Shown one piece after another: positions 1-64,000 of a stretch of 64,000 nucleotides of DNA; position 1 is the first letter of the stretch, and every line of letters starts with the position of its first letter. The stretch is from positions 36,368 to 100,367 of the IMG/VR virus record IMGVR_UViG_3300043449_000987; one strand, given 5' to 3'. Both the position numbers and the translations under genes were made by a program. The notes beneath the pieces are model-generated. The model worked only from the letters and a program-made list of their open reading frames with translations, was not told the origin of the DNA and did not search any database. This DNA comes from a virus.

Positions 1-150
1 TCTTTTATTATATGGTAAAGATGTTCCACCATATCTGTCTTTATAGTATGATGGATATGGGTTTACTTCGGATGGGTTGTGTTGCTCATCTATGAGAATT
101 GCTGCATCTTCTGGTGTTATAAAGTTTTCTACTACTGTTATTCTGTGCAT
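1..150 (-). CDS. Partial ORF running off the window (MHRITVVENFITPEDAAILIDEQ...), probable 2OG-Fe(II) oxygenase N-terminus
   Basis: Not in the ORF track. ATG at 150 with an AGGAGG SD and a TGGTATAAT box upstream. The 'I.vveNFIt.E' start resembles the oxygenase at 53728-54333. Confidence 0.6.
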   Translation of the reverse strand, partial: MHRITVVENFITPEDAAILIDEQHNPSEVNPYPSYYKDRYGGTSLPYNKR

Positions 151-165
151 ATTTCCTCCTTATTA

Positions 166-174
166 ATTATACCA
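166..174 (-). promoter_or_regulatory. Extended -10 promoter TGGTATAAT
   Basis: Directly after the stop of 175..1044 and upstream of the SD of the next gene. The motif recurs across the window. Confidence 0.7.
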
Positions 175-1044
175 CTAACTAATTTCTCGTGTTCTATCGA
201 TAAATCTACGTGCATCAATTTTGTTCATTTTTAGACTTTCTGGATCGTAAAGAACATCATTAGAAGGATAAGGCAACTTCTTTAATTGTTTCAGATTTAT
301 ATTGTGAAAAGCAATGAAGTCTTCAAGGGTTCTGGCCTGCTCTAATGCAGAAAAATATCTATTTTTACCATACTCTAATAAATCAACAACCTCATTATAG
401 TTATGATTTTTAGAAAATGGAACATATAGGGTTTTAATACTATTTTCACCAACAACTCTATATGATCCAGTTGGCATACCATATATGTCAATACCCCTGA
501 CAAACCAACTTAAAGAAAGGTGTTCTTCTTCTCCATTGTATTTTAAATATACTGGATATTTTACAATTTTTAAATGATCTCTTTTAGCAAAAATAAGTGC
601 TCTATCAACATAATTGTTTAATGTAAACGTATCAGAGTCAGAATAAACCTTTTTTAAATAAAAAATATTTTCAAACTCTAATGATATTTTACCCTGTCCA
701 GATACAACACAATTATTTTTTTCAACAAAATCTACTAGTGTAATGTCCCAGTTTTTTTCTAACAAAACGTTATCTTCAAGAAACAGTATGTAATCTGATT
801 TTGACCTGTTTAAAAATGAATATTTTTGTTGACATTGATTTGTTAGCCAATCCCAAAATACATGCTGATAGTAAACATTTGGCATATTACGAAAAGTCTC
901 AGACCTATCTAATGGATGCTGATCAATTACTGCTATATTAATATAACTGCTTTGGCTCTTATTAATAATTAAATTTTCAACAGTTTCTTTTAGATTTTTA
1001 CCCTTGTACGAATAAATTAAAACATCAATCTTGTTCATCGTCAT
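175..1044 (-). CDS. GT-A fold glycosyltransferase, Gnt1/GT60 (hydroxyproline GlcNAc-transferase)-like
   Basis: Motifs I.V.IySYk...LkeTvenL, ILFLEDNVLLEKNWD (cf. lqiDsH.rF...WD) and GEE..LS...fvrGiDIY.P. Confidence 0.6.
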   Translation of the reverse strand: MTMNKIDVLIYSYKGKNLKETVENLIINKSQSSYINIAVIDQHPLDRSETFRNMPNVYYQHVFWDWLTNQCQQKYSFLNRSKSDYILFLEDNVLLEKNWDITLVDFVEKNNCVVSGQGKISLEFENIFYLKKVYSDSDTFTLNNYVDRALIFAKRDHLKIVKYPVYLKYNGEEEHLSLSWFVRGIDIYGMPTGSYRVVGENSIKTLYVPFSKNHNYNEVVDLLEYGKNRYFSALEQARTLEDFIAFHNINLKQLKKLPYPSNDVLYDPESLKMNKIDARRFIDRTREIS

Positions 1045-1801
1045 GGTTTACCTGTCTAATATCTTTATTCTTTACACCAAAAATTTTTCTTCTCCATGCA
1101 GTTTGTTTGTAATACCCATACAGCCTAGATCTTCTATTCTCTGCCATCAATTCATGCCTATCTAATGCCTCATCGGTTTCTTCAACTTCTAGTTGCCACT
1201 CATCTCTTTTAAAAGGAATTATTTGAAAAATTGGAGTACCTTTGGGGATAATCCCCTGAAAATCTTTTTGCAGAAAAAACGCTGTAAAAACTGGTAAACC
1301 CCAAATATCAGACTCAACTATTCCAGACATAGTATAAAAAGGAAGATCGTACCTATTCATTGGGTGTGTAATTAAAACAGAATAACCAGGTGGTGTTTCA
1401 TAATACCAGTTCATTCTCCACCCGTAATGAATTGGGTGACAGTTATTTGGTACTGGCAACTCAATTGTTGGTCTCTTGTCAACAAGCATTACATCACCAC
1501 CCCATGATAATTTTGGCTTACCAAACTCATCTAATTCAACCAATATGTCTTCTTCAAGTACATAATGGTATCCCCCAGTAAGGGCATCAAAAAATGGCAT
1601 GCACATTTTGGTTGCTACCATTGCGCCATCTGCTCCTAGATTATTTTTTACACCCAGAGTAATATCATCATTTGATTTGTCAAATCTTGCAAGACTCCTA
1701 TACCATTCTGGTACCGTTGAAACGGCAGGAACTGGTGGTGTTAATCTACCATCATGTCCAACAAATCCTGGTGTAAATTTTATATCTAATGGTTTACTCA
1801 C
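1025..1801 (-). CDS. DUF6065-like protein (phage oxygenase-cluster family), paralog of 1798..2520
   Basis: K.CMPFFD...GY, TPPGYS.L..HP.NR, SGIV.SD, GTPIFQIIPFKRDEW. Confidence 0.6.
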   Translation of the reverse strand: MSKPLDIKFTPGFVGHDGRLTPPVPAVSTVPEWYRSLARFDKSNDDITLGVKNNLGADGAMVATKMCMPFFDALTGGYHYVLEEDILVELDEFGKPKLSWGGDVMLVDKRPTIELPVPNNCHPIHYGWRMNWYYETPPGYSVLITHPMNRYDLPFYTMSGIVESDIWGLPVFTAFFLQKDFQGIIPKGTPIFQIIPFKRDEWQLEVEETDEALDRHELMAENRRSRLYGYYKQTAWRRKIFGVKNKDIRQVNHDDEQD

Positions 1802-2520
1802 TTATATTCTTTCTTTGATCTGGATTTAATCTTGTATCCATTTACAAAGGTGCTTCGTACATTAAGTCTTTGTTTGGTAAACCGTTTAGATGCAATTTCG
1901 TTTGGAACAATTTCCATCTTCCAGTCTTCTCTTTTAATAGGAACTACCTGAACTAATGGTGTGCCCTGTTTAACAACACCCTTAAAACCTTTTTCAACCC
2001 AAAAGGATAGGTGACCATCTGAAATAAACTTATCAGTGTCAACAAAAGCACTTACAGCCTGAAACGGTGTAGGGTCTTTGTGTACTGGATTCATAAATAG
2101 TGTGCTATATCCCTCTGGTGTTTCAACTGCCCAAAAAGGCATGATTCTAAATAAATCTTTGTGAAACTTATCTTTATCATATGGCATTTCACTATATTGT
2201 TCACGTCCATGCTTTGCAAACATGTCACCCTCAAATTGTTTTAGTGGCATGGGTATAGAGAATGTAATTTTTTCTGGATCAGTAGAATCTATATAAATAT
2301 CGCAAGGGCTTAGAATTAAATATCCACTAGTCATAAGATCAAAGAATGGCATACAGCGCTTTACGGTTGAAGTAGCAAATCCCTGTTTAATTGTTTGCTC
2401 ATCATCAATTGATCCTGGCTGTCTTTTATACCACTCTGGAACCATTTTAGATGCTGGAACTGGTTCTGGTGTAAAACTTTGTGTTTTTTCACTAAACGGG
2501 TAAAACTTAATGTTGTTCAT
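1798..2520 (-). CDS. DUF6065-like protein, paralog of 1025..1801
   Basis: KRCMPFFD..TSGY, TPEGYSTLF..P, VDTD, GTPLVQVVPIKREDW. Confidence 0.6.
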   Translation of the reverse strand: MNNIKFYPFSEKTQSFTPEPVPASKMVPEWYKRQPGSIDDEQTIKQGFATSTVKRCMPFFDLMTSGYLILSPCDIYIDSTDPEKITFSIPMPLKQFEGDMFAKHGREQYSEMPYDKDKFHKDLFRIMPFWAVETPEGYSTLFMNPVHKDPTPFQAVSAFVDTDKFISDGHLSFWVEKGFKGVVKQGTPLVQVVPIKREDWKMEIVPNEIASKRFTKQRLNVRSTFVNGYKIKSRSKKEYK

Positions 2521-3157
2521 AAAAGTCCTTTACTCTTTCTACTATTGTACCACTTCCTTCAAAAACAATATCAAACAGTGGGGTATTTAGTTTTATTTTA
2601 CCAAATTTATCACTCACCATGTGAGGGCCAACCCTTTTAAATTTAAAAGACACAAAATCTGGTTCTAAAATAGACTGATCTATCATCATCTTTTCTCTTT
2701 GCACACTTGTTTCATATATAAAAAACGGAGAATCTTCTTGTGGCTGCTCTATTGATATTTTAACATTTTCATCAATAACCCATGGTGTATAAAACTTATA
2801 GGTCGGATCAAAGCATCCGTCAACCTTTTCTGGATGCTCTTTAGTTTGATAGTATTGTCGCATCCAAGGTCTATCTAAATTAAAAAATTGATTGTGTCTT
2901 TTTTCTAAAAGAAAAAATTCTGCGTGATTATACTGTCTAAGTCTAATAATATTATCTGATATATCTATTAATTTTGGTTTTGGATATAAAACTTCAACAT
3001 ACCTATTAATTGGCTTTATGATTGTAGTCTTATAAACTAAACTTTTGTTTTCCTCAAAAGAATACCATTTAATGGGTATGCGTGAATTCCTAGATATCTC
3101 AGAAAAAACTGGATCGTAGGTTTCATACCATAGATTAAAATTATAATTTTCAGACAT
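2507..3157 (-). CDS. Hypothetical protein, possibly a divergent relative of the two downstream genes
   Basis: Long ORF in the operon; weak echoes (KFYTPW, NTPLFDI). Confidence 0.55.
   Translation of the reverse strand: MSENYNFNLWYETYDPVFSEISRNSRIPIKWYSFEENKSLVYKTTIIKPINRYVEVLYPKPKLIDISDNIIRLRQYNHAEFFLLEKRHNQFFNLDRPWMRQYYQTKEHPEKVDGCFDPTYKFYTPWVIDENVKISIEQPQEDSPFFIYETSVQREKMMIDQSILEPDFVSFKFKRVGPHMVSDKFGKIKLNTPLFDIVFEGSGTIVERVKDFYEQH
2544..2552 (-). promoter_or_regulatory. Extended -10-like element TGGTACAAT upstream of 1798..2520
   Basis: One mismatch to the TGNTATAAT motif, followed by an AAAGGA SD. Confidence 0.4.
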
Positions 3158-3166
3158 AATATTTTG

Positions 3167-3240
3167 CTGGCCTGGTAGGACTCGAACCTACAACCTGTCG
3201 ATTAACAGTCGACTGCAACTGCCAGTTGTGCTACAGGCCA
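3167..3240 (-). tRNA. tRNA-Asn(GTT), CCA not encoded
   Basis: Acceptor TGGCCTG/CAGGCCA, anticodon arm GTCGA-CTGTTAA-TCGAC, T arm GTAGG-TTCGAGT-CCTAC, discriminator G followed by CAA. Confidence 0.95.
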
Positions 3241-3243
3241 ATG

Positions 3244-4704
3244 CTACTTCCTTTCTACCTTAATAACATCTCCAAAGGCACCAGCCTCTATAACAGTTAT
3301 CTTAATATTATTATATACTATATAGTCATTTAGTTTTAGCACTGAGTTTGATCCCTCAAATAGTGTGCTTCTTGTAGACCTATTTGATGGATTAAGCAAC
3401 ATCATTCCATCATTGTGGTCTGTTACAGTTTCGTCAATTAAATAAACTAAGGCGCCATGTGCTTCTTTCCCTAGTTTAAAGTTAAACCCATATGGCCTAA
3501 TTGATTCAATACCAATTGCTTTATTATTGCCTAGCGGTATCATAACAAGTTTAGTCTTACTTGATTTAACTGTTGACGGAACAACCCAACTAACCGATGT
3601 TGATGTTGGCGATTGACACTTAATTTGATCATTTGCATAAAATCCAAGTAACCATTTGTGCCAACCAAGCAAATCAGTCGTTGATCTCCCCATAATACCC
3701 CAATGCCCCATCGTTTGTGTTGGACCATCTGCTGTATCTGCAAGACCTAACCCAGTATGCCACATCTCATGTAGCCACCATGCTGGGTGTTTTAAACCAT
3801 AAAACATGTATCTTTTATTCTCAAAATTTGGAGCAGCCATAGCATCAACAATAATATTTCCTTCATTAGTATTAACTCTATCAAGACCTGACTGCTCAAA
3901 TATTGACTCAGGTGTTCCAGAAGGTACTAAGACAAGCGCCATATTAGCGCCAGCAAAATTAATAGAATTATCTACCTGAGAAATTAAAGCAGAAAGAAAG
4001 GTTGCTGCCTGCTCATTTGTTCTTAGGTGAGTTACATTATAATTTGACAATTTACCATTAAACTTAATATAGTTATCTGGAACCCTAAACTCTACGCTTG
4101 ATGGCACATCTGAGTTATATTCAAGATATTTTTTAACATAGTTAAAATATGCTGAGTAATCTTGCACAGGTGTATTGCCAGTTAATGGGGCATCTTCAGA
4201 GTAGATTGGAATAATTTGAAAAACTGTTTTTGGTGATGGATGTCTACTAGCAAAAAACCAATTGTCAGATCCGAAACCATTTGTACCTAGGTGTGATCTA
4301 CTATCTTGAATCATGCAACTATCTATAGGCATTAAGGCATCACTAGTGATTGTTGTTGGTGTTTCAGAGACTAAAGATGATTCAACAATGCGATATGGAC
4401 TACTGCATCCACCCAAACTTCTATACCAAGAATCAAATGCAAGCCACTCTTTTGGAGTTAATGGATCGACGTCGCATACACCAATTTCTGGTTTAGAAAT
4501 TTCAGTCTTGGGAACTTCTTGAGTTTTGGTTGTAGCAGGCTTTGGTAATTCTGTCCATCTATAAACATATCCTATTTTTTTACAAATTAACCCATTTTTA
4601 ATTTTATCTACTTGTTTATATGAACAAACCTTGGTTGTTGCTGCTTCTGCTGAAAATGTTGGAAATACTAGCGCTAAACTAATTAATACAACAAGTTTCT
4701 TCAT
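3244..4704 (-). CDS. Secreted zinc metallopeptidase (M6/immune inhibitor A-like domain)
   Basis: Signal peptide ending AEA, short C...C.K.G....W domain, HEMWH.GLGLAD zincin motif, W.IMG and GW.KW.LG motifs. Confidence 0.75.
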   Translation of the reverse strand: MKKLVVLISLALVFPTFSAEAATTKVCSYKQVDKIKNGLICKKIGYVYRWTELPKPATTKTQEVPKTEISKPEIGVCDVDPLTPKEWLAFDSWYRSLGGCSSPYRIVESSLVSETPTTITSDALMPIDSCMIQDSRSHLGTNGFGSDNWFFASRHPSPKTVFQIIPIYSEDAPLTGNTPVQDYSAYFNYVKKYLEYNSDVPSSVEFRVPDNYIKFNGKLSNYNVTHLRTNEQAATFLSALISQVDNSINFAGANMALVLVPSGTPESIFEQSGLDRVNTNEGNIIVDAMAAPNFENKRYMFYGLKHPAWWLHEMWHTGLGLADTADGPTQTMGHWGIMGRSTTDLLGWHKWLLGFYANDQIKCQSPTSTSVSWVVPSTVKSSKTKLVMIPLGNNKAIGIESIRPYGFNFKLGKEAHGALVYLIDETVTDHNDGMMLLNPSNRSTRSTLFEGSNSVLKLNDYIVYNNIKITVIEAGAFGDVIKVERK

Positions 4705-4907
4705 TAAATCATAATCCTAACTACATGACAACATGGGTCGCCTCCTGCTTCCCATTCTTCTAATTCTTCTTCCCCCATAAACTCATATCCACCATCATGA
4801 GTGTTACAGTATGGATCGGATACCCAGCCACGTTCAATACCGTTTGAAAGCCAAATACCAAATTCTTGTTCTTCTTGTGATAAGTCTTCACTATGTGTAT
4901 GATTCAT
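4704..4907 (-). CDS. Small acidic Cys/His protein (CNTHDG...DPCCHV), leaderless
   Basis: ATG lies 6 nt downstream of TATACT (4914-4919). Confidence 0.7.
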   Translation of the reverse strand: MNHTHSEDLSQEEQEFGIWLSNGIERGWVSDPYCNTHDGGYEFMGEEELEEWEAGGDPCCHVVRIMI

Positions 4908-4913
4908 ATAATA

Positions 4914-4922
4914 AGTATACCG
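4914..4922 (-). promoter_or_regulatory. -10 element CGGTATACT driving a leaderless transcript
   Basis: 6-nt spacing to the ATG and no SD. Confidence 0.6.
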
Positions 4923-5447
4923 CTAAACACTTACTACGTCAACTGGACCCATGCATGATGGACTAAACTTAATTGCTGCATTAACAGCAGATACTACACG
5001 ATTTCTTGCATTTTTTTGTTTGTCGGTTGCATATAAAACACCATAGGCATATTCTGCGCCAGAACCCATTGCAAGATATGGAAGTGTGTATTTAGATAAA
5101 GACATATCTGCAGAACTGTGCTCATAGATTTCTCCACGAACACAAATAATTAATCCAAGATCTCCATCTTTAGATGTATCAACCCAAAACTCATTATAAA
5201 ATTCTTTAAGTTCTTTAATAAATTTAGTTTGCATAAACTTATCTGTATCTTTTATATTTGGTGCACTTGGTTTAAAGTTGTATCGAATTCTTTCACCATC
5301 CATTGCACCTGCATAGCCAATTAGATATGGACCAATCTTCCAAACTTTTGGTGCATCGAGTGCTAAAATTGTTCCATCATCAGATGCACCACGATCACCA
5401 GCCATATAAACTTTATCGTCTTGTTTTACTACAGCAATACAGGTCAT
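4923..5447 (-). CDS. HslV/proteasome-beta-like Ntn-hydrolase (Thr protease)
   Basis: After Met removal: Thr1, Asp17, Lys33 and the AMGSG motif. Confidence 0.8.
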   Translation of the reverse strand: MTCIAVVKQDDKVYMAGDRGASDDGTILALDAPKVWKIGPYLIGYAGAMDGERIRYNFKPSAPNIKDTDKFMQTKFIKELKEFYNEFWVDTSKDGDLGLIICVRGEIYEHSSADMSLSKYTLPYLAMGSGAEYAYGVLYATDKQKNARNRVVSAVNAAIKFSPSCMGPVDVVSV

Positions 5448-5477
5448 GACAAACCCCTTCTAACAGTTAGAGTTATA

Positions 5478-5507
5478 AGTATACCATCTGTTGAAGGGGT
5501 GGGTCAA
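5478..5507 (-). promoter_or_regulatory. Sigma70/SigA-type promoter TTGACC-N18-TATACT with TG extension
   Basis: -35 at 5502-5507 and -10 at 5478-5483. Confidence 0.75.
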
Positions 5508-5522
5508 GCAAGCAAAATATGA

Positions 5523-5807
5523 TTAATTAGCCTTTTTATCTACAGTTTTAAACGCATCATTGATTTCTGTCAATGTGAGTTTTCCATCGTCCAAAAAAGC
5601 CCTTGCAAGCCTTTCAACGACCGTTGCTACGCCTAGTAAACCTGCAAGCATTACTGCCTGTATTGTATCAATTCCTACTACCGCTCCAGCACCAAGTACT
5701 GATAAACCAGAAGCAGCAAACACTGCTACAATACGCATTAATATATTTGTCAAAGCCTTTTGTGGGTGTTCTTTTTTAGTAGCCTCTACTATTTTTTTAG
5801 TTGCCAT
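5523..5807 (-). CDS. Small 2-TM membrane protein, holin-like (start revised to MATKK)
   Basis: AGGAGG SD upstream of the ATG at 5807; two hydrophobic helices. Confidence 0.65.
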   Translation of the reverse strand: MATKKIVEATKKEHPQKALTNILMRIVAVFAASGLSVLGAGAVVGIDTIQAVMLAGLLGVATVVERLARAFLDDGKLTLTEINDAFKTVDKKAN

Positions 5808-5808
5808 T

Positions 5809-6036
5809 TTAGTCCTCCTTATCCTTATTATTTGCCTTTGCTCCAAAGTATCCACCAATAATACCAATGAGACCTCCAAGAGCAGTTTGTACTAATGTCA
5901 TTACTTCTGCAGATACTTCTACTGGTTCCCCAGTTTTTTGTGTTTCAAGTGCTGCCGTTACGTAATCGCCAACAATTGCTGTAATGATTGCTAAACCAAC
6001 CATTATTGATAATGTATAAATTACTTTATCTTTCAT
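5809..6036 (-). CDS. Small 2-TM membrane protein (start revised to MKDKV)
   Basis: TAATG overlap with the upstream gene; GGLIGIIGGYFG helix. Confidence 0.7.
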   Translation of the reverse strand: MKDKVIYTLSIMVGLAIITAIVGDYVTAALETQKTGEPVEVSAEVMTLVQTALGGLIGIIGGYFGAKANNKDKED

Positions 6037-6242
6037 TAGTCTTCCTTTCTTAACGGAATTGTGATTAGCCAAATTATTGTTGTTGCAACTACAGCAATAC
6101 CAACAATGTCTCTTGCTGATCCCGTCAAAGTTAGCCATGCGATGAAGAAGCCAAGGAGAGTAAAGGCCTGTGCAATTACTTCCACCCCTGCATCTTTAAG
6201 CCATGTGAAGAATCCTTTCACAACTTTTTTGATTATTTTCAT
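6036..6242 (-). CDS. Small 2-TM membrane protein
   Basis: GAGGAGG SD; two hydrophobic segments. Confidence 0.7.
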   Translation of the reverse strand: MKIIKKVVKGFFTWLKDAGVEVIAQAFTLLGFFIAWLTLTGSARDIVGIAVVATTIIWLITIPLRKED

Positions 6243-6243
6243 A

Positions 6244-8253
6244 TTACCTCCTCATCCCAATTATTGTGCTTGCTATTTGTGAAACAATTACAACTGGTAT
6301 AACTACCTCTTGGGCCTTTTCCCTCTGATCGTCTGTCATATCGCTACCCAACTCAGAGAAATTAGATAGTAATTCTAGTGGGTCCACATTAAATAATGCT
6401 CCAAGTGGATCTGCCAAGAATGCTTCTGTTTGTACCTCTGTTACTGCATCTGCTAATGTAAATGGCATTGGGGTATCTCCTGCATCCTTTGCTCTTTCTG
6501 AGAACTCAACAAATGCTGATGCAAGTGTTGGATTAGACTTCATCTGGTCTGCAATCTTTGCAACTTCTCCTGCAGAAATACCAAGATTTCCAGCAATTTC
6601 TGCCTTTGCTTCTTGTGTTAAAGCCTTAAGTGTTTGACTAACTGCAGCAACTTGTTCTGGTGATAGTTTAACTAATTTGTTATCTTTGCTTGTAAGGTTA
6701 GCAATAACTCCAGATAAATCTTCTGTTGTTCCTGTTCCCTTTTCAGGAATTAATGCTGCCAATTCTTTATCTTGTATGATAGGATTATCTTGTGGTTCTT
6801 CAGAAGGTTCGGCAGGAGTTGGCTCTGGTTCAGGAGTTGGCTCTTGATCTATATCCGTTGACTGAGGTGAAGGCTCTGGTTCTGGCTCTTGAGAGGTCTC
6901 AGGCTCAGGGGTTGGCTCTGGAGTCGCCTCATGTGTGGTTTCAGGGGTTGGCTCTGGAGTGGGATCGACTTGTTGTGTTTGCTCAGGAGATGGTTCAATA
7001 GTAGGCTGATTTGCTGCAGCGTTTGCTGCTGCCTGTGCTATTGCAATTTGAATTTCTCTTTCTTTTTGTTCTTTATAATAGTCCCATGCATCATCAATAG
7101 AGTTGTTTAGGTTTACTAAAGACTGCTCATATGCTAATTCTGCAGCATTCTTGGCTGATAGAGAAGTTGTTAGATTTGTTTGAGCAGTTGTTAGGTTTTG
7201 TTCTGCAGTTGTTAGGTTTGTTTGTGCTGTTGTTAGGTTTTGAACTTCTTGATTGTATATAGATAGTTTGTCATTATAAACTTCTTGTGCTGATTGTTGT
7301 GCTGCAACTGCATTATTATATGCAGAAATTTGTGTTGCTGTTGGTCCAGATCCAGAAGAAAATGTATTTAAATTACAACTAAACCCTACTCCCCACCCAC
7401 CAGTATAATCACAACCAGCACCAGTCCATCCGCCAGGGATTGCCCATCCAAGATGATAAGATCCTGGACCTCCACCGTTATACCACCATATTTCTACATC
7501 TAAAGTTTTATCTTGACTAACATCATATACTGGAGAATATGCACTCCATCTAACTCCTTGCTCTACCCAGTTGTTAATAGCAAGTTGTCCATTAACGTAC
7601 ATTTTAAAACCATCATCTGTATAGCCTGCAAAATAAGTTGATGTCCAATGTGAAGGAACTGTAATAGTTCCAGTAAACTTTACAACAATATTTTCATATC
7701 TGTTTCCACAAACTGGCAATTGCATTGAATTTGAATTCCAAGTTCCAGAACAAATAACAGAATCTGGTGTTGCTATACTTGGCCATGTTCTTACTAAATT
7801 ATAAACAGTATAAGAAAGTCCTTGTCCACTGGCTGATTGCATGTTTGCCTGTGTTGTTTGAACATTTAGGTTTGCAATATCTAACGCATCCTGAGCATTA
7901 TTTTTATTAGTTAGGGCTGTGGCTACCGTAATAGTTTGTCCATCTACTGTTGATTGTGCTAAGGTCTTTGCTTCAACTGCCGTGGCTTCTGCCTCAACTG
8001 CATTATTATAGGCTGCTGTAGCACTATCTTGTGCTATTTTTGCTGAGTAAGCAATATCATATTTATCCTCTGCGACCTCAATTAGCCCATTAAACTCATC
8101 CTTATAGTTAAGGTCATCAGCACTGTCTTTAAGGTCTTGTATTTCTTGGGCAGCAACTGCTAGTGGATCATCAGAATGTGCGTCTGTAGGGGCTATTAGG
8201 AGCCACCCAAAGGCTAATATAGTGGCTGTTGCTATGCGGAATAATCGCTTTAT
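6244..8253 (-). CDS. Secreted/anchored PA14-domain protein with coiled coils and a Pro/Glu/Thr linker; predicted AUA start, 669 aa
   Basis: The frame stays open 137 codons upstream of the track's Met at 7842. ATA at 8253 sits 7 nt after GAGGAGG and begins a signal peptide (KRLFRIATATILAFGWLLIAPTDAHS). PA14 motif GYTDDGFKMYVNGQLAINNW; hydrophobic C-terminus followed by RR. Confidence 0.75.
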   Translation of the reverse strand: MKRLFRIATATILAFGWLLIAPTDAHSDDPLAVAAQEIQDLKDSADDLNYKDEFNGLIEVAEDKYDIAYSAKIAQDSATAAYNNAVEAEATAVEAKTLAQSTVDGQTITVATALTNKNNAQDALDIANLNVQTTQANMQSASGQGLSYTVYNLVRTWPSIATPDSVICSGTWNSNSMQLPVCGNRYENIVVKFTGTITVPSHWTSTYFAGYTDDGFKMYVNGQLAINNWVEQGVRWSAYSPVYDVSQDKTLDVEIWWYNGGGPGSYHLGWAIPGGWTGAGCDYTGGWGVGFSCNLNTFSSGSGPTATQISAYNNAVAAQQSAQEVYNDKLSIYNQEVQNLTTAQTNLTTAEQNLTTAQTNLTTSLSAKNAAELAYEQSLVNLNNSIDDAWDYYKEQKEREIQIAIAQAAANAAANQPTIEPSPEQTQQVDPTPEPTPETTHEATPEPTPEPETSQEPEPEPSPQSTDIDQEPTPEPEPTPAEPSEEPQDNPIIQDKELAALIPEKGTGTTEDLSGVIANLTSKDNKLVKLSPEQVAAVSQTLKALTQEAKAEIAGNLGISAGEVAKIADQMKSNPTLASAFVEFSERAKDAGDTPMPFTLADAVTEVQTEAFLADPLGALFNVDPLELLSNFSELGSDMTDDQREKAQEVVIPVVIVSQIASTIIGMRR
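6795..6970 (-). repeat. Coding low-complexity PEPTPE/EPSP linker repeats
   Basis: Repeated ggagttggctctgg-like units. Confidence 0.8.
7165..7242 (-). repeat. About 4 copies of a 21-bp coding heptad repeat (NLTTAQT/NLTTAEQ)
   Basis: gttgttaggttt units at 21-nt periodicity. Confidence 0.8.
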
Positions 8254-8291
8254 TTGCCTTCCTCCTCGCAGACTAGATGTCTGATAGGATG

Positions 8292-8300
8292 ATTATACCA
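8292..8300 (-). promoter_or_regulatory. Extended -10 promoter TGGTATAAT
   Basis: Immediately downstream of a terminator and upstream of the AUA-start gene. Confidence 0.7.
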
Positions 8301-8311
8301 TTTTATTGCAT

Positions 8312-8343
8312 AAAAAAGAGGGCCAGTGTATAACTGACCCTCT
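8312..8343 (-). terminator. Intrinsic terminator
   Basis: AGAGGGTCAGT-TATAC-ACTGGCCCTCT hairpin followed by a T run. Confidence 0.85.
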
Positions 8344-8357
8344 AATTTATAAGTTAA

Positions 8358-9440
8358 TTACTTAACTAGTGTAACCTTTGACTTTGGATTAGCCTTGTTC
8401 CACTTTGTAGCAAGTGCATTGAATGCTTTCTTAATTGCAGCAAGTGCAGCAGCATTATCTGCCTTTAACTTTGCAATTTCTGCATCCTTAGCAGCGATTG
8501 TTGCTGTTGCAGAGTCTGTTGCAGACTTTAGATCTGCTGCAGCCTTAGTTGCTGCTGCTGCTGCGTTAGCATTTGCGGTTGCAAGAGCAGCATCTGCTAC
8601 AGCCTTGGCAGCAACTGCTGCATCTGCAATAGCCTTTTGTGCTGCAAGTTCAGAAAGAAGATCACGAACTGTGATTGTCTTTACTACGCTTGAGGTTACT
8701 GTGTTGAATCCTGCTACTGCAGTTGCAACATCAGATGCGTTGGTAACAGAAACAACAAGTGTTGAAGAACCTGTTGCTGGAAGTGTTACCTTAAATTCTG
8801 CTTGACCAAAATTGGTTAGAGTTGAACCAGTTGTAGCAGTAGTTGTATCAAGGGTTCCGCCAACAACAAGTGCTGTTAGGCCCTTACCTGATACCTTATT
8901 TCCAAATACGTCTGTTGCTGTTACTGTTGCAGTTACAACGCTTGAAGTTGTTCCGCCATCGGCAGCAGAAACTGATACGGTATTAATCTTACCTGCAGTT
9001 CCTTGTACGTAATATGTAAGTGTTGTTCCGCCATTTGTAATTGCAACTGTTCCAATTGCGGTTGTCTTTGTATAGACATAAAATGTTGCGGTTGTTCCTG
9101 TACCAGTTGCAATTGTCAAGGATGATGATCCTGATGATGCAGATACTGGTGCAGCAGATGTGTGTAGTGCAGACACGATTGTTGCATTAGTAGTTACTAC
9201 AGAAACATTTGTTCCTGTATCAACTGTTGCGACGAACTTTAGTGCGTCAGCAGCATCAACTGTATTGTCTGCAGGGACTGGCAATGCAGCAGGAGTAGCA
9301 ATTGCGGAAGCGGTTGTATTAGCCGTTCCGTCAAGAGATACAGCGACTGTCATTACAGCAGCACTTGCAGGTGATGCCACGATTGTTGCGGTAGTCATGG
9401 CTGCAACCACGGCTAGAGCGATTTTCTTAAATGACTTCAT
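8358..9440 (-). CDS. Secreted Ala/Thr/Val-rich surface (S-layer/Ig-like) protein with a C-terminal coiled coil
   Basis: Signal peptide MKSFKKIALAVVAA...ASA, Big-like motif VTATDVFGN.V, basic C-terminal tail WNKANPKSKVTLVK, strong downstream terminator. Confidence 0.7.
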   Translation of the reverse strand: MKSFKKIALAVVAAMTTATIVASPASAAVMTVAVSLDGTANTTASAIATPAALPVPADNTVDAADALKFVATVDTGTNVSVVTTNATIVSALHTSAAPVSASSGSSSLTIATGTGTTATFYVYTKTTAIGTVAITNGGTTLTYYVQGTAGKINTVSVSAADGGTTSSVVTATVTATDVFGNKVSGKGLTALVVGGTLDTTTATTGSTLTNFGQAEFKVTLPATGSSTLVVSVTNASDVATAVAGFNTVTSSVVKTITVRDLLSELAAQKAIADAAVAAKAVADAALATANANAAAAATKAAADLKSATDSATATIAAKDAEIAKLKADNAAALAAIKKAFNALATKWNKANPKSKVTLVK

Positions 9441-9458
9441 TTAATTTATTCCTTTTCT

Positions 9459-11234
9459 TTATATTAGATTGAACCTATCCAGATAATCTTTTACATCATC
9501 AGGCATAGGTTTATATTGTATCACGTTCTCTGGTAGTGGGTCAAGTTTCTGCCTAGATCTATCTCTAAATGTGTGAATCTCGACCTCCTCATCCGTATTT
9601 TTTGGCGTATTTGCTATAGCACCAAAAATTGCACCACACACGGCATCTGCTAAGTCTTTAGAAGATTTACGTGGATGGTCAACTCTATTATTTTTCATTA
9701 TTTTTAACTCTGTTAATTCTTCGAACAAAAGTTCGATTGCTGGCATCACTAGTCTTTCTTCATAAACAAGCATAGCCATATCTTCATAATGCTTTTTAGC
9801 AACAGAAACAGTATCAGTTCTCATTCCAACCTGCTTTAATTCATTTTGAATATCAAATGATTGCCAACGGTCAAATGTGACAAGGCCAATATCAAAACCG
9901 TATCTTCTTAGATTTTGAATCCACAACTTGACTTCTGATAAATTAACTGGACCTTCTATTTTTGGTTCCCAATATACTACTGCATCTACCACTACAACTG
10001 GTGCAACTTGTTGATAATCTTTAATTACCTGAATATTTACCCACTTTTCTACGTGAGCAATTGCAACGGCGCACTTGTCATGTTTTTGTGCAAGGTCAGC
10101 ATGCACATAATATTTTTTATTTGGATCAGGCTTAAATGTTTCATCAAATCGTTTATGGGCGTCAATCGGATTTCGTATTGTCATACAAGCACGTACTTTA
10201 TCAACCTGCTTAAAAAATGCATCTGTTGAGTATGTTGGCACACATGCAAAACGTTGCATAGCATCACCTAGGTCTGTCATAAATGCAATTTTAAAGTCAT
10301 TAATTTTTCTTGTTGGATTTACTTCCCATGTTGGTCTTTTTAATGCAAACACACCAGGATATTTATATGAAACAATTGTATCTTCATCCCATTCAATATC
10401 GAAAGAATTTCCTTCCATATCTGCAGGAAGTTCTTCATTAATAATAAAAGTATGTTTTTTGTGTACAACTTCTTTTTCTAAAATTACTTTATCATATTGA
10501 GTTGAAATAAAGTCTCCTGGATAACGAGGAAATGAAAGCAGTGCTACCTTGCCAAGATCTGGAAAACGAGAATCTACCGAAGCACGAAAGGCTTTGTATA
10601 TGTTGTCAGCAGTTTTACCTTGATCATTACCAGTACCAACCTCACTTGCAAAGCCAGAAATCTCGTCGAGTACTGCAAGCAATAAGTTCAAACCCTCATG
10701 CGACTCTCTTTCTGAGTGACCAGAATAAACTGTGATTGATTTATTAAACTCAATGCTTTCTGCTTTGGCATAAAACTTTCCTGCAAACCAAGGAGATTTT
10801 TCAATCTTGGTTTTAAAACCTTTAAAGAAAACGTTTTTGGCTTGTTGAGCGTTAATAGCAACGTTAATAATATCTATGGCATCTCCACTGGGCTTACCAA
10901 AATATCTTGCTGGGTCCTTAAGGCATAGTAACTTATACACAATGTAAGCACAAGCAACAGTAGAAGTAAAATCTTTTCCACTACCCTTGCCAAGTTGGAG
11001 GATAATTTCATTTTTAGTATATTTCTTATAATATCTTGCACCTTCTTCTTCACCCATAAGATCTACAAGATCTTCTTTTTTATAAATTTGGCTCATTGCT
11101 TCAATAATGTCATACTGGGTTTGTGATAGTGGTGGTTGGGCCAAATACTCTTCACCCTCAACAAACGTACGGGCATCTACTGGAGTTTCCTCAAAGTTGT
11201 TATTTTTTAAAGCCTCTAAAAATTCATCAAACAT
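9459..11234 (-). CDS. terL: Terminase large subunit
   Basis: Walker A GKGSGKD, Walker B LAVLDE, RNase H-like nuclease acids (HADLA, FDRW, KDLADA). Confidence 0.92.
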   Translation of the reverse strand: MFDEFLEALKNNNFEETPVDARTFVEGEEYLAQPPLSQTQYDIIEAMSQIYKKEDLVDLMGEEEGARYYKKYTKNEIILQLGKGSGKDFTSTVACAYIVYKLLCLKDPARYFGKPSGDAIDIINVAINAQQAKNVFFKGFKTKIEKSPWFAGKFYAKAESIEFNKSITVYSGHSERESHEGLNLLLAVLDEISGFASEVGTGNDQGKTADNIYKAFRASVDSRFPDLGKVALLSFPRYPGDFISTQYDKVILEKEVVHKKHTFIINEELPADMEGNSFDIEWDEDTIVSYKYPGVFALKRPTWEVNPTRKINDFKIAFMTDLGDAMQRFACVPTYSTDAFFKQVDKVRACMTIRNPIDAHKRFDETFKPDPNKKYYVHADLAQKHDKCAVAIAHVEKWVNIQVIKDYQQVAPVVVVDAVVYWEPKIEGPVNLSEVKLWIQNLRRYGFDIGLVTFDRWQSFDIQNELKQVGMRTDTVSVAKKHYEDMAMLVYEERLVMPAIELLFEELTELKIMKNNRVDHPRKSSKDLADAVCGAIFGAIANTPKNTDEEVEIHTFRDRSRQKLDPLPENVIQYKPMPDDVKDYLDRFNLI

Positions 11235-11760
11235 CGTGGACTACCGTAATTACTTCATCCTTTTTTGAAATTGCAGAAAGTCTTTTCATAATTTCATCAC
11301 GCACTTGTGGGTATTCAGAGGCAATGTCTCTTAGAATACTCATAAGCACTTGCTGTCTATTTTCAATTTCAACCATTTCTTCTGCTAACTCTTTATTTTC
11401 TAGTAAGCCAGCCTTTTGAAGCATGTCAATTCTTTTTGATTCAATGTCCATTACAAGTTTAATTGCAGCAGTTTTTGCACTAAGATTATTAGTCATGGAT
11501 GCCTCATCAATGACCTCGTAAGATCTAGATATTAGTTTGCCGTAATGAGCATCTGCTGCAGCAAGCGCTTCTTTTGCACGAGCACGAATAGCATCATTGG
11601 CAGAAGCCATTACCTTCCATTCGTTAATTAACTGTACAACACGAGTTCTTGGAATGCTTAATTCTTTGGAAATAACTGTTGGGTCATTACCCTTTAGGTA
11701 TTCTTCTACAACGTTATTAACTTCATCTAAATGCTTTACAAGATCATCTTCAGTTGACAT
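11227..11760 (-). CDS. Probable terminase small subunit (HTH + coiled coil)
   Basis: Overlaps the terL start; N-terminal HTH (ISKELSIPRTRV). Confidence 0.65.
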   Translation of the reverse strand: MSTEDDLVKHLDEVNNVVEEYLKGNDPTVISKELSIPRTRVVQLINEWKVMASANDAIRARAKEALAAADAHYGKLISRSYEVIDEASMTNNLSAKTAAIKLVMDIESKRIDMLQKAGLLENKELAEEMVEIENRQQVLMSILRDIASEYPQVRDEIMKRLSAISKKDEVITVVHDV

Positions 11761-12022
11761 TATTTAGTTCCCTTGCAATTTTTAATAAAATTAAATAACC
11801 AATCAAATCATCAATGTCATTATCGCCAATAAATGACCCACCTCTAGTAATTCTAGATAGTTTGTCATCAATTCTTACATGTAGTTGCTCAACATTATCT
11901 GCTGTTGCAAAAATTCTAACTGGATTTAGTGCTGAATCACCATAAGATTTATTTTTTGCAATTAGCATTGCCTTAATTTCGTCACAGACTTGTGCAATAG
12001 TAAACTGTGTCTCTTCACTCAT
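11750..12022 (-). CDS. DUF1599/Nmad1-like nucleotide-modification-associated protein (start revised to MSEET)
   Basis: KNKSYGDS, RIDDKLSR and DDLIGY motifs. Confidence 0.7.
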   Translation of the reverse strand: MSEETQFTIAQVCDEIKAMLIAKNKSYGDSALNPVRIFATADNVEQLHVRIDDKLSRITRGGSFIGDNDIDDLIGYLILLKIARELNNVN

Positions 12023-12149
12023 CGTTTTCATCCTCATCCATGTCCCATTCAAAAGCGTCAGGAAGACCACGCAATGTGAAGAGCGCATAACTTATGCCTA
12101 CTGCACCAACAATGGTTGCAACAAGCAAAGACTTTTTTATTTTATTCAT
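12015..12149 (-). CDS. Unlisted 44-aa single-TM protein with an acidic tail (MNKIKKSLLVATIVGAVGISYALFTLRGLPDAFEWDMDEDENDE)
   Basis: Fills the gap; ATGA overlap upstream and ATGAGTGA overlap downstream. Confidence 0.7.
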   Translation of the reverse strand: MNKIKKSLLVATIVGAVGISYALFTLRGLPDAFEWDMDEDENDE

Positions 12150-12301
12150 CGTTTTGACTTCCTAAGATTAAATTTTGCAAGGTAAACGTATATAGTTTCA
12201 ACACTAGTTCCGCACTCCTTTGCAATTTCTTGTGGAGTCTTTTTATCCATAACAAAACGTTTACGAAGCCAAGACTCACTAGTATATAGTTTAGCACCCA
12301 T
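12146..12301 (-). CDS. Small HTH DNA-binding protein (start revised to MGAKLY)
   Basis: TPQEIAKECGTSVETIYVYL helix-turn-helix. Confidence 0.75.
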   Translation of the reverse strand: MGAKLYTSESWLRKRFVMDKKTPQEIAKECGTSVETIYVYLAKFNLRKSKR

Positions 12302-12316
12302 CAGACTATTTGTCAA
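12288..12316 (-). promoter_or_regulatory. Promoter TTGACA-N17-TAAACT with TG extension, overlapping the HTH gene start
   Basis: Perfect -35 at 12311-12316; -10 at 12288-12293. Confidence 0.6.
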
Positions 12317-12902
12317 CTCCAATCGCCTTACCCCAATTATTGATAGCCCAATGACCAATACCACAGGCATCTGCAACATCGTGATCCGTTATATTTCTAT
12401 CATAATAAACATTTATTAGTTTTATTGTTCTTTCTTTTCTAAAGTTACGCTCAAATGTTTTATACCAGGAATCTGTTTTGCCAGGATTACTAAATCTGAT
12501 AGCAAGTTGTTCATCTTTATTTAATTTTTTATTTCCAATGTAATTTTGCCATGTTATTGGAGCCACCTTTCCAATAATTTTTGTTCCAGATTGGCCAGCA
12601 GCACCCAAAATTGCACCTTGAACTAAAGCAAGATCTGCAGCAGTTTTGGGACTATTCATAAATACTGTATGCTCAATCACTATAGCCTCAAATCCACCAT
12701 AATACTCAAAGAAGGCCCTTACCTTTTTACCAGCATCCATAACCTTCTCGTAAGTATCATTACCAGAAAAATTAATCTTTCCAACAGTGCCCAACGCTTT
12801 TTGTTGGGTATCAAACAAAGCAAAAGCAAGGCTGTTAGTACTGGCATCAATAGAACATATTGTAGATGGCATGGCCTCTAAACCCCATTTATTTTTTACC
12901 AT
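12306..12902 (-). CDS. ruvC: RuvC-like Holliday junction resolvase
   Basis: SIDAST, IVIEH and DVADACGI catalytic acids. Confidence 0.8.
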   Translation of the reverse strand: MVKNKWGLEAMPSTICSIDASTNSLAFALFDTQQKALGTVGKINFSGNDTYEKVMDAGKKVRAFFEYYGGFEAIVIEHTVFMNSPKTAADLALVQGAILGAAGQSGTKIIGKVAPITWQNYIGNKKLNKDEQLAIRFSNPGKTDSWYKTFERNFRKERTIKLINVYYDRNITDHDVADACGIGHWAINNWGKAIGVDK

Positions 12903-13176
12903 TTGACAAACCCTTAATCTGCTTTAACACTTTTTTAACATCCACTGGATTTATACTACACTGATTGCACAGTGGATCATCATTATATATAGATAAATCT
13001 TCTCCACAGGACTTGCACTTTCGCACCTTGTTTTTTCTTTTTTGTCTTCTTGTTATTAAATAACGTGCTGCAATTTTTTCTTTTGTAGCAGAGTCTCTAC
13101 ACTCTACTGAACAGTAGATCTGATAACTTACTTCTGTAGTAAATTCGGCATCACACCATCGACAGTGTTTCATCAA
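12889..13176 (-). CDS. Cys-rich zinc-binding protein
   Basis: CxxC, YCS..C, CxxC, CxxC. Confidence 0.65.
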   Translation of the reverse strand: MMKHCRWCDAEFTTEVSYQIYCSVECRDSATKEKIAARYLITRRQKRKNKVRKCKSCGEDLSIYNDDPLCNQCSINPVDVKKVLKQIKGLSNGKK

Positions 13177-13954
13177 TTGGCTCCAGAGATTTCAACTTTA
13201 TTGTTCCATCTCCAGCAGCAGCACAAGCCTTTTGAACTGGACAAGTTTTGCATATTTTAGAGTTGGATCTATAGTTTTTACTAGGCAAAGTTCTATCAAC
13301 CCATGCCTTACGAACTTCTCTCATCCAATCAAATGCTTGGTCTACCCACCGAACATAATAATCATTTACTTCTACAGGAAGAATTAATAACTCGTGATTA
13401 TTTTTATTTTCATAAATAAACACTGCATTCTTCTTCTTAAGAATTTTCATATAAATAAGCAACTGAATTAAATGCCCAGTCTTTGGCTTACCAGATGCTT
13501 TTCTATATTCAAAAGCCTCACTCATCATTGTTTTAATTTCACCAAGTAATGGCTCTCCCTGCCAATTTAACATTACATCCCCATAACCAAAAATTGGTGG
13601 ATCGACGTATGTTATTTTAAATTCATCTTCAATTAATATTCCAGCATCACGCATTGCCTTTTGAATTCTTCCATGAGACAGTGTTCCAGATGTCATATTA
13701 GCAACACCGTATGCATCAGAATTATCTTCAAAATCTGCACCATCAAATGCTATATACCAATATCTTGCACATTCTCCATGCGAGTATGCAAGTGTAGAAG
13801 GAGCAAAAGTTTTCTTTGTAGTAAACTTAGTTCCTCTTTCTGCAATATACCCGTGCTGAATTGCCTTAACTAGCCCATCTGGGTCAATTGCGTTTTCCTT
13901 TTTATCTTTAGGTACACCCTTAAGCATAACCTGTTGTAATAAACTTTTTGTCAT
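13151..13954 (-). CDS. Cas4-like PD-(D/E)xK exonuclease with Fe-S cysteines
   Basis: ECARY, GD...GEIKT, QLLIY, CKTCPVQKAC. Confidence 0.85.
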   Translation of the reverse strand: MTKSLLQQVMLKGVPKDKKENAIDPDGLVKAIQHGYIAERGTKFTTKKTFAPSTLAYSHGECARYWYIAFDGADFEDNSDAYGVANMTSGTLSHGRIQKAMRDAGILIEDEFKITYVDPPIFGYGDVMLNWQGEPLLGEIKTMMSEAFEYRKASGKPKTGHLIQLLIYMKILKKKNAVFIYENKNNHELLILPVEVNDYYVRWVDQAFDWMREVRKAWVDRTLPSKNYRSNSKICKTCPVQKACAAAGDGTIKLKSLEPIDETLSMV

Positions 13955-13977
13955 TTTAACTCTTCTCTATTCATATA

Positions 13978-13986
13978 AGTATAGCA
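13978..13986 (-). promoter_or_regulatory. Extended -10 TGCTATACT
   Basis: Intergenic, upstream of the Cas4-like gene. Confidence 0.65.
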
Positions 13987-13988
13987 GA

Positions 13989-14294
13989 TTACCTTGTAAT
14001 ATACTTTAGTGCCGAAACCAAATTATTAATTGATTCGGCTGCTGTGTAGTAAAGATTCTTTTTAGCACGATCACCCTTATCAACATTTGCCATCCAAGTT
14101 GCCTTTAAAGACATTTTGGCTGCGATTGCCTGAAGCCTGACTATCTCAATTGTAACAACATTAAGAGGCACATCAGGTTTTAAAATTACCTTTGCAATGA
14201 AGGTAAGTGCTGTATTCAGTTCTTCATCTTGCATGTAGTCAGCAATTTCTGATAAACCACTGATCATATCTATTGTTGGTTGTGTTTGTTCCAT
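13989..14294 (-). CDS. Conserved-looking helical hypothetical protein
   Basis: ORF in operon context. Confidence 0.65.
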   Translation of the reverse strand: MEQTQPTIDMISGLSEIADYMQDEELNTALTFIAKVILKPDVPLNVVTIEIVRLQAIAAKMSLKATWMANVDKGDRAKKNLYYTAAESINNLVSALKYITR

Positions 14295-14296
14295 TA

Positions 14297-15103
14297 TTAT
14301 CCCATCGACCTTATATCAATACCATCTTTAACCCCGTCGTCATTCCACAACTTAAAGGCAGCCATCATATCATCTCTAGACTGTAGTTCGTCCAAATACT
14401 GTTTTCTTCTCTCTGGAAAATGTTCTGGATCTATTGGATTTAATTCTCCAGTAAACCTATAACTATTGGTTCTACAATAGTCCATACTAATAATCTCGCA
14501 AAACTCGCCCTCTGCAAATTTACGTTTTGGTCTCCAATGTATTTGATTTACAGCACTAAACACAATTGTCTGACCTGCTCCAAGAGAATACTTTGTAAAA
14601 TTTTTAGTATCATTCCAATTACTTACATACAAATCCCATTCAATATTTGTATCTAAACAATAATTTATTGTAACTAAATTTTCATCAGCATCCAGATGAG
14701 GTGGGAGGGCAGGAGAATTATCTCCATAGCCATGCTTGATATTATAATCAATGTAGTTCCAATGACATAGTGCTATATCATCATTGTATAGTGGCTTTGC
14801 TATTGCATCTAATTTATCTTCAAGGTGTTTTGGCATGTCGAACTCAATTAAAGTACGAGACATGTTCTTTGCAATTTTAGGCTGATACCTACTACGAAAC
14901 TCTGAGTTACGAATATAGCCATCCTCAACTCTGTCGCCAATAATAAAAGGCTCAATAAGTCTATTTGTTTCGATGATTTCTCTTAATTGATTTCTATCTT
15001 CTTCTGAAAATAAATTGTCAATATAAAAAGGCAAGGGCCTAGAGTAATTATCAAATCCAGTTAAGTATTTGTGCAGCCCAGGGATGTTAGTCTGATGCGT
15101 CAT
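14297..15103 (-). CDS. 2OG-Fe(II) oxygenase-like, triplet member 3 (start revised to MTHQT)
   Basis: LPPHLD ... QIHWR; GGGGA SD. Confidence 0.7.
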   Translation of the reverse strand: MTHQTNIPGLHKYLTGFDNYSRPLPFYIDNLFSEEDRNQLREIIETNRLIEPFIIGDRVEDGYIRNSEFRSRYQPKIAKNMSRTLIEFDMPKHLEDKLDAIAKPLYNDDIALCHWNYIDYNIKHGYGDNSPALPPHLDADENLVTINYCLDTNIEWDLYVSNWNDTKNFTKYSLGAGQTIVFSAVNQIHWRPKRKFAEGEFCEIISMDYCRTNSYRFTGELNPIDPEHFPERRKQYLDELQSRDDMMAAFKLWNDDGVKDGIDIRSMG

Positions 15104-15704
15104 TCGTAAATCCCCCATTAGCAAAAAATACCTTCTTGTATTCACTTGCCTTTGCGTTCATTATTGAATTTACTTCTTCACCCTTTGGTGCAGCACCTGG
15201 TTCTGAAAAATGGAAAAACACCATTTCTACAAACTGGTCGTCTGCAAAATCTTGTGGCTTTCTCCAATGTATTTGATGTGTGCCACTAAATGTAACAGCC
15301 TCATTATTTTTTAGTGTAAATTCTTTATCTGGTTCAACAATTAATGGCCAATCAATATTGCCATTGATCTGGTAATCAAAAGTAAATCTTGGCTCTTTAA
15401 ATGTTTCATCATAATGAGGAAACAGTGAAGGCTTGTAGTGATATTTTCCACAATTGCTTGTGACGTTATTATATCTAGCATGACAATATTCTGTGACTTC
15501 AATCTTGTCATTACCGCTTAACTCTCTGGCAATTTTAGTTACCTTATCAATAATGTTTTGTGGCAACGAAATAAAGGTGTTTGCTTGTGCGTGAACCTTA
15601 ACAAAGTCTCCACCAGAATTATTTTGTACAGCCTTATAGATTTCATTAATCTCATCTCTTGTAAATACATCTTTAACAATTGTATTTATTTCATCGTATT
15701 TCAT
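15087..15704 (-). CDS. 2OG-Fe(II) oxygenase-like, triplet member 2
   Basis: LFPHYD ... FSGTHQIHWR. Confidence 0.75.
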   Translation of the reverse strand: MKYDEINTIVKDVFTRDEINEIYKAVQNNSGGDFVKVHAQANTFISLPQNIIDKVTKIARELSGNDKIEVTEYCHARYNNVTSNCGKYHYKPSLFPHYDETFKEPRFTFDYQINGNIDWPLIVEPDKEFTLKNNEAVTFSGTHQIHWRKPQDFADDQFVEMVFFHFSEPGAAPKGEEVNSIMNAKASEYKKVFFANGGFTNDASD

Positions 15705-15725
15705 AGTATTACTCCTTTATATATA

Positions 15726-16373
15726 TTATACACTATACTTCTGAACACCATTATTAATGCCTGTGTGATCCATTAAAAACCTTGAACGCTCTTCCAAAAC
15801 CTCTTTTTGGCCTGGGTCAAGTGGGGTTGGATCGACATACTGTAAATGACAAAAAATCATATCGATCTTTGTATTTGGTTGTAGTTTTTTATTTTCTCTC
15901 CAATGTATTTGCTGTGTTCCAGCAAAAATTAATGCTTCATTATTATTTAAATAATATGTATTATTTTCGACAACAATACCCCATGGTTCATCTGCATTTA
16001 ATTGAATATCAAAGGTTATGCGTTGGGTTTCTCTAGTATCATAATGTGGAAATAACTTACACTCAAATCCATACTCTGGGGTGTATCTTGCAAAAGAATA
16101 ATCACCGTCTAATTTAATATGATTGCCAAGTATTGATTGTGCAGACCTGGTTATTGCATCCTCAATCTCTTTAGAAAATTTGATGTCCCATGCTCTATGA
16201 CCTGCCCACTCTTGAAGTCTTGTACTATCAAGACTAGTGCTATTTACTTTTTCATAAATTTCATCAATTTGCGCTTTTGTAAAAATATTAGTAGCCCTTT
16301 TTACTTCAAAATCTTGATTGCTTATTGGTTGTTGGGTAGCCCTTAAAGAGTTGTAATCATTAATATAGTTCAT
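15726..16373 (-). CDS. 2OG-Fe(II) oxygenase-like, triplet member 1 (leaderless start MNYIN)
   Basis: LFPHYD ... FAGTQQIHWR; ATG 6 nt after TATAAT (16380-16385). Confidence 0.75.
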   Translation of the reverse strand: MNYINDYNSLRATQQPISNQDFEVKRATNIFTKAQIDEIYEKVNSTSLDSTRLQEWAGHRAWDIKFSKEIEDAITRSAQSILGNHIKLDGDYSFARYTPEYGFECKLFPHYDTRETQRITFDIQLNADEPWGIVVENNTYYLNNNEALIFAGTQQIHWRENKKLQPNTKIDMIFCHLQYVDPTPLDPGQKEVLEERSRFLMDHTGINNGVQKYSV

Positions 16374-16380
16374 GGTTTTA

Positions 16381-16665
16381 TTATACACCATCTACCAATT
16401 GCTCTAATATCGACATTTCAATAATTGCAAGGCGAACCTTTGTGTTTCCATCGCCAATTACAACAATAATTGCTGGATCATTTCCATTTCTAATGGCATC
16501 AGTTGTGGCCTTGGCCCAAACCTCTTTGTTTAATGTAAAAGATTTACCAACCTCTTTAAAGTCTACCGTAAAGTTTTCCCACGAAGCATCTCCTTTGTGT
16601 GTTCCTCTGCCAGAATTTTTATGCTGTTTAGCACCTATTCTCTTTGATTCACTCGTTTCCGTCAA
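16381..16665 (-). CDS. Small PD-(D/E)xK nuclease, Hjc-like resolvase
   Basis: SG.G..KGD....F.VDFKE. Confidence 0.7.
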   Translation of the reverse strand: MTETSESKRIGAKQHKNSGRGTHKGDASWENFTVDFKEVGKSFTLNKEVWAKATTDAIRNGNDPAIIVVIGDGNTKVRLAIIEMSILEQLVDGV

Positions 16666-16825
16666 AATCCTTCTTCTTTCTTTTGCCTAAATATACAGTA
16701 GTCAAATGTTTTTCTTTACACATCCAAGTAAGCATTTTTGTTTCCGCATAACATCTCAATGTTGGAACAATTGCCTTACAAGTATGGCAAACCCACTGAC
16801 CACTATAAACAGTATAACTAGCCAT
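16649..16825 (-). CDS. Unlisted 58-aa zinc-ribbon protein (MASYTVYSGQWVCHTC...WMCKEKH...)
   Basis: Fills the gap between recA and the Hjc-like gene, overlapping both; CxxC and CxxxH. Confidence 0.7.
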   Translation of the reverse strand: MASYTVYSGQWVCHTCKAIVPTLRCYAETKMLTWMCKEKHLTTVYLGKRKKKDFDGNE

Positions 16826-17825
16826 TTAATTGCGACTTGATAGATTCTTGCAAGTCAAGATCCTCTCTGACACGATTAACAAATGCTTCTTTACCCTGAA
16901 CCTTTGTGCCATCTGGAAGAATATACCATGCCCCAGTTCTTTCTACAATACCATTAAGTTCTGCTGTAGTTACAAGGTCACCAATTACATCGAGACCAAC
17001 TTCATCGCCTCTAAAATAAAAATCATATTCGCCAGATTGAAACCCTGGAGATGTTTTTGAAAATTGCAATTCCCATCTTACGGTTCTTCCAACTTTTTCT
17101 TCAATTAACTTATCTCCAACTTTAATCTTGCCTTTAATTGCCTGATTATCTGATTCAGAACTAAAAAGTTTAATTACACATGAAGAATAAAACTTAGTAG
17201 CCTGCCCACCAGAAGGTTGCTGACTGGTATACATGGCATTAATATTGTTGCGAGACTGACTAATAAGAACAAGTAGCGTAGGCTTAACCTTATTGTTAGC
17301 ATAGTTAAGCATTTTCCATGCATTACTAAAATCTCTAGACTCTGCACCAATCTGCTTTGTATTTTCCAAAGCCTTCATTTCATCAGTGTCCTTTTCAAAA
17401 TAAATTGCAGGAAGCATTGATGTAATAGAATCCACCACAATTAAATCTACGCCAGCGTTCATCAGTGCAACGCCAACGTCAACCATGTCGCTAATTGTCC
17501 TTGCTTGTGAGTAAATTAGTTTTGTTGGATCTACTCCAAGTTGTCTTGCCCAATCTTCAGAATAGGACATTTCTGAGTCTATCCATGCACAAACCTTGCC
17601 CTCTTTTTGTGCCATACCAATCATTTGTAAACACATAGAAGACTTTGCTGATGACTTACTGCCCCAAATCAATACCTGTCGACCATAGGGTAGTCCACCA
17701 CCTAGTGCACGATTTAAACCAAAACTAGGTGTGGGTTGATACTCAAAAGTCACACCTTCGCCAGTTCCTAACTTTTTACGCAACTTGGGGTCAAGTTGTG
17801 CCATTACCTCTTCTACGCTAAGCAT
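16818..17825 (-). CDS. recA: RecA/UvsX-like recombinase
   Basis: ALGGGLPYGR, P-loop GSKSSAKSS, WIDSE, IVVDS, SGG.A.KFYSS. Confidence 0.93.
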   Translation of the reverse strand: MLSVEEVMAQLDPKLRKKLGTGEGVTFEYQPTPSFGLNRALGGGLPYGRQVLIWGSKSSAKSSMCLQMIGMAQKEGKVCAWIDSEMSYSEDWARQLGVDPTKLIYSQARTISDMVDVGVALMNAGVDLIVVDSITSMLPAIYFEKDTDEMKALENTKQIGAESRDFSNAWKMLNYANNKVKPTLLVLISQSRNNINAMYTSQQPSGGQATKFYSSCVIKLFSSESDNQAIKGKIKVGDKLIEEKVGRTVRWELQFSKTSPGFQSGEYDFYFRGDEVGLDVIGDLVTTAELNGIVERTGAWYILPDGTKVQGKEAFVNRVREDLDLQESIKSQLNG

Positions 17826-20800
17826 TTATATCCTCCAATATAACTGTTCCATCTTTTGTTTTACCAAGTTCAAATTTATATGCATGACCCTCTTCAATTT
17901 TCATATATGCCTTTGCAAATGCTGTTGGGAATACAGTAATTGAGTGAAGATCTCTAGCCGTATCTGCAACAGTTAATGATGCCATCTTTTTACCAGCCTT
18001 TGTAATTCTTGGCTTAAATGAAACAACAAACATTTCATCATCTTTATATGGCAACTGTTTATAATTTAAAAATTTCACAACACCTGCACTAGATGTTTTG
18101 ATTGAATCTACAGGCACAGCAGAAAGAATCCGATTATCATTAGCAAGAATGATATACGATACGCCTGCTTCAATAGTTGTTTGTTCGTCATCAAAAATAC
18201 CTACACTTCCTGTTTTATCTAGCACTTCTACTCTTGACCAACCTTTTGCTCTCTTAATAGATTTTACCATACCCATTAAAATAAAGGAACCCTTTTCTTC
18301 ATAATCTTCAATTGGACTTATAAAGGCATGATAGTGTGATGGTACGGTAATATTAAATTCTGGAAGATTTAAATATTCATATAAATTTTCTTTAATTTCT
18401 TGTTCATTTCTTGGATTGTCTGCAAAAGTTGCTGCACCAATAACTCTCAATGCTTGAAGTGCACGAGAATTTACTCCGTTTCCTTTTGTAAAGGTGAACT
18501 CTTCAAGTTCTTTATACGAATTGAACGGTCTAGCAGATATGTATCTTTCACCAACTTTGTCAGATATGAACTTGATAGCACTGAGTCCAAACCGAATGCC
18601 CTTACCCTCAATCTTAAAATCAATATCCGAATCGTTAATGTGAGGTAGTTTAATGCTAATCCCCATTCTTTTTGCTTCAATAAGATATTCAGTTCTTGCA
18701 TCTTTGTCCTTTTCATTTTTTAATAGTGAATACATAAACTCAAGTGGGTAATGATACTTTAGCCATGCCGTCCAATACGAGAGCGTAGAGTAAGCAACCG
18801 CATGAGACTTGTTGAACGAGTAGCCTGCATGCGCCTCAAAGTCATGCCAAAGATCACGAGCCGTATTGGGACTAATATAGGCAGAAGCACCTTTAATGAA
18901 TTGTTCTTGGTATACGTCAAACTCTTTAGCATCTTTTTTCTTACCAATGATTTTTCTAACTTTATCTGCTTCCGACATGGACATACCTCCAAGGTATACG
19001 CATGCTTGCATAACTTGTTCCTGGTAAAGAATGCAGCCATATGTGTCCTCCGTAAATTCTTTTAGTATTTGATGAGTATACCCAATATTTTGACGACCAT
19101 GCTTACGTTCAATATAATCTTTACCAATTGTATTCATTGCGCCTGGGCGAACTAGAGCATTTGAAGCAGCCAGTTCAGATAAATTCTTTACACCCATTTT
19201 AACAAGAAGGTTGGTATACGGTGCTGCTTCACACTGAAACACTCCCTTTGTATAGCCATCAGACAGCATCTGATAAACATTTGCATCGTCCATTGGAATG
19301 CTAAGTGGATCAATAGTTTTACCATCTCGTTCTTTAATAATATCTAATGCATCTTTAACAACACTTAGTGTTTTAAGTCCAAGTGCGTCGATCTTGATAA
19401 GACCAATCTTTTCAGCCTCTTCCATGTCCACCGCAACAACAGGAATACGCTCATCACTGCCAGTAGCAGAACGTGTCTCCATTGGTGCGTACCTAAAAAT
19501 AGGATCTTTACTAGTGACAACACCAGCAGCATGAATGCCAGTACCTCTAATACGACCACGTAATTGTTCGCCATAAATTTCTACCTCTGGATATTTCTCA
19601 CGGAATTCCCGTGTTGTCTTAGATGTGCAAAACTCATCCCACGTATCCACAAGTTTAAGCACCTTGTTTACATCTGTGAGTGGAATATTTAATACTCGTG
19701 CAACATCTCTTACTACGCCCTTATCTTTAAAAGAAAGGAATGTAGCAATAGATGCAACATGTCTATATTGTCTAACAAGATAATCTTTAACTTCTTCACG
19801 ACGAGAGTCTTGAATATCTGTATCAATATCAGGAAAGTCATTGCGCTCTGGATTAATAAATCTAAAGAAAAGCAGTTTATGCTTAATCGGATCAATGTCT
19901 GTGATTTTTAGTGCATAACATAATAAAGATCCAGCAGCAGAACCACGACCTGGACCTACCATGATTCCTTCTTTTTTTGCCCATGTGATCATATTACGCA
20001 CAACAAGAAAGTATGGACCAAACTTTTTATCTTTAATTACTTTAAGTTCTTCATCAAGTCTGTCTAAGTATTCTTGATTATCTGCAAGGCCTCGCTCCTT
20101 TAATCCCTCAAGTGCGAGTTCCTTAAGTTCTTTATCTGGATGCTTATATTGTACTGGCAGTAAATCAAGACCTTCTTGAATTCCATAGTCCATAACTTTT
20201 TCAGCAATGGAAAGAGTATTGGAATAAATGTCTGGTCTATCAATACCCTGTGCTTCCATTGCAGACTTCATCTCTTCGTATGAAAGAAGATGAATGTCAA
20301 ACTCATTAAATGTAATTTGGCGATCATGTCCGTATAGGTAATCCAAGCGATCCATCATATTGTCAAACTTCTTTGACTTTTCAAATGTATGCTCTTTGTC
20401 TATTTTGACATGTGTATTTAACAGAAGTTTAAACTCTTGGATTTCTTTCTGATCAACAGAACTATGGTGGCAGTCAGGGGTAACAACAACCTGAACTCCA
20501 AACTCGTCTGCCAATTGAATTAACTGCTTATTAATTTCTGCCTGATTGTGTGGCATCACCTCAATATAGTAGTCATCATTAAATACTCGCTTAAACCATT
20601 CAATGTGCTTCTTTGCTACTGCAAATTCATTATTCTCAAGAGCCTTTACAAGTACGCTACTTGGGCATGCAGAAGTAACAATAATACCCTCTGAATATTT
20701 CTCAAGAATCTCAAAGTCAAACCTTGGCTTCTTGAAGTAACCTTCTGTCCATGCAATCTCATTAATTTTGTTAAGGTTCTCTAGACCAATTTGGTTCTTG

Positions 20801-21090
20801 GCGAGAAGAACTATATGGTTGTAGACTAGATCTAGATCTCCATCTCTTTCAGACTTATCTCTAGTATCAAATCTATCTTGACACATATAGCCTTCTACAC
20901 CAAGTATAGGCTTAATACCCTTCGCTTTTGCAATACGGTGCAGTTCCCTATGCCCAGATAAAGTACCGTGGTCAGTGATGGCAATTGCTGGCATCCCCAA
21001 CGCAACTGCACGGTCGATGTATTCTTCTGGAGTAGCGATCCCGTCAAACAGGGAATAGTGGGTATGTACGTGTAAGCCTACGTAAGACAT
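17818..21090 (-). CDS. dnaE: DNA polymerase III alpha subunit (family C) with an intact PHP domain
   Basis: HVHTHYSLFDG, TDHG, GRGSAAGS, PDIDTD, HAAG, YSFNKSH. Confidence 0.97.
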   Translation of the reverse strand: MSYVGLHVHTHYSLFDGIATPEEYIDRAVALGMPAIAITDHGTLSGHRELHRIAKAKGIKPILGVEGYMCQDRFDTRDKSERDGDLDLVYNHIVLLAKNQIGLENLNKINEIAWTEGYFKKPRFDFEILEKYSEGIIVTSACPSSVLVKALENNEFAVAKKHIEWFKRVFNDDYYIEVMPHNQAEINKQLIQLADEFGVQVVVTPDCHHSSVDQKEIQEFKLLLNTHVKIDKEHTFEKSKKFDNMMDRLDYLYGHDRQITFNEFDIHLLSYEEMKSAMEAQGIDRPDIYSNTLSIAEKVMDYGIQEGLDLLPVQYKHPDKELKELALEGLKERGLADNQEYLDRLDEELKVIKDKKFGPYFLVVRNMITWAKKEGIMVGPGRGSAAGSLLCYALKITDIDPIKHKLLFFRFINPERNDFPDIDTDIQDSRREEVKDYLVRQYRHVASIATFLSFKDKGVVRDVARVLNIPLTDVNKVLKLVDTWDEFCTSKTTREFREKYPEVEIYGEQLRGRIRGTGIHAAGVVTSKDPIFRYAPMETRSATGSDERIPVVAVDMEEAEKIGLIKIDALGLKTLSVVKDALDIIKERDGKTIDPLSIPMDDANVYQMLSDGYTKGVFQCEAAPYTNLLVKMGVKNLSELAASNALVRPGAMNTIGKDYIERKHGRQNIGYTHQILKEFTEDTYGCILYQEQVMQACVYLGGMSMSEADKVRKIIGKKKDAKEFDVYQEQFIKGASAYISPNTARDLWHDFEAHAGYSFNKSHAVAYSTLSYWTAWLKYHYPLEFMYSLLKNEKDKDARTEYLIEAKRMGISIKLPHINDSDIDFKIEGKGIRFGLSAIKFISDKVGERYISARPFNSYKELEEFTFTKGNGVNSRALQALRVIGAATFADNPRNEQEIKENLYEYLNLPEFNITVPSHYHAFISPIEDYEEKGSFILMGMVKSIKRAKGWSRVEVLDKTGSVGIFDDEQTTIEAGVSYIILANDNRILSAVPVDSIKTSSAGVVKFLNYKQLPYKDDEMFVVSFKPRITKAGKKMASLTVADTARDLHSITVFPTAFAKAYMKIEEGHAYKFELGKTKDGTVILEDINA

Positions 21091-21093
21091 CTA

Positions 21094-21747
21094 TTACCAG
21101 TCAATATTTGTGCTGGTAACAGAAGGTGTGTCAAATCCAAAGTAGAATGCTTCTTGCTCTGGATATGGAACCTCACGAACAACCTTTTCTAGGTTGAATG
21201 ATTCAAATCCATCCCACTTAAATGGTTCTGAATCTGGCTTTGATGGCAGAAGTGTGTAATTAGTTTCAGTTCCCTGACCATTACGCTTTAACTTCCACTC
21301 AAGATTTGAGATGCTACCTGTATCAAGTGCATACTCACGGATATTATTAAATGCTGATTGCTTGCTGATGCCTTGTGACCAAACAGCAATGTATGGATCT
21401 TCTAGTCCATCATCAACAAGAACGTTGCAATAGAAACGAAGTCTTGCTCTCCAACCAGACTTTGGCTCCTTACGTGCCATCTCACAACCAAAACAGCGTC
21501 CTTCTGATTCCATTGTGCAAGCAGCCTTGCGCTTATAATCTTTTGGATTTGTGTGTTCTGATACTACAACAGATAGTCCACGACTTTCTGCATAGTTTGC
21601 TGAGTCAGAATCTAGTTCTTCAACAAAACGAACCTTTGCTGACTGACCATCCGCTAGTTTGACCCAGCGAACCTTTTGTCCTGTACTTTCATATTTTGGC
21701 TTTTCGAGTAGGGCGTTTATATCTTTTAATCCCTTAATTACACTCAT
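21094..21747 (-). CDS. Single-stranded DNA-binding protein (gp32-like)
   Basis: Zn-type Cys cluster, KRNGQGTETNY, acidic/aromatic C-terminus, position next to the polymerase. Confidence 0.7.
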   Translation of the reverse strand: MSVIKGLKDINALLEKPKYESTGQKVRWVKLADGQSAKVRFVEELDSDSANYAESRGLSVVVSEHTNPKDYKRKAACTMESEGRCFGCEMARKEPKSGWRARLRFYCNVLVDDGLEDPYIAVWSQGISKQSAFNNIREYALDTGSISNLEWKLKRNGQGTETNYTLLPSKPDSEPFKWDGFESFNLEKVVREVPYPEQEAFYFGFDTPSVTSTNIDW

Positions 21748-21771
21748 TGTTTCTCCTTTATGTTGTTTATA

Positions 21772-22716
21772 TTATTTTAGCATAGACTGTATTGATTTGT
21801 CAAATTGGAATTCAAGTGCTTTGATAGACTCGTCATCCATATCTCCAATGTCTTTATATTGCTTATTCAATTGTATCACAGAGACACGAGAGCCAAGTTT
21901 TTCAATTATCTTATCTTTCATGTTTCCGCCTGCCTCATCATTATCGGCAATAACAATTATGTTATTGAAATATTTTTGAAGCAATTCTATTTGTGTATTA
22001 GATACATTAGATCCAAGTGTTGCAACTGCTGGAAAACCAACCTGATCCAGTCTAATTGCATCAAATGACGATTCCACTACATACACCCTATCTGCTGTTT
22101 TTACTCTATTTAAATTAAACAGTGTTTTGGCTTTTGGAAGCCCTGGAGTATTCTTGAACTCTTTTCCTTCTACAGATCTTCCTACAAATCCAACTGGCAT
22201 TCCATCTGGACTATGAACTGGAACAGTAACCATATCTTGTTTTTCAGAATACCCTAAAGAAAATTTTGCCCATGAAAGAGTATTAATCTTTCTATAATTA
22301 AAATAATTTTTTGCACGTTCTGATATAAGTAAATTATTATATAAACGCTTTAATATTAATTCGTCAAACTGGACAAACTCTGGCTTTTGTACTAACTTCT
22401 GATTAATGTCACGCTCTAGGTCCTGCTCTGTTTCTTTGCTTTTAATAAATCTAATTGATTCAAAATATGTTCTGCCAGTCATATGCATTACAAACTCGAT
22501 AAGATCAGCAATTTTGTGACAAGCAAAACAAAAAAATGTTCCATTTGTTTTATCAATTTCGCCTGCTGGCGTTCTGTTATTATTGTGAAATGGACAAAAG
22601 ATTATATAGTCGGAGTCTACCTCAGACTCAACTGTTACACCTGCTCCTGAGAGTACTCTTTTGATTTGCTCTTTTGTATATAGATTGGCTTGTTTACGTC
22701 TATCCCTAAGATCCAT
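21772..22716 (-). CDS. dnaG: DNA primase (CHC2 Zn finger + TOPRIM)
   Basis: CPFH...CFAC, VVES.FD, DNDEAG. Confidence 0.92.
   Translation of the reverse strand: MDLRDRRKQANLYTKEQIKRVLSGAGVTVESEVDSDYIIFCPFHNNNRTPAGEIDKTNGTFFCFACHKIADLIEFVMHMTGRTYFESIRFIKSKETEQDLERDINQKLVQKPEFVQFDELILKRLYNNLLISERAKNYFNYRKINTLSWAKFSLGYSEKQDMVTVPVHSPDGMPVGFVGRSVEGKEFKNTPGLPKAKTLFNLNRVKTADRVYVVESSFDAIRLDQVGFPAVATLGSNVSNTQIELLQKYFNNIIVIADNDEAGGNMKDKIIEKLGSRVSVIQLNKQYKDIGDMDDESIKALEFQFDKSIQSMLK
21774..21803 (-). promoter_or_regulatory. Promoter TTGACA-N18-TAAAAT with TG extension, upstream of the SSB-dnaE-recA operon
   Basis: -35 at 21798-21803; -10 at 21774-21779. Confidence 0.75.
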
Positions 22717-22961
22717 TCACTTTTCCTCTTCCCTGCGTATACTCCATGTACTGATATTTCAAACTCAAAATACTGCTTCTTTTCATTATAGTCTATCGTA
22801 AAATCTGGGTCAATGTCAATTCTTGGCACATATCCACAATTCCGCATTTCTGAAATGAGTAGGCGTGTATACTCATTTTTGAGTCTACCAAGCGCAGATT
22901 CATCATGTATTACCCCGTCCAAACGGAATATCTTAATGGGCTTGTGGTGAAAATTTTCCAT
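22635..22961 (-). CDS. Hypothetical protein, leaderless
   Basis: ATG 5 nt after TATAAT (22967-22972). Confidence 0.65.
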   Translation of the reverse strand: MENFHHKPIKIFRLDGVIHDESALGRLKNEYTRLLISEMRNCGYVPRIDIDPDFTIDYNEKKQYFEFEISVHGVYAGKRKSEWILGIDVNKPIYIQKSKSKEYSQEQV

Positions 22962-22973
22962 GCCATATTATAA

Positions 22974-24194
22974 CTACTTATCTTCAAAGTCTTTATAACG
23001 GTAATAACCCTTGTCAAAATCAACCTGAACTAAAAAATCACCCATAAACCCGTTACGGTTTTTTCTAAAAGCACACTCAATAACATCACTATTCTGGCTT
23101 CGTCCAAGAGCAATAACCCAGTCTGCATCGTAGGCAATTTGTCTAGACCAAGCAGTTTGCCCTAATGTTGGAACAGTAGACAGATCATTAACATCATCAG
23201 GTGTTGCAGATGAAATTGCAATAATTGGCACTTCTTCACCAATAGCCATAAGTTTAAGTTCTCGTGAAAGGTTCTTCATTCGTACCGTTTCATTATCTGA
23301 CTTTTGATTAGGAGCCATTAACTGCAAGTAGTCAACGATTACAAAGTCTGGCTTATATTGGTCAATCTTTCCACGAAGAACTGATGGGTTAATTTCTCCA
23401 CCCTGATCATTAGATATAATATGAAACTCTGGTTTTCCTGCAAGATGCTTGGCATGCCACATTTTCAAAGTATCTAATTCAACTTCACCATTAGATAATT
23501 TTCTATGTGACCATAGACCCTCACCCATAATTGTAAAGACACGATTTCTAACTTCTGTTTCAGACATTTCTAATGAAATAATTAATGGCGACTTTCCCTG
23601 CTTCCATGCTTGAACAGCAAAATAAAGCGCCATCCAAGACTTACCAATTCCAGGATATGCAAGGAAGACTCCAAGTTGTCCTGGCATAATTCCTGCTGGT
23701 AAGTAATTATCAAACCCTGGTAGGTTTGTTTTAATTCCAACTTTGCCAAGTGCCTGTTGTTCTTTTACTGACTCAAAGTAGGCAACTGCAGACTCTAAGT
23801 CTGTTACATCAATATCCCTGATTGCAGAAGTATTCTTTTTTAATTCAGATGTTTGTGTGATTAAAACTTCTAGCGCTTGGTTTCCATTGCCCTGTTGTAC
23901 TTCTGTAGCAGCAGATCTAAGAATATCCTTTAAACTGTCTGTTAAATATTCTGTCTGCAATTCTTCTAGATGGTGCTTTGTTGCTCCAATACCATCAATA
24001 GGCTGAAAGTCTCTAAACTTTTCAACAACCAATGATGTTGGTGGAACTGAACTATTGTGCTCAAAATAATTTCTAATAAATTGCCACACGTCATTATGGG
24101 TTCTTAATAAATTATCGACGTTAGCCTGAAGAAGTACATGAACCTGCTTGTCTGTTAGTACGGCAGAAATTAGTTTTGCTTCTGTGTTATTCAC
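22974..24194 (-). CDS. dnaB: Replicative DNA helicase (DnaB family)
   Basis: AYPGIGKS, SLEMS, IVDYLQLM, KNRNG. Confidence 0.93.
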   Translation of the reverse strand: MNNTEAKLISAVLTDKQVHVLLQANVDNLLRTHNDVWQFIRNYFEHNSSVPPTSLVVEKFRDFQPIDGIGATKHHLEELQTEYLTDSLKDILRSAATEVQQGNGNQALEVLITQTSELKKNTSAIRDIDVTDLESAVAYFESVKEQQALGKVGIKTNLPGFDNYLPAGIMPGQLGVFLAYPGIGKSWMALYFAVQAWKQGKSPLIISLEMSETEVRNRVFTIMGEGLWSHRKLSNGEVELDTLKMWHAKHLAGKPEFHIISNDQGGEINPSVLRGKIDQYKPDFVIVDYLQLMAPNQKSDNETVRMKNLSRELKLMAIGEEVPIIAISSATPDDVNDLSTVPTLGQTAWSRQIAYDADWVIALGRSQNSDVIECAFRKNRNGFMGDFLVQVDFDKGYYRYKDFEDK

Positions 24195-24495
24195 TTAGCC
24201 ACTTCCTTGCCATTTTTCTTCTTTCTGCTCTTTCAGAGTCGTCTTTTTCTTTTTCTAATTTTGCTTGTAATATTTTTTCTGTATTGTACGCAAAGTAATT
24301 CCAACTAGGAGACTGAGCGACATTAAAATAATAACTAAGTAGATCATAGCAAACTCCTATTCCATACGATTCAATGAGTGCATCTGCTGCCCATTGTTCT
24401 ACGTTTAAGTTTAAAGATGGCTTAATCTCATACTTACTAGTATGGTGCTTGCTATAACGACTGAGCAAAGCCATTCGGTCTTTGCGTTCTGCCAT
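24187..24495 (-). CDS. Hypothetical protein next to the helicase
   Basis: Overlapping operon ORF. Confidence 0.65.
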   Translation of the reverse strand: MAERKDRMALLSRYSKHHTSKYEIKPSLNLNVEQWAADALIESYGIGVCYDLLSYYFNVAQSPSWNYFAYNTEKILQAKLEKEKDDSERAERRKMARKWLSE

Positions 24496-24704
24496 TATCC
24501 TTCTGCAGCCTCCGCTTGAGCCTCTTTAATCTTTTCCGTTAGTTTATCTTCAACAAACTTATAAACACGCTCAAAAGCCTGGTCAGTGTTTTCGCCATCT
24601 CTCTTGTTGTCTACAACACCAAGGTCTAGTCTAAGAGATTGGAAATTTCCAAGATTAAGCGTATAGCCTAAAGTAACAGATACTTTAGTTTCTTCCATGT
24701 TCAT
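24495..24704 (-). CDS. Small conserved phage protein (TLNLGNFQSLRLD)
   Basis: The NLGN.QS.R motif is typical of a small phage family. Confidence 0.65.
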   Translation of the reverse strand: MNMEETKVSVTLGYTLNLGNFQSLRLDLGVVDNKRDGENTDQAFERVYKFVEDKLTEKIKEAQAEAAEG

Positions 24705-24713
24705 ACCCCTTTG

Positions 24714-25256
24714 TTATATAGATTCGTTCCAAATTGGAACAAACCGTCCATCTTCTGTCTTCGTATATGTAAGTATACCATCACCCATACGACGTGTCAA
24801 CTCAGCCTTTGTGGGTGTAATATCATTTGTTATTAAATTATCTTTTCTTGGTCTACCAATATGGTATGTAGCAAGTATATCACGAATCTCTCTTACTTGC
24901 GACTCAGAGTAGTATGATCTTACTTGAAAACCTCTAGCCCCACCCTTTTGCGATCCTGTGGGAAATGGAATGACTCCTCGTTTCATTAATGATGGCATAT
25001 ACTTTTTATGTCTATTCACTAATTCCGCAGTTTCTCCAACAGTGTATGCACGTTCTCTTTTATTTTTAAAATCACTAATTAAACAACTTTCAATTCTATC
25101 TTGAGTAATATTATAAACAGACATTATGCCATTTGATTTATTAAAGTGATGAACTCTAACTAAATCATTATTCAAAAACCAAACCTTTTTATTTCCAGGA
25201 ATTACAGGTTTGAGATTGTAGCCTTCGCTCTCTGTTGTTCCTTTTTTAGTAGCCAT
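24714..25256 (-). CDS. MerR-like HTH DNA-binding protein (start revised to MATKK)
   Basis: YTVGETAELVNR...R.Y.E..V; GAGGG SD. Confidence 0.7.
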   Translation of the reverse strand: MATKKGTTESEGYNLKPVIPGNKKVWFLNNDLVRVHHFNKSNGIMSVYNITQDRIESCLISDFKNKRERAYTVGETAELVNRHKKYMPSLMKRGVIPFPTGSQKGGARGFQVRSYYSESQVREIRDILATYHIGRPRKDNLITNDITPTKAELTRRMGDGILTYTKTEDGRFVPIWNESI

Positions 25257-25396
25257 AGTCCCTCTTGTGAGTCTTGCGGTGGATGAAAGAATCTTCTTGA
25301 TCCACAATAAAGGCAATATGCCTCAAGATGATCTGGTTTTGTATATTGCCGATCAACAAACATTCTTCGTGTACATTTTAAACAATTTATTGTCAA
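25202..25396 (-). CDS. Small zinc-ribbon protein
   Basis: CLKC...CLYCG. Confidence 0.6.
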   Translation of the reverse strand: MTINCLKCTRRMFVDRQYTKPDHLEAYCLYCGSRRFFHPPQDSQEGLWLLKKEQQRAKATISNL

Positions 25397-25836
25397 TTAG
25401 GTATTCCAATTACGATTATGTTAACTGCTACAGAAAGATCTCCAGTAGAATTAAATCTTACAACTCCTTCAACTTTTGAAGTAGTAACAGTTTTTAAAAT
25501 AACAGAAACATTTTTACCTGCGTCTGTACCACCAACGTTAATAGGTGTAACTGTTGCAATTGGGGCATACTTAAAATCTGTTGGAAAGTCATAAGAGAAA
25601 GACACTTCATTGCCAGCACTCTTAGTTGCACTATTTACTACATCAATATATCCGCCAAGAATTCTGGCTTCAGATGCCTTAACACTTTGCTTTCCTGTAT
25701 TTGGCGTATCAATAGTAACATATTTATAGTTTGATGGTGAAACTTGCGACGCAAGGTCATTTAAAGCCTTTGCTAGTTGAGAAATATAGGACACATCTAG
25801 GGGTTGTCCTCTGTCGGGTAGTGGTACTTTAGCCAT
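25393..25836 (-). CDS. Probable small virion/tail protein, leaderless
   Basis: ATG 6 nt after TGGTATAAT (25843-25851); beta-rich C-terminus. Confidence 0.6.
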   Translation of the reverse strand: MAKVPLPDRGQPLDVSYISQLAKALNDLASQVSPSNYKYVTIDTPNTGKQSVKASEARILGGYIDVVNSATKSAGNEVSFSYDFPTDFKYAPIATVTPINVGGTDAGKNVSVILKTVTTSKVEGVVRFNSTGDLSVAVNIIVIGIPN

Positions 25837-25851
25837 ATATCAATTATACCA

Positions 25852-26280
25852 TTAAACGTTCGTAAGTGGGATCTCAAATAAGGTGGCGCCAGCAAATCTC
25901 TGTTTAGGAAATGTTGGTACCTGAACGGCAACTTGAATATGGTCATGTCCAGTTGTTAACGCTGCATATGATGTAGTTGCAACCGTTGTTATATAATTCC
26001 ATGCTGCATTATCCCATTTGACATAAATATCATATTCTGTAACATCTTTAACATTTTCCCATACAACTGTTGCAGTGTGATGAGGATTATCAACATTGAT
26101 TGAATAGTTAATTGGTGCTTGAGATGCAGCAGAAAGTTTGTATTGTGGTGACCAGTGAGATGTTCTATTTTTATCTTCTGACACAATTCTATATCTGACA
26201 ATATATTTTTGTTCTGTACCAAAATATGATGGCAAAGATGCTTTTGGTATAATTACCTTTTGAATTCCAGCATCTGCCAT
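25852..26280 (-). CDS. Tail-associated FN3-like protein
   Basis: Y.VRYR.VS...N..S.WS; last gene of the tail operon. Confidence 0.6.
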   Translation of the reverse strand: MADAGIQKVIIPKASLPSYFGTEQKYIVRYRIVSEDKNRTSHWSPQYKLSAASQAPINYSINVDNPHHTATVVWENVKDVTEYDIYVKWDNAAWNYITTVATTSYAALTTGHDHIQVAVQVPTFPKQRFAGATLFEIPLTNV

Positions 26281-27401
26281 TACTGCACATCCATAGCAAA
26301 TCTAAATTCAATATAGTTTGTTGTGTTTGCTGGCTTAACAATTGTTTCAGCATTATGACTTTTAATTACCGAATACCCAGTCATTCCATACAAAGGACTT
26401 GATGTTCCTTTATTTTCAAATCTGATTGCATCTAAACAAACATAAAAATCTTCTGAAGGAACTCCATTATTAATAACAGACGCATAAATTTTAACAACGT
26501 CAATACTCTTCCAAGTAAATCCACTACTTTTAATTAATTCTTGAAGTTGTTTTGTTTCAACAAAATATCGATTTGTAGAAAAATTATAATCTTCTGCATT
26601 TAAGATAACCTCAAATTTTGCATACTCTCCAGTATTAACAAGATCAGTAGAGGCAAACTCAAGAAGAATTCTTACCTCGTCTGGAGTTGCGCTAGACCCA
26701 CCATCTTTGTTGGCAATGGAAAATGCAAACTTTAACTCATCTATTGCAGAATTTTTATTAAAATCTAGGGTGGCTCCAGTTAAATGTATATGCTCTGAAT
26801 TCGCACCAACCTCTAAATGATTTGATCCATCTAGAGTTAAGTTAGCAGAATTGCCAGCAAGCATAACGGTATTGTTAAAAAACCTACATCTTTCATATCT
26901 GACAAGTCTGTTTGTATTAGTAAAAATTCTATTATCAGCATTTGTTTGAAAAACAGAATATGGCTGATCTATCACATTGTCATCGAGTTCGCTGTCAAGC
27001 GGTGTATATATGATTGGAATTGCAGTAGCAACTGTTGATGTGTGGTGTTCCCAATTTTCATCTTGTGTAAAAGCATACAGTGTTTTGCTGTCATACGCCC
27101 CTGCTGCTGGATTTGATCCTGCTGAATAAATACCAATTTCTGAAATCTCGTACCGCTCTTCTGATGGCAATTCTGCTGTCAAAACAATTTTTGAAACATT
27201 GTTTTCCTTAACATACCCACGAGAAGTAATTGGTACACGAAACATCTCAAAATCCAAACTATCCTTCAGAGAATAATCTCCAAGCACAGAGTCAGTATTT
27301 ACTGGCTTTGCACCGCAACCAACGGCAATATATGACGCATAGGCTGGTGCTTGACCAATTAAATATTTTGCAAGTATATTTTTTCCATCATTAGTTATCA
27401 T
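26280..27401 (-). CDS. Tail tip/baseplate-type structural protein
   Basis: MIT..GK.IL...YIAVG.G...ISEIGIY N-terminus. Confidence 0.6.
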   Translation of the reverse strand: MITNDGKNILAKYLIGQAPAYASYIAVGCGAKPVNTDSVLGDYSLKDSLDFEMFRVPITSRGYVKENNVSKIVLTAELPSEERYEISEIGIYSAGSNPAAGAYDSKTLYAFTQDENWEHHTSTVATAIPIIYTPLDSELDDNVIDQPYSVFQTNADNRIFTNTNRLVRYERCRFFNNTVMLAGNSANLTLDGSNHLEVGANSEHIHLTGATLDFNKNSAIDELKFAFSIANKDGGSSATPDEVRILLEFASTDLVNTGEYAKFEVILNAEDYNFSTNRYFVETKQLQELIKSSGFTWKSIDVVKIYASVINNGVPSEDFYVCLDAIRFENKGTSSPLYGMTGYSVIKSHNAETIVKPANTTNYIEFRFAMDVQ

Positions 27402-27892
27402 TAATTTTCCACCTCATATATTGTATCATTAAAAATAGATCCACCATTAAGAATTTCTACTTCAACTTGCTCATCATCAGCAAGATTAATAACATTAATA
27501 ATGATATTTCCAGTATCAGTATCTATATAAACAATCTCACCAAATGGTCCAGTTCCCTCAGTTGGGATTTTATCCTCCAACTTTATAGGAAACTTTTTAA
27601 AATATTCATTTGATGTATTCTGTAGTCCTAAAATGTTTTGTGGGTTATATTGTAAATAAAGACTGGTTAAATTTTTAATTGGTTGATAAATAACATTCTG
27701 TCCATTAATAATATCATTTCTTGCAATATTAATAATTTCTTGACCACCGATTTCTTCAAATATCAAATCGGTCATTACCTCGATTGGTGTAGACTCATCA
27801 TTATAAAGAATTATATCTTTGGTTGGTATTTTTACACCAGAGGTAGACGATGATGGAACTATCTTAGGTACACTTGGTACTGGATCAACCAT
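27401..27892 (-). CDS. Tail module protein
   Basis: TAATG-coupled gene in the tail operon. Confidence 0.55.
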   Translation of the reverse strand: MVDPVPSVPKIVPSSSTSGVKIPTKDIILYNDESTPIEVMTDLIFEEIGGQEIINIARNDIINGQNVIYQPIKNLTSLYLQYNPQNILGLQNTSNEYFKKFPIKLEDKIPTEGTGPFGEIVYIDTDTGNIIINVINLADDEQVEVEILNGGSIFNDTIYEVEN

Positions 27893-30800
27893 TATGCCAC
27901 CTCACTTAAATGAATAGTCATTTCTGGGCCTTCTGCAGTTTTTGCATACTCTATATTATATACTACAAACCTTGTTGTTGACGGTGCTATCTGGTTAACG
28001 CCATTTTCATCTTTATACTCAATATTAACAATATCACCCAATTGAATTGTTGGTGTACTAAAAATTCTCAAACCAACAGACTTTCTAGGCTTCATAATCT
28101 TTGAAATAATCCAAGCCATCAAAGATTCGGCATCATCTGTTGTTTGTATATATGGCGCATTTAAAGAAAAATCATTTTTGCCATAAGTCATTCTGCTAAC
28201 TTTAATATCTTCATAATCACTGTCATATCTAATTGGAGACTTTGATAACTGAGTATTAGCAAATTCAGTATTTGTAAAGTCACTCATTTTTTTAAAATAT
28301 CCGTCCACAGTAATTTCATTGGATGATTGCTGTGTAAAGGTAACCCCCTGAATTCTTAAATAATTTCCAGTTGTCTCATCTAAACTTAACGCTGTGTCTG
28401 TAGAATTAAAAATCAAAAATTCTGCGCCATATGAACCAGACATAAAACCAGAAACAGTATAGCCCTTGATTCTATTAAATGTAGGAGAAATCTTAGAATA
28501 TAATGCTGGATAGGCTTTGTCATATCTAATATTAAAGTATGCTGCCTCTCTCATTATAGTTCCAAACTCATCAAAATATATATTATACTGCGGAGGTTCT
28601 GATGGACTAAGACCAGAAAGATATGTAGATTGAATAATTCCACTCATGGCATATTTGCTGAATGATTCGTTTGCATTGATCTCTTCATCTTGAATTGCAG
28701 TAAGTGCAGGTGTATCAAGACTGAATGTGGTATTTTGTGAATAGTTATTAGTTAAAGCGTAAACATTTTCAAACATACATCTAGATGCACCTCTAGTAAA
28801 AATAGCCATATTATTATAAATAGGCATTGGGTTTATATCATCTACTGTTGTAATAAGTTTATTGTTTACGTATAAATAAAATCTTCTTATAGACCCAATG
28901 TCTTGATACTCTACTGCAAGATCGTATACCGTTGGATTTTGCTCCCCAACCATTCTATACTGACCAGTAAATTTACCATCATCGACAATTACATTAGATA
29001 GACCACCCCAAAGTTTAATAGGTATAGCCTGGCTAGAGGAAGGATCTTTTGCAATTTTATAAAAGATAATATTATGAATTGTATCTGACCCACTTGTATA
29101 ATTATTAATATTGTTTTCTGTTAGTGCAATTAGTTCAAAGTAGTAGCCGTTATTTGTTTCTGGATTTACCATGACAGCAAGACCACCAGAACCACCACCA
29201 ATATTAACGCCCTGATCTGGTTTTGAGCCAGTAACAACATAATATGTTTCACTACCAATAGGGGTTTGTCCACGAGTTTCATTGTTTTCAATTTTTCCAA
29301 TAATTCTCATTCTAGTACCAAAATGTCTATACTTATTTGTTAGTGGCTTGTAAACATAAGAAATAAAATCAAGTGGTGCTTCTGTTGTTCCAAATGGTGG
29401 GCCATTTAGTACTAAAGCAGAAGACTGAATGCTACCAGTCTGTGTAGATAAAAGTTTATTGACATCGGATTCGCTTATGTAACTGTTTGCTAAAAAGTTT
29501 TTAATAATTCCATTTCTTGATGATTTAATTGCAAGCGAATTATTAATACCAGCAGCACCTAATGAATATGGAGTTGTTTGATTTGATTGGTTGTTTATAC
29601 TAAAAAGATTTTCAGATTTCATTGTACAACCACGAACGTTTGCATTGTCTGACCAATAAGAATTAATTCCTGCACTATGGTTAACAATTGCACTGCCAAA
29701 TTGACCTCTACCGTGTTTTGCAACTGGTCCATTTTTTAAAACATATATATCATTAATAACTTCATAGTTTGGTTCAGCATAGATTCTTATCAGACCAGTT
29801 GGATAGATTTTTCCGTTAAAACTAATCTTTGAAAAATAATCTTGGTATTCTTGTCCATTTTTAATCCATACATTTCCAACACCAGAAACGTTGTATTGCA
29901 CTGCATCATATTTAATTACTTCGCCATTTGCATAAAAATATCCTGAGTTTCTTGTTAACCAATAAATGCCTTCGCCAAGATCCATAGTATTATTAATAAG
30001 TTTATTTCCAGAAACATATGGAATAGCATCAGTTAAATTAGAATTAAGTGGTATTGCGCTTAACACATAACTGGACTGCGTACCCACCTGATCATTAACA
30101 GACTTTGTTGATTGTGAACCAGAAACCTCCCACAAAAGAACTGGCTTATATACCCAAGTTTTATCTTGATCAATCATGCTTGCCTGTCTGAGTGATCCAA
30201 AAGTTTTTTGAATATATCTTGTTTCATATGATATAGCGCCAGCATTAAAAACAGAGTTTTCCTGTGATGCAACTTCAATAATGTTTGCAAGTTTTGTGTT
30301 TGTTGTTTTATTTTCGACTAGCCCAGAATCTTCAAAATCTATAGATCCATACAGCGTTAAATCGGTTTCTCTCTGTGATTCTGACGGCATTAAATAATCT
30401 TTGGTCATCATAACAAAATTATTATATTCATCAAAAAACATTGCTGTTTGTGTTGATACTGCTAAATCATTAAGTACTTGTGCAACACTTTGATCTGGCG
30501 CAATATAAAAATATGGAATAATTAATTCTGGCTCATCATCAATTCTCTTAAATACATAATTTGAAAAACCAATACTATCTAACAATATTGCAATTGCAGA
30601 ACTTAAAGAAGCATCTGTTAAAAGTATTTGTGGAGCAGTTTGTGATTCAAAATAAAAGTACATATCTCTTAAATTTAAAGTAACTTGTCTATCGTAGGTG
30701 CTTGTTGATGGGAACCCTTCAGAGTAAAGCGTTTTGATTGGTACAAAATAATCATATCCATCAACATCAACAACTATGTCATAAAACTTAATTTGTATAT

Positions 30801-32190
30801 TATTTGTAATATATTTATTTACAATACTTGATTCGTTGTTTGTATTAAAGGCTTGGTCATAGTCAAAAAGTGTTATTGATCCTGTAGAAGCCAAAAGTTG
30901 ACCTACTGGTAATCCTGCTGTACCCAAGTCTCCAGCAGTCTTATTAATACTTGCGTCAAGCGTTTTATCAGATAGATCTACCGCTAATCTTGGAGACAAC
31001 TCAATTAAATCAAAAGTTGAATCCTGCTTGTTCATTGTATCAACAACAATCCTAATTCCTGATAAATACTCAAACTCACGATATGAGTTTTTTTGAGTCA
31101 AAGGATTTTGATATATAATTGGTGATGTTAAATCTGTAACAAAATTTGTTAAACGATCTACAGTTTCTTCTTGAAGGTACCAACCATATGTTGGGGTAAA
31201 GGTCTGATAGGCACCATCAAACCATACATAATACTTTCCAATATCTGTTTCATTTTCTTTAATTAGATAGGCATATCCATTAACTGATTGCTCTGGCAAT
31301 AAAGCAATTGACGAATATTCTTCTGCTTTAACAAACACATCTAAATATTTTTCTGGAATGATTAATCCATAAGCAAGTTCTACATACCCGTCAGACTTAA
31401 TAATGTTTGTACCATCCAAGCGCTTGGAAGAACTATTAAAAGAAATTAAATCAACCCATGTGTTGTTTTGTAAAGACTGAACTTTCCATCTAACTGGAGT
31501 TGTGCTATTTGCATCACCAAACAATGGATCTGAGAATGAACCTGCAGCGTTTGAAAATGGACCAAGGTCAACAGACCCCACATTTGTTTGCATTTTAATA
31601 ATAATTCTGTTTGCTGGAATAACATCTTTATAAACAATAAAGGGACAAGCATCATCAATATAGTTTTGTCCGTTTATAAAGTGGTTTGCAATTCCATACT
31701 CAACTCCACTTTCAGTTCTATATGATGACCAATATTTAAACTGATCTTCTTTTTCTGACATATAGTATCTTGGTCTTTGCGACATGCTTTTATTAACATG
31801 ATGAATTTTGCTTCCTTCAAAAAAACGTGCCTTATTAATGCCAGATCGTGGTCTAAACTTTTTAAAACAATCTTCTAAAGAATAAAGCATTTTAATTTTA
31901 TCTTTGGTTGATACAAAAGAAATTGGCATATCGGAGTTATCATATCCACCATCAACAACAACGTCAGCATCTGTAGCACCAGTATAAAAAGACCCAGTAT
32001 CATTGGGGTCAAAATTATTTACAATATTTTTGTATTTTGTTCCATCTGCATCTGTTGGTCTATATCTATAGTTTCCAATTCTAAAAATATTGTTTGCAAT
32101 ATTCATATTCCATTCTGCAATAATTGCAGACTGAGTTCTTACAACTGAAGATGTTTCTATAAAATTTTTAAGTTCGGCATTTTGAAACAC
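27892..32190 (-). CDS. Large minor tail (hub/central fibre-like) protein, 1432 aa
   Basis: Second gene after the tape measure; MFFDEYN motif and C-terminal IQLGDIV. Confidence 0.65.
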   Translation of the reverse strand: MFQNAELKNFIETSSVVRTQSAIIAEWNMNIANNIFRIGNYRYRPTDADGTKYKNIVNNFDPNDTGSFYTGATDADVVVDGGYDNSDMPISFVSTKDKIKMLYSLEDCFKKFRPRSGINKARFFEGSKIHHVNKSMSQRPRYYMSEKEDQFKYWSSYRTESGVEYGIANHFINGQNYIDDACPFIVYKDVIPANRIIIKMQTNVGSVDLGPFSNAAGSFSDPLFGDANSTTPVRWKVQSLQNNTWVDLISFNSSSKRLDGTNIIKSDGYVELAYGLIIPEKYLDVFVKAEEYSSIALLPEQSVNGYAYLIKENETDIGKYYVWFDGAYQTFTPTYGWYLQEETVDRLTNFVTDLTSPIIYQNPLTQKNSYREFEYLSGIRIVVDTMNKQDSTFDLIELSPRLAVDLSDKTLDASINKTAGDLGTAGLPVGQLLASTGSITLFDYDQAFNTNNESSIVNKYITNNIQIKFYDIVVDVDGYDYFVPIKTLYSEGFPSTSTYDRQVTLNLRDMYFYFESQTAPQILLTDASLSSAIAILLDSIGFSNYVFKRIDDEPELIIPYFYIAPDQSVAQVLNDLAVSTQTAMFFDEYNNFVMMTKDYLMPSESQRETDLTLYGSIDFEDSGLVENKTTNTKLANIIEVASQENSVFNAGAISYETRYIQKTFGSLRQASMIDQDKTWVYKPVLLWEVSGSQSTKSVNDQVGTQSSYVLSAIPLNSNLTDAIPYVSGNKLINNTMDLGEGIYWLTRNSGYFYANGEVIKYDAVQYNVSGVGNVWIKNGQEYQDYFSKISFNGKIYPTGLIRIYAEPNYEVINDIYVLKNGPVAKHGRGQFGSAIVNHSAGINSYWSDNANVRGCTMKSENLFSINNQSNQTTPYSLGAAGINNSLAIKSSRNGIIKNFLANSYISESDVNKLLSTQTGSIQSSALVLNGPPFGTTEAPLDFISYVYKPLTNKYRHFGTRMRIIGKIENNETRGQTPIGSETYYVVTGSKPDQGVNIGGGSGGLAVMVNPETNNGYYFELIALTENNINNYTSGSDTIHNIIFYKIAKDPSSSQAIPIKLWGGLSNVIVDDGKFTGQYRMVGEQNPTVYDLAVEYQDIGSIRRFYLYVNNKLITTVDDINPMPIYNNMAIFTRGASRCMFENVYALTNNYSQNTTFSLDTPALTAIQDEEINANESFSKYAMSGIIQSTYLSGLSPSEPPQYNIYFDEFGTIMREAAYFNIRYDKAYPALYSKISPTFNRIKGYTVSGFMSGSYGAEFLIFNSTDTALSLDETTGNYLRIQGVTFTQQSSNEITVDGYFKKMSDFTNTEFANTQLSKSPIRYDSDYEDIKVSRMTYGKNDFSLNAPYIQTTDDAESLMAWIISKIMKPRKSVGLRIFSTPTIQLGDIVNIEYKDENGVNQIAPSTTRFVVYNIEYAKTAEGPEMTIHLSEVA

Positions 32191-32191
32191 A

Positions 32192-32833
32192 TTATACCTC
32201 TTCCAACGTTACAGATATATTCCAAAGATCAAAATTTGATCCGCCTCTTTTTTCAATACTATAATTAAAATTTGAAAAGAAAACTTCTACTAGTTCATTA
32301 TATTGACCAAGATGTCCGTAGGCAGGATCATCTTTTCCAAAATTAGAATACTTATCGTATGATAGAAAAACCCAAAAGGATCCCTTATGATTTTCATACC
32401 AATCCAAAATTTCTACTCCTCCTGCGCCACCGTCAGATGTGTACTCAAAAGAATTATTTCCAGTATAAACAGATTTGCCATTTGTAGAGTTAAAGTCTGG
32501 ATTAGTATAGTGTGACCTTGATGGTAGCAATGTCCAGTTTGTTGAAATAGTTAATTTATCTGCAATATGATAAGACCTCATTCTGCCATTAATCATTCGC
32601 TCTCTTTTTTCAATTCTTGTTGGTGACATAGAAATTGGATCACGATTATCGTCAGACAAAATTAAAAACTGATTAAAAAGGGTTGTGTCAGCCTCTGCAC
32701 CAGTATCTGAATTAATCTCATAGCCATTAGGAACGTATAGTCCATTAGTAAGTGTGCCAGAGTTTTCTGACCAAAGCATTGCTTGTGGTCTAGCATACTT
32801 TCTTCTTCCAGCCATGTATGATGATGATGCCAT
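32192..32833 (-). CDS. Distal tail (Dit-like) protein
   Basis: Directly follows the TMP; ends WNISVTLEEV. Confidence 0.6.
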   Translation of the reverse strand: MASSSYMAGRRKYARPQAMLWSENSGTLTNGLYVPNGYEINSDTGAEADTTLFNQFLILSDDNRDPISMSPTRIEKRERMINGRMRSYHIADKLTISTNWTLLPSRSHYTNPDFNSTNGKSVYTGNNSFEYTSDGGAGGVEILDWYENHKGSFWVFLSYDKYSNFGKDDPAYGHLGQYNELVEVFFSNFNYSIEKRGGSNFDLWNISVTLEEV

Positions 32834-35800
32834 TACTTTCTAATCCCCCTAATTCTTTGTGAATCAATTTGCTTAATCTGAGCAATTACTGTTTGAGCAA
32901 TTTCATTTGGATTTGCGTCAGACTTAACATTAACATTTAAGTTATAAGTATACACTGAATCGCCAACACTTTGACCATTATTCATTGCTTTTAGAGTGCC
33001 AACTCCATGTGTATTTACGGCATACCTGCTCATAACAAATTCTCCAGGAGTTAACATTGCTGGAACAGTATCTGTTCCTCTTGCATACCCACCAGCAACA
33101 AAGTATTTTGGAATAATCCCACCACTTGATCGATAGTAGGAATCGATCTTTTCTGCTTTTGCAGCAGCCTCTGCTCTTTTAAGATTTTGAAGTGCTTCTG
33201 CTTGTTTTTCTGCTGCTGCTTGTTGTGCATAGTACTGAATTGCTTGACCAGTATATCGTGCTGATGACATAACTCCAGCAACACCACCAAGCGCTGCTGT
33301 GGCTGCCTTATCTTTTAGTAAGGAATCAGCCATTTGATTTGCAATTTGACCTGCTGTAAGATTGGTCTGGGTTCCACTCTTAATTGCAGTAATTAATGTA
33401 TTTGTTTGATCCGTAACTGTTTTATTTACAGTGTCAATATTTCCAGGGTTGCCACCACCACCACCGCCACCACCACCGCCACCAGTGGCTGTTACTGATT
33501 TTGCTCCAGTCATTGCTGCTTGTGCTGCTGCTGCAGCCTGTATAGCAGCAAGAACCTTTTTCCATGCATCTTCAATACTAAGTACACCTGACGCAATATC
33601 ATCTCCTAGCCCAAGCAAACCTTCTTCTCCAAGCCATTCTGCTGTTGTATCAATTACAGCATTAATTGCTTCCCACTCTGCCTTACTTCTACCTTGAGCA
33701 TCAACAATATTATTAATTGCATTTGTCATATCAAAATTATATTTATCAATAATTTCTTGCATTTTGTCAATTTCTTGTTGTTTTTTATCTAAAAGATCTT
33801 GTGCTGGTTTTAATCTTAATTGCTCAATATTATAAATATTGTCTTCTTTAGACTGAATCAAATCTTGTAGTTCAGTACGAGTATAAAGTTTTCCATTAAT
33901 TTCAACTTGAATTGCATCTATTTCTTTTTGCTTCTTTAACTCTAAAGCATCTTTTTGTTTTCCGAGATTAGATATTAATGCATCTTGTGAATTTTGTGCT
34001 GAGGCTGATCGCATTTCCTGTGCAATTCTTGCTGCTGCACCAATATCACCAGAACTTAAAGCACCAGCCAAATCTGTTTGCTTATTTTGTTGATCAAGTA
34101 TCTGTTGGTTAACCTTTTTAACATCTTCAAGTGCTGAAACTTGATCATCAATTGCTTTGAGTTTTTCATCATAAGCCTTATTAATCTTGTCTTCTTCTCT
34201 GCCAATTAAATCAAGACCACGGTTATATTTAGATACCAGTTCTTGTTCAGCATCAATCTCTTTTTGAATTCCATCAACAACTGTCTGTTGTGCTTTTGCC
34301 TCTTGTTGTTTTGCAGCAATTGCTTGTTCATATTTTTCTGGAGACATTCCTTGTGCTGCAACAAAATTTTGTCTTTGTTGCATTCTGACAATTGCTTCTT
34401 GTGCTGCAAAATATTGATCGAGTTTGTCTGCTGCCGTTTCTTTTTGCTGTGCATCTTGGAACTGAAGAATTTTTAATGTTTTACCAAGTTCTTTTACATT
34501 TGAATCTGCTTCTTTTGCACCCTTTATAAAATCTTTAAAATCTTGACTATCAACCTTTTCTGCGTTTAGTGCTGCGACCAATGCATCATTTCCTAGTATT
34601 TCCATAATTTTGGAAGCACTTAAACCAGATCCTGCCAACTTAGTATAAACAGAAACTTGTTGTTGTGCATTTTTAACAATATTTTGTTGTTGATCTACAA
34701 ATGTTCCAAATTCAATTTCTTTAGTAAACTTTAATATAGCCTGACCAAGATCTCCAAATATTACCTTGCCATCTTTACCAAGAGCATATAGTCTATTTTT
34801 TGTTCCATTAACAGCCTTAAAGGTTTTTGCATCAAGTCCACCTACAATGTCAATAAAGGACTGTGTAGCCCCACCTGCACGTAATAACTCATCAGTTCCT
34901 TTAAACCCTGTTAAATCACCCTTAAGGGCCTTAATAAAGGCACCTACACCACCAGTAGCATTAATAGAAGCCAGTCTAACTCTCTTCAACTTCATTAATA
35001 GATCATCAATAAATGCAAATGGATTGGTTCCACTTCCAGAGTTATCATTAATTCCCTTTGTGCCTGGAGTTTCAGGTGAATCTGGTGTTACCTTGCCACC
35101 ATTTTCAATTGCTTTAGTTAATGCCTCAACTTCTTTTCTTGCCTGTGCTGCACGATAAGCATATCCACCAAGAGCCTTACCACCCTTAGTTTTTGCTGCT
35201 GTATAAAGTGCATCTGCTGTTGCTTGCTTTTCTAATGCAACACTTAGTTGTAATTGCAATCTTAGTGCCTCAGAAATACCAGTAAGATCTGCAACAAATT
35301 TAATTTTTTGCTCAGTAGTTTTTCCATTCATTTCTTTAAGAATAGTATCAATTTGTAAAATGTCTGCTGGACTTAAACTTCCTTGTGCATAAGCAATAAG
35401 AATTTCGCTTCGCATATTTTTTGGTATGCTTTTTGTAATTGTTTCTTTTAATAATTTAGCAACTTTTTTATTTGTTTTTTCAAGTGATGCAAAAACTTGA
35501 TCTGCTAAATCTGATAGTGCAGCCTCAGATGCTTTTCCAGTTGAGTCAACAGCGTCCAACGATTTAACAAGATCATCAGTTGCTTTTTTGATGTTTTGGA
35601 AAACAACCATTTGTGCTGCATAGGCTGTATTATATTGCTCTACGCTAATTTTTCCATCCACATACATTCCATTAAGAAGTGCTAATGAATTTTTTTGATC
35701 CTCAATGGCTAGAGTAAGTGCTACTGTAGCAAACTTTGTATTTTTAATTTTTGTTTCTATAGCATCTCTTCCTGCTTGGTTTGCTGCATCAGCATCCTTA

Positions 35801-38800
35801 GTTTTAGCATAGTTTTCTGAAACAGCAACAGAATATGGTTTAATCTGACTAATTTTTCTTTGAATAACTGCTAAACTTGCCTCAGATGCCTTGCTTAAAT
35901 AATTAATACGTGCATCAATCGACAGTGGTTCTTTAGTGATGTCTTTGCCATCTTTACTCAACAACTCTTGAACTTTGGCCTTAAGTTTAATCTCACTTAC
36001 ACCACTAAGTTCTGCTGCTGCTTTAATGTTGGCAGCAATGTCTGCTGGACCAAGACCAAATGTTGCTGCTCTTTTTGCAACATCTGTAGCCGAAATATCT
36101 AGTGCGTTTGCTTTGCCAACTCTTCCAGAAAGTTGCTGACCAACTGCTTTTCCTTCTTCTGCATAAAACTTTCTAAAGTTTGCTGCTTTTGCTAGATCAG
36201 CATCAATAAAGCGTTTATCTCCTACACGATTAAACTGGCGCTCAGAAGGTAGGGCTTTATCTCCAACATATCTTGAGTATGCATTAATTGACTCAATATT
36301 TCCAAGTCGTGCTTCTGCTTCTTTTTTACCAGCATCCTCTAAATGTTTGATATATTCTTGTTGCTTTTTACGTAAGAAGAAGAATCCTGCAGCAACTGCA
36401 GCCACTCCTGCTACCGCTAAACCAACTGGATTAGTTAGCATTGGCAGAGCCATGGCCAATGATTGAATCCCCATAACTGCTGGTGCTGCTGCTTGAGCAA
36501 TTTGTCCAATTGGGCCAGGCATCATTGATGCAGCAAGCATTGCTCCTGATGCAACCATGCCACCACGCATAGCGCCACCTGAAATCATTTGTGCTTTTGC
36601 TTTTATTGGTTGTGCTTTAAAATTTCTGTATGCCCCTGTCATCTTGCCACGCAAAGATTGTTTTGGTTGAGGCCCAAACATAACATCTTCGCTATATGTT
36701 GCAGGAGATTCACCAGGTCGAAGTGTTAGTCCACCACCTGTAGAACTGACTGTTCCCCTTGGAACAATAAGTCCAGATGCAGTTTGTTCAAATTGAGTTA
36801 CTGCTCCTGATGCAACCTTTGCTGCTGCTGCAGCAACTGCACCAGATCTTTTTTCCATACCAATAATTAATCCATTATCAATATCTTGACCAGTTTGATC
36901 AGTGAAATGTGATGGAGAATTTGTTCCTGCTCCACGAGCAACTGCTCCAACTGCCACTCGACCAACCTGCATGGCTTGTTGCTCAATTAAAACTTGTCCC
37001 TCTTTAAATATTGCACCATTTCTTAATTGCTGCATAACCTGTTGCTCAATTGCAGATCCTGCACCTGCTTTTTTACGTAAGAATGGTTCTACATAATTTG
37101 TTGTGGCTGGTGAATATGGAACGTGTGCAAATTGATAAGATCCTGGATAATCTTGAGGCATTGGTAAACCTCTCATAGCAAGTTCTGATCCAAATGATCT
37201 TCTTATTTGCTCTTTATAACTTACTCCAAATCTTTCTGTAGAGGCTCTCTTAACAATATGTTCTCCAGCCTCATTAATTGATAGTTCTACTCGTTGTAGA
37301 TTTTGTTGAGTTAAATCACTTTCTAATGGGTCAAGCAACTTACGAACAGCAATAGACATTGACTGCATGTCTCTTGCAGTAATTTGTCCTGATTGTGCCA
37401 TTTCTTCAATACTTCTGATAATTAATGGGTATTGAGTTTTACCAACTTGAGCAACATTTGTTACATCTGCTGTAACGCCATCTCTAAATATTGAAAAAAT
37501 ATTATCTAAAACTGGTGTTAAATCTTGACCAAACTTTTTATAGTTTGCTTGTGTAACCTTAATATCTTGTTCCATCATCATTGCTGTTTTAATTGATGCA
37601 GCAAAAGATGCTTTGGCCTCTTCACTTGAAGTAAGCCATTCTCTATCCATACCAAATCCACCAGGAGTGTTTCCTGGAGCCATCATTGCTACTGGAGAAT
37701 ATCTTCTTGATTTAAATGTTCCACCAAGTACAGTTCCCAATGTTGGGAAAAGTCCTCCAGCAAATCCTGGAATATTTCCAGATACCAAAGAATTAACCAA
37801 GTCTGGATGTCTAGCAACAGACTTTGCTGGAATAATTGCTTCACCATTAGAAACTCTGGCAACAATAGAATCTGATGTTCCAGTTCCTGGACCACGAACA
37901 ATTCCACCATCTGCAAATTTCTTTGGTTGTCTAGATTGTGGAATCATCATGCCTGGATTATTAAATGCAAATCTTGATCCTGCTGCTGCTGCTTCAATAT
38001 AGGCATTTCTCAAATTCATTACTGCATCTGCTTCAACTGTAAATCTTTGTGTTAGTCTTGCATGAACCTGATCAAGTGAGTGTGCTACGGCCTCTGCCTG
38101 AATTTGTTCATTAGTTAAATATTGGGTTTGTTCTCCAAGATACTTAGACTGCCCAGTTAATTTTAAATAACCATTTCTCAATAAACCAAACATCTTTAAA
38201 AGTTGTCCACCAAAGTTAGCAACAAGACCAACAAGCATTAGAACAACTGGTCCAACACCTGCAAATAATGTAACAAGGGTCGTTACTACTTTTTTAGTAC
38301 CATCGGAAAGATTATTAAACTTGTCTGCAATCTTTGTAAAAAACTCAATAATTGGTGTAACAACTTTGAGGAACGCTTCTCCAACTGGAGCAAGAGATGC
38401 TCTTAGTGATTGAACTGCTGCGCTAAATTTAGTTGCAGCATTTTCTTCAATAGCATTTAATTCTTTATTGGCAATTGCTGCAAGATCTTGGGATGACATC
38501 TTTACTAATTCAAGTGCTTGAGATGCTTGTGATCCTGATTTTGCAATATTATCAAACAATGCAGATACTCTTGCAAACTGGAACTTACCGAATAGTTGCT
38601 CTAAAATTCTTTGTCTTGCTAAAGGTGTTAACTGTTTCATTGCATCAGCAAGGTCAAGGACTGTACGCATGATGTTTCCTTCATTTCTAGAAACAATAGC
38701 GTTAAGATCAATATTGACACCATTAAGCATTTCTCTTGCTGCCTTGCTTGGATTAATCATAGAAGCAAGAGCAGACTTTAAACCGTTTGCTGCTTCTGCA

Positions 38801-39915
38801 GCATTAACTCCACCTTCTTGCATTGCAGCAAGAAAAACAGACATGTCTTTAATATCTCCACCAAGACCCTGGATAACTGGAGCAACTCTTGGAATAGCAT
38901 CTGTAAGATTTTGAAGACTTACAACAGATTGGTTTTCTACTGCGTTTAAGAAATTAATAGATTCTGCAAGTTGATCGCTATTCATCTTAAATGCTGTTTG
39001 CATAGCAATTGTTGCAGAAAGTGCTTGTTGTTTGTCTACCTCACCAAGAACAGAAAGTTTTGTTGCTGCTTTTACTTGCTCTGCAAGTTTTTGTCCCTGA
39101 AAGCCTGCTGCTGCAGCATCTGCTGCAATAGACATAGTATCTGCAATTGCTACACCATATTTAGTAAATTCATCGGCAAGTCCACGAATAACAGTTATGT
39201 TAGCCTGTGTTTCTGAAGGTAGTGTAAACAAATCACCATAAACTCTTTTAAATCTAATGACTTGCTTTTCTAAATCCATAAAGGCTTTGGCTGCGGTTGA
39301 GCCAAAAATACTTAAAGGAATTGTAAAACCAACCATCAACTGGCGTCCTGCCCACTGAGTGTTCTTACCAAAGTTAACTAGATTGGTTGTTCCCTGTGAA
39401 AGCAGTTGGTTAAATAATTGTTGGCGCTGTGCTGCTATCTGTGTTTTAGTTCCAAGATCTTGCATATCAAGGGTAAGAGGTGTGACGGCAATAGCCTTCA
39501 TTGCTCCAGAGGCATCTCTGCCCATCTTAATATACTGAGTCTGAAGTTTCTTTACACGTTCTTCAGCAACCTTATTAATGGTTTCAAACTCTGTTTTAAA
39601 AACCTTACCAAATGTTTTAGAAGAGGCAATTCCATATCTAAAGTATTCACGCATTGAGAATTTATTTTTCTCAAGTGAGTTGGTAAATGATTCAGCAGAT
39701 GTCCGAATTGTCTGCATTCGAGCAGCAAACTGACCAGTTGAATTAATAGAGTTAATAAACTCCTGTTGCAAATTTCTTTGTGCTATTGTTGCTGATGCAC
39801 TAGATTTTGCAATCGATGAGTGGAATTGAGATATCTGGCGTTGTAGATTTTTTAATTCCGAGAGGGCGCCAGACGTGTCAATATTAACGCTGATATTAGC
39901 ATTAACATCTGACAT
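32833..39915 (-). CDS. Tail tape measure protein, 2360 aa
   Basis: Length, Ala/Gln-rich helices, TP901-type core, FA.GG...GT.TSDS motifs, position after the chaperones. Confidence 0.92.
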   Translation of the reverse strand: MSDVNANISVNIDTSGALSELKNLQRQISQFHSSIAKSSASATIAQRNLQQEFINSINSTGQFAARMQTIRTSAESFTNSLEKNKFSMREYFRYGIASSKTFGKVFKTEFETINKVAEERVKKLQTQYIKMGRDASGAMKAIAVTPLTLDMQDLGTKTQIAAQRQQLFNQLLSQGTTNLVNFGKNTQWAGRQLMVGFTIPLSIFGSTAAKAFMDLEKQVIRFKRVYGDLFTLPSETQANITVIRGLADEFTKYGVAIADTMSIAADAAAAGFQGQKLAEQVKAATKLSVLGEVDKQQALSATIAMQTAFKMNSDQLAESINFLNAVENQSVVSLQNLTDAIPRVAPVIQGLGGDIKDMSVFLAAMQEGGVNAAEAANGLKSALASMINPSKAAREMLNGVNIDLNAIVSRNEGNIMRTVLDLADAMKQLTPLARQRILEQLFGKFQFARVSALFDNIAKSGSQASQALELVKMSSQDLAAIANKELNAIEENAATKFSAAVQSLRASLAPVGEAFLKVVTPIIEFFTKIADKFNNLSDGTKKVVTTLVTLFAGVGPVVLMLVGLVANFGGQLLKMFGLLRNGYLKLTGQSKYLGEQTQYLTNEQIQAEAVAHSLDQVHARLTQRFTVEADAVMNLRNAYIEAAAAGSRFAFNNPGMMIPQSRQPKKFADGGIVRGPGTGTSDSIVARVSNGEAIIPAKSVARHPDLVNSLVSGNIPGFAGGLFPTLGTVLGGTFKSRRYSPVAMMAPGNTPGGFGMDREWLTSSEEAKASFAASIKTAMMMEQDIKVTQANYKKFGQDLTPVLDNIFSIFRDGVTADVTNVAQVGKTQYPLIIRSIEEMAQSGQITARDMQSMSIAVRKLLDPLESDLTQQNLQRVELSINEAGEHIVKRASTERFGVSYKEQIRRSFGSELAMRGLPMPQDYPGSYQFAHVPYSPATTNYVEPFLRKKAGAGSAIEQQVMQQLRNGAIFKEGQVLIEQQAMQVGRVAVGAVARGAGTNSPSHFTDQTGQDIDNGLIIGMEKRSGAVAAAAAKVASGAVTQFEQTASGLIVPRGTVSSTGGGLTLRPGESPATYSEDVMFGPQPKQSLRGKMTGAYRNFKAQPIKAKAQMISGGAMRGGMVASGAMLAASMMPGPIGQIAQAAAPAVMGIQSLAMALPMLTNPVGLAVAGVAAVAAGFFFLRKKQQEYIKHLEDAGKKEAEARLGNIESINAYSRYVGDKALPSERQFNRVGDKRFIDADLAKAANFRKFYAEEGKAVGQQLSGRVGKANALDISATDVAKRAATFGLGPADIAANIKAAAELSGVSEIKLKAKVQELLSKDGKDITKEPLSIDARINYLSKASEASLAVIQRKISQIKPYSVAVSENYAKTKDADAANQAGRDAIETKIKNTKFATVALTLAIEDQKNSLALLNGMYVDGKISVEQYNTAYAAQMVVFQNIKKATDDLVKSLDAVDSTGKASEAALSDLADQVFASLEKTNKKVAKLLKETITKSIPKNMRSEILIAYAQGSLSPADILQIDTILKEMNGKTTEQKIKFVADLTGISEALRLQLQLSVALEKQATADALYTAAKTKGGKALGGYAYRAAQARKEVEALTKAIENGGKVTPDSPETPGTKGINDNSGSGTNPFAFIDDLLMKLKRVRLASINATGGVGAFIKALKGDLTGFKGTDELLRAGGATQSFIDIVGGLDAKTFKAVNGTKNRLYALGKDGKVIFGDLGQAILKFTKEIEFGTFVDQQQNIVKNAQQQVSVYTKLAGSGLSASKIMEILGNDALVAALNAEKVDSQDFKDFIKGAKEADSNVKELGKTLKILQFQDAQQKETAADKLDQYFAAQEAIVRMQQRQNFVAAQGMSPEKYEQAIAAKQQEAKAQQTVVDGIQKEIDAEQELVSKYNRGLDLIGREEDKINKAYDEKLKAIDDQVSALEDVKKVNQQILDQQNKQTDLAGALSSGDIGAAARIAQEMRSASAQNSQDALISNLGKQKDALELKKQKEIDAIQVEINGKLYTRTELQDLIQSKEDNIYNIEQLRLKPAQDLLDKKQQEIDKMQEIIDKYNFDMTNAINNIVDAQGRSKAEWEAINAVIDTTAEWLGEEGLLGLGDDIASGVLSIEDAWKKVLAAIQAAAAAQAAMTGAKSVTATGGGGGGGGGGGNPGNIDTVNKTVTDQTNTLITAIKSGTQTNLTAGQIANQMADSLLKDKAATAALGGVAGVMSSARYTGQAIQYYAQQAAAEKQAEALQNLKRAEAAAKAEKIDSYYRSSGGIIPKYFVAGGYARGTDTVPAMLTPGEFVMSRYAVNTHGVGTLKAMNNGQSVGDSVYTYNLNVNVKSDANPNEIAQTVIAQIKQIDSQRIRGIRK

Positions 39916-39942
39916 TCATTTCCACCCCTTTTTGCTTACATA

Positions 39943-40278
39943 TTAGGCATTGTTTGAAACTAGTGCATTATTCAAAAATGAATCTTCACCAAGTTTAATA
40001 CCTGAAGCGACATCCACAATCTTATAGACTGTTGGAAGATCAATATTTTGCTCTAGTGCTGCAGCATCCTTAGCCAATTCTGGCTTATACTGCTCTAGTG
40101 CAATTTGTACACATTCCATCAATACGGTCATTGACTTATCATTGTCATCTGCGACCTTTGCAATCTTGTCAAAATTCTTCATAAACTTACGCAATAGCGA
40201 AATGCTAAGTGGCTTAAGTTCTAGTTCTGTTCCATCAATTAGTTTTACTTTTTGTACTTCATATACTGTAGTAGTCAT
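39943..40278 (-). CDS. Tail assembly chaperone (short, G-like)
   Basis: Directly upstream of the TMP; paralogous to the N-half of 40323..41000; own TGCTATAAT (40305-40313) and GGAGG SD. Confidence 0.7.
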   Translation of the reverse strand: MTTTVYEVQKVKLIDGTELELKPLSISLLRKFMKNFDKIAKVADDNDKSMTVLMECVQIALEQYKPELAKDAAALEQNIDLPTVYKIVDVASGIKLGEDSFLNNALVSNNA

Positions 40279-40322
40279 TTTTCCTCCATTTTTTGACTTT
40301 ACTAATTATAGCATAGTTACGC

Positions 40323-41000
40323 TCAAGATTTAGTTAAATCTTCGTAATCTAAGCCCATGCCAATTCCAAACCCTGCTTTTGCAGCATTAGCACCCTGTAA
40401 GGCTAATATATCATTTCCATCGTTTGTTTTGCCACCACTAAATACTCTAGCCTTCATTTCTTCCCAAGCATTAGATTTATTACCTTCTTCTAAATCTACA
40501 CCCTGCATAGCAGCATCAAATTTTTTCTGTTGATAATCAAGATCTCTTTTTGTGGATAATAAAAGGGTAAGTTCTGGCATAGATAAAGACTCTTCAAGTT
40601 CTTCAAAATTTTTCCAAATACCCGTCAAAAATGCTTCTGCCTCAAGTGCTGGCAAGTCTAACGTTTCCCAAGTTTCACCATCGCTTTGTGCTTTTGTTGT
40701 GCCCTCTGTTTTTTCTGATTTGATTTCTGCTGCATATTCTAAAATTTTATATATGGTTTTGAGATCAAACATTGACTCAACATCATTTTTTGTTTTATAC
40801 TTACCTGGAGCATATTGTTCTAATGCAATGTGTGCACAAGATATAACATAATCTAATGATTCATCCTCATCTTTTGCATCACTTACTTTACTAAATAAAT
40901 CCATAAAGGGCCTCATGTATTTAATCTTTAATGGGACCGCACTAATAATGTCACCATTAATATCAAAAATTTCTCCAGAGTTGTAAACCTTTTTTGCCAT
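40323..41000 (-). CDS. Tail assembly chaperone (long, GT-like); leaderless start MAKKV
   Basis: ATG 6 nt after TGGTATACT (41007-41015); lies between the tail tube and the TMP. Confidence 0.65.
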   Translation of the reverse strand: MAKKVYNSGEIFDINGDIISAVPLKIKYMRPFMDLFSKVSDAKDEDESLDYVISCAHIALEQYAPGKYKTKNDVESMFDLKTIYKILEYAAEIKSEKTEGTTKAQSDGETWETLDLPALEAEAFLTGIWKNFEELEESLSMPELTLLLSTKRDLDYQQKKFDAAMQGVDLEEGNKSNAWEEMKARVFSGGKTNDGNDILALQGANAAKAGFGIGMGLDYEDLTKS

Positions 41001-41020
41001 ATTAACAGTATACCAAAAAG

Positions 41021-41056
41021 AAAATAGAAAAACCCAGCCTTTCAAGGGGCTGGGTT
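41021..41056 (-). terminator. Intrinsic terminator after the major tail gene
   Basis: AACCCAGCC...GGCTGGGTT hairpin followed by TTTCTATTTT. Confidence 0.85.
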
Positions 41057-41074
41057 AATCTTATTAAGTTTTTG

Positions 41075-41698
41075 TTATGCGACGTCTACAGTGCGATCAA
41101 CGATCTTACCATATGACGCATTGTCGTTTGGAAGAAGGCGGAAAGATACTTCAAACATTGTTGCTGCATCTCTCTTAGCAGATACTGTTACGCTTTCAAT
41201 TGAAAGAGCACGGTATGCTGCATAAATTCTTTCCAAATTAGATCCTTCTGCACAATCGCCAGTTCCTGGACCAACTGCAACAAGACCACGCTCTACTGGA
41301 CATTCGCCAATATCGCCTGCTGACATGTTGAGTGTAGGATTTCCTGACACAGTGGTTAGATCTGCATCCTTGCCTGCAAGTGCAAACAAAAGATTTTCAA
41401 GTGTTGATTCTGCGAATGCGGTCTTTAGATTAACCTTCATTCCCTGCTTAAACAGTTTAGCAGCATCGAGTACTTGGTCGACTGCAACCTCAGCAAAGTC
41501 TGGTTGGAATTGTAGTTCCAAACCATTCATTGTGTAACCTACGTTACGGAAATCTGCATCAGAAGACAATGTCTCCTTGTAAGATACCGCATCAACGTAG
41601 GCTGGAAGGTCAGCGTCTGAAAGTGTTCCTGCTTCATATGTGAAAAGTGCTGCTGCACCCACGATAATGTTAGCGTTCGAACCTCTTGTATATGCCAT
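41075..41698 (-). CDS. Major tail (tube) protein
   Basis: NIIVGAA, VGYT..G, E.TLENL; own promoter (41754-41762) and terminator. Confidence 0.8.
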   Translation of the reverse strand: MAYTRGSNANIIVGAAALFTYEAGTLSDADLPAYVDAVSYKETLSSDADFRNVGYTMNGLELQFQPDFAEVAVDQVLDAAKLFKQGMKVNLKTAFAESTLENLLFALAGKDADLTTVSGNPTLNMSAGDIGECPVERGLVAVGPGTGDCAEGSNLERIYAAYRALSIESVTVSAKRDAATMFEVSFRLLPNDNASYGKIVDRTVDVA

Positions 41699-41774
41699 AT
41701 TTTCACCTCTTTTTTTTCTATAGAAATAAAAGGCGTTTGTTTCCTCAAGGTAAAGTATAACAGCCTTTTTAAAC

Positions 41775-42407
41775 TCAAATGATTATTTTAGTAGCCAGTT
41801 TTGGTTCTGGGACCCAGTCAGCATTGGCTAAATCTGACATTTGATGATAGTCAAAATCAATAATTATCTTATTTCCACCATAGGTTCTGGCTGTTCCAAA
41901 ATCAATAATGTCTCTGGTTTCTTCTAATTGGTATACCTTAAAATTATGAAAATAAAACTTACAGTCAATTACAGTGTTATCATCAATACGTATCTGTCTA
42001 TTTCTGGTCCAGTTATTGATTTCCTCTGCTGTTTCATCAAACCTGTCCATAAGCCTTAGAACGGTCTCTTGAATTACTACCATTCTTTCAATTGGGCTAT
42101 CACCAGTTGCATAGAAATAATACAAAAGTTGCTCACATTTTATGTGTGGAAATCCAGTTCTATTCATTTTAATTAATCTATCCCAAGTTGCTGCAACACT
42201 CTGAGTGCTTTGTCCAAAATACTCTGTTAGATCATCAATTGTTGATGGCGTTGATGGAAAAAATGGCATTTGTGCTCCAAATATTTCACCCTCCCCAAAC
42301 TCTTTTACTAAAACTTCTGTAATTTTTTCTTGAAGATATTTATTTATCCATAAAACAGGAGTGTTTAGTGTTCCTGTAGACCCCATCCACAATTCTCCGT
42401 AAGTCAT
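41775..42407 (-). CDS. Probable tail terminator/neck protein
   Basis: Synteny. Confidence 0.5.
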   Translation of the reverse strand: MTYGELWMGSTGTLNTPVLWINKYLQEKITEVLVKEFGEGEIFGAQMPFFPSTPSTIDDLTEYFGQSTQSVAATWDRLIKMNRTGFPHIKCEQLLYYFYATGDSPIERMVVIQETVLRLMDRFDETAEEINNWTRNRQIRIDDNTVIDCKFYFHNFKVYQLEETRDIIDFGTARTYGGNKIIIDFDYHQMSDLANADWVPEPKLATKIII

Positions 42408-43081
42408 TATGCCACCACCCTAGCATTTGCGATCCAACGATATCCAGTTTCAACACCCTTACTACGGCCAAATGTTTTACCTGCTGGAAGATTTTTCTTA
42501 TAAACTGTTGCATTCTCTAACTCTTTTAACATGCCACTCTTTCTTAAAAATGCCTGTGTAAAGTATCTTGAAAAAAATTGATCAAATGTTTTTCCAAACT
42601 TTCCTTCTGTATTGCCACCAGGATTATCAACTAATACTGGTTGCTTTGTAAATACCTCTTCGTTACCAATTTCAAACCTTAATGCCTTTGCCTTTGTTGG
42701 CTTAATTACTACTGGTATACCTTGCTCCATAATTCTTGCTTTGTCATAAAATGGGACCTTTGAACCATTTTTAATTGATGTTGACTGTGAAAAAGAAGAT
42801 CTAAAAGAGAGGCCCAGATTGCTTACTGTATATGTAATATCAAATAATCTTGCATCTGGGCTTCCCGTTTGGCTCCACTCATAAACATGATGTAATGTTT
42901 GTGGACTTACTCTTGCACTTGAATCTATATATTCTTTCATTAGTTCAATCGTATCTTTACCCAAATTTTCTAAAAATATATTTTTTCCAGAATGTATTCC
43001 ATCAAGAAATCCCTGAGAGTAATTGATTATATTTGTCATCTCTTTCATAAATAAATTGCTATCTAGTTTAATTGATATCAT
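42407..43081 (-). CDS. Probable neck/tail-completion protein
   Basis: Synteny; I.P..AK.LRF motif. Confidence 0.5.
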   Translation of the reverse strand: MISIKLDSNLFMKEMTNIINYSQGFLDGIHSGKNIFLENLGKDTIELMKEYIDSSARVSPQTLHHVYEWSQTGSPDARLFDITYTVSNLGLSFRSSFSQSTSIKNGSKVPFYDKARIMEQGIPVVIKPTKAKALRFEIGNEEVFTKQPVLVDNPGGNTEGKFGKTFDQFFSRYFTQAFLRKSGMLKELENATVYKKNLPAGKTFGRSKGVETGYRWIANARVVA

Positions 43082-43524
43082 ATATCTACCGCCTGATTTT
43101 GTGAACGACGCAAAACTAATTTATAATACTCGACCTTTCCAAATGGTCCCATGAGTGGCTCCTGCGACGCTACCTCAAATATAGTAGATTTTCCTGCTCT
43201 TGGTCCTGCAGTCTCTATATATACTGGGTTGCAGTTTCTATCTTGAATATTGCTTAAAATGACATTGGTAATTGCATTATTTGAATCTGTTTCTGATATA
43301 CGAATATCTGCCTTAACTCGTCCAATTAAAAGTGTGTCCTGAGTTATGTTTATATTAGGCTGTATCTCTTCTTTAATTTTTGATCCTGCAGTTGTAAAAT
43401 GACAAGCAATTGTTTTGTTATGCATCCAATTTTTTTTGACATTACCATATGCACCCTGTTCTACAGTTGGATAAAATACATCTACTTGCATTGGGAACAT
43501 GAAGTCTTTACCTTCACAGGTCAT
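43078..43524 (-). CDS. Probable head-closure protein
   Basis: Synteny and size. Confidence 0.5.
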   Translation of the reverse strand: MTCEGKDFMFPMQVDVFYPTVEQGAYGNVKKNWMHNKTIACHFTTAGSKIKEEIQPNINITQDTLLIGRVKADIRISETDSNNAITNVILSNIQDRNCNPVYIETAGPRAGKSTIFEVASQEPLMGPFGKVEYYKLVLRRSQNQAVDI

Positions 43525-44438
43525 TATAAAATTCCAGGCTTGGTTATTGTTAATGTATATTTATCTAAGATCTTATCAACAATCATATTGCCCGTTCCCT
43601 CAAGCATCTTCTTGTCGAATTGAACTCTAAACTGATCAGTATTGTAAGATGCTACGTAACGAGAATAGTAATCTAATTTGCCACAACTAATGTCTTCCAT
43701 AAGCAATCTTGTTGCAAGTTCAATATCTGCTGGAACTGTTTTATATCCAACATCAAGAACAAAACTGTAGTCATATCCTTTTGGAAAATCAACATATCTC
43801 TCTGGTCCGTAGTGAGCAAGATCTCCATATGCTGGTAAAGTACTCATTAGTCCCTGCTCAACACGATTATAAACGTCTGTTACAACTCTCTCAATCGCAG
43901 ATCTATCTAATGTTAATCTATAATCAATAGCGTTTAATTCTGGTGTATCTGCATCATAAACTAACACGTTATTTTCGTAAACTTTTAATACCTTGTTGAC
44001 AGGCTCCCAAATACTATAATAATCATTACCTTGTCCAATTCCCTGCACAATATGCTTTTCATTGTAAAAACCATCTGTAATAGAACTGTCAATAATTGAT
44101 CTTGCAAATAATTCTAATCTTTCATATTCTGCTATTTCTGAAGCAGTTGTACCACCATATGTATATGGGTTAACGTATGGTCTAACAATATCTAAATTCT
44201 CTTCATATAAAATATGTTCATGCTCTGAATCATAAAATCTAATAAGAAACTTTCTATCAAAATTTACCTTGGCAATTGGAAGTTCATAAATTAAAACCCC
44301 GTCTGCATCCGATGTCATTACTGACTCTTCTACTGAGTGGTCCACCAAATCCTCAACATAAACGTTGTACTGGTAACTAGCAATTGGCAGTTTCCAAGTA
44401 GTTGTAAGAGGATAAGGTGGAACTCTCAAGACCTGCAT
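43524..44438 (-). CDS. Head-to-tail adaptor
   Basis: GY..VP.DI..AT..L and TG...VD.IL..Y motifs. Confidence 0.65.
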   Translation of the reverse strand: MQVLRVPPYPLTTTWKLPIASYQYNVYVEDLVDHSVEESVMTSDADGVLIYELPIAKVNFDRKFLIRFYDSEHEHILYEENLDIVRPYVNPYTYGGTTASEIAEYERLELFARSIIDSSITDGFYNEKHIVQGIGQGNDYYSIWEPVNKVLKVYENNVLVYDADTPELNAIDYRLTLDRSAIERVVTDVYNRVEQGLMSTLPAYGDLAHYGPERYVDFPKGYDYSFVLDVGYKTVPADIELATRLLMEDISCGKLDYYSRYVASYNTDQFRVQFDKKMLEGTGNMIVDKILDKYTLTITKPGIL

Positions 44439-44441
44439 ATT

Positions 44442-44861
44442 TTACTTACCGTATTCCTTTGCCACTTCTTCAGGTGTAGCGAGACGGCAGTGGTCACGAG
44501 TTAGCCACTTGTCTGCATCATCTTTAGCAACAATATTGAATCCACGATAAACCTTGCCAACTCCAGCCCAAGTTACGTTACGTGATGAGTGGATGGCAAC
44601 TGTGTCCTTCTTTGCTGTAGACTTCTTTGATGCTGCCTTCTTTACTTCCTTGACAACATTTGCTACGCCAATTGCACCATTTCCTACTGGGCCTAGGGCC
44701 TGAACTGTAACTGGTTCTTCTTTTGGCTCTTCTACAACAACTGGCTCTACAACTGGTGCTTCCTCTACAATTGGATCATTCTTTGATTCTTCAATCACTG
44801 AATCTTCTGGTGTAGGTGCTGACCATGTTGTGGAATCTTCGTTATTAAACATATCTGACAT
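44442..44861 (-). CDS. Hypothetical protein with an acidic Pro/Glu/Val N-terminus
   Basis: AGGAGG SD; TGTTATAAT at 44883-44891. Confidence 0.65.
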   Translation of the reverse strand: MSDMFNNEDSTTWSAPTPEDSVIEESKNDPIVEEAPVVEPVVVEEPKEEPVTVQALGPVGNGAIGVANVVKEVKKAASKKSTAKKDTVAIHSSRNVTWAGVGKVYRGFNIVAKDDADKWLTRDHCRLATPEEVAKEYGK

Positions 44862-44899
44862 AATTCCTCCTTGTTTTACTATATTATAACAGATTAATT

Positions 44900-44934
44900 A
44901 AAAAGGAGGCAGGAGACGAACTCCTGCCCCCCTT
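44900..44934 (-). terminator. Intrinsic terminator after the major capsid gene
   Basis: AAGGGGGGCAGGAG-TTCGT-CTCCTGCCTCCTT followed by Ts. Confidence 0.85.
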
Positions 44935-44952
44935 AAAGGTACTGATTACAGA

Positions 44953-46092
44953 TTATGCATCTGCAGCAGCGTCTGCGAAAGCAATGGCATCTTCTTCTTC
45001 CCATTGAATACCAAAACGAACGAATACTGTGTATTCGATTGTGTCCTTCTTAGGACGGTATTCACGGTTGACAGTGATGTCACGTTGGAATCCCCAAACA
45101 CGGTTCTGTGGGAATGTCAAATCGACATATCCTGCAGGGTAGTAAGGAACTTCCTGAACGTCTACTCCGAGAACACGAGTTGTACGTGCTCCACCGAATG
45201 TCTGTCCATTTCCATCAAGGTATGCTTGACGGTTTGCAGGTGTACCTGCTGGAGTGCCAGCAAATGCTTCTGCGATAGCATCAGCGAGTGTACCGTTGTG
45301 CTTTACGATACCTTGGAAGGCATCTGTACCAGCATAGAACTTAAGATTGTTCTTAAGTGCACGATACTTACGTGGCATTGCAAGAATGATGTTTTGCATA
45401 ACTTCTGTTGTCCAAGCATTATCTGCTACAGTAACAACTGATTCATGTGCATCTCCATCTTTAGCCTTCTTGACAAAGCCAGTCATGATGTTAAGGAATG
45501 GTGCTGTTGCGCCATCACCATTGATTGCTAGATCTTCGATGTCATTTGCAAATGCATTTGTCATCAAGCGAACTAGGTGATCTTCTAGTGCTGCGCCTTC
45601 AATACCATCCTCAAGTGATTCTGCAGAAACTTCCCAGTCAAGACGAATCTTCTTTGTAGTCAATTCAACCTTTGAGAATGTTGCTCCTGCATTTGTGTAA
45701 TCGCCAAGTGCCTGTGCAGCAGAGCGAATAACACGCTCACCGACATTTACCTTTTCGAGTTCCATGGTGTTTGCTCTCATGGTTACTCTGCGACCGTCTT
45801 GGGCGAGAACTGTTGCATCCCACACGTAATCAATAAAACGACGTGCTTGCTCTGGGCGTAGGATACCTGATCCAGCCTCACCTGAAGGATTTACTGCGTT
45901 TGGTCCTGATGTTGATCCAAATGTTGCATTTGGAATATTTCCGATAACACCGCCATTAGCGTAGTTACCAGGAACATTAGTACCTGCTTCTGAACCTGAT
46001 GCAAATGCTCCTTGACCTTGATATAGGCCAGGTGCTGTTCCACCTAGTTCTCCAGCCTCTCCTGGCTGGTTCTTTATAATTTCTTCCGACAT
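44953..46092 (-). CDS. Major capsid protein (HK97 fold)
   Basis: G.L.PEQA..FID, E.LED.IEG, D.EDLAINGD; follows the protease; strong SD and terminator. Confidence 0.9.
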   Translation of the reverse strand: MSEEIIKNQPGEAGELGGTAPGLYQGQGAFASGSEAGTNVPGNYANGGVIGNIPNATFGSTSGPNAVNPSGEAGSGILRPEQARRFIDYVWDATVLAQDGRRVTMRANTMELEKVNVGERVIRSAAQALGDYTNAGATFSKVELTTKKIRLDWEVSAESLEDGIEGAALEDHLVRLMTNAFANDIEDLAINGDGATAPFLNIMTGFVKKAKDGDAHESVVTVADNAWTTEVMQNIILAMPRKYRALKNNLKFYAGTDAFQGIVKHNGTLADAIAEAFAGTPAGTPANRQAYLDGNGQTFGGARTTRVLGVDVQEVPYYPAGYVDLTFPQNRVWGFQRDITVNREYRPKKDTIEYTVFVRFGIQWEEEDAIAFADAAADA

Positions 46093-46120
46093 ATTGTCAC
46101 CTCCTGTGATTTTTACTTAT

Positions 46121-47461
46121 TTATTTTGCGAATAAGTCGGCTGTTTTGAGGAAACTACCGCCCCATAGGGATTTTTCAACCATTACTGGTTGATCCTGAA
46201 CAATCTCGCCTAGATCGCCAGACTTTCGGAAAGCAGTGTCTGCTTCTACTGCGTCTACTCTCTTTCCAAACTCATTAAACTGTTCTCTTGCTGCAGCAAT
46301 ATCTTTGGCGACTGCATCAAATGAAACTTTTGCTGCATCTAGATCAACCTTTGTAGACTTAAGCATTTCTACTTCTGCCTGCAAAGACTTGACTGTTGCA
46401 ACTAGATCGCTAAAGGCTGATGTAATGGTGTTTCTGATTTCAGCAATTGACTCAGCAACTACATCATCGGACTTGGACACATCTGTAGCCTCTGCTACTG
46501 ATTCTGTTGCAACTTCTTCTGACTTTGCAACTTCTTCGGTAGTAGTCTCAACTGTTGCTTCTGCTGGTAGGGCTTCATCGGCCTTAACAACTTCTTCAAC
46601 AACTGTTTCAACTACGGCATCTGCCTCTGGAGCGACCTCTGACTTTGTTACTTCTGCAACTGCTTCTGTTTCAATAACTTCTGCAACTGTATTTGTATCT
46701 TCTGTCATAGGACTTACCTCCTTGTTAATCTTAGATGTATTAATGCCTTTAGCACTATCAACTAAGAACTTTATCATTGTGGTTTTTTCATTATCCGTTT
46801 TTTCAACGAACCCTATATTCTTCATCTCTGATCCAGATACTGGGCTTACCTCTGAATCATTTTCTGATACCATGACTATACCAGATTCTGCGTCATAAAA
46901 AACATTTTCTAATACTGTTTCATCTGCCTTAACAACTTCAACGCCGTCAACCTTTTCAACAGAAACAATATTTGCAAATTGATTTGCTGGTGAATCTACA
47001 AGACTCAACTCTACCAAATCATATTCCTTAATAATTCTAATTTGTGTATCTGACTTTTCGTCATAACCGTCATCCCACTTATTCATACGACCACCAATAG
47101 AGAATCCTGTTAGTGTTCCATCCAAAACTTTTTCCCATGTATCTTGAGCGCCCTTTGAAACATATGCAGAAACAAATACTCCGTTATAAAACTTTTTTGT
47201 TTCTGGATCAAAATACTTTTCTGCTTTAAAATTGACCATCTTACCAACTGCAAGTGGTTGATGCATTTCACGAATGTTTCCACGAAACTTTGCAAATGCT
47301 TGCATAGATGCTTCTGCAGTGACAATATCATTTTGCTTATCAATATTATCTAATGATGCAAAACCTGAAACAATACGGCGTTCCTTGTCAACCTTGCTAA
47401 AAGGCATTGATAGGCGAACGTTGTCGCCCTCTGTATTCCAATGGGCTTTAGAGATAGTCAT
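46121..47461 (-). CDS. Prohead protease (HK97 family) fused to an acidic scaffold-like region
   Basis: IREMH, GFSIGG, ELSLVDSPAN, then an E/A/V-rich coiled coil. Confidence 0.88.
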   Translation of the reverse strand: MTISKAHWNTEGDNVRLSMPFSKVDKERRIVSGFASLDNIDKQNDIVTAEASMQAFAKFRGNIREMHQPLAVGKMVNFKAEKYFDPETKKFYNGVFVSAYVSKGAQDTWEKVLDGTLTGFSIGGRMNKWDDGYDEKSDTQIRIIKEYDLVELSLVDSPANQFANIVSVEKVDGVEVVKADETVLENVFYDAESGIVMVSENDSEVSPVSGSEMKNIGFVEKTDNEKTTMIKFLVDSAKGINTSKINKEVSPMTEDTNTVAEVIETEAVAEVTKSEVAPEADAVVETVVEEVVKADEALPAEATVETTTEEVAKSEEVATESVAEATDVSKSDDVVAESIAEIRNTITSAFSDLVATVKSLQAEVEMLKSTKVDLDAAKVSFDAVAKDIAAAREQFNEFGKRVDAVEADTAFRKSGDLGEIVQDQPVMVEKSLWGGSFLKTADLFAK

Positions 47462-47499
47462 GGTGATTATATTATATACCCTTTTTATACGCTTCTCAC

Positions 47500-49098
47500 C
47501 TATTGAGATGCTCGACCCTCACCCTTTGGATTACGTCCAGAGACTGTTGCTGGTCCATCGGATTGATTGTTTGAACGTTCTGCATCTCTTGCACGATTTG
47601 CATTATCGTTTGCTGCCTGATCTGGCTTTGGTTGGAATGGCTCATCGCCACCGTCTCTTTGTGGTAAACCAAGAACTTGTCTTGCTTCATTTGGAAGCAT
47701 AACCTGTGTCTTGACATATCTTTCAAGAATCTGAGACTGTGCAATTTCGTCTGTAAGAGTAAGTTCGTTAAACTTAAAATCCAATATATCTGTTTTTTCA
47801 CGAACAATTTTGTTAATCATTTTTTCCAAATTTCTTTGTGCTGGTCTAGCGACCTGCTCTTTAAACGTTCTATCTTGTGCTAGTGCTGCTGCGATGGCAG
47901 ATGAGTCACCGCCACCAAGTTTGGAAAGCGGAACCTGATGTGCTACCAAAATGTCATCTCTGTTTGCCTTACGATATTTTTCAAACGATGCTTCTTGAAC
48001 ACCATTCTCAATTGGGTTCATATTAAACTCAACTTTATTTGTATCAGAATCTCCTGGCAAAGGGATGTAAAGCGTTCTATGGTTTTGCCCCTTCATTCCT
48101 GTTTGTAAAAATCTAAACAGTTTATCCTCTGCATCACCAGAAAGTTTTGCACCCTTTAAAGTAACGACATATCTTGGAACAGCCTTATTGCTAAAATAAT
48201 CAATATTATATTGTGATGCAAGCATATCTCCTTGTAGTGCCGTAATTGCCGAAATAATATCTGGTACTCCATAAAAAGTATTTAATGGTGAGTACTGCTT
48301 AAAATGAATAATTTCATTTGGTCTTGTATCTGAAGTTATTGGGTTAGGATTTTGTGCACCAAAATTTCTAAAATAAACAACCTTGTTTCCAATAATTTGT
48401 ACGTACCCATCTTTAACACGGCGCACACGCATTGTGGTTGCAGGAATATGTCCTACATATCCAATCTCTCCACGAGTTGTGCGACCAATTTCTAAATAAC
48501 CATTTCCGATGGCTTGTAAATCTGTATAAACTTTTTCCATTGTTGTGGTAAAAGAGTCATCGCTATTAAGGCTTTCTAGCCAATCTCTAAGTTCAATCTT
48601 TGCTCTTTCAATTCTATTTCTTGCACGACCAACAGCATCTTGATCTGCGGATGACTCCAACTTAAGCATTGTTCTTGCTGAAACTTCAAAGTCATATCCA
48701 AGCCCAACAATATTTTCTACTTTTGCATCAATTGCAGCATGGTTAGAAAAAGAAGTATCATAGTAACTTGCAAGTTCATAAACATTCCATGGTGGAGTAA
48801 TAACATCAAAGAGACCATATCCATTTCTATAGATAGTGCCTGGATTAATTTCTTTTGAATGTGCTCCATCTAATCCTGTCCGCTCAACAAGTGCTGAGTT
48901 AGCATATGCAGATGTAAGTTCGCCTTTAACTACTCGATTAGTTCTTCTTTTAAAGTTATTCTCTAGTCCGTTTAAATTTTTAAGATCGTCCCAACTTTTT
49001 ATAAAAGGGTCTTGAGATTTAAATAAATCTTCTACAACTGGAGCATTGTCTACTCTTGCTTGAATATAATAATCTTTATAATCTGCTTCTTCGCTCAT
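47500..49098 (-). CDS. Portal protein
   Basis: GNGYLEI.R, EIIHFK, YGVPD, NEARQ.LGL. Confidence 0.9.
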   Translation of the reverse strand: MSEEADYKDYYIQARVDNAPVVEDLFKSQDPFIKSWDDLKNLNGLENNFKRRTNRVVKGELTSAYANSALVERTGLDGAHSKEINPGTIYRNGYGLFDVITPPWNVYELASYYDTSFSNHAAIDAKVENIVGLGYDFEVSARTMLKLESSADQDAVGRARNRIERAKIELRDWLESLNSDDSFTTTMEKVYTDLQAIGNGYLEIGRTTRGEIGYVGHIPATTMRVRRVKDGYVQIIGNKVVYFRNFGAQNPNPITSDTRPNEIIHFKQYSPLNTFYGVPDIISAITALQGDMLASQYNIDYFSNKAVPRYVVTLKGAKLSGDAEDKLFRFLQTGMKGQNHRTLYIPLPGDSDTNKVEFNMNPIENGVQEASFEKYRKANRDDILVAHQVPLSKLGGGDSSAIAAALAQDRTFKEQVARPAQRNLEKMINKIVREKTDILDFKFNELTLTDEIAQSQILERYVKTQVMLPNEARQVLGLPQRDGGDEPFQPKPDQAANDNANRARDAERSNNQSDGPATVSGRNPKGEGRASQ

Positions 49099-49484
49099 TA
49101 GTCTTCACTTCCATATTTAGCGATTGTATCTTTTGCAGCCTGTACTGCACCCAAGTCATTCATGGATGGAATCAATCCATTCTTCATTCTATCCATTTGC
49201 TCTGAATACTCTTCATCAGAAATTCTTGTAAGCCCTGGAACAAACACTGCTTCTCCGTCACCTGGATCACCAAAATGCTTGGCTGCAAGTTTTAATTTTG
49301 CAATTTGATTAATGTCTCCTTTTTCAGAAGGAATGTTTAAAACAGAGCCGTGCCCGTCTGTAAACCATTTACCATTTGACTTTTTGTATACGTAAAGACC
49401 CCAATCATACATTTTATCAATGACTTGACGTCTAACATTATTTACAATTGGCTTACCAGTTTCAGGGTTAATTAATGAATCCAT
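49098..49484 (-). CDS. Conserved hypothetical protein upstream of the portal (leaderless start MDSL)
   Basis: ATG 7 nt after TGGTATACT (49492-49500). Confidence 0.6.
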   Translation of the reverse strand: MDSLINPETGKPIVNNVRRQVIDKMYDWGLYVYKKSNGKWFTDGHGSVLNIPSEKGDINQIAKLKLAAKHFGDPGDGEAVFVPGLTRISDEEYSEQMDRMKNGLIPSMNDLGAVQAAKDTIAKYGSED

Positions 49485-49502
49485 AACCATTAGTATACCA
49501 TA

Positions 49503-52500
49503 CTATACTGCATTTACAGTTCTACTTTGCCAAGAAACATCGGAGTAAACATTATACTCGTAGGATCCAAACGATAAAACCTTTGGATTAGCCTCTAGGG
49601 CATTATAGTCATCAACAATAATCTTGTTTGTTCCTGTGTATGACTTATAAATATCTGATGGTTTTACACCATAATAACTGGTTGATGATAGAACAAGAAC
49701 ACCATTCCAGATGTATGAGGAATTCCAGTACTGCCAGTCTAATTCAACTGGGCCAGAAAACCTAACCTTAAACCATGGTCGTTTTGTAACAGTTTGAACC
49801 TCTTGAAGATTTGTAGACTGATAATGAGAAATTAAATTAGTTAAAATTGGACCATTAATTTTAAATGATCCTAGATAGTTATTAAAGTTTAGGACATTAG
49901 AAAAGGAAATACCTATAAATGCCCATTGACGAGTTGTAATAACTGGCTCTCTAACAATATTACCATTTAAATAAAAAGTAATACCATTTTCAATCCTACC
50001 AGTATTAGCATTAATTGCATATATTCTTGCACGATCACCCGTTGGACTATTAGCCTCCATAAAAAACTTTAATAAAGATCCCTTGCTATCTACCTCAAAA
50101 ATTTGTGTTGCTGCAAATGGAAATAAATCTTGATCGTATCTAACTGCCACCTGCATTGCCATTACTTGATAATTTGAAGCAAGTCCAGAATTAATAGGAA
50201 TTGCAACACCACGATTAATTAGTGGGTCATACGTTCCCTTTACTTGTATTCCGCTATATCGTGTTAAATATAAATAAGGACTACTTCCCTTGTATATAGA
50301 ATATGGGTTTGGATTTTTGTAATCGTAGTAAAAACCATTTTTACGATATGGATACATTGGTACACCAAAACGAGTTCCAATTTCTGTAATTGAAGATTCG
50401 TTTAGTGATTGAGAAGCCAACTGTAATTTTTTAATTTTTACAGAGTTACGCAAAATTCCTTTTACACTAAAATCTAAATGTACAACAAGAGACAGATCAT
50501 TGAAGTCTGCACCTGACGGTGGATACAAAATCATATTATCAACAACTTCGTACTTTGAAGTAATCCAGTCAGAACCTGGTTCTACAATTCCTCCAGATCG
50601 TGCTGGATATGTTGTATTAAAATAATTACTTCTTGCATTTGCACCAGTCGATGTATATTGAAAAGAAATATAAGATCTTACAACAGATTTAGATGTGTCA
50701 TAATAATAAATCTTGTCTGCCCTATTTTGTAAATCAACATAATCTTGATATCCAGTATATAATTCATTATCTAGAGAAGAATAGTCTCGTTGTATTGGGT
50801 TTCCATATTCCGCCTGTAACTGTGAATATGTCCAAGAAGAATTAATTGATCGCTCTTCAAAGTTAGACGGTGCTGGATAGTTTAAATTAAACTGAATAAA
50901 ATCTAAATCATATTTTTGATTTCCACTTTTATCCTGAATGTATTTTGCAAAATATGTAAGTGGTAAGTTATCTTCCCAATATCCACTCACATTAATATCA
51001 AGCCCAAAATTATCAAAATATTCATATGGGACTAAAGTATAACTTGCAACGTGGTCCTTAATTCTTCTAGTTAGTTCATATCTCCAGTCTTCCCAATCTC
51101 CACCATCAAGAGTTTGCTCAACATAGTGCATATATAATCCTGCGTCAAACTCTACGCCCTGAGTATACGCATCAAACACGTTTTCATACTCTACTGGAAC
51201 TCCATAAGAGTTAAACAGTTCTGAAATTAAAGAAAAGTTTCTTTCATTACAAAGACCAACATTATAAATTTTTCCAAGAAATGTCTGTGTCATATTTCTG
51301 GTTCCAGCAACATACATTTTTAACGCAGTCTTATTTCCTAAAAATGCAAGAGCATCTCCTCCAGCATAAAGAGCAAAGTCTTGAAAATTCATTCCGACTG
51401 AAAAAATTTCTCCAACACCAATTCCATAAGAAGTGTATACATTTTTAAATTCATTATTATACAAAAGGTTATATTCAATATCTGAGTTTACAATATCAAT
51501 TGAAAAATAATTACCGTTGTTTTGATCTTCTAATCTCAATAATGTTTGTCTTGATGAACTTAAAGAAGTAATCTTAAACGTTCCATAAAAAGCAACTGTT
51601 TGATCATTAATTTGGTTTGTATCATTAAAAAATAAATACCCATTTTCATTTGACCAAGAACTATTTGGTCGCAAAGTTATAAACAAATCATCTTCACTTT
51701 GAACTGCCTTACAATCAGCATACAGGTCTTCTTTTGTTTTTGATTGCAACACAATTTCTGGCAAAGCATAGTTTGGTGTAGATAAAATATTATTCTGTAT
51801 ATAAAGGTTGTCAACAAGACCTTGATCCCATTTTCCTAAATCTGGATAGTTATAATTATTTGTATAGTTTGCAAACGGATAATCAATTACAGCAGATGTT
51901 CCACTATAAGCACTATTAATATTTTCTGGTAATTCAACTCCCTGACCATATACAAAACGTTTTTTTGCAACAAGAGATGGAACGCTATATGTGTATATAG
52001 CAACACAGTCGACTTCTATTGGTGATGCATCAACATAGGAATAAAACCCAAGCCAATCTTGATTTTTACTGTTTTCATATTCTAATGGAAATGATAGATT
52101 GTCTGTAATAAAACTTAATGAGATTACTTGATCTCCATTAATTAATAAACTTGCAGAATCTTTTGTAATTCTAATGTGAACAAGCATAGGTCTAGTCCAC
52201 TCACCAACATAATGAGACCCTACATTATTATCAATTTTTAATACCAAAAATGGTCCATCAACATATAGACCGTCAGTAGATCCTATCGGTCCAAATATTC
52301 TTTTTGGTTCTGTTGTACTGGCATTAATTCTTAGCCACATCTCACATGTATACTCATTATACTTTCCAACATCATTTAAAAATCCATGTCCAGGCAAAAT
52401 TAAAGATGGGTAGTTATTATCATTTGGGACCATAACAGTAACATTAGATGAACCATAAACCATAGGAACTCCAGAATTTTTTGAAGATAGAGATGATTCA

Positions 52501-53210
52501 TCTAAAATATAATAACCAGTGCTTTCTAAAAGACCATAGGCTTTTGCTTCAATACCGTATAGTGTTGGCAAATTAATTGTAGACGGAATTTGTACTGGTT
52601 GAATTCCCAAAGAAACTGCATTAAACTCTTCAGACCACTGACCAACAGTAACTCCATTAATAAGAAAGTGATAATCATTTTGATTTTCAGAAGCGTTGAG
52701 ATAAGAGATAGCAATTACAGCCCTCATAGTGGTGTTATCTTGTGGTACTGAAAAAGTTTCAGACACAAAAGTCCATGCGTCATATACTGATGTATTAAAG
52801 TTTTTTAAATTACGAACTACTTCTCCAGTTGTTACATCATTGTACTCATACCCAATCTGAATGCTTGCAATATATGGAGAAAGGGAATATATATATGTTC
52901 CAACCGCAAAGGTTCCATATTCACGATTAAGAGTATTAAAATTAACTAAATCATCGCTCACACAAATAACTGTATTTAATTCTTCTGTTGGAATATCTCC
53001 AATTATTTTTGATGTTGGGGCGTTAATAAATGGTTCGTCCAATACTGAGGGAAAATTAATTACTGTGCCGTTTTTAATGTCCCAAGTAGTAAGATCTCTT
53101 TGCTGATTGGTTATTAAAGAAATGTAGTCTGCTTTATCATCTAAAGCCCACAAAACCGTTGGGTGTTCAGAAAACACCTTTTCTGCATATAGGTTTGATG
53201 GGCTAGACAT
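49503..53210 (-). CDS. Large virion protein with LamG/concanavalin-like domains, 1235 aa
   Basis: Y...V..E.P...W.LD N-terminus, YTCEMW, L.ING, D.VAIY. Confidence 0.6.
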   Translation of the reverse strand: MSSPSNLYAEKVFSEHPTVLWALDDKADYISLITNQQRDLTTWDIKNGTVINFPSVLDEPFINAPTSKIIGDIPTEELNTVICVSDDLVNFNTLNREYGTFAVGTYIYSLSPYIASIQIGYEYNDVTTGEVVRNLKNFNTSVYDAWTFVSETFSVPQDNTTMRAVIAISYLNASENQNDYHFLINGVTVGQWSEEFNAVSLGIQPVQIPSTINLPTLYGIEAKAYGLLESTGYYILDESSLSSKNSGVPMVYGSSNVTVMVPNDNNYPSLILPGHGFLNDVGKYNEYTCEMWLRINASTTEPKRIFGPIGSTDGLYVDGPFLVLKIDNNVGSHYVGEWTRPMLVHIRITKDSASLLINGDQVISLSFITDNLSFPLEYENSKNQDWLGFYSYVDASPIEVDCVAIYTYSVPSLVAKKRFVYGQGVELPENINSAYSGTSAVIDYPFANYTNNYNYPDLGKWDQGLVDNLYIQNNILSTPNYALPEIVLQSKTKEDLYADCKAVQSEDDLFITLRPNSSWSNENGYLFFNDTNQINDQTVAFYGTFKITSLSSSRQTLLRLEDQNNGNYFSIDIVNSDIEYNLLYNNEFKNVYTSYGIGVGEIFSVGMNFQDFALYAGGDALAFLGNKTALKMYVAGTRNMTQTFLGKIYNVGLCNERNFSLISELFNSYGVPVEYENVFDAYTQGVEFDAGLYMHYVEQTLDGGDWEDWRYELTRRIKDHVASYTLVPYEYFDNFGLDINVSGYWEDNLPLTYFAKYIQDKSGNQKYDLDFIQFNLNYPAPSNFEERSINSSWTYSQLQAEYGNPIQRDYSSLDNELYTGYQDYVDLQNRADKIYYYDTSKSVVRSYISFQYTSTGANARSNYFNTTYPARSGGIVEPGSDWITSKYEVVDNMILYPPSGADFNDLSLVVHLDFSVKGILRNSVKIKKLQLASQSLNESSITEIGTRFGVPMYPYRKNGFYYDYKNPNPYSIYKGSSPYLYLTRYSGIQVKGTYDPLINRGVAIPINSGLASNYQVMAMQVAVRYDQDLFPFAATQIFEVDSKGSLLKFFMEANSPTGDRARIYAINANTGRIENGITFYLNGNIVREPVITTRQWAFIGISFSNVLNFNNYLGSFKINGPILTNLISHYQSTNLQEVQTVTKRPWFKVRFSGPVELDWQYWNSSYIWNGVLVLSSTSYYGVKPSDIYKSYTGTNKIIVDDYNALEANPKVLSFGSYEYNVYSDVSWQSRTVNAV

Positions 53211-53225
53211 AATAAGTCTATTTTA

Positions 53226-53735
53226 TCACACTATGCGTGTGAACCAGCGTGGTATTGTGTATCTAGTTCCATTAAGAATAGGCTTAACACCATGAACAAA
53301 ATCTGGTGTATCTGGAAAACAAACCAAATCTCCTGCTCCTGGTTTAAAGTTTATATTATGATCTGGAAAATATATTTCTCCGCCTTCATAATCCGTATTT
53401 ATATAAATGAGAGTAGCAATATCATTTGGCTTTGTAGAGTCAAAATGCTCATGCATCCCAAACCCCTCCTGAAATCTTGCAATGTGTGTTTTTGTTTTAT
53501 CATAGTCGGAAAATGGTCCAGGATAGTTATCTCTAACAAACTTTAAAACATCTACTCCGTAATCATTAATTAAATCAGCGACTTCATCACTATTAAATGA
53601 GGCATGAAATGTAAATTCTTTTTCTCCATTACCATACTCAAGAAACTCATCATCATATTTTTTTGCATAACTAGTAATCGTTTCTGCATGTTCAACTGAC
53701 ATAAACCCTGGAATTATTTTGATTAAATCACTCAT
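53226..53735 (-). CDS. Prolyl-4-hydroxylase-like 2OG-Fe(II) oxygenase (start revised to MSDLI)
   Basis: HFD, YIN.DYEGGE..F, HGV, GTRY. Confidence 0.85.
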   Translation of the reverse strand: MSDLIKIIPGFMSVEHAETITSYAKKYDDEFLEYGNGEKEFTFHASFNSDEVADLINDYGVDVLKFVRDNYPGPFSDYDKTKTHIARFQEGFGMHEHFDSTKPNDIATLIYINTDYEGGEIYFPDHNINFKPGAGDLVCFPDTPDFVHGVKPILNGTRYTIPRWFTRIV

Positions 53736-54333
53736 AGAATCCTTTAATTTCCCAATCATCCCAAGATGTCTCTTCATAAGATGTTCTATTTGGCATAAAG
53801 TGCTGTCCCTTTTTACCCATCCATGCTTCTGACAAAAATAGAAACCCTGAAGTTATCTCAGAAAGTCCGTGAAGGTTGTCTTTATTATCTTTAAAGTAAA
53901 TAAGATCTCCAGGATTTGGCTTAAAGGTTTTGCCTAATTTTGAAAAAACAAACTCTCCACCCTCGTCAGCATTTTTCCATACGATATAAGATACATAGGT
54001 TCCCTCTGGCTTTGAGTCTTCGTTATGATGCTGTGGCTCAGATGTTCCTGGTCTATATCTTAAAATGTAATGCTTTGAAAACATTGGAGGATGATACTCT
54101 GATTCATTTTCAGACTGAACTAATTCGTAGTACCCCTTTGAATATTTAGAAAAGATTTCTAAGATGTGGTCTGGCATTTCTCCACGAGTATGAATATCAA
54201 ATGGTGCTCCACCATTGTACAAGTCATCGTGTAGTGGCACGTGCTCTTCTTTTGTATGAAAAGCAATAGTGTCGATGTAGTCTTGAACAATTTTTAAATC
54301 TTCTGTGGAAATAAAGTTATTTACAATTTTCAT
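53728..54333 (-). CDS. P4H-like 2OG-Fe(II) oxygenase with atypical residues
   Basis: HNE (HxE), EGGE.VF, PGDL, HGL; no Arg at the usual GxRY site. Confidence 0.7.
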   Translation of the reverse strand: MKIVNNFISTEDLKIVQDYIDTIAFHTKEEHVPLHDDLYNGGAPFDIHTRGEMPDHILEIFSKYSKGYYELVQSENESEYHPPMFSKHYILRYRPGTSEPQHHNEDSKPEGTYVSYIVWKNADEGGEFVFSKLGKTFKPNPGDLIYFKDNKDNLHGLSEITSGFLFLSEAWMGKKGQHFMPNRTSYEETSWDDWEIKGFYE

Positions 54334-56363
54334 TACTTTACCTTAATTTCACAGTAGTCTGTTGTGCAATATGCCTCACCCTGAGCCTCAAGATTATCTA
54401 CACCATCGTAGATTGCCCCAAAGTCAATGTGCTTCAACTTGCCAACATATGACTCATACTCTTCTTCAGTAATTTGAGTATATGGCTGTTGTGGATAAAC
54501 AGTATTCCCCATTGGTAGAAATGAAACTGCCTTTAATTGTCCCTCGTACATATGTAATGCTGGAACAACATGCTTTGACTCTGTTTCCTTGTCAAATGAA
54601 AGAGTTACAGAAACACCGTTATCTGACCAGTACTTTTGAGCAGTTGCAGCAAGTGCAATCTTTTCAAACAATGTGACATCCTTTTCAGACCTTGGATGAC
54701 CTGACTTGATTGGAAAGTATACAACTGATGTATTTGCTGACACTACGTCATCTTCAATTGTGTACCCTGCTGCTTTGAATAGATGCATCATTGGATCTGT
54801 GTTTCCAAATCGAACTGCACGAAGGAAGAAGTTTCCTCCAGGTCCCCAGTGAACTCCAGGAGTTGCACCAGAAAGAATTGATACAGATCCTGATGGCTTA
54901 ACTGTTGTTACACGAATTGATTCACGAACACATAGCCATTCTGAATAGGAATGGTCATACTTGCGAATTGTAGTATAGCCCTCATCCATCCACTCACGAA
55001 CTGTTGGCAAGCCCTTTTGGTCTGCAAATGATGCAATGCCAGTAAGTGATGTACCAATGCGACGATTGCGTTGCATAATTCCATTTGTCTGCTGCCAGTG
55101 TGTTGGAACAAGGGTTACAGTCTTTCCATATAAATATGCAAACTTCAGGGTACGCAGGAAGTCCTCCTTAGACTCATGACGATTTAAGTGCACCTCTACA
55201 AGTGTACATAATTCGTATGACTCCAATGGCTGCTCCGCACATGGGTTAAAGCCCATCACACGATAGTCTTTACCGTCTGGCGCATCCTTTAGTCTGCCAT
55301 AATTACGAGCAACGTCAAGCCAGATAAAACCTGGTTCTCCGTTTTCTGTAATTAAATCTACATAATCTTCATATTTTGTTCCTACCTCTGCTGAGATAGA
55401 GTTATTAGACATCCAGGCCCATCCTGGGTTTTCTGGATCAAACGAGTTGCGCTCTGGAAACACATCTGAGTTTTTTAAGTTCATAAATGTTTCATCTCCC
55501 TCACTACCTAAAGCAAGAGTTGCAGAACGTCTAACATTTCCTGATACCACACAAGTACCAATTAGGTTTACTAAGTCTACAATAGCACGAGAGTCCAGCG
55601 TTTCACCTGCTCTGGAGCCGATTACACGGTCAATCTGCTCATGTAACTTAATAAGTGGTGCTGGTCCAGATGCAACCCCACCAAAGCCCTTAATGGGCGC
55701 TCCCAATGGTCTAATTAAATCATAATTAAATTTTTGAATACTTTGATTTGCTCGTAGATAAGAGTTAATTAAAAGTCTAACCGACTCTACCCAGCCTTCA
55801 CGAGTGTCTGGAATTTCAAAGATCTCTTCTGGCTCAGTTGGCGCATAGATTGGAAAATTCTTATCCTGTCCAACAGTATCAAAACCTACACCAATTCCAA
55901 GCATCAATGCATCCATTACCCAAGCAAACAAGGCTCCTGGATCATTTTTATCAAGGTCTTTTGTTGAAACCATTGCACAGTTTTGTAATGCTGCTGAGTT
56001 CTTCTTCTCCATAGTCATAGGAGTTCCAAACGCCCACATGCCACGACCTGGTGGTGTCCACTTTAATTCGAACATTCTTTGGAATGCTTCTTGTGCTGAC
56101 TTCTGAGCCTTGTAGTCATTCCATGGCAAACGGTTTTCCTTAGCATGATTCTTTTGTACTGAATACATACCCTCGATTACTCGACGGCAAACTTCATGCC
56201 AACGCTCTTTAGTACCGTCTTCCTTCATTCGAGAATAAGTACGAATAAAAGTAATTTCTCCAAGTGAGTTTTCTGCTGCATCTTTAAATCCAAATGGGCT
56301 TTCTACATTTTTATACTTTTCTACAAAATCTTCTGGAAGCCTAAAACTAAAAAAATCTGACAT
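54333..56363 (-). CDS. nrdJ: Class II (adenosylcobalamin) ribonucleotide reductase, monomeric RTPR type
   Basis: PPGRG.W, NCA, GNVRRSA, NPCAE, TVKPSG, C-terminal CTTDYC. Confidence 0.93.
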   Translation of the reverse strand: MSDFFSFRLPEDFVEKYKNVESPFGFKDAAENSLGEITFIRTYSRMKEDGTKERWHEVCRRVIEGMYSVQKNHAKENRLPWNDYKAQKSAQEAFQRMFELKWTPPGRGMWAFGTPMTMEKKNSAALQNCAMVSTKDLDKNDPGALFAWVMDALMLGIGVGFDTVGQDKNFPIYAPTEPEEIFEIPDTREGWVESVRLLINSYLRANQSIQKFNYDLIRPLGAPIKGFGGVASGPAPLIKLHEQIDRVIGSRAGETLDSRAIVDLVNLIGTCVVSGNVRRSATLALGSEGDETFMNLKNSDVFPERNSFDPENPGWAWMSNNSISAEVGTKYEDYVDLITENGEPGFIWLDVARNYGRLKDAPDGKDYRVMGFNPCAEQPLESYELCTLVEVHLNRHESKEDFLRTLKFAYLYGKTVTLVPTHWQQTNGIMQRNRRIGTSLTGIASFADQKGLPTVREWMDEGYTTIRKYDHSYSEWLCVRESIRVTTVKPSGSVSILSGATPGVHWGPGGNFFLRAVRFGNTDPMMHLFKAAGYTIEDDVVSANTSVVYFPIKSGHPRSEKDVTLFEKIALAATAQKYWSDNGVSVTLSFDKETESKHVVPALHMYEGQLKAVSFLPMGNTVYPQQPYTQITEEEYESYVGKLKHIDFGAIYDGVDNLEAQGEAYCTTDYCEIKVK

Positions 56364-56396
56364 GTGTATCGTCCTTTCAAAAACGTGATGAAGTTA

Positions 56397-56405
56397 ATTA
56401 TAACA
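56397..56405 (-). promoter_or_regulatory. Extended -10 TGTTATAAT for nrdJ
   Basis: Intergenic, followed by a GAAAGGA SD. Confidence 0.7.
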
Positions 56406-56450
56406 GAGTTTTCTTAAAAGTAAAACTCTACCTAAATGTTTACTTTAGAG

Positions 56451-56597
56451 TTATGAAAAACTCATACCTCTAGTATGGTTTTTTGGAAAACATCTTTCAC
56501 AAACTGTATAAGAAAATCCAGTATATGGACATCCTACTGTTTTTTCTTTATGACCGAATATAAAACAAATTGTTTTTTTAATCAAAGTGGTATCCAT
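56451..56597 (-). CDS. Unlisted 48-aa DUF1660-like zinc-binding protein (…CFIFGHK…CPYT…CERC…)
   Basis: Open frame overlapping the upstream stop; C..FGH and CxxC signature. Confidence 0.6.
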   Translation of the reverse strand: MDTTLIKKTICFIFGHKEKTVGCPYTGFSYTVCERCFPKNHTRGMSFS

Positions 56598-57226
56598 ATG
56601 TTTTCATTTACCCCACTTGCTTTTGGTGCAATGTCGTAAGCAATAGTAATACGTGGTTTATCTTCAAACCAATCATCTCGTCCATGTGGATGTCCAGTTT
56701 CTGAAATAATTGCACGATTATTTTTATTATGATTTTCAAACAAATCTGTTCCATAAATTTCATAATAAGTAATTGATGGCTCAGCATTTACACAATAATA
56801 GCCATGAAATACTGGTGCACCTTCTCCACCCATATGATCATGCATAAAGCGTTTATTCTTAACTGGGTTTACTCCAGACCCACCCTCTGTTTTAGGGTCA
56901 TAGTTATACCAGCCATGGATCATATAGGACTTATCATCAAAGGACATATTGTAATACTCACACGCTTCTTTGGTTGCCTCTCTAAGGGCATCCTGAAGGC
57001 TTTTAATGCCTATATGATCAAAGTTAAAGACATTATATTCCATTCCAAGTTGTGTGGTTACACCATTTTTCTTATTAAATGCAGCCAATCTGGATGGCTC
57101 AATATTAAATAGTTTTCCTTCAAGCATTAAGTCTTGTTGCAATTCTAGATAATTGTACAAATCATCAAGATCTGTATTTAAAAATCTTTCAAAAAATTTA
57201 TGTGGTGGCTTTGTCATTGCAATCAT
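56582..57226 (-). CDS. 2OG-Fe(II) oxygenase-like (TIGR02466/2OG-FeII_Oxy_5-like), paralog of 57223..57885
   Basis: GWYN, HDH, FHGYYCV, GHPH, RITIAYD; ATGA overlap at 57223-57226. Confidence 0.7.
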   Translation of the reverse strand: MIAMTKPPHKFFERFLNTDLDDLYNYLELQQDLMLEGKLFNIEPSRLAAFNKKNGVTTQLGMEYNVFNFDHIGIKSLQDALREATKEACEYYNMSFDDKSYMIHGWYNYDPKTEGGSGVNPVKNKRFMHDHMGGEGAPVFHGYYCVNAEPSITYYEIYGTDLFENHNKNNRAIISETGHPHGRDDWFEDKPRITIAYDIAPKASGVNENIWIPL

Positions 57227-57885
57227 GCTAGAGGTATCCAATGCTGTTCTTGATCCATTGCAAATCTTTGAAGATCTCTTAATGGTATAACGTCATAGGC
57301 AATAGTAATTCTTGGACCATCCCAATCCCAGTCTGCCTGTGCATGTGGATGCCCCATCTCAGACAAAACTGCACGATTATTAATGTTTTGATTCTCTACT
57401 TCATTATCAAATACTTTGTAGTGTGTTACAGATGGTTCAGCGCTTACACAGTAATAACCATGAAAATTTGGAGCGCCAGTTGGACCATGATCGTGCCAAT
57501 CTAGTTTTCCCTTTTTAGTGTAATTAATATTAAACCATCCCTGTAGCATAAACTTTTCTTTTTCAAAGTCAAGGTCGTAGTAGGAGCATGCCTCTTGTGT
57601 CATTTCTTTTACTGCCTTATATAAATTATATATTCCTATTGAGTGGAACTGAAAAACATTGTATTGGCGCCATTTCATAGTAGAAACACTGTTTGATTCT
57701 TTCCATAAATCTTTGTCTGTAACTGGTGTTACACCAGTAATTTTTGCCTGCTCAATTTTTTCATATCTATTTTGTAATTCTGAAGATAAGATCAACAGGT
57801 TGTTGTCTAGATTTCTTTCAAAGAATTTGTGTGGCTGAGGCGACTTGCTAACACTTTTCATGCTTGTGTTATACTTGCTTTCCAT
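57223..57885 (-). CDS. 2OG-Fe(II) oxygenase-like, paralog of 56582..57226
   Basis: GWFN, HDH, FHGYYCV, GHPH, RITIAYD; promoter TGCTATAAT at 57908-57916. Confidence 0.7.
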   Translation of the reverse strand: MESKYNTSMKSVSKSPQPHKFFERNLDNNLLILSSELQNRYEKIEQAKITGVTPVTDKDLWKESNSVSTMKWRQYNVFQFHSIGIYNLYKAVKEMTQEACSYYDLDFEKEKFMLQGWFNINYTKKGKLDWHDHGPTGAPNFHGYYCVSAEPSVTHYKVFDNEVENQNINNRAVLSEMGHPHAQADWDWDGPRITIAYDVIPLRDLQRFAMDQEQHWIPLA

Positions 57886-57923
57886 TTTTGCTCCATTCGT
57901 TTTTATTATTATAGCACAAAAAA

Positions 57924-58658
57924 TTATTCAACAAAACCATGTTTGTCAATGGCATAATCGTATATCTCTAAGTCTATACTGTTTAACTCAATAATTCTTT
58001 CATACTGGGAGTTTGATATTTTAAAATCTGTTGGGCTGCTTTGATTAATAGGATTTTTAAACAAAAATGGGTTAACGTTAAGTAATTTTGGTAAACCAGA
58101 AATAATTCCATCAATATCTTCTATAAAAAAAATATGGTGGCTATCTATAAACTTAAAAGCATCCTCTTTTGTTTTTTCATTATTATTAATAAACCAGTTA
58201 TTTTCAATCATGGGCTTTTTTTGCAACATTTTACCCTGAATAAAAAATGGACTATTTTTTACAACATCATTATAACTATCAACATCGATTGTTCCAGTTA
58301 AAAATTTAAACTGTGTGTTTGAGTTTAACTCAGACATCAAAGGATTATAGAGCCAATAATCTAGTAATTCTTCACTAGAAATTTCTGGAAACATGAATTT
58401 TGTATATTTAACAGTACTCAAAAATCTATCTACTGGATTTCTTAATATAGTAAAAACTAATGGATTTTTCATATACTGAATAGGATAATTTCCCCAATGT
58501 CCAGCCACATAATAAGAGTTAGAAATAATATCTTTGTTTAACTCAGTGTTATGATTAGACAGATAACCTTTGTTAGCAAACTCATTTTTTAAATGTGTCT
58601 TAACAAAGGTTCCGCCCGTTCGTGGAATATGAGAATGATATATACTATCAAACATCAT
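57924..58658 (-). CDS. Sulfotransferase family protein
   Basis: 5'-PSB loop HIPRTGGT, 3'-PB motif LRNPVDRFLS, C-terminal N..D.E.Y. Confidence 0.8.
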   Translation of the reverse strand: MMFDSIYHSHIPRTGGTFVKTHLKNEFANKGYLSNHNTELNKDIISNSYYVAGHWGNYPIQYMKNPLVFTILRNPVDRFLSTVKYTKFMFPEISSEELLDYWLYNPLMSELNSNTQFKFLTGTIDVDSYNDVVKNSPFFIQGKMLQKKPMIENNWFINNNEKTKEDAFKFIDSHHIFFIEDIDGIISGLPKLLNVNPFLFKNPINQSSPTDFKISNSQYERIIELNSIDLEIYDYAIDKHGFVE

Positions 58659-58668
58659 ATCTTAACTT

Positions 58669-59988
58669 TTAGTAGTACTTAAGGTTGTGTACAAACAAGT
58701 TACCAGCAATCAAGGTGTCTGTAGGCTCGCAGTCAAACTTGTAGACTGTTGCATCTCCGTCAATTACCTCAATAGATTCTACAAGAACTTCTGAGAATGT
58801 CATTGACTCTGGATTGAAAGCAATAACATAATCTCCAACTTCTAGTCCTTCTGTAACTTTATAAGAATAAACGTTTCCACGCTTAACAAAAATACCCTGC
58901 TCTAATGAGTACTTCTTTGAAGGATCATTGTTAATTGTCATTATCTTATTAACTTGCTTTGACTGAAGATTTGCAATACGTGTTGAAACAGTTGTCATAT
59001 TTGTAACTGACTCTGTTGTCCAAGAATATGGATCTGCAATAGACTCGTCCACGTTCTCATCAAATGTTCCTGCCCAAACACGATCATTTACAACACAATC
59101 CTTGGCTGCCTTTGTTGCAAGACCTCCGTCTTCAGTTTGTACTGTAATTAATGTATCTTCGTGAATACATCCTGGTGAGAATCCAAATGGTGAGAATCCA
59201 AATGGAGAGAATCCAAATGGAGAGAATCCGAATGGTGAGAAGCCGAATGGAGAGAACCCAAACACGCTAAATGGTGAGAACCCAAATGGTGAGAAGCCAA
59301 ACACTGAAAACGGTGAAAAGCCAAACACTGAGAACGGTGAGAAGCCAAACACTGAGAACGGAACAAACGAAAATGTAGTAGTTACGCTATCAGAGTAGTC
59401 AGACCAGTCTCCAGAACCAAGAGCATTGTTTGCACGAACACGATATTGCTGTGCTGTTCCTTGCTCTTGACCTACTGAAACTGATGTGCTGCTTGTATTT
59501 CCTGACTTTCCATCTGTTGCTTCCCAATCATAACTTGTAATTGCAGATCCACCATTATCTGGTGCTGACCAGGATACTGAGTCATTACCTGCTGAAGGCG
59601 ATGATACTGAAGGCTTTCCAACTTTATTTGGAACTGTTGTTACGCTTTCGGCATTAGATGATACTTCTGTTGAAGAACCAATTGATGAATTAGCCTTAAT
59701 TTTAAATGTATAACTTCTATTACTTAGTAATCCAGTTACACGATATGGAGAAGATGTTGCTGTAAAGTTTACATCGGCAATTCCTGAAGAAGATGCTGTG
59801 ATTGTAAAACTTGTAGCAGTAGAACCAATACCTGTACCTGCTACATATGTAATGTCATATTGAGCATTATTATAGCCATATCCTACTTTTTGAACATTGG
59901 TAATTGTTGGTTCTGCTGGAGCAATACCCCAGTATCTGATTGTCTGCTTAGCAGACTTTCCTGATTTACCACCTCTACGAATTGCCAT
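58669..59988 (-). CDS. FN3-FN3-(FGFSP)x10-Hint (intein-like) autoprocessing protein
   Basis: Two FN3 domains (VTGL...Y.F.I.A; VSWSAP.NGGS.IT.Y; Y.VRA.N..G...WS), a repeat tract, then G|CIHEDTLI ... L.VGD ... VYKFDCEP...VHN-LKYY. Confidence 0.85.
   Translation of the reverse strand: MAIRRGGKSGKSAKQTIRYWGIAPAEPTITNVQKVGYGYNNAQYDITYVAGTGIGSTATSFTITASSSGIADVNFTATSSPYRVTGLLSNRSYTFKIKANSSIGSSTEVSSNAESVTTVPNKVGKPSVSSPSAGNDSVSWSAPDNGGSAITSYDWEATDGKSGNTSSTSVSVGQEQGTAQQYRVRANNALGSGDWSDYSDSVTTTFSFVPFSVFGFSPFSVFGFSPFSVFGFSPFGFSPFSVFGFSPFGFSPFGFSPFGFSPFGFSPFGFSPGCIHEDTLITVQTEDGGLATKAAKDCVVNDRVWAGTFDENVDESIADPYSWTTESVTNMTTVSTRIANLQSKQVNKIMTINNDPSKKYSLEQGIFVKRGNVYSYKVTEGLEVGDYVIAFNPESMTFSEVLVESIEVIDGDATVYKFDCEPTDTLIAGNLFVHNLKYY
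59173..59373 (-). repeat. Coding repeat array: FSFVP + 4x FSVFGFSP + 6x FGFSP (15/24-bp units)
   Basis: Read codon by codon; synonymous codons vary between units. Confidence 0.95.
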
Positions 59989-60020
59989 TTATATCTCCTC
60001 TATTCTTTATTAAATTAATA

Positions 60021-61502
60021 TTACGCTGTTAGGTCGCCAGTTAAGATCCAAGTATCAGTTGAACGCTTAACTAACGTTGCTGCTGAATACTGTGCACGTA
60101 ACTTCAAACCAGGTGTATAGTAAACAGTTACTCCTGCTGCTGCAGCAATTGTAACTTGTCCTGTACCCTTTTGGAAAATATCAACAGACGATCCTACGGG
60201 GAAGGCAACTGTTGCATTTGTTGGAACTGTAACAGTAGTTGAAGAAGATGAATCCATTTCAACTAAGTTGGTTGAATCTGTTAAAGCAAGAGTATAACTT
60301 GATGTCTTATTATTAAAGGATACTAACATTGCTGCATTTAGATCTGCTGTGCTTGCCTTTGATGCAAGAGCAGTTGTTACTGTTGAAGCAAAGTTAGCAT
60401 CATCACCAAGTGCTGCTGCAAGTTCATCAAGTGTATTTAGTGCTGCAGGTGCTGATGCAACAAGATTTGCCACTGCTGTTCCAACGAACTCTGTTGTAGC
60501 AATCTGTGTTGTATTTGTTCCTGCTGCTGCTGTTGGTGCTGTTGGTGTTCCAGTTAGTGCTGGAGATACAAGTGCTGCCTTAGCAGCAAGATCTGTTGTA
60601 AGATTTACAATAGATGATTGTGAAAGACCATTTGCATCAATCTTTGCATCTGTAACTGATCCATCTGATGGTGTTCTTGTATCAGAAAGACGTGAGTCTC
60701 CTGTGTATACCAGGTTTGCTGAATCTGTAATGCCATGTACATTTGTTGTGTCAGAATTGTGATCTGAAACCTTTGTATCTGCTGCAGATCCTGCTGCTGA
60801 AATTGCTGCGGTTTGTGCATCTGAAGCCTTTAATTCTGCATAAGCCTTTGTTGCAAGTAGGGATGTATCTCCAATACCGTGCACATTTGTTGTTGCATCA
60901 TTATGATCAGATACTGACTCTGCAATTGCGTTGTTGCGATTTGTTACTTCGTCTGCAATCTTACCATCTGTATATGAATTTGCAGAAGTTTCTGCTGTCT
61001 CAATTGCTGTATTAAGACTGGTTGCTTGTGCAGTAAGTGCAGCATTACGGTCTGTAACATTTTGAGCAAGAGCATCAGTCAAATCATCAGTGTATACAAT
61101 GTTTGCAGTATTTGTAATACCGTGAACATTTTCTGTTAGAATTCCGTGATTGCTTACAGCATTATCTACTGTATTAACAAAATCGCCAATTTCCTTAAGT
61201 GTATTTAGTGTTTCTGGTGCTCCATCAATAAGTGCACCAAGTTGGCTAATAGGAATATTGCCATTTGCTGTAAGGGTAGCAACACCATTTGGTTGTCCCT
61301 TTTCTGAGTCTAGAACAAAGCCATTGCCGTCTAGATCTCCAAAATCTTTGAATATACCAAGAGAAGACCAGTTGTTAACGCCGTCACCAATTTTGAATTG
61401 TCCAGTGTCGGTTACAAATCCGATTTCTCCTGCTGCTAAAATTGGGTTTGCTGCATCCCATTGTGCTGCAGTACCTCTGCGTTGTTGCATTCTTGTTGCC
61501 AT
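60021..61502 (-). CDS. Tail fibre-like protein (Mtd/hyaluronidase-type N-terminal domain, fibre repeats)
   Basis: RRGTAAQW..NPILAAGEIG..TDT..KIGDG; SPALTGTPTAPT..GTNTTQIATT; 3x H...T.NVHGI. Confidence 0.75.
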   Translation of the reverse strand: MATRMQQRRGTAAQWDAANPILAAGEIGFVTDTGQFKIGDGVNNWSSLGIFKDFGDLDGNGFVLDSEKGQPNGVATLTANGNIPISQLGALIDGAPETLNTLKEIGDFVNTVDNAVSNHGILTENVHGITNTANIVYTDDLTDALAQNVTDRNAALTAQATSLNTAIETAETSANSYTDGKIADEVTNRNNAIAESVSDHNDATTNVHGIGDTSLLATKAYAELKASDAQTAAISAAGSAADTKVSDHNSDTTNVHGITDSANLVYTGDSRLSDTRTPSDGSVTDAKIDANGLSQSSIVNLTTDLAAKAALVSPALTGTPTAPTAAAGTNTTQIATTEFVGTAVANLVASAPAALNTLDELAAALGDDANFASTVTTALASKASTADLNAAMLVSFNNKTSSYTLALTDSTNLVEMDSSSSTTVTVPTNATVAFPVGSSVDIFQKGTGQVTIAAAAGVTVYYTPGLKLRAQYSAATLVKRSTDTWILTGDLTA

Positions 61503-61545
61503 CTAGTTTTCTCCTTATGGGGGCTACCCAATGTTTTTCTGTCTT

Positions 61546-61554
61546 ATTATAACA
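61546..61554 (-). promoter_or_regulatory. Extended -10 TGTTATAAT heading the fibre / Hint-precursor / sulfotransferase operon
   Basis: Intergenic, followed by an AAGGAG SD. Confidence 0.7.
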
Positions 61555-61560
61555 TCAATT

Positions 61561-62019
61561 TTAATTGAAGTTATCTATTGCTGTTCCACCGTCAAATGAG
61601 AATTCCCAAGTATTATCGCTTGGAGATCCACCATCTAATCCTGTGCCTTGTGGGCTATTAAAACTACCACCTTCACGGAAAGTAGTAACAATAAATCCAG
61701 TTCCGTCGATTGCTGTATCGTGGATGTGGTCTGGAAGATTTAAGGTATCATCGATTGTTGCAATTGTTAACCATGAACCACCATAGTAAACATTAATTCT
61801 TTGAGTTAATGTGTCAAACCATTGTGTTCCATTTGTTGGAGAAGAAGGAGGGGTGTTGCTTACTGTCATGGATCCAGTTAATGAATCTACATACGCCTTA
61901 GTAGCAACATGGTTATCAAGAGTTGGTGAACCTGATACCTCTATTGTTCCTCCGAAACTAGCAGATCCATTGACCTGTAGTCCATTCTTTACTTTGAAGT
62001 CTTTATTGACTGTTGCCAA
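61561..62019 (-). CDS. Small virion/fibre-associated protein
   Basis: TTG start; MATVNKDFKVKNGL, ATKAYVD, G..WFD....Y..G.W. Confidence 0.65.
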   Translation of the reverse strand: MATVNKDFKVKNGLQVNGSASFGGTIEVSGSPTLDNHVATKAYVDSLTGSMTVSNTPPSSPTNGTQWFDTLTQRINVYYGGSWLTIATIDDTLNLPDHIHDTAIDGTGFIVTTFREGGSFNSPQGTGLDGGSPSDNTWEFSFDGGTAIDNFN

Positions 62020-62052
62020 TTTTAACCCCTCCCTCTATCCTTTTATTTTTTA

Positions 62053-63399
62053 TTAAATTAGTGTTCCTGCAACAACAACTGTGCTGTTATTGTTTGCAGT
62101 TGTAACAATTAATCGTACGTTTGATCCAGAAACATCTGCAGAGATTGTTGAAAGTGCTCCATTTGTTCCTACCATTGCGTATTCTGTAATTGCTACGTTA
62201 TCAGATGTATCAAGAGTTACAAGAACTTCTGAAACATCTGTGTGTGATCCGCTTGCTACCTTTACAAGGAATTTTCCTGAGCGATATTCATCCTTTGACC
62301 ATGAGTATGCTGTTGCTGCTGATGCAGTTGCAACTGATGTTGTTGCTGCAATTTGCTTTGATACTGAGTTAAGTTCAACTTCAGTAAAGTTTGGAACTAC
62401 TGCCTCAAGAGCAGATACTGCACGAGCATCTGTGAAGTAAAGATTGGCTCCTGGGCCAGTTCCTTCAGCAAGATCATTTGTTGTTGAATCTGCAACACCG
62501 TTTTCTGCGGTAATTGTAAGATTATTTGATCCATCTTTAGTAATTGTAATATTTGTCTTTGTAGCGTTTGCAAGCAATGATGCTGCTTCTGCTTTTGCAC
62601 GAGCATCTGTATAGTAAAGGTTTGAGCCTTCTTCAATGTCTGATGTGCTAAGAGCATTAATTGCATTTGTTGCAAATGTTTCAGCATTTGATTGTGCATC
62701 TGATGCATAGCCTTGTGCTGCTGTATCAAGATCTGAAATCTCGCTATCAACATAGATTGTATTTGCCTTTGTTGAAAGTGCTGAGGTCATATCTGTTGCA
62801 TAATTTGGGTTGTCAGCGATTGCTGCAGCCAACTCATTAAGTGTGTCAAGCATTGCTGGTGCTGCATCTACAAGATTTGCAACTGCAGTATCTGTATATT
62901 GAGTTGCTTCTAACTTAGCAGCAGCAATTGCAGTGTTACGATTTGTAACTTCTGTGCTAATTGCTGAAGAAATTGCATTGTCACGATCTGTGACCTCTGT
63001 GCTAATTGCTGAAGCAAGTTCGCTATCTGTTGCAAAATCTCCATCAATTGTTGCTGTGATTTGAACATTTTGTGAACCGTCAAACATAACTTCACCAGTT
63101 ACATCTCCAACAAGTTCAATTTTTCTTGAGGTCTCAAGAGTTGTTGCTGTATCTGCATTACCAGTTACATCGCCAACAAGATCTGCTGTGATTGTACCTG
63201 CTGCAAAATTTCCATTTCCATCACGCTTAACTACTGAGTTTGCAGTATTTGCTGATGTTGAAGTACCACCAATAAGACCAACAATATAATCTTGGTCATC
63301 TTGCTTCTTAGTAAGAACGTCTTGTCCGCCAACTGTTGCTGTTGCACCTTCAACGATAAGGCCACTCTTTACTTTAAAGTTTTTTGTTACTGTTGCCAT
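62053..63399 (-). CDS. Fibre-like virion structural protein
   Basis: MATVTKNFKVKSGL, RDGNGNFAAG, 2x EG..NLY.TDARA, C-terminal YRSGKFLV domain. Confidence 0.7.
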   Translation of the reverse strand: MATVTKNFKVKSGLIVEGATATVGGQDVLTKKQDDQDYIVGLIGGTSTSANTANSVVKRDGNGNFAAGTITADLVGDVTGNADTATTLETSRKIELVGDVTGEVMFDGSQNVQITATIDGDFATDSELASAISTEVTDRDNAISSAISTEVTNRNTAIAAAKLEATQYTDTAVANLVDAAPAMLDTLNELAAAIADNPNYATDMTSALSTKANTIYVDSEISDLDTAAQGYASDAQSNAETFATNAINALSTSDIEEGSNLYYTDARAKAEAASLLANATKTNITITKDGSNNLTITAENGVADSTTNDLAEGTGPGANLYFTDARAVSALEAVVPNFTEVELNSVSKQIAATTSVATASAATAYSWSKDEYRSGKFLVKVASGSHTDVSEVLVTLDTSDNVAITEYAMVGTNGALSTISADVSGSNVRLIVTTANNNSTVVVAGTLI

Positions 63400-63417
63400 T
63401 TTTATTATCTCCTTTTA

Positions 63418-63864
63418 TTATGCCTTAAGTCCTATACGTGCAAAACGTGCAGTGACTGGCTTATGTGCAGGATCTGGAGTGACTGTTAAAGCCACGGTAT
63501 TTCCAGTCCGTGAGACGCTTATGGTGCCAATATTCCCATCGTTGTCTATTGTTCCATATTCGCTAACTGATACATCTGTACCATCAACCAATATGGTCAA
63601 TTCTGTTGCATAGAATTTATTATCTCCTGCTGTAGTCTTAGATAGTGAAACAATATATTTCACCATTCTCCATACAGTAGCATCAAAGTTGTCGATAACT
63701 GTTACGTTCTCAATTCCGTTGATTGTATTTTCATTATTACCTGCTGTGCCAAGTTCATTTCCTGAACCTGCCAGCGTATCAATCAAATCTTCGTAATCGC
63801 CTTGTGTTGGACGGTCACCTGTTTGAAATTTTGATTTGACTTGTGCAATTGTTAGTTTTGCCAT
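63418..63864 (-). CDS. Virion structural protein, leaderless
   Basis: F.TGD.PT..D..DLID; ATG 6 nt after TGTTATAAT (63871-63879); C-domain resembles that of 62053..63399. Confidence 0.65.
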   Translation of the reverse strand: MAKLTIAQVKSKFQTGDRPTQGDYEDLIDTLAGSGNELGTAGNNENTINGIENVTVIDNFDATVWRMVKYIVSLSKTTAGDNKFYATELTILVDGTDVSVSEYGTIDNDGNIGTISVSRTGNTVALTVTPDPAHKPVTARFARIGLKA

Positions 63865-63886
63865 AGATGTATTATAACATTATTTT

Positions 63887-64000
63887 TCATAGTATGTAGT
63901 TACTATGTCCAATAATTGCCACTCCAATCGGTGCTGGATTTTCCCTGGTATAACCAGAGAGACCTATATTTTCTATTCTCAACCTAAATGGGAGATGTTC
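63887..64000 (-). CDS. 3' end of a gene entering from outside the window (…PAPIGVAIIGHSNYIL*)
   Basis: 38 open codons ending in TGA at 63887. Confidence 0.5.
   Translation of the reverse strand, partial: EHLPFRLRIENIGLSGYTRENPAPIGVAIIGHSNYIL

Follow-up and report, generated by a model that had tools for sequence, protein, structure and literature searches.

A candidate self-removing Hint cap behind an aromatic repeat in a phage tail-fibre-module protein

Hint/BIL domains are known self-cleaving modules, and the Hog domain of Hedgehog cleaves X|Cys via a thioester, leaving a modified N-terminal product. Type A BILs are defined by Cys1 together with a C-terminal His-Asn and the lack of a +1 nucleophile (PMC4031507). 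In Tetrahymena BUBL BIL2, a Lys amine attacks the Hint thioester, and an isopeptide bond results (PMC8616854). Phage tailspikes and fibres carry a different C-terminal module, the ICA (Peptidase_S74), which is thought to aid assembly and then to cut itself (PMC3742443, PMC8326128). Phage fibre-module proteins regularly capped at their C-terminus by a Hint or BIL domain are, as the original prediction had supposed for this layout, without any published description that our literature searches could find.

The gene described here lies in a 64,000-nucleotide stretch of viral DNA that was analysed as a whole (the window). We assign its source to an aquatic (lake-type) phage of actinobacteria, the host being read from a WhiB match (44 bits) in the same genome. 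The relevant features of the gene and of its upstream neighbour are as follows.

60021-61502, minus strand: upstream tail-fibre gene with an Mtd_N N-terminus, product ending GDLTA (Pfam, PHROG, gene spacing)
58669-59988, minus strand: the whole gene, 439 aa, encoding a leader, two FN3 domains, the Phe/Pro repeat, the Hint domain and the LKYY tail (ORF and translation)
59908-59988, minus strand: basic N-terminal leader, residues 1-27, disordered (pLDDT 43-46)
59641-59907, minus strand: FN3-like domain 1, residues 28-116 (Pfam fn3 E 6e-8; beta-sandwich, pLDDT >90)
59389-59610, minus strand: FN3-like domain 2, residues 127-200 (fn3 E 5.7e-4, below cut-off; PHROG 6977 minor tail protein, 1.5e-5; beta-sandwich, pLDDT >90)
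59170-59373, minus strand: Phe/Ser/Gly/Pro repeat tract, residues 206-273, with 11 Pro-terminated units and Gly at -1 (sequence, Tandem Repeats Finder; pLDDT ~40 in the monomer model)
58684-59169, minus strand: Hint (A-type BIL-like) domain, Cys274 to His434-Asn435, block B = S-L-E-Q (AF2, Foldseek, family profile, conserved residues)
58672-58683, minus strand: C-terminal tail LKYY, 4 residues, with the family-conserved Lys at +2 (translation and family alignment)

The ORF begins behind a GAGGAG ribosome-binding site located 7 nt before the ATG, and its layout (two FN3 domains, the repeat units, a directly fused Hint domain starting at Cys274 and the ...HN-LKYY end) is exactly that of the original prediction. 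Pfam fn3, likewise expected, matched the whole protein with 33.2 bits (cut-off 25); domain 2 scanned alone scored 20.5 bits. The leader is possibly the attachment end of the protein.

We next consider the identity of the C-terminal domain. Its AF2 model has a pLDDT of 96.3 and a pTM of 0.90, and a Foldseek comparison with the PDB gave 57 matches at E<=1e-3, the best 50 of the 57 being inteins, BIL or Hedgehog proteins, with E down to 5e-7. These included Tetrahymena BUBL BIL2 (6TMM, 6Y75; ranks 2-5), the C. thermocellum BIL and Hedgehog (1AT0, 6TYY). Conversely, no Pfam Hint-clan model reached its gathering score: none matched in the whole-protein scan, the domain alone matched only Intein_splicing (E 0.004, 17.4 bits vs cut-off 35.8), and a weak-match scan of the domain alone (E up to 10) listed only Intein_splicing, PLAT and Pilin_PilA. 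As a single query against the PDB, the domain found KlbA at E 0.4. Single-sequence searches of this kind are too weak to decide, and a family profile was needed; it matched the Pho RadA intein (1.4e-8), the BIL 2LWY (1e-7) and KlbA (1.3e-7). Model, Foldseek and family profile together establish a genuine Hint fold, with Cys1 and the C-terminal His-Asn, as had been predicted, although the expected Hint/PT-HINT HMM match came from the family profile, at ~1e-8, and not from Pfam.

Several described Hint classes do not accommodate the domain. Canonical class 1 intein splicing is impossible because the +1 residue is Leu, and nothing but LKYY follows. The domain shares its fold with Hog, but the protein lacks a sterol-recognition region, stops 4 residues past the Hint domain, keeps His-Asn and gives no indication of a lipid acceptor. 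No C-terminal toxin domain, as in pretoxin Hint (PT-HINT) proteins, follows it, and the Hint domain contains no homing endonuclease. Judged by its features (Cys1, C-terminal His-Asn, no +1 nucleophile), the domain is an A-type BIL as that class is defined (PMC4031507). Like the type A BIL of C. thermocellum (2LWY), it occurs in variable surface or secreted proteins, not in conserved enzymes. In contrast to type A BILs, it stands at the extreme C-terminus with 1-6 residues behind it, always follows an aromatic/Pro repeat, carries Lys at +1 or +2, and often has Gln or Glu in place of the block-B His. Its likeness to the ICA is a functional analogy, since fold and chemistry (a Ser-Lys dyad in the ICA) are unrelated, and the phage protein has no Peptidase_S74 Pfam match.

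At 50% identity, the family of this domain comprises at least 193 clusters, all annotated "hypothetical protein"; it is common in aquatic phage contigs and has diverged to ~25% sequence identity. Its members, with related loci gathered using single family members as queries, share the aromatic/Pro repeat, Cys1 and a C-terminal HN-K or HN-x-K. Cys1 is present in 102/103 family Hint domains and the block-B Ser/Thr in 151 of 152 members; G-D and the block-F Asp are kept, and the C-terminal His and Asn occur in 138/158 and 146/152 members, respectively. The block-B His is normally the driver of the acyl shift. Across the family this position is Gln in 66 members, His in 57 and Glu in 29; here, where block B reads S-L-E-Q instead of T-x-x-H, the Ser is present and the His position is Gln, suggesting that activity could be slow or conditional. 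Among 124 members the +1 residue is never Cys, and is Ser in four and Thr in two; the tail after HN measures 1-6 aa in 99 of them. The absence of a +1 Cys and the short tail fit type A BILs (PMC4031507). Lys follows at +1 (55 members) or +2 (53), that is, in 108/124, and 40 members end exactly in HNK. This conserved HN with its trailing Lys exceeds what plain N-terminal cleavage needs. In some relatives (L034, L049), Cys1 is lost and HD stands in place of HN while the fold is kept, indicating that the Hint domain can persist without catalysis.

The tract that precedes the Hint domain reads FSFVP-(FSVFGFSP)x3-FGFSP-FSVFGFSP-(FGFSP)x5-G, with Cys274 directly after it, and is 68 residues long and uncharged. 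Synonymous codons are mixed throughout (TTT 13 and TTC 13; CCA 8 and CCG 3; GGA 5, GGC 4 and GGG 2; TCA 10, TCT 3, TCG 1 and AGC 1). At the DNA level, Tandem Repeats Finder reports 15- and 24-nt arrays of 82-94% identity, and unit number varies among near-identical homologues (P0003, P0004, P0005). Together, these data indicate that the tract is shaped both by slippage or recombination and by selection on the peptide. The earlier claim of peptide selection instead of recent slippage is thus retained in its first half, given the synonymous variation and the kept composition, and given up in its second. Across 111 distinct family tracts (median 63 aa) the composition is 33% Phe, 27% Pro and 2% charged residues; unit sequence changes while the Phe/Pro proportions are kept, the pattern anticipated for a repeat selected as a peptide. 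Gly-X-Y triplet periodicity, as in collagen-like P4H substrates, is absent from the tract, whose units span 5 and 8 residues. We know of no described function for a Phe/Pro polymer of this kind.

The repeat directly precedes Cys1 in nearly all full-length family members. Close orthologues share the FN3 part and the repeat but end in a Cys-rich tail of 20 aa, or in a plain short one, where the Hint domain would stand. The cap is thus evolutionarily dispensable, which argues that the repeat, and not the thioester, is the core of the gene; by this comparison of homologues, the repeat is its constant element. On a tree of the FN3 part, the tail swaps require four changes, at least two of them forced. 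The repeat-Hint cassette is also found fused to PASTA, Flg_new and BACON-type binding domains.

The genomic setting is that of a fibre block. A 32-nt gap separates the gene from the tail-fibre gene upstream, and the order fibre, small gene, fibre, then FN3/repeat/Hint gene is conserved in 64 loci; FN3 domain 2 adds the similarity to minor tail proteins listed above. The gene had been predicted to be co-transcribed behind the tail fibre. Its position directly behind that gene, with its own ribosome-binding site, bears this out as far as placement goes; a promoter and terminator scan returned the same counts as in shuffled sequence, so that co-transcription is judged from gene spacing only.

Aquatic phages carry many 2OG-Fe(II) oxygenase genes whose role is unexplained. 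Enzyme genes of this and other kinds lie downstream of the repeat gene.

57924-58658, minus strand: sulfotransferase-like gene, 10 nt downstream (Pfam, PHROG, motifs)
57223-57885, minus strand: paralogue 1 of an unnamed His-rich family, probable divergent 2OG-FeII_Oxy_5 oxygenase (ESM Atlas neighbours; no HMM match)
56582-57241, minus strand: paralogue 2, 42% identical to paralogue 1 (ESM Atlas structure neighbours)
53728-54333, minus strand: P4H-like 2OG-Fe(II) oxygenase, a weak member, beyond the ribonucleotide reductase (RNR) gene (PF13640 E 3.8e-5, below cut-off; in cluster 0)
53226-53777, minus strand: P4H-like 2OG-Fe(II) oxygenase with intact HxD...H (PF13640 E 1.6e-11)

The sulfotransferase-like product matches Pfam Sulfotransfer_2 over its N-terminal 80 residues only (23 bits vs cut-off 22) and a PHROG galactose-3-O-sulfotransferase (3.6e-8), and contains the motifs HIPRTGGT and RNPVDRFLS. 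The prediction of a sulfotransferase followed by two oxygenases holds for this first gene; the pair at 56582-57885 is known as oxygenase-like through ESM Atlas resemblance only. Its family has no Pfam match in 16 members, no PDB match with the family profile and, in profile-profile comparison, no relation to the P4H-like family (probability 0.2%). It does resemble 2OG-FeII_Oxy_5 (PF13759) clusters in the ESM Atlas (features 0.96, structure TM 0.68-0.76), and the two genes probably encode divergent oxygenases of that type. The RNR gene separates this pair from the two P4H-like genes, whose family profile matches known prolyl hydroxylases at 3e-10 to 1e-15 with HxD...H intact (B. anthracis P4H, 3ITQ/5HV0, 1.4e-15; P3H1, 1.3e-12; PBCV-1 P4H, 5C5T, 3.2e-10; H..D...H invariant). 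The genome holds six PF13640 genes, four of them outside the 64-kb window and 54-75 kb from the repeat gene.

P4H systems act on Pro-rich repeats, and the phage likewise encodes a Pro-rich repeat protein alongside. In contrast to those systems, the phage repeat is Phe-rich and neither collagen-like nor PAPK-like, the oxygenase paralogues are many and mostly non-adjacent, and the substrate is putative. Downstream sequence of 2.5 kb or more is available for 55 distinct repeat proteins; 50 of these have an oxygenase-family gene within the next three genes, and the median number of such genes within 8 kb of the repeat gene is five. The anticipated association of homologues with modifying enzymes is borne out by this count, but it follows the synteny of one phage lineage, and PASTA-fused copies of the cassette have no oxygenase neighbours. 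We consider it plausible, on these gene-neighbourhood grounds, that the repeat is a substrate of the neighbouring hydroxylase- and sulfotransferase-type enzymes. The repeat family would then offer a concrete candidate substrate for aquatic-phage 2OG-Fe(II) oxygenases and, should the repeat undergo hydroxylation or sulfation and the cap be removed or transferred, genes counted as "auxiliary metabolic" would be virion-tailoring enzymes.

The reading we favour, at somewhat better than even confidence, is a tailored fibre appendage whose Hint cap removes itself. The gene product would belong to the tail-fibre module as an appendage of the virion, and in it two FN3 domains would carry a flexible 68-residue Phe/Pro stalk that is capped, in the precursor, by the A-type BIL-like Hint domain. 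Most likely, an N-to-S acyl shift at Gly273|Cys274 would let the cap remove itself, either by hydrolysis or together with Asn435 cyclisation, the latter perhaps rejoining the LKYY tail. The mature protein would end in the repeat, like the Hint-less orthologues, and the repeat would be its functional core, serving as a filament for adhesion or spacing and as the most plausible substrate of the adjoining enzymes. Counting against this reading are the Gln in block B, the relatives that lack Cys1, an HN-Lys conservation that plain cleavage does not call for, the confinement of oxygenase adjacency to one syntenic lineage, and the lack of any HMM match for the gene pair behind the sulfotransferase-like gene. 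If the favoured reading is right, the Hint domain would amount to a self-cleaving tag that is compact, C-terminal by nature and unusual in its Gln/Lys active-site variant.

Instead of acting as a protease, the Hint domain might act as a ligase and pass the Gly273 thioester to an amine, either the alpha- or epsilon-amine of the Lys in its own tail, giving repeat-LKYY or an isopeptide-linked Lys, or a Lys on a different protein of the virion or host surface, to which the stalk would then be covalently attached. Conservation of HN and of the Lys behind it, including the members ending in HNK, speaks for such chemistry, as do the joining of flanks by type A BILs via a freed amino group (PMC4031507) and the Lys isopeptide bond made by BUBL BIL2 (PMC8616854), a close structural match. 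However, BIL2 sits between ubiquitin-like domains and conjugates Ubl, while the phage protein has no Ubl and Lys attack in it is hypothetical. Furthermore, alternation of the Lys between +1 and +2 would be strange if the nucleophile were fixed, cleavage products predominate in studied BILs (PMC4031507), Hint-less orthologues function without such chemistry, and no acceptor is apparent. The activated C-terminus for ligation or cyclisation in the original prediction was drawn by analogy from the chemistry of the family, and Gln at the block-B His position weakens it. We therefore regard a ligase as unlikely, if the strongest of the alternatives, and more doubtful is the specific proposal that the conserved Lys is itself the thioester acceptor, in a Lys-directed "isopeptide splice" or a covalent hand-over of the hydroxylated stalk. 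Were it correct, it would define a new mechanistic Hint class and the first Hint chemistry to build or anchor a phage appendage.

Less probable than either is a retained, largely non-catalytic end knob, serving as a structural tip or as a cap that keeps the sticky repeat soluble or helps it assemble. Replacement of the block-B His by Gln, retention of the fold in the relatives without Cys1 and Asn, and the small Cys-rich knob that other orthologues bear at the same site all speak for it; set against them, conservation of Cys1 and HN is far above what the fold requires. That the Hint domain is an evolutionary passenger, spreading intein-like by recombination through repetitive DNA and functioning in self-removal only, seems improbable. 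Gains, losses or swaps recurring on the tree of the FN3 part, the same cassette on unrelated N-terminal parts and the homology that the repeat DNA provides would be expected of a passenger. A large and old family with a conserved C-terminal HN-K, a site always at the extreme C-terminus behind the repeat, and the lack of a homing endonuclease would not. The alternative raised originally, a multi-core RiPP-like precursor releasing modified repeat peptides, would account for the repeated Pro-terminated units and the tailoring-type enzymes nearby, but it has become very improbable for a 439-aa protein with two folded FN3 domains and minor-tail similarity, located in a fibre block, with no maturase, leader peptidase or other protease, or exporter in the neighbourhood and no cleavage motifs between the units.

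In the phage record collection, the family has a single distant match, a protein of Phage NCTB annotated "tail protein, contains intein domain", which has a Gly-rich linker where the aromatic repeat would stand.

The elements that the original prediction had listed for the 439-aa protein, namely an FN3 pair, a Phe/Pro repeat, the first Hint residue (Cys1) and a VHN-LKYY end, were all found where they had been placed, and the feature is real, exactly as observed. From the N- to the C-terminus, a basic leader precedes two beta-sandwich domains, the repeat tract and a Hint (Hedgehog/intein fold) domain that starts at Cys274 and ends ...VHN-LKYY (pLDDT values from the full-length model).

58669-59988, minus: repeat-Hint protein gene, ORF of 439 aa
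Residues 1-20: disordered, pLDDT 43-46
Residues 28-116: beta-sandwich, pLDDT above 90
Residues 127-200: beta-sandwich, pLDDT above 90
Residues about 205-272: repeat tract as modelled, pLDDT about 40
59170-59373, minus (residues 206-273): repeat tract FSFVP-(FSVFGFSP)x3-FGFSP-FSVFGFSP-(FGFSP)x5-G, Cys274 immediately after
Residues 274-435: Hint domain, pLDDT above 90

As had been claimed, the C-terminal domain is a genuine Hint domain. With the single sequence, the proposed HMM check was borne out for fn3 but not for Hint: the whole protein passes the Pfam fn3 cut-off (the second domain alone is sub-threshold), whereas Intein_splicing (E 0.004) falls below the gathering score, and the best PDB match, the KlbA intein, is weak (E 0.4). 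An exhaustive phmmer search defined a family of at least 193 representatives at 50% identity, and a profile built from 43 of their sequences matched the Pyrococcus RadA mini-intein (1.4e-8), the C. thermocellum bacterial intein-like (BIL) domain 2LWY (1e-7) and KlbA (1.3e-7) in the PDB. AlphaFold2 on the family alignment yielded the Hint fold with pLDDT 96.3 and pTM 0.90, and the best 50 Foldseek matches listed from the PDB were solely inteins, Tetrahymena BUBL BIL2, the C. thermocellum BIL and Hedgehog autoprocessing domains. Against viral models, Foldseek returned family members from uncultured Caudovirales, automatically named 'Fibronectin type III', 'Hint domain containing protein' or 'PASTA_pknB domain containing protein' in UniProt.

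Cys1 is present in 102 of the 103 family domains with an alignable N-terminus, and no sequence in the full-length alignment departs from it. At block B, the Ser/Thr is conserved across the family (108 S, 43 T), and the His position is Gln in the 439-aa protein (family Q 66, H 57, E 29). A G-D pair, the block-F Asp, the terminal His (138/158) and the terminal Asn (146/152) are also conserved. Canonical splicing is excluded, since the residue after this Asn is never Cys (0/124) and is Ser or Thr in just 6 of 124 members. The tail behind the terminal His-Asn (HN) comprises 1-6 residues in 99 of 124 members, with Lys at +1 in 55 (40 of them ending exactly HNK) and at +2 in 53, including the protein studied here. 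Type A BILs are defined by Cys1 and a C-terminal His-Asn without a +1 nucleophile, and mostly cleave but can ligate via the freed amino group (PMC4031507); the phage domain shows these defining features and is, on their basis, a candidate type A BIL. A few relatives retain the Hint fold without Cys1, with HD replacing HN:

L034:672-1958 (L numbers denote related loci retrieved for comparison): repeat, then Hint fold without Cys1, HD end, longer acidic tail
L049:7995-9281: same degenerate layout

The stretch before Cys1 is nearly always a short-unit repeat of aromatic, Pro and small residues (FGFSP, FFPP, YSFTP, PPGFFA, FNN, YNY, IIATP); the 111 distinct tracts have a median of 63 aa; F makes up 33% of them, P 27% and charged residues just 2%. 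In the gene under study, synonymous codons are mixed across units (TTT/TTC 13:13, CCA/CCG 8:3, GGA/GGC/GGG 5:4:2), the DNA is still readable as 15- and 24-nt tandem arrays (identity 82-94%), and homologues with 83-99% identical Hint domains differ in repeat number by whole units. Array length therefore changes by slippage or recombination with the peptide pattern maintained. The codon variation had been read as selection on the peptide rather than recent slippage; the mixed codons are genuine and the pattern is maintained, but the array does still lengthen and shorten.

The proposed test was whether homologues vary the repeat sequence while keeping its pattern and the Hint domain. Repeat composition is indeed kept while unit sequence varies freely, but the Hint domain is replaced by other tails in some orthologues. 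With the FN3 part of one family member as query, 63 IMG/VR loci were retrieved, and in 23 of them the same FN3+repeat protein lacks the Hint domain and ends in a Cys-rich tail of ~20 aa (e.g. GGGCSANYCWNCPCYPCAC), another Cys-containing tail or a short plain tail:

L021:8001-8864, L030:4937-5878, L036:367-1344, L042:8001-8930: FN3 + (FFPP/FFPF)n proteins, GGGC..YCW.C.C-type Cys-rich tail
L043:4674-5627, L045:2560-3516, L048:565-1548: further tails of this type
L012:1688-2548: FN3 + (FFPP/FFPF)n protein, Cys-rich tail for Hint
L015, L040, L041, L046: short plain tails in place of Hint

An additional 142-145 aa gene without a Pfam match lies directly downstream in the loci with GGGC..YCW.C.C-type tails (L021, L030, L036, L042, L043, L045, L048) and is absent in L012. 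A tree restricted to the FN3 part, with 38 distinct sequences, requires four changes in Hint presence, at least two of them forced by well-supported branches; L011 (with Hint), for example, is sister to L012 (without). The constant part of the gene is the repeat, not the Hint. The repeat+Hint cassette also occurs on other N-terminal parts, including PASTA above the Pfam cut-off (L007, L049 and the homologous protein P0008), a Listeria-Bacteroides repeat and a part with a sub-threshold BACON match (17.8 bits vs. a cut-off of 25). The PASTA (peptidoglycan-binding) proteins form a second gene type:

L007:1429-2274, L049:4651-5526, L060:29-946, L061:7275-8162, and protein P0008: PASTA + cassette

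Some phages carry both the FN3 and the PASTA type (L049, L060). In L007, a stand-alone 164-aa Hint ORF follows the PASTA-type gene, and the locus includes GT25 glycosyltransferase and methyltransferase genes.

The simplest account is a predicted self-removal of the cap, in which the Hint domain would cut itself off at Gly273|Cys274 and the mature protein would end in the repeat, as the Hint-less orthologues do. The C-terminal intramolecular chaperone domain of phage tailspikes is a self-cleaving functional analogue, although its fold differs from Hint (PMC3742443, PMC8326128). The main rival is that the Hint thioester serves ligation, via the conserved Lys or the freed amino group, in place of plain cleavage, which leaves the strictly conserved His-Asn and the Lys at +1 or +2 unexplained. 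Precedents for ligation are the freed-amino-group reaction of type A BILs (PMC4031507) and Tetrahymena BIL2, one of the closest structural matches listed, which forms a Lys isopeptide (PMC8616854). Two further possible readings would make the Hint domain a non-catalytic knob or a passenger element; that the gene encodes a RiPP precursor is less likely than either.

The window covers the final 64 kb of an IMG/VR virus record of 100,367 bp (92% complete) that holds one Hint domain, and every gene in the window is minus-strand. A WhiB-family gene (44 bits; G000:C1:28688-28861, same record, outside the window) points to an actinobacterial host. Upstream of the repeat-Hint gene come, in order, a small gene whose PHROG (phage protein family) match is a baseplate/fibre connector, then a fibre-like gene, a gene of 152 aa and an Mtd_N fibre gene:

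60021-61502, minus: tail-fibre gene, Mtd_N (major tropism determinant N-terminal) domain, E 5.9e-15

A 32-nt gap separates this gene from the repeat-Hint gene, which has a GAGGAG ribosome-binding site. The succession of fibre, small gene, fibre and repeat protein recurs in 64 loci.

The prediction of a sulfotransferase followed by two oxygenases stands for its first member: a sulfotransferase-like gene lies 10 nt downstream (Pfam barely passes, PHROG 3.6e-8), with HIPRTGGT and RNPVDRFLS motifs that we take to be PAPS-binding loops. The next two genes, paralogues of an unnamed His-rich family (42% identical), gave no HMM match, and their oxygenase likeness comes solely from the ESM Atlas, where they adjoin 2OG-FeII_Oxy_5 clusters by features (0.96) and structure (TM 0.68-0.76). 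Beyond them lie a class II-type ribonucleotide reductase gene and two 2OG-FeII_Oxy_3 genes resembling prolyl 4-hydroxylase (P4H); the reductase sits between the P4H-like ORFs and the Oxy_5-like pair in L001 and L051-L060 as well.

53728-54333, minus: P4H-like ORF
53226-53777, minus: P4H-like ORF; given the 50-nt overlap as called, its start may lie further in
G000:C1 15311-15538, 19473-19775, 25505-25759, 35314-35568 (outside the window): four more 2OG-FeII_Oxy_3 (P4H-like) genes, scattered over the rest of the genome
49503-53210, minus: 1235-aa protein without a PHROG or Pfam assignment; 13 related loci (cluster 14) likewise have it downstream of the enzyme island

The Oxy_3 family profile keeps the HxD...H triad and matches Bacillus anthracis P4H (1.4e-15), P3H1 (1.3e-12) and PBCV-1 P4H 5C5T (3.2e-10). 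The phage total is at least six P4H-like and two Oxy_5-like genes. The island here is a variant with sulfotransferase-like and Oxy_5-like genes.

The P4H-like family numbers 271 ORFs in 58 loci. The expected association with modifying enzymes holds for 50 of 55 distinct repeat proteins (those followed by 2.5 kb of sequence or more), which have an oxygenase-family gene within the next three genes, but not for the PASTA-type copies of the cassette, which have no oxygenases behind them. Across the same 55 proteins, the median is five such genes within 8 kb, with or without a Hint cap. One synteny is common to all counted loci, so the pairing could stem from one ancestral arrangement, and 4 of the 6 PF13640 genes of this genome lie 54-75 kb from the repeat gene. 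Given this shared synteny, the PASTA-type copies and the distant PF13640 genes, we regard the repeat as a substrate of the neighbouring enzymes only tentatively: it is the best available candidate relationship, a rather doubtful one, and not a finding.

A literature search found no description of such Hint-capped phage fibre-module proteins, in agreement with the original prediction. The domain kind itself is known; what is new is the phage setting, in which a BIL-type Hint domain occurs regularly. Members of the family cluster bear the sole name 'hypothetical protein', and the only relative with an annotation among the collected phage records, from Phage NCTB, is a 'tail protein, contains intein domain':

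L010, Phage NCTB LT598654, 96182-108637: 258-kb surface-water phage; three Hint-ending genes (506, 153, 1375 aa) in one fibre block

In contrast to the aromatic repeats of the family studied here, the Phage NCTB proteins carry Gly-rich linkers (GGGG|C) before Cys1.
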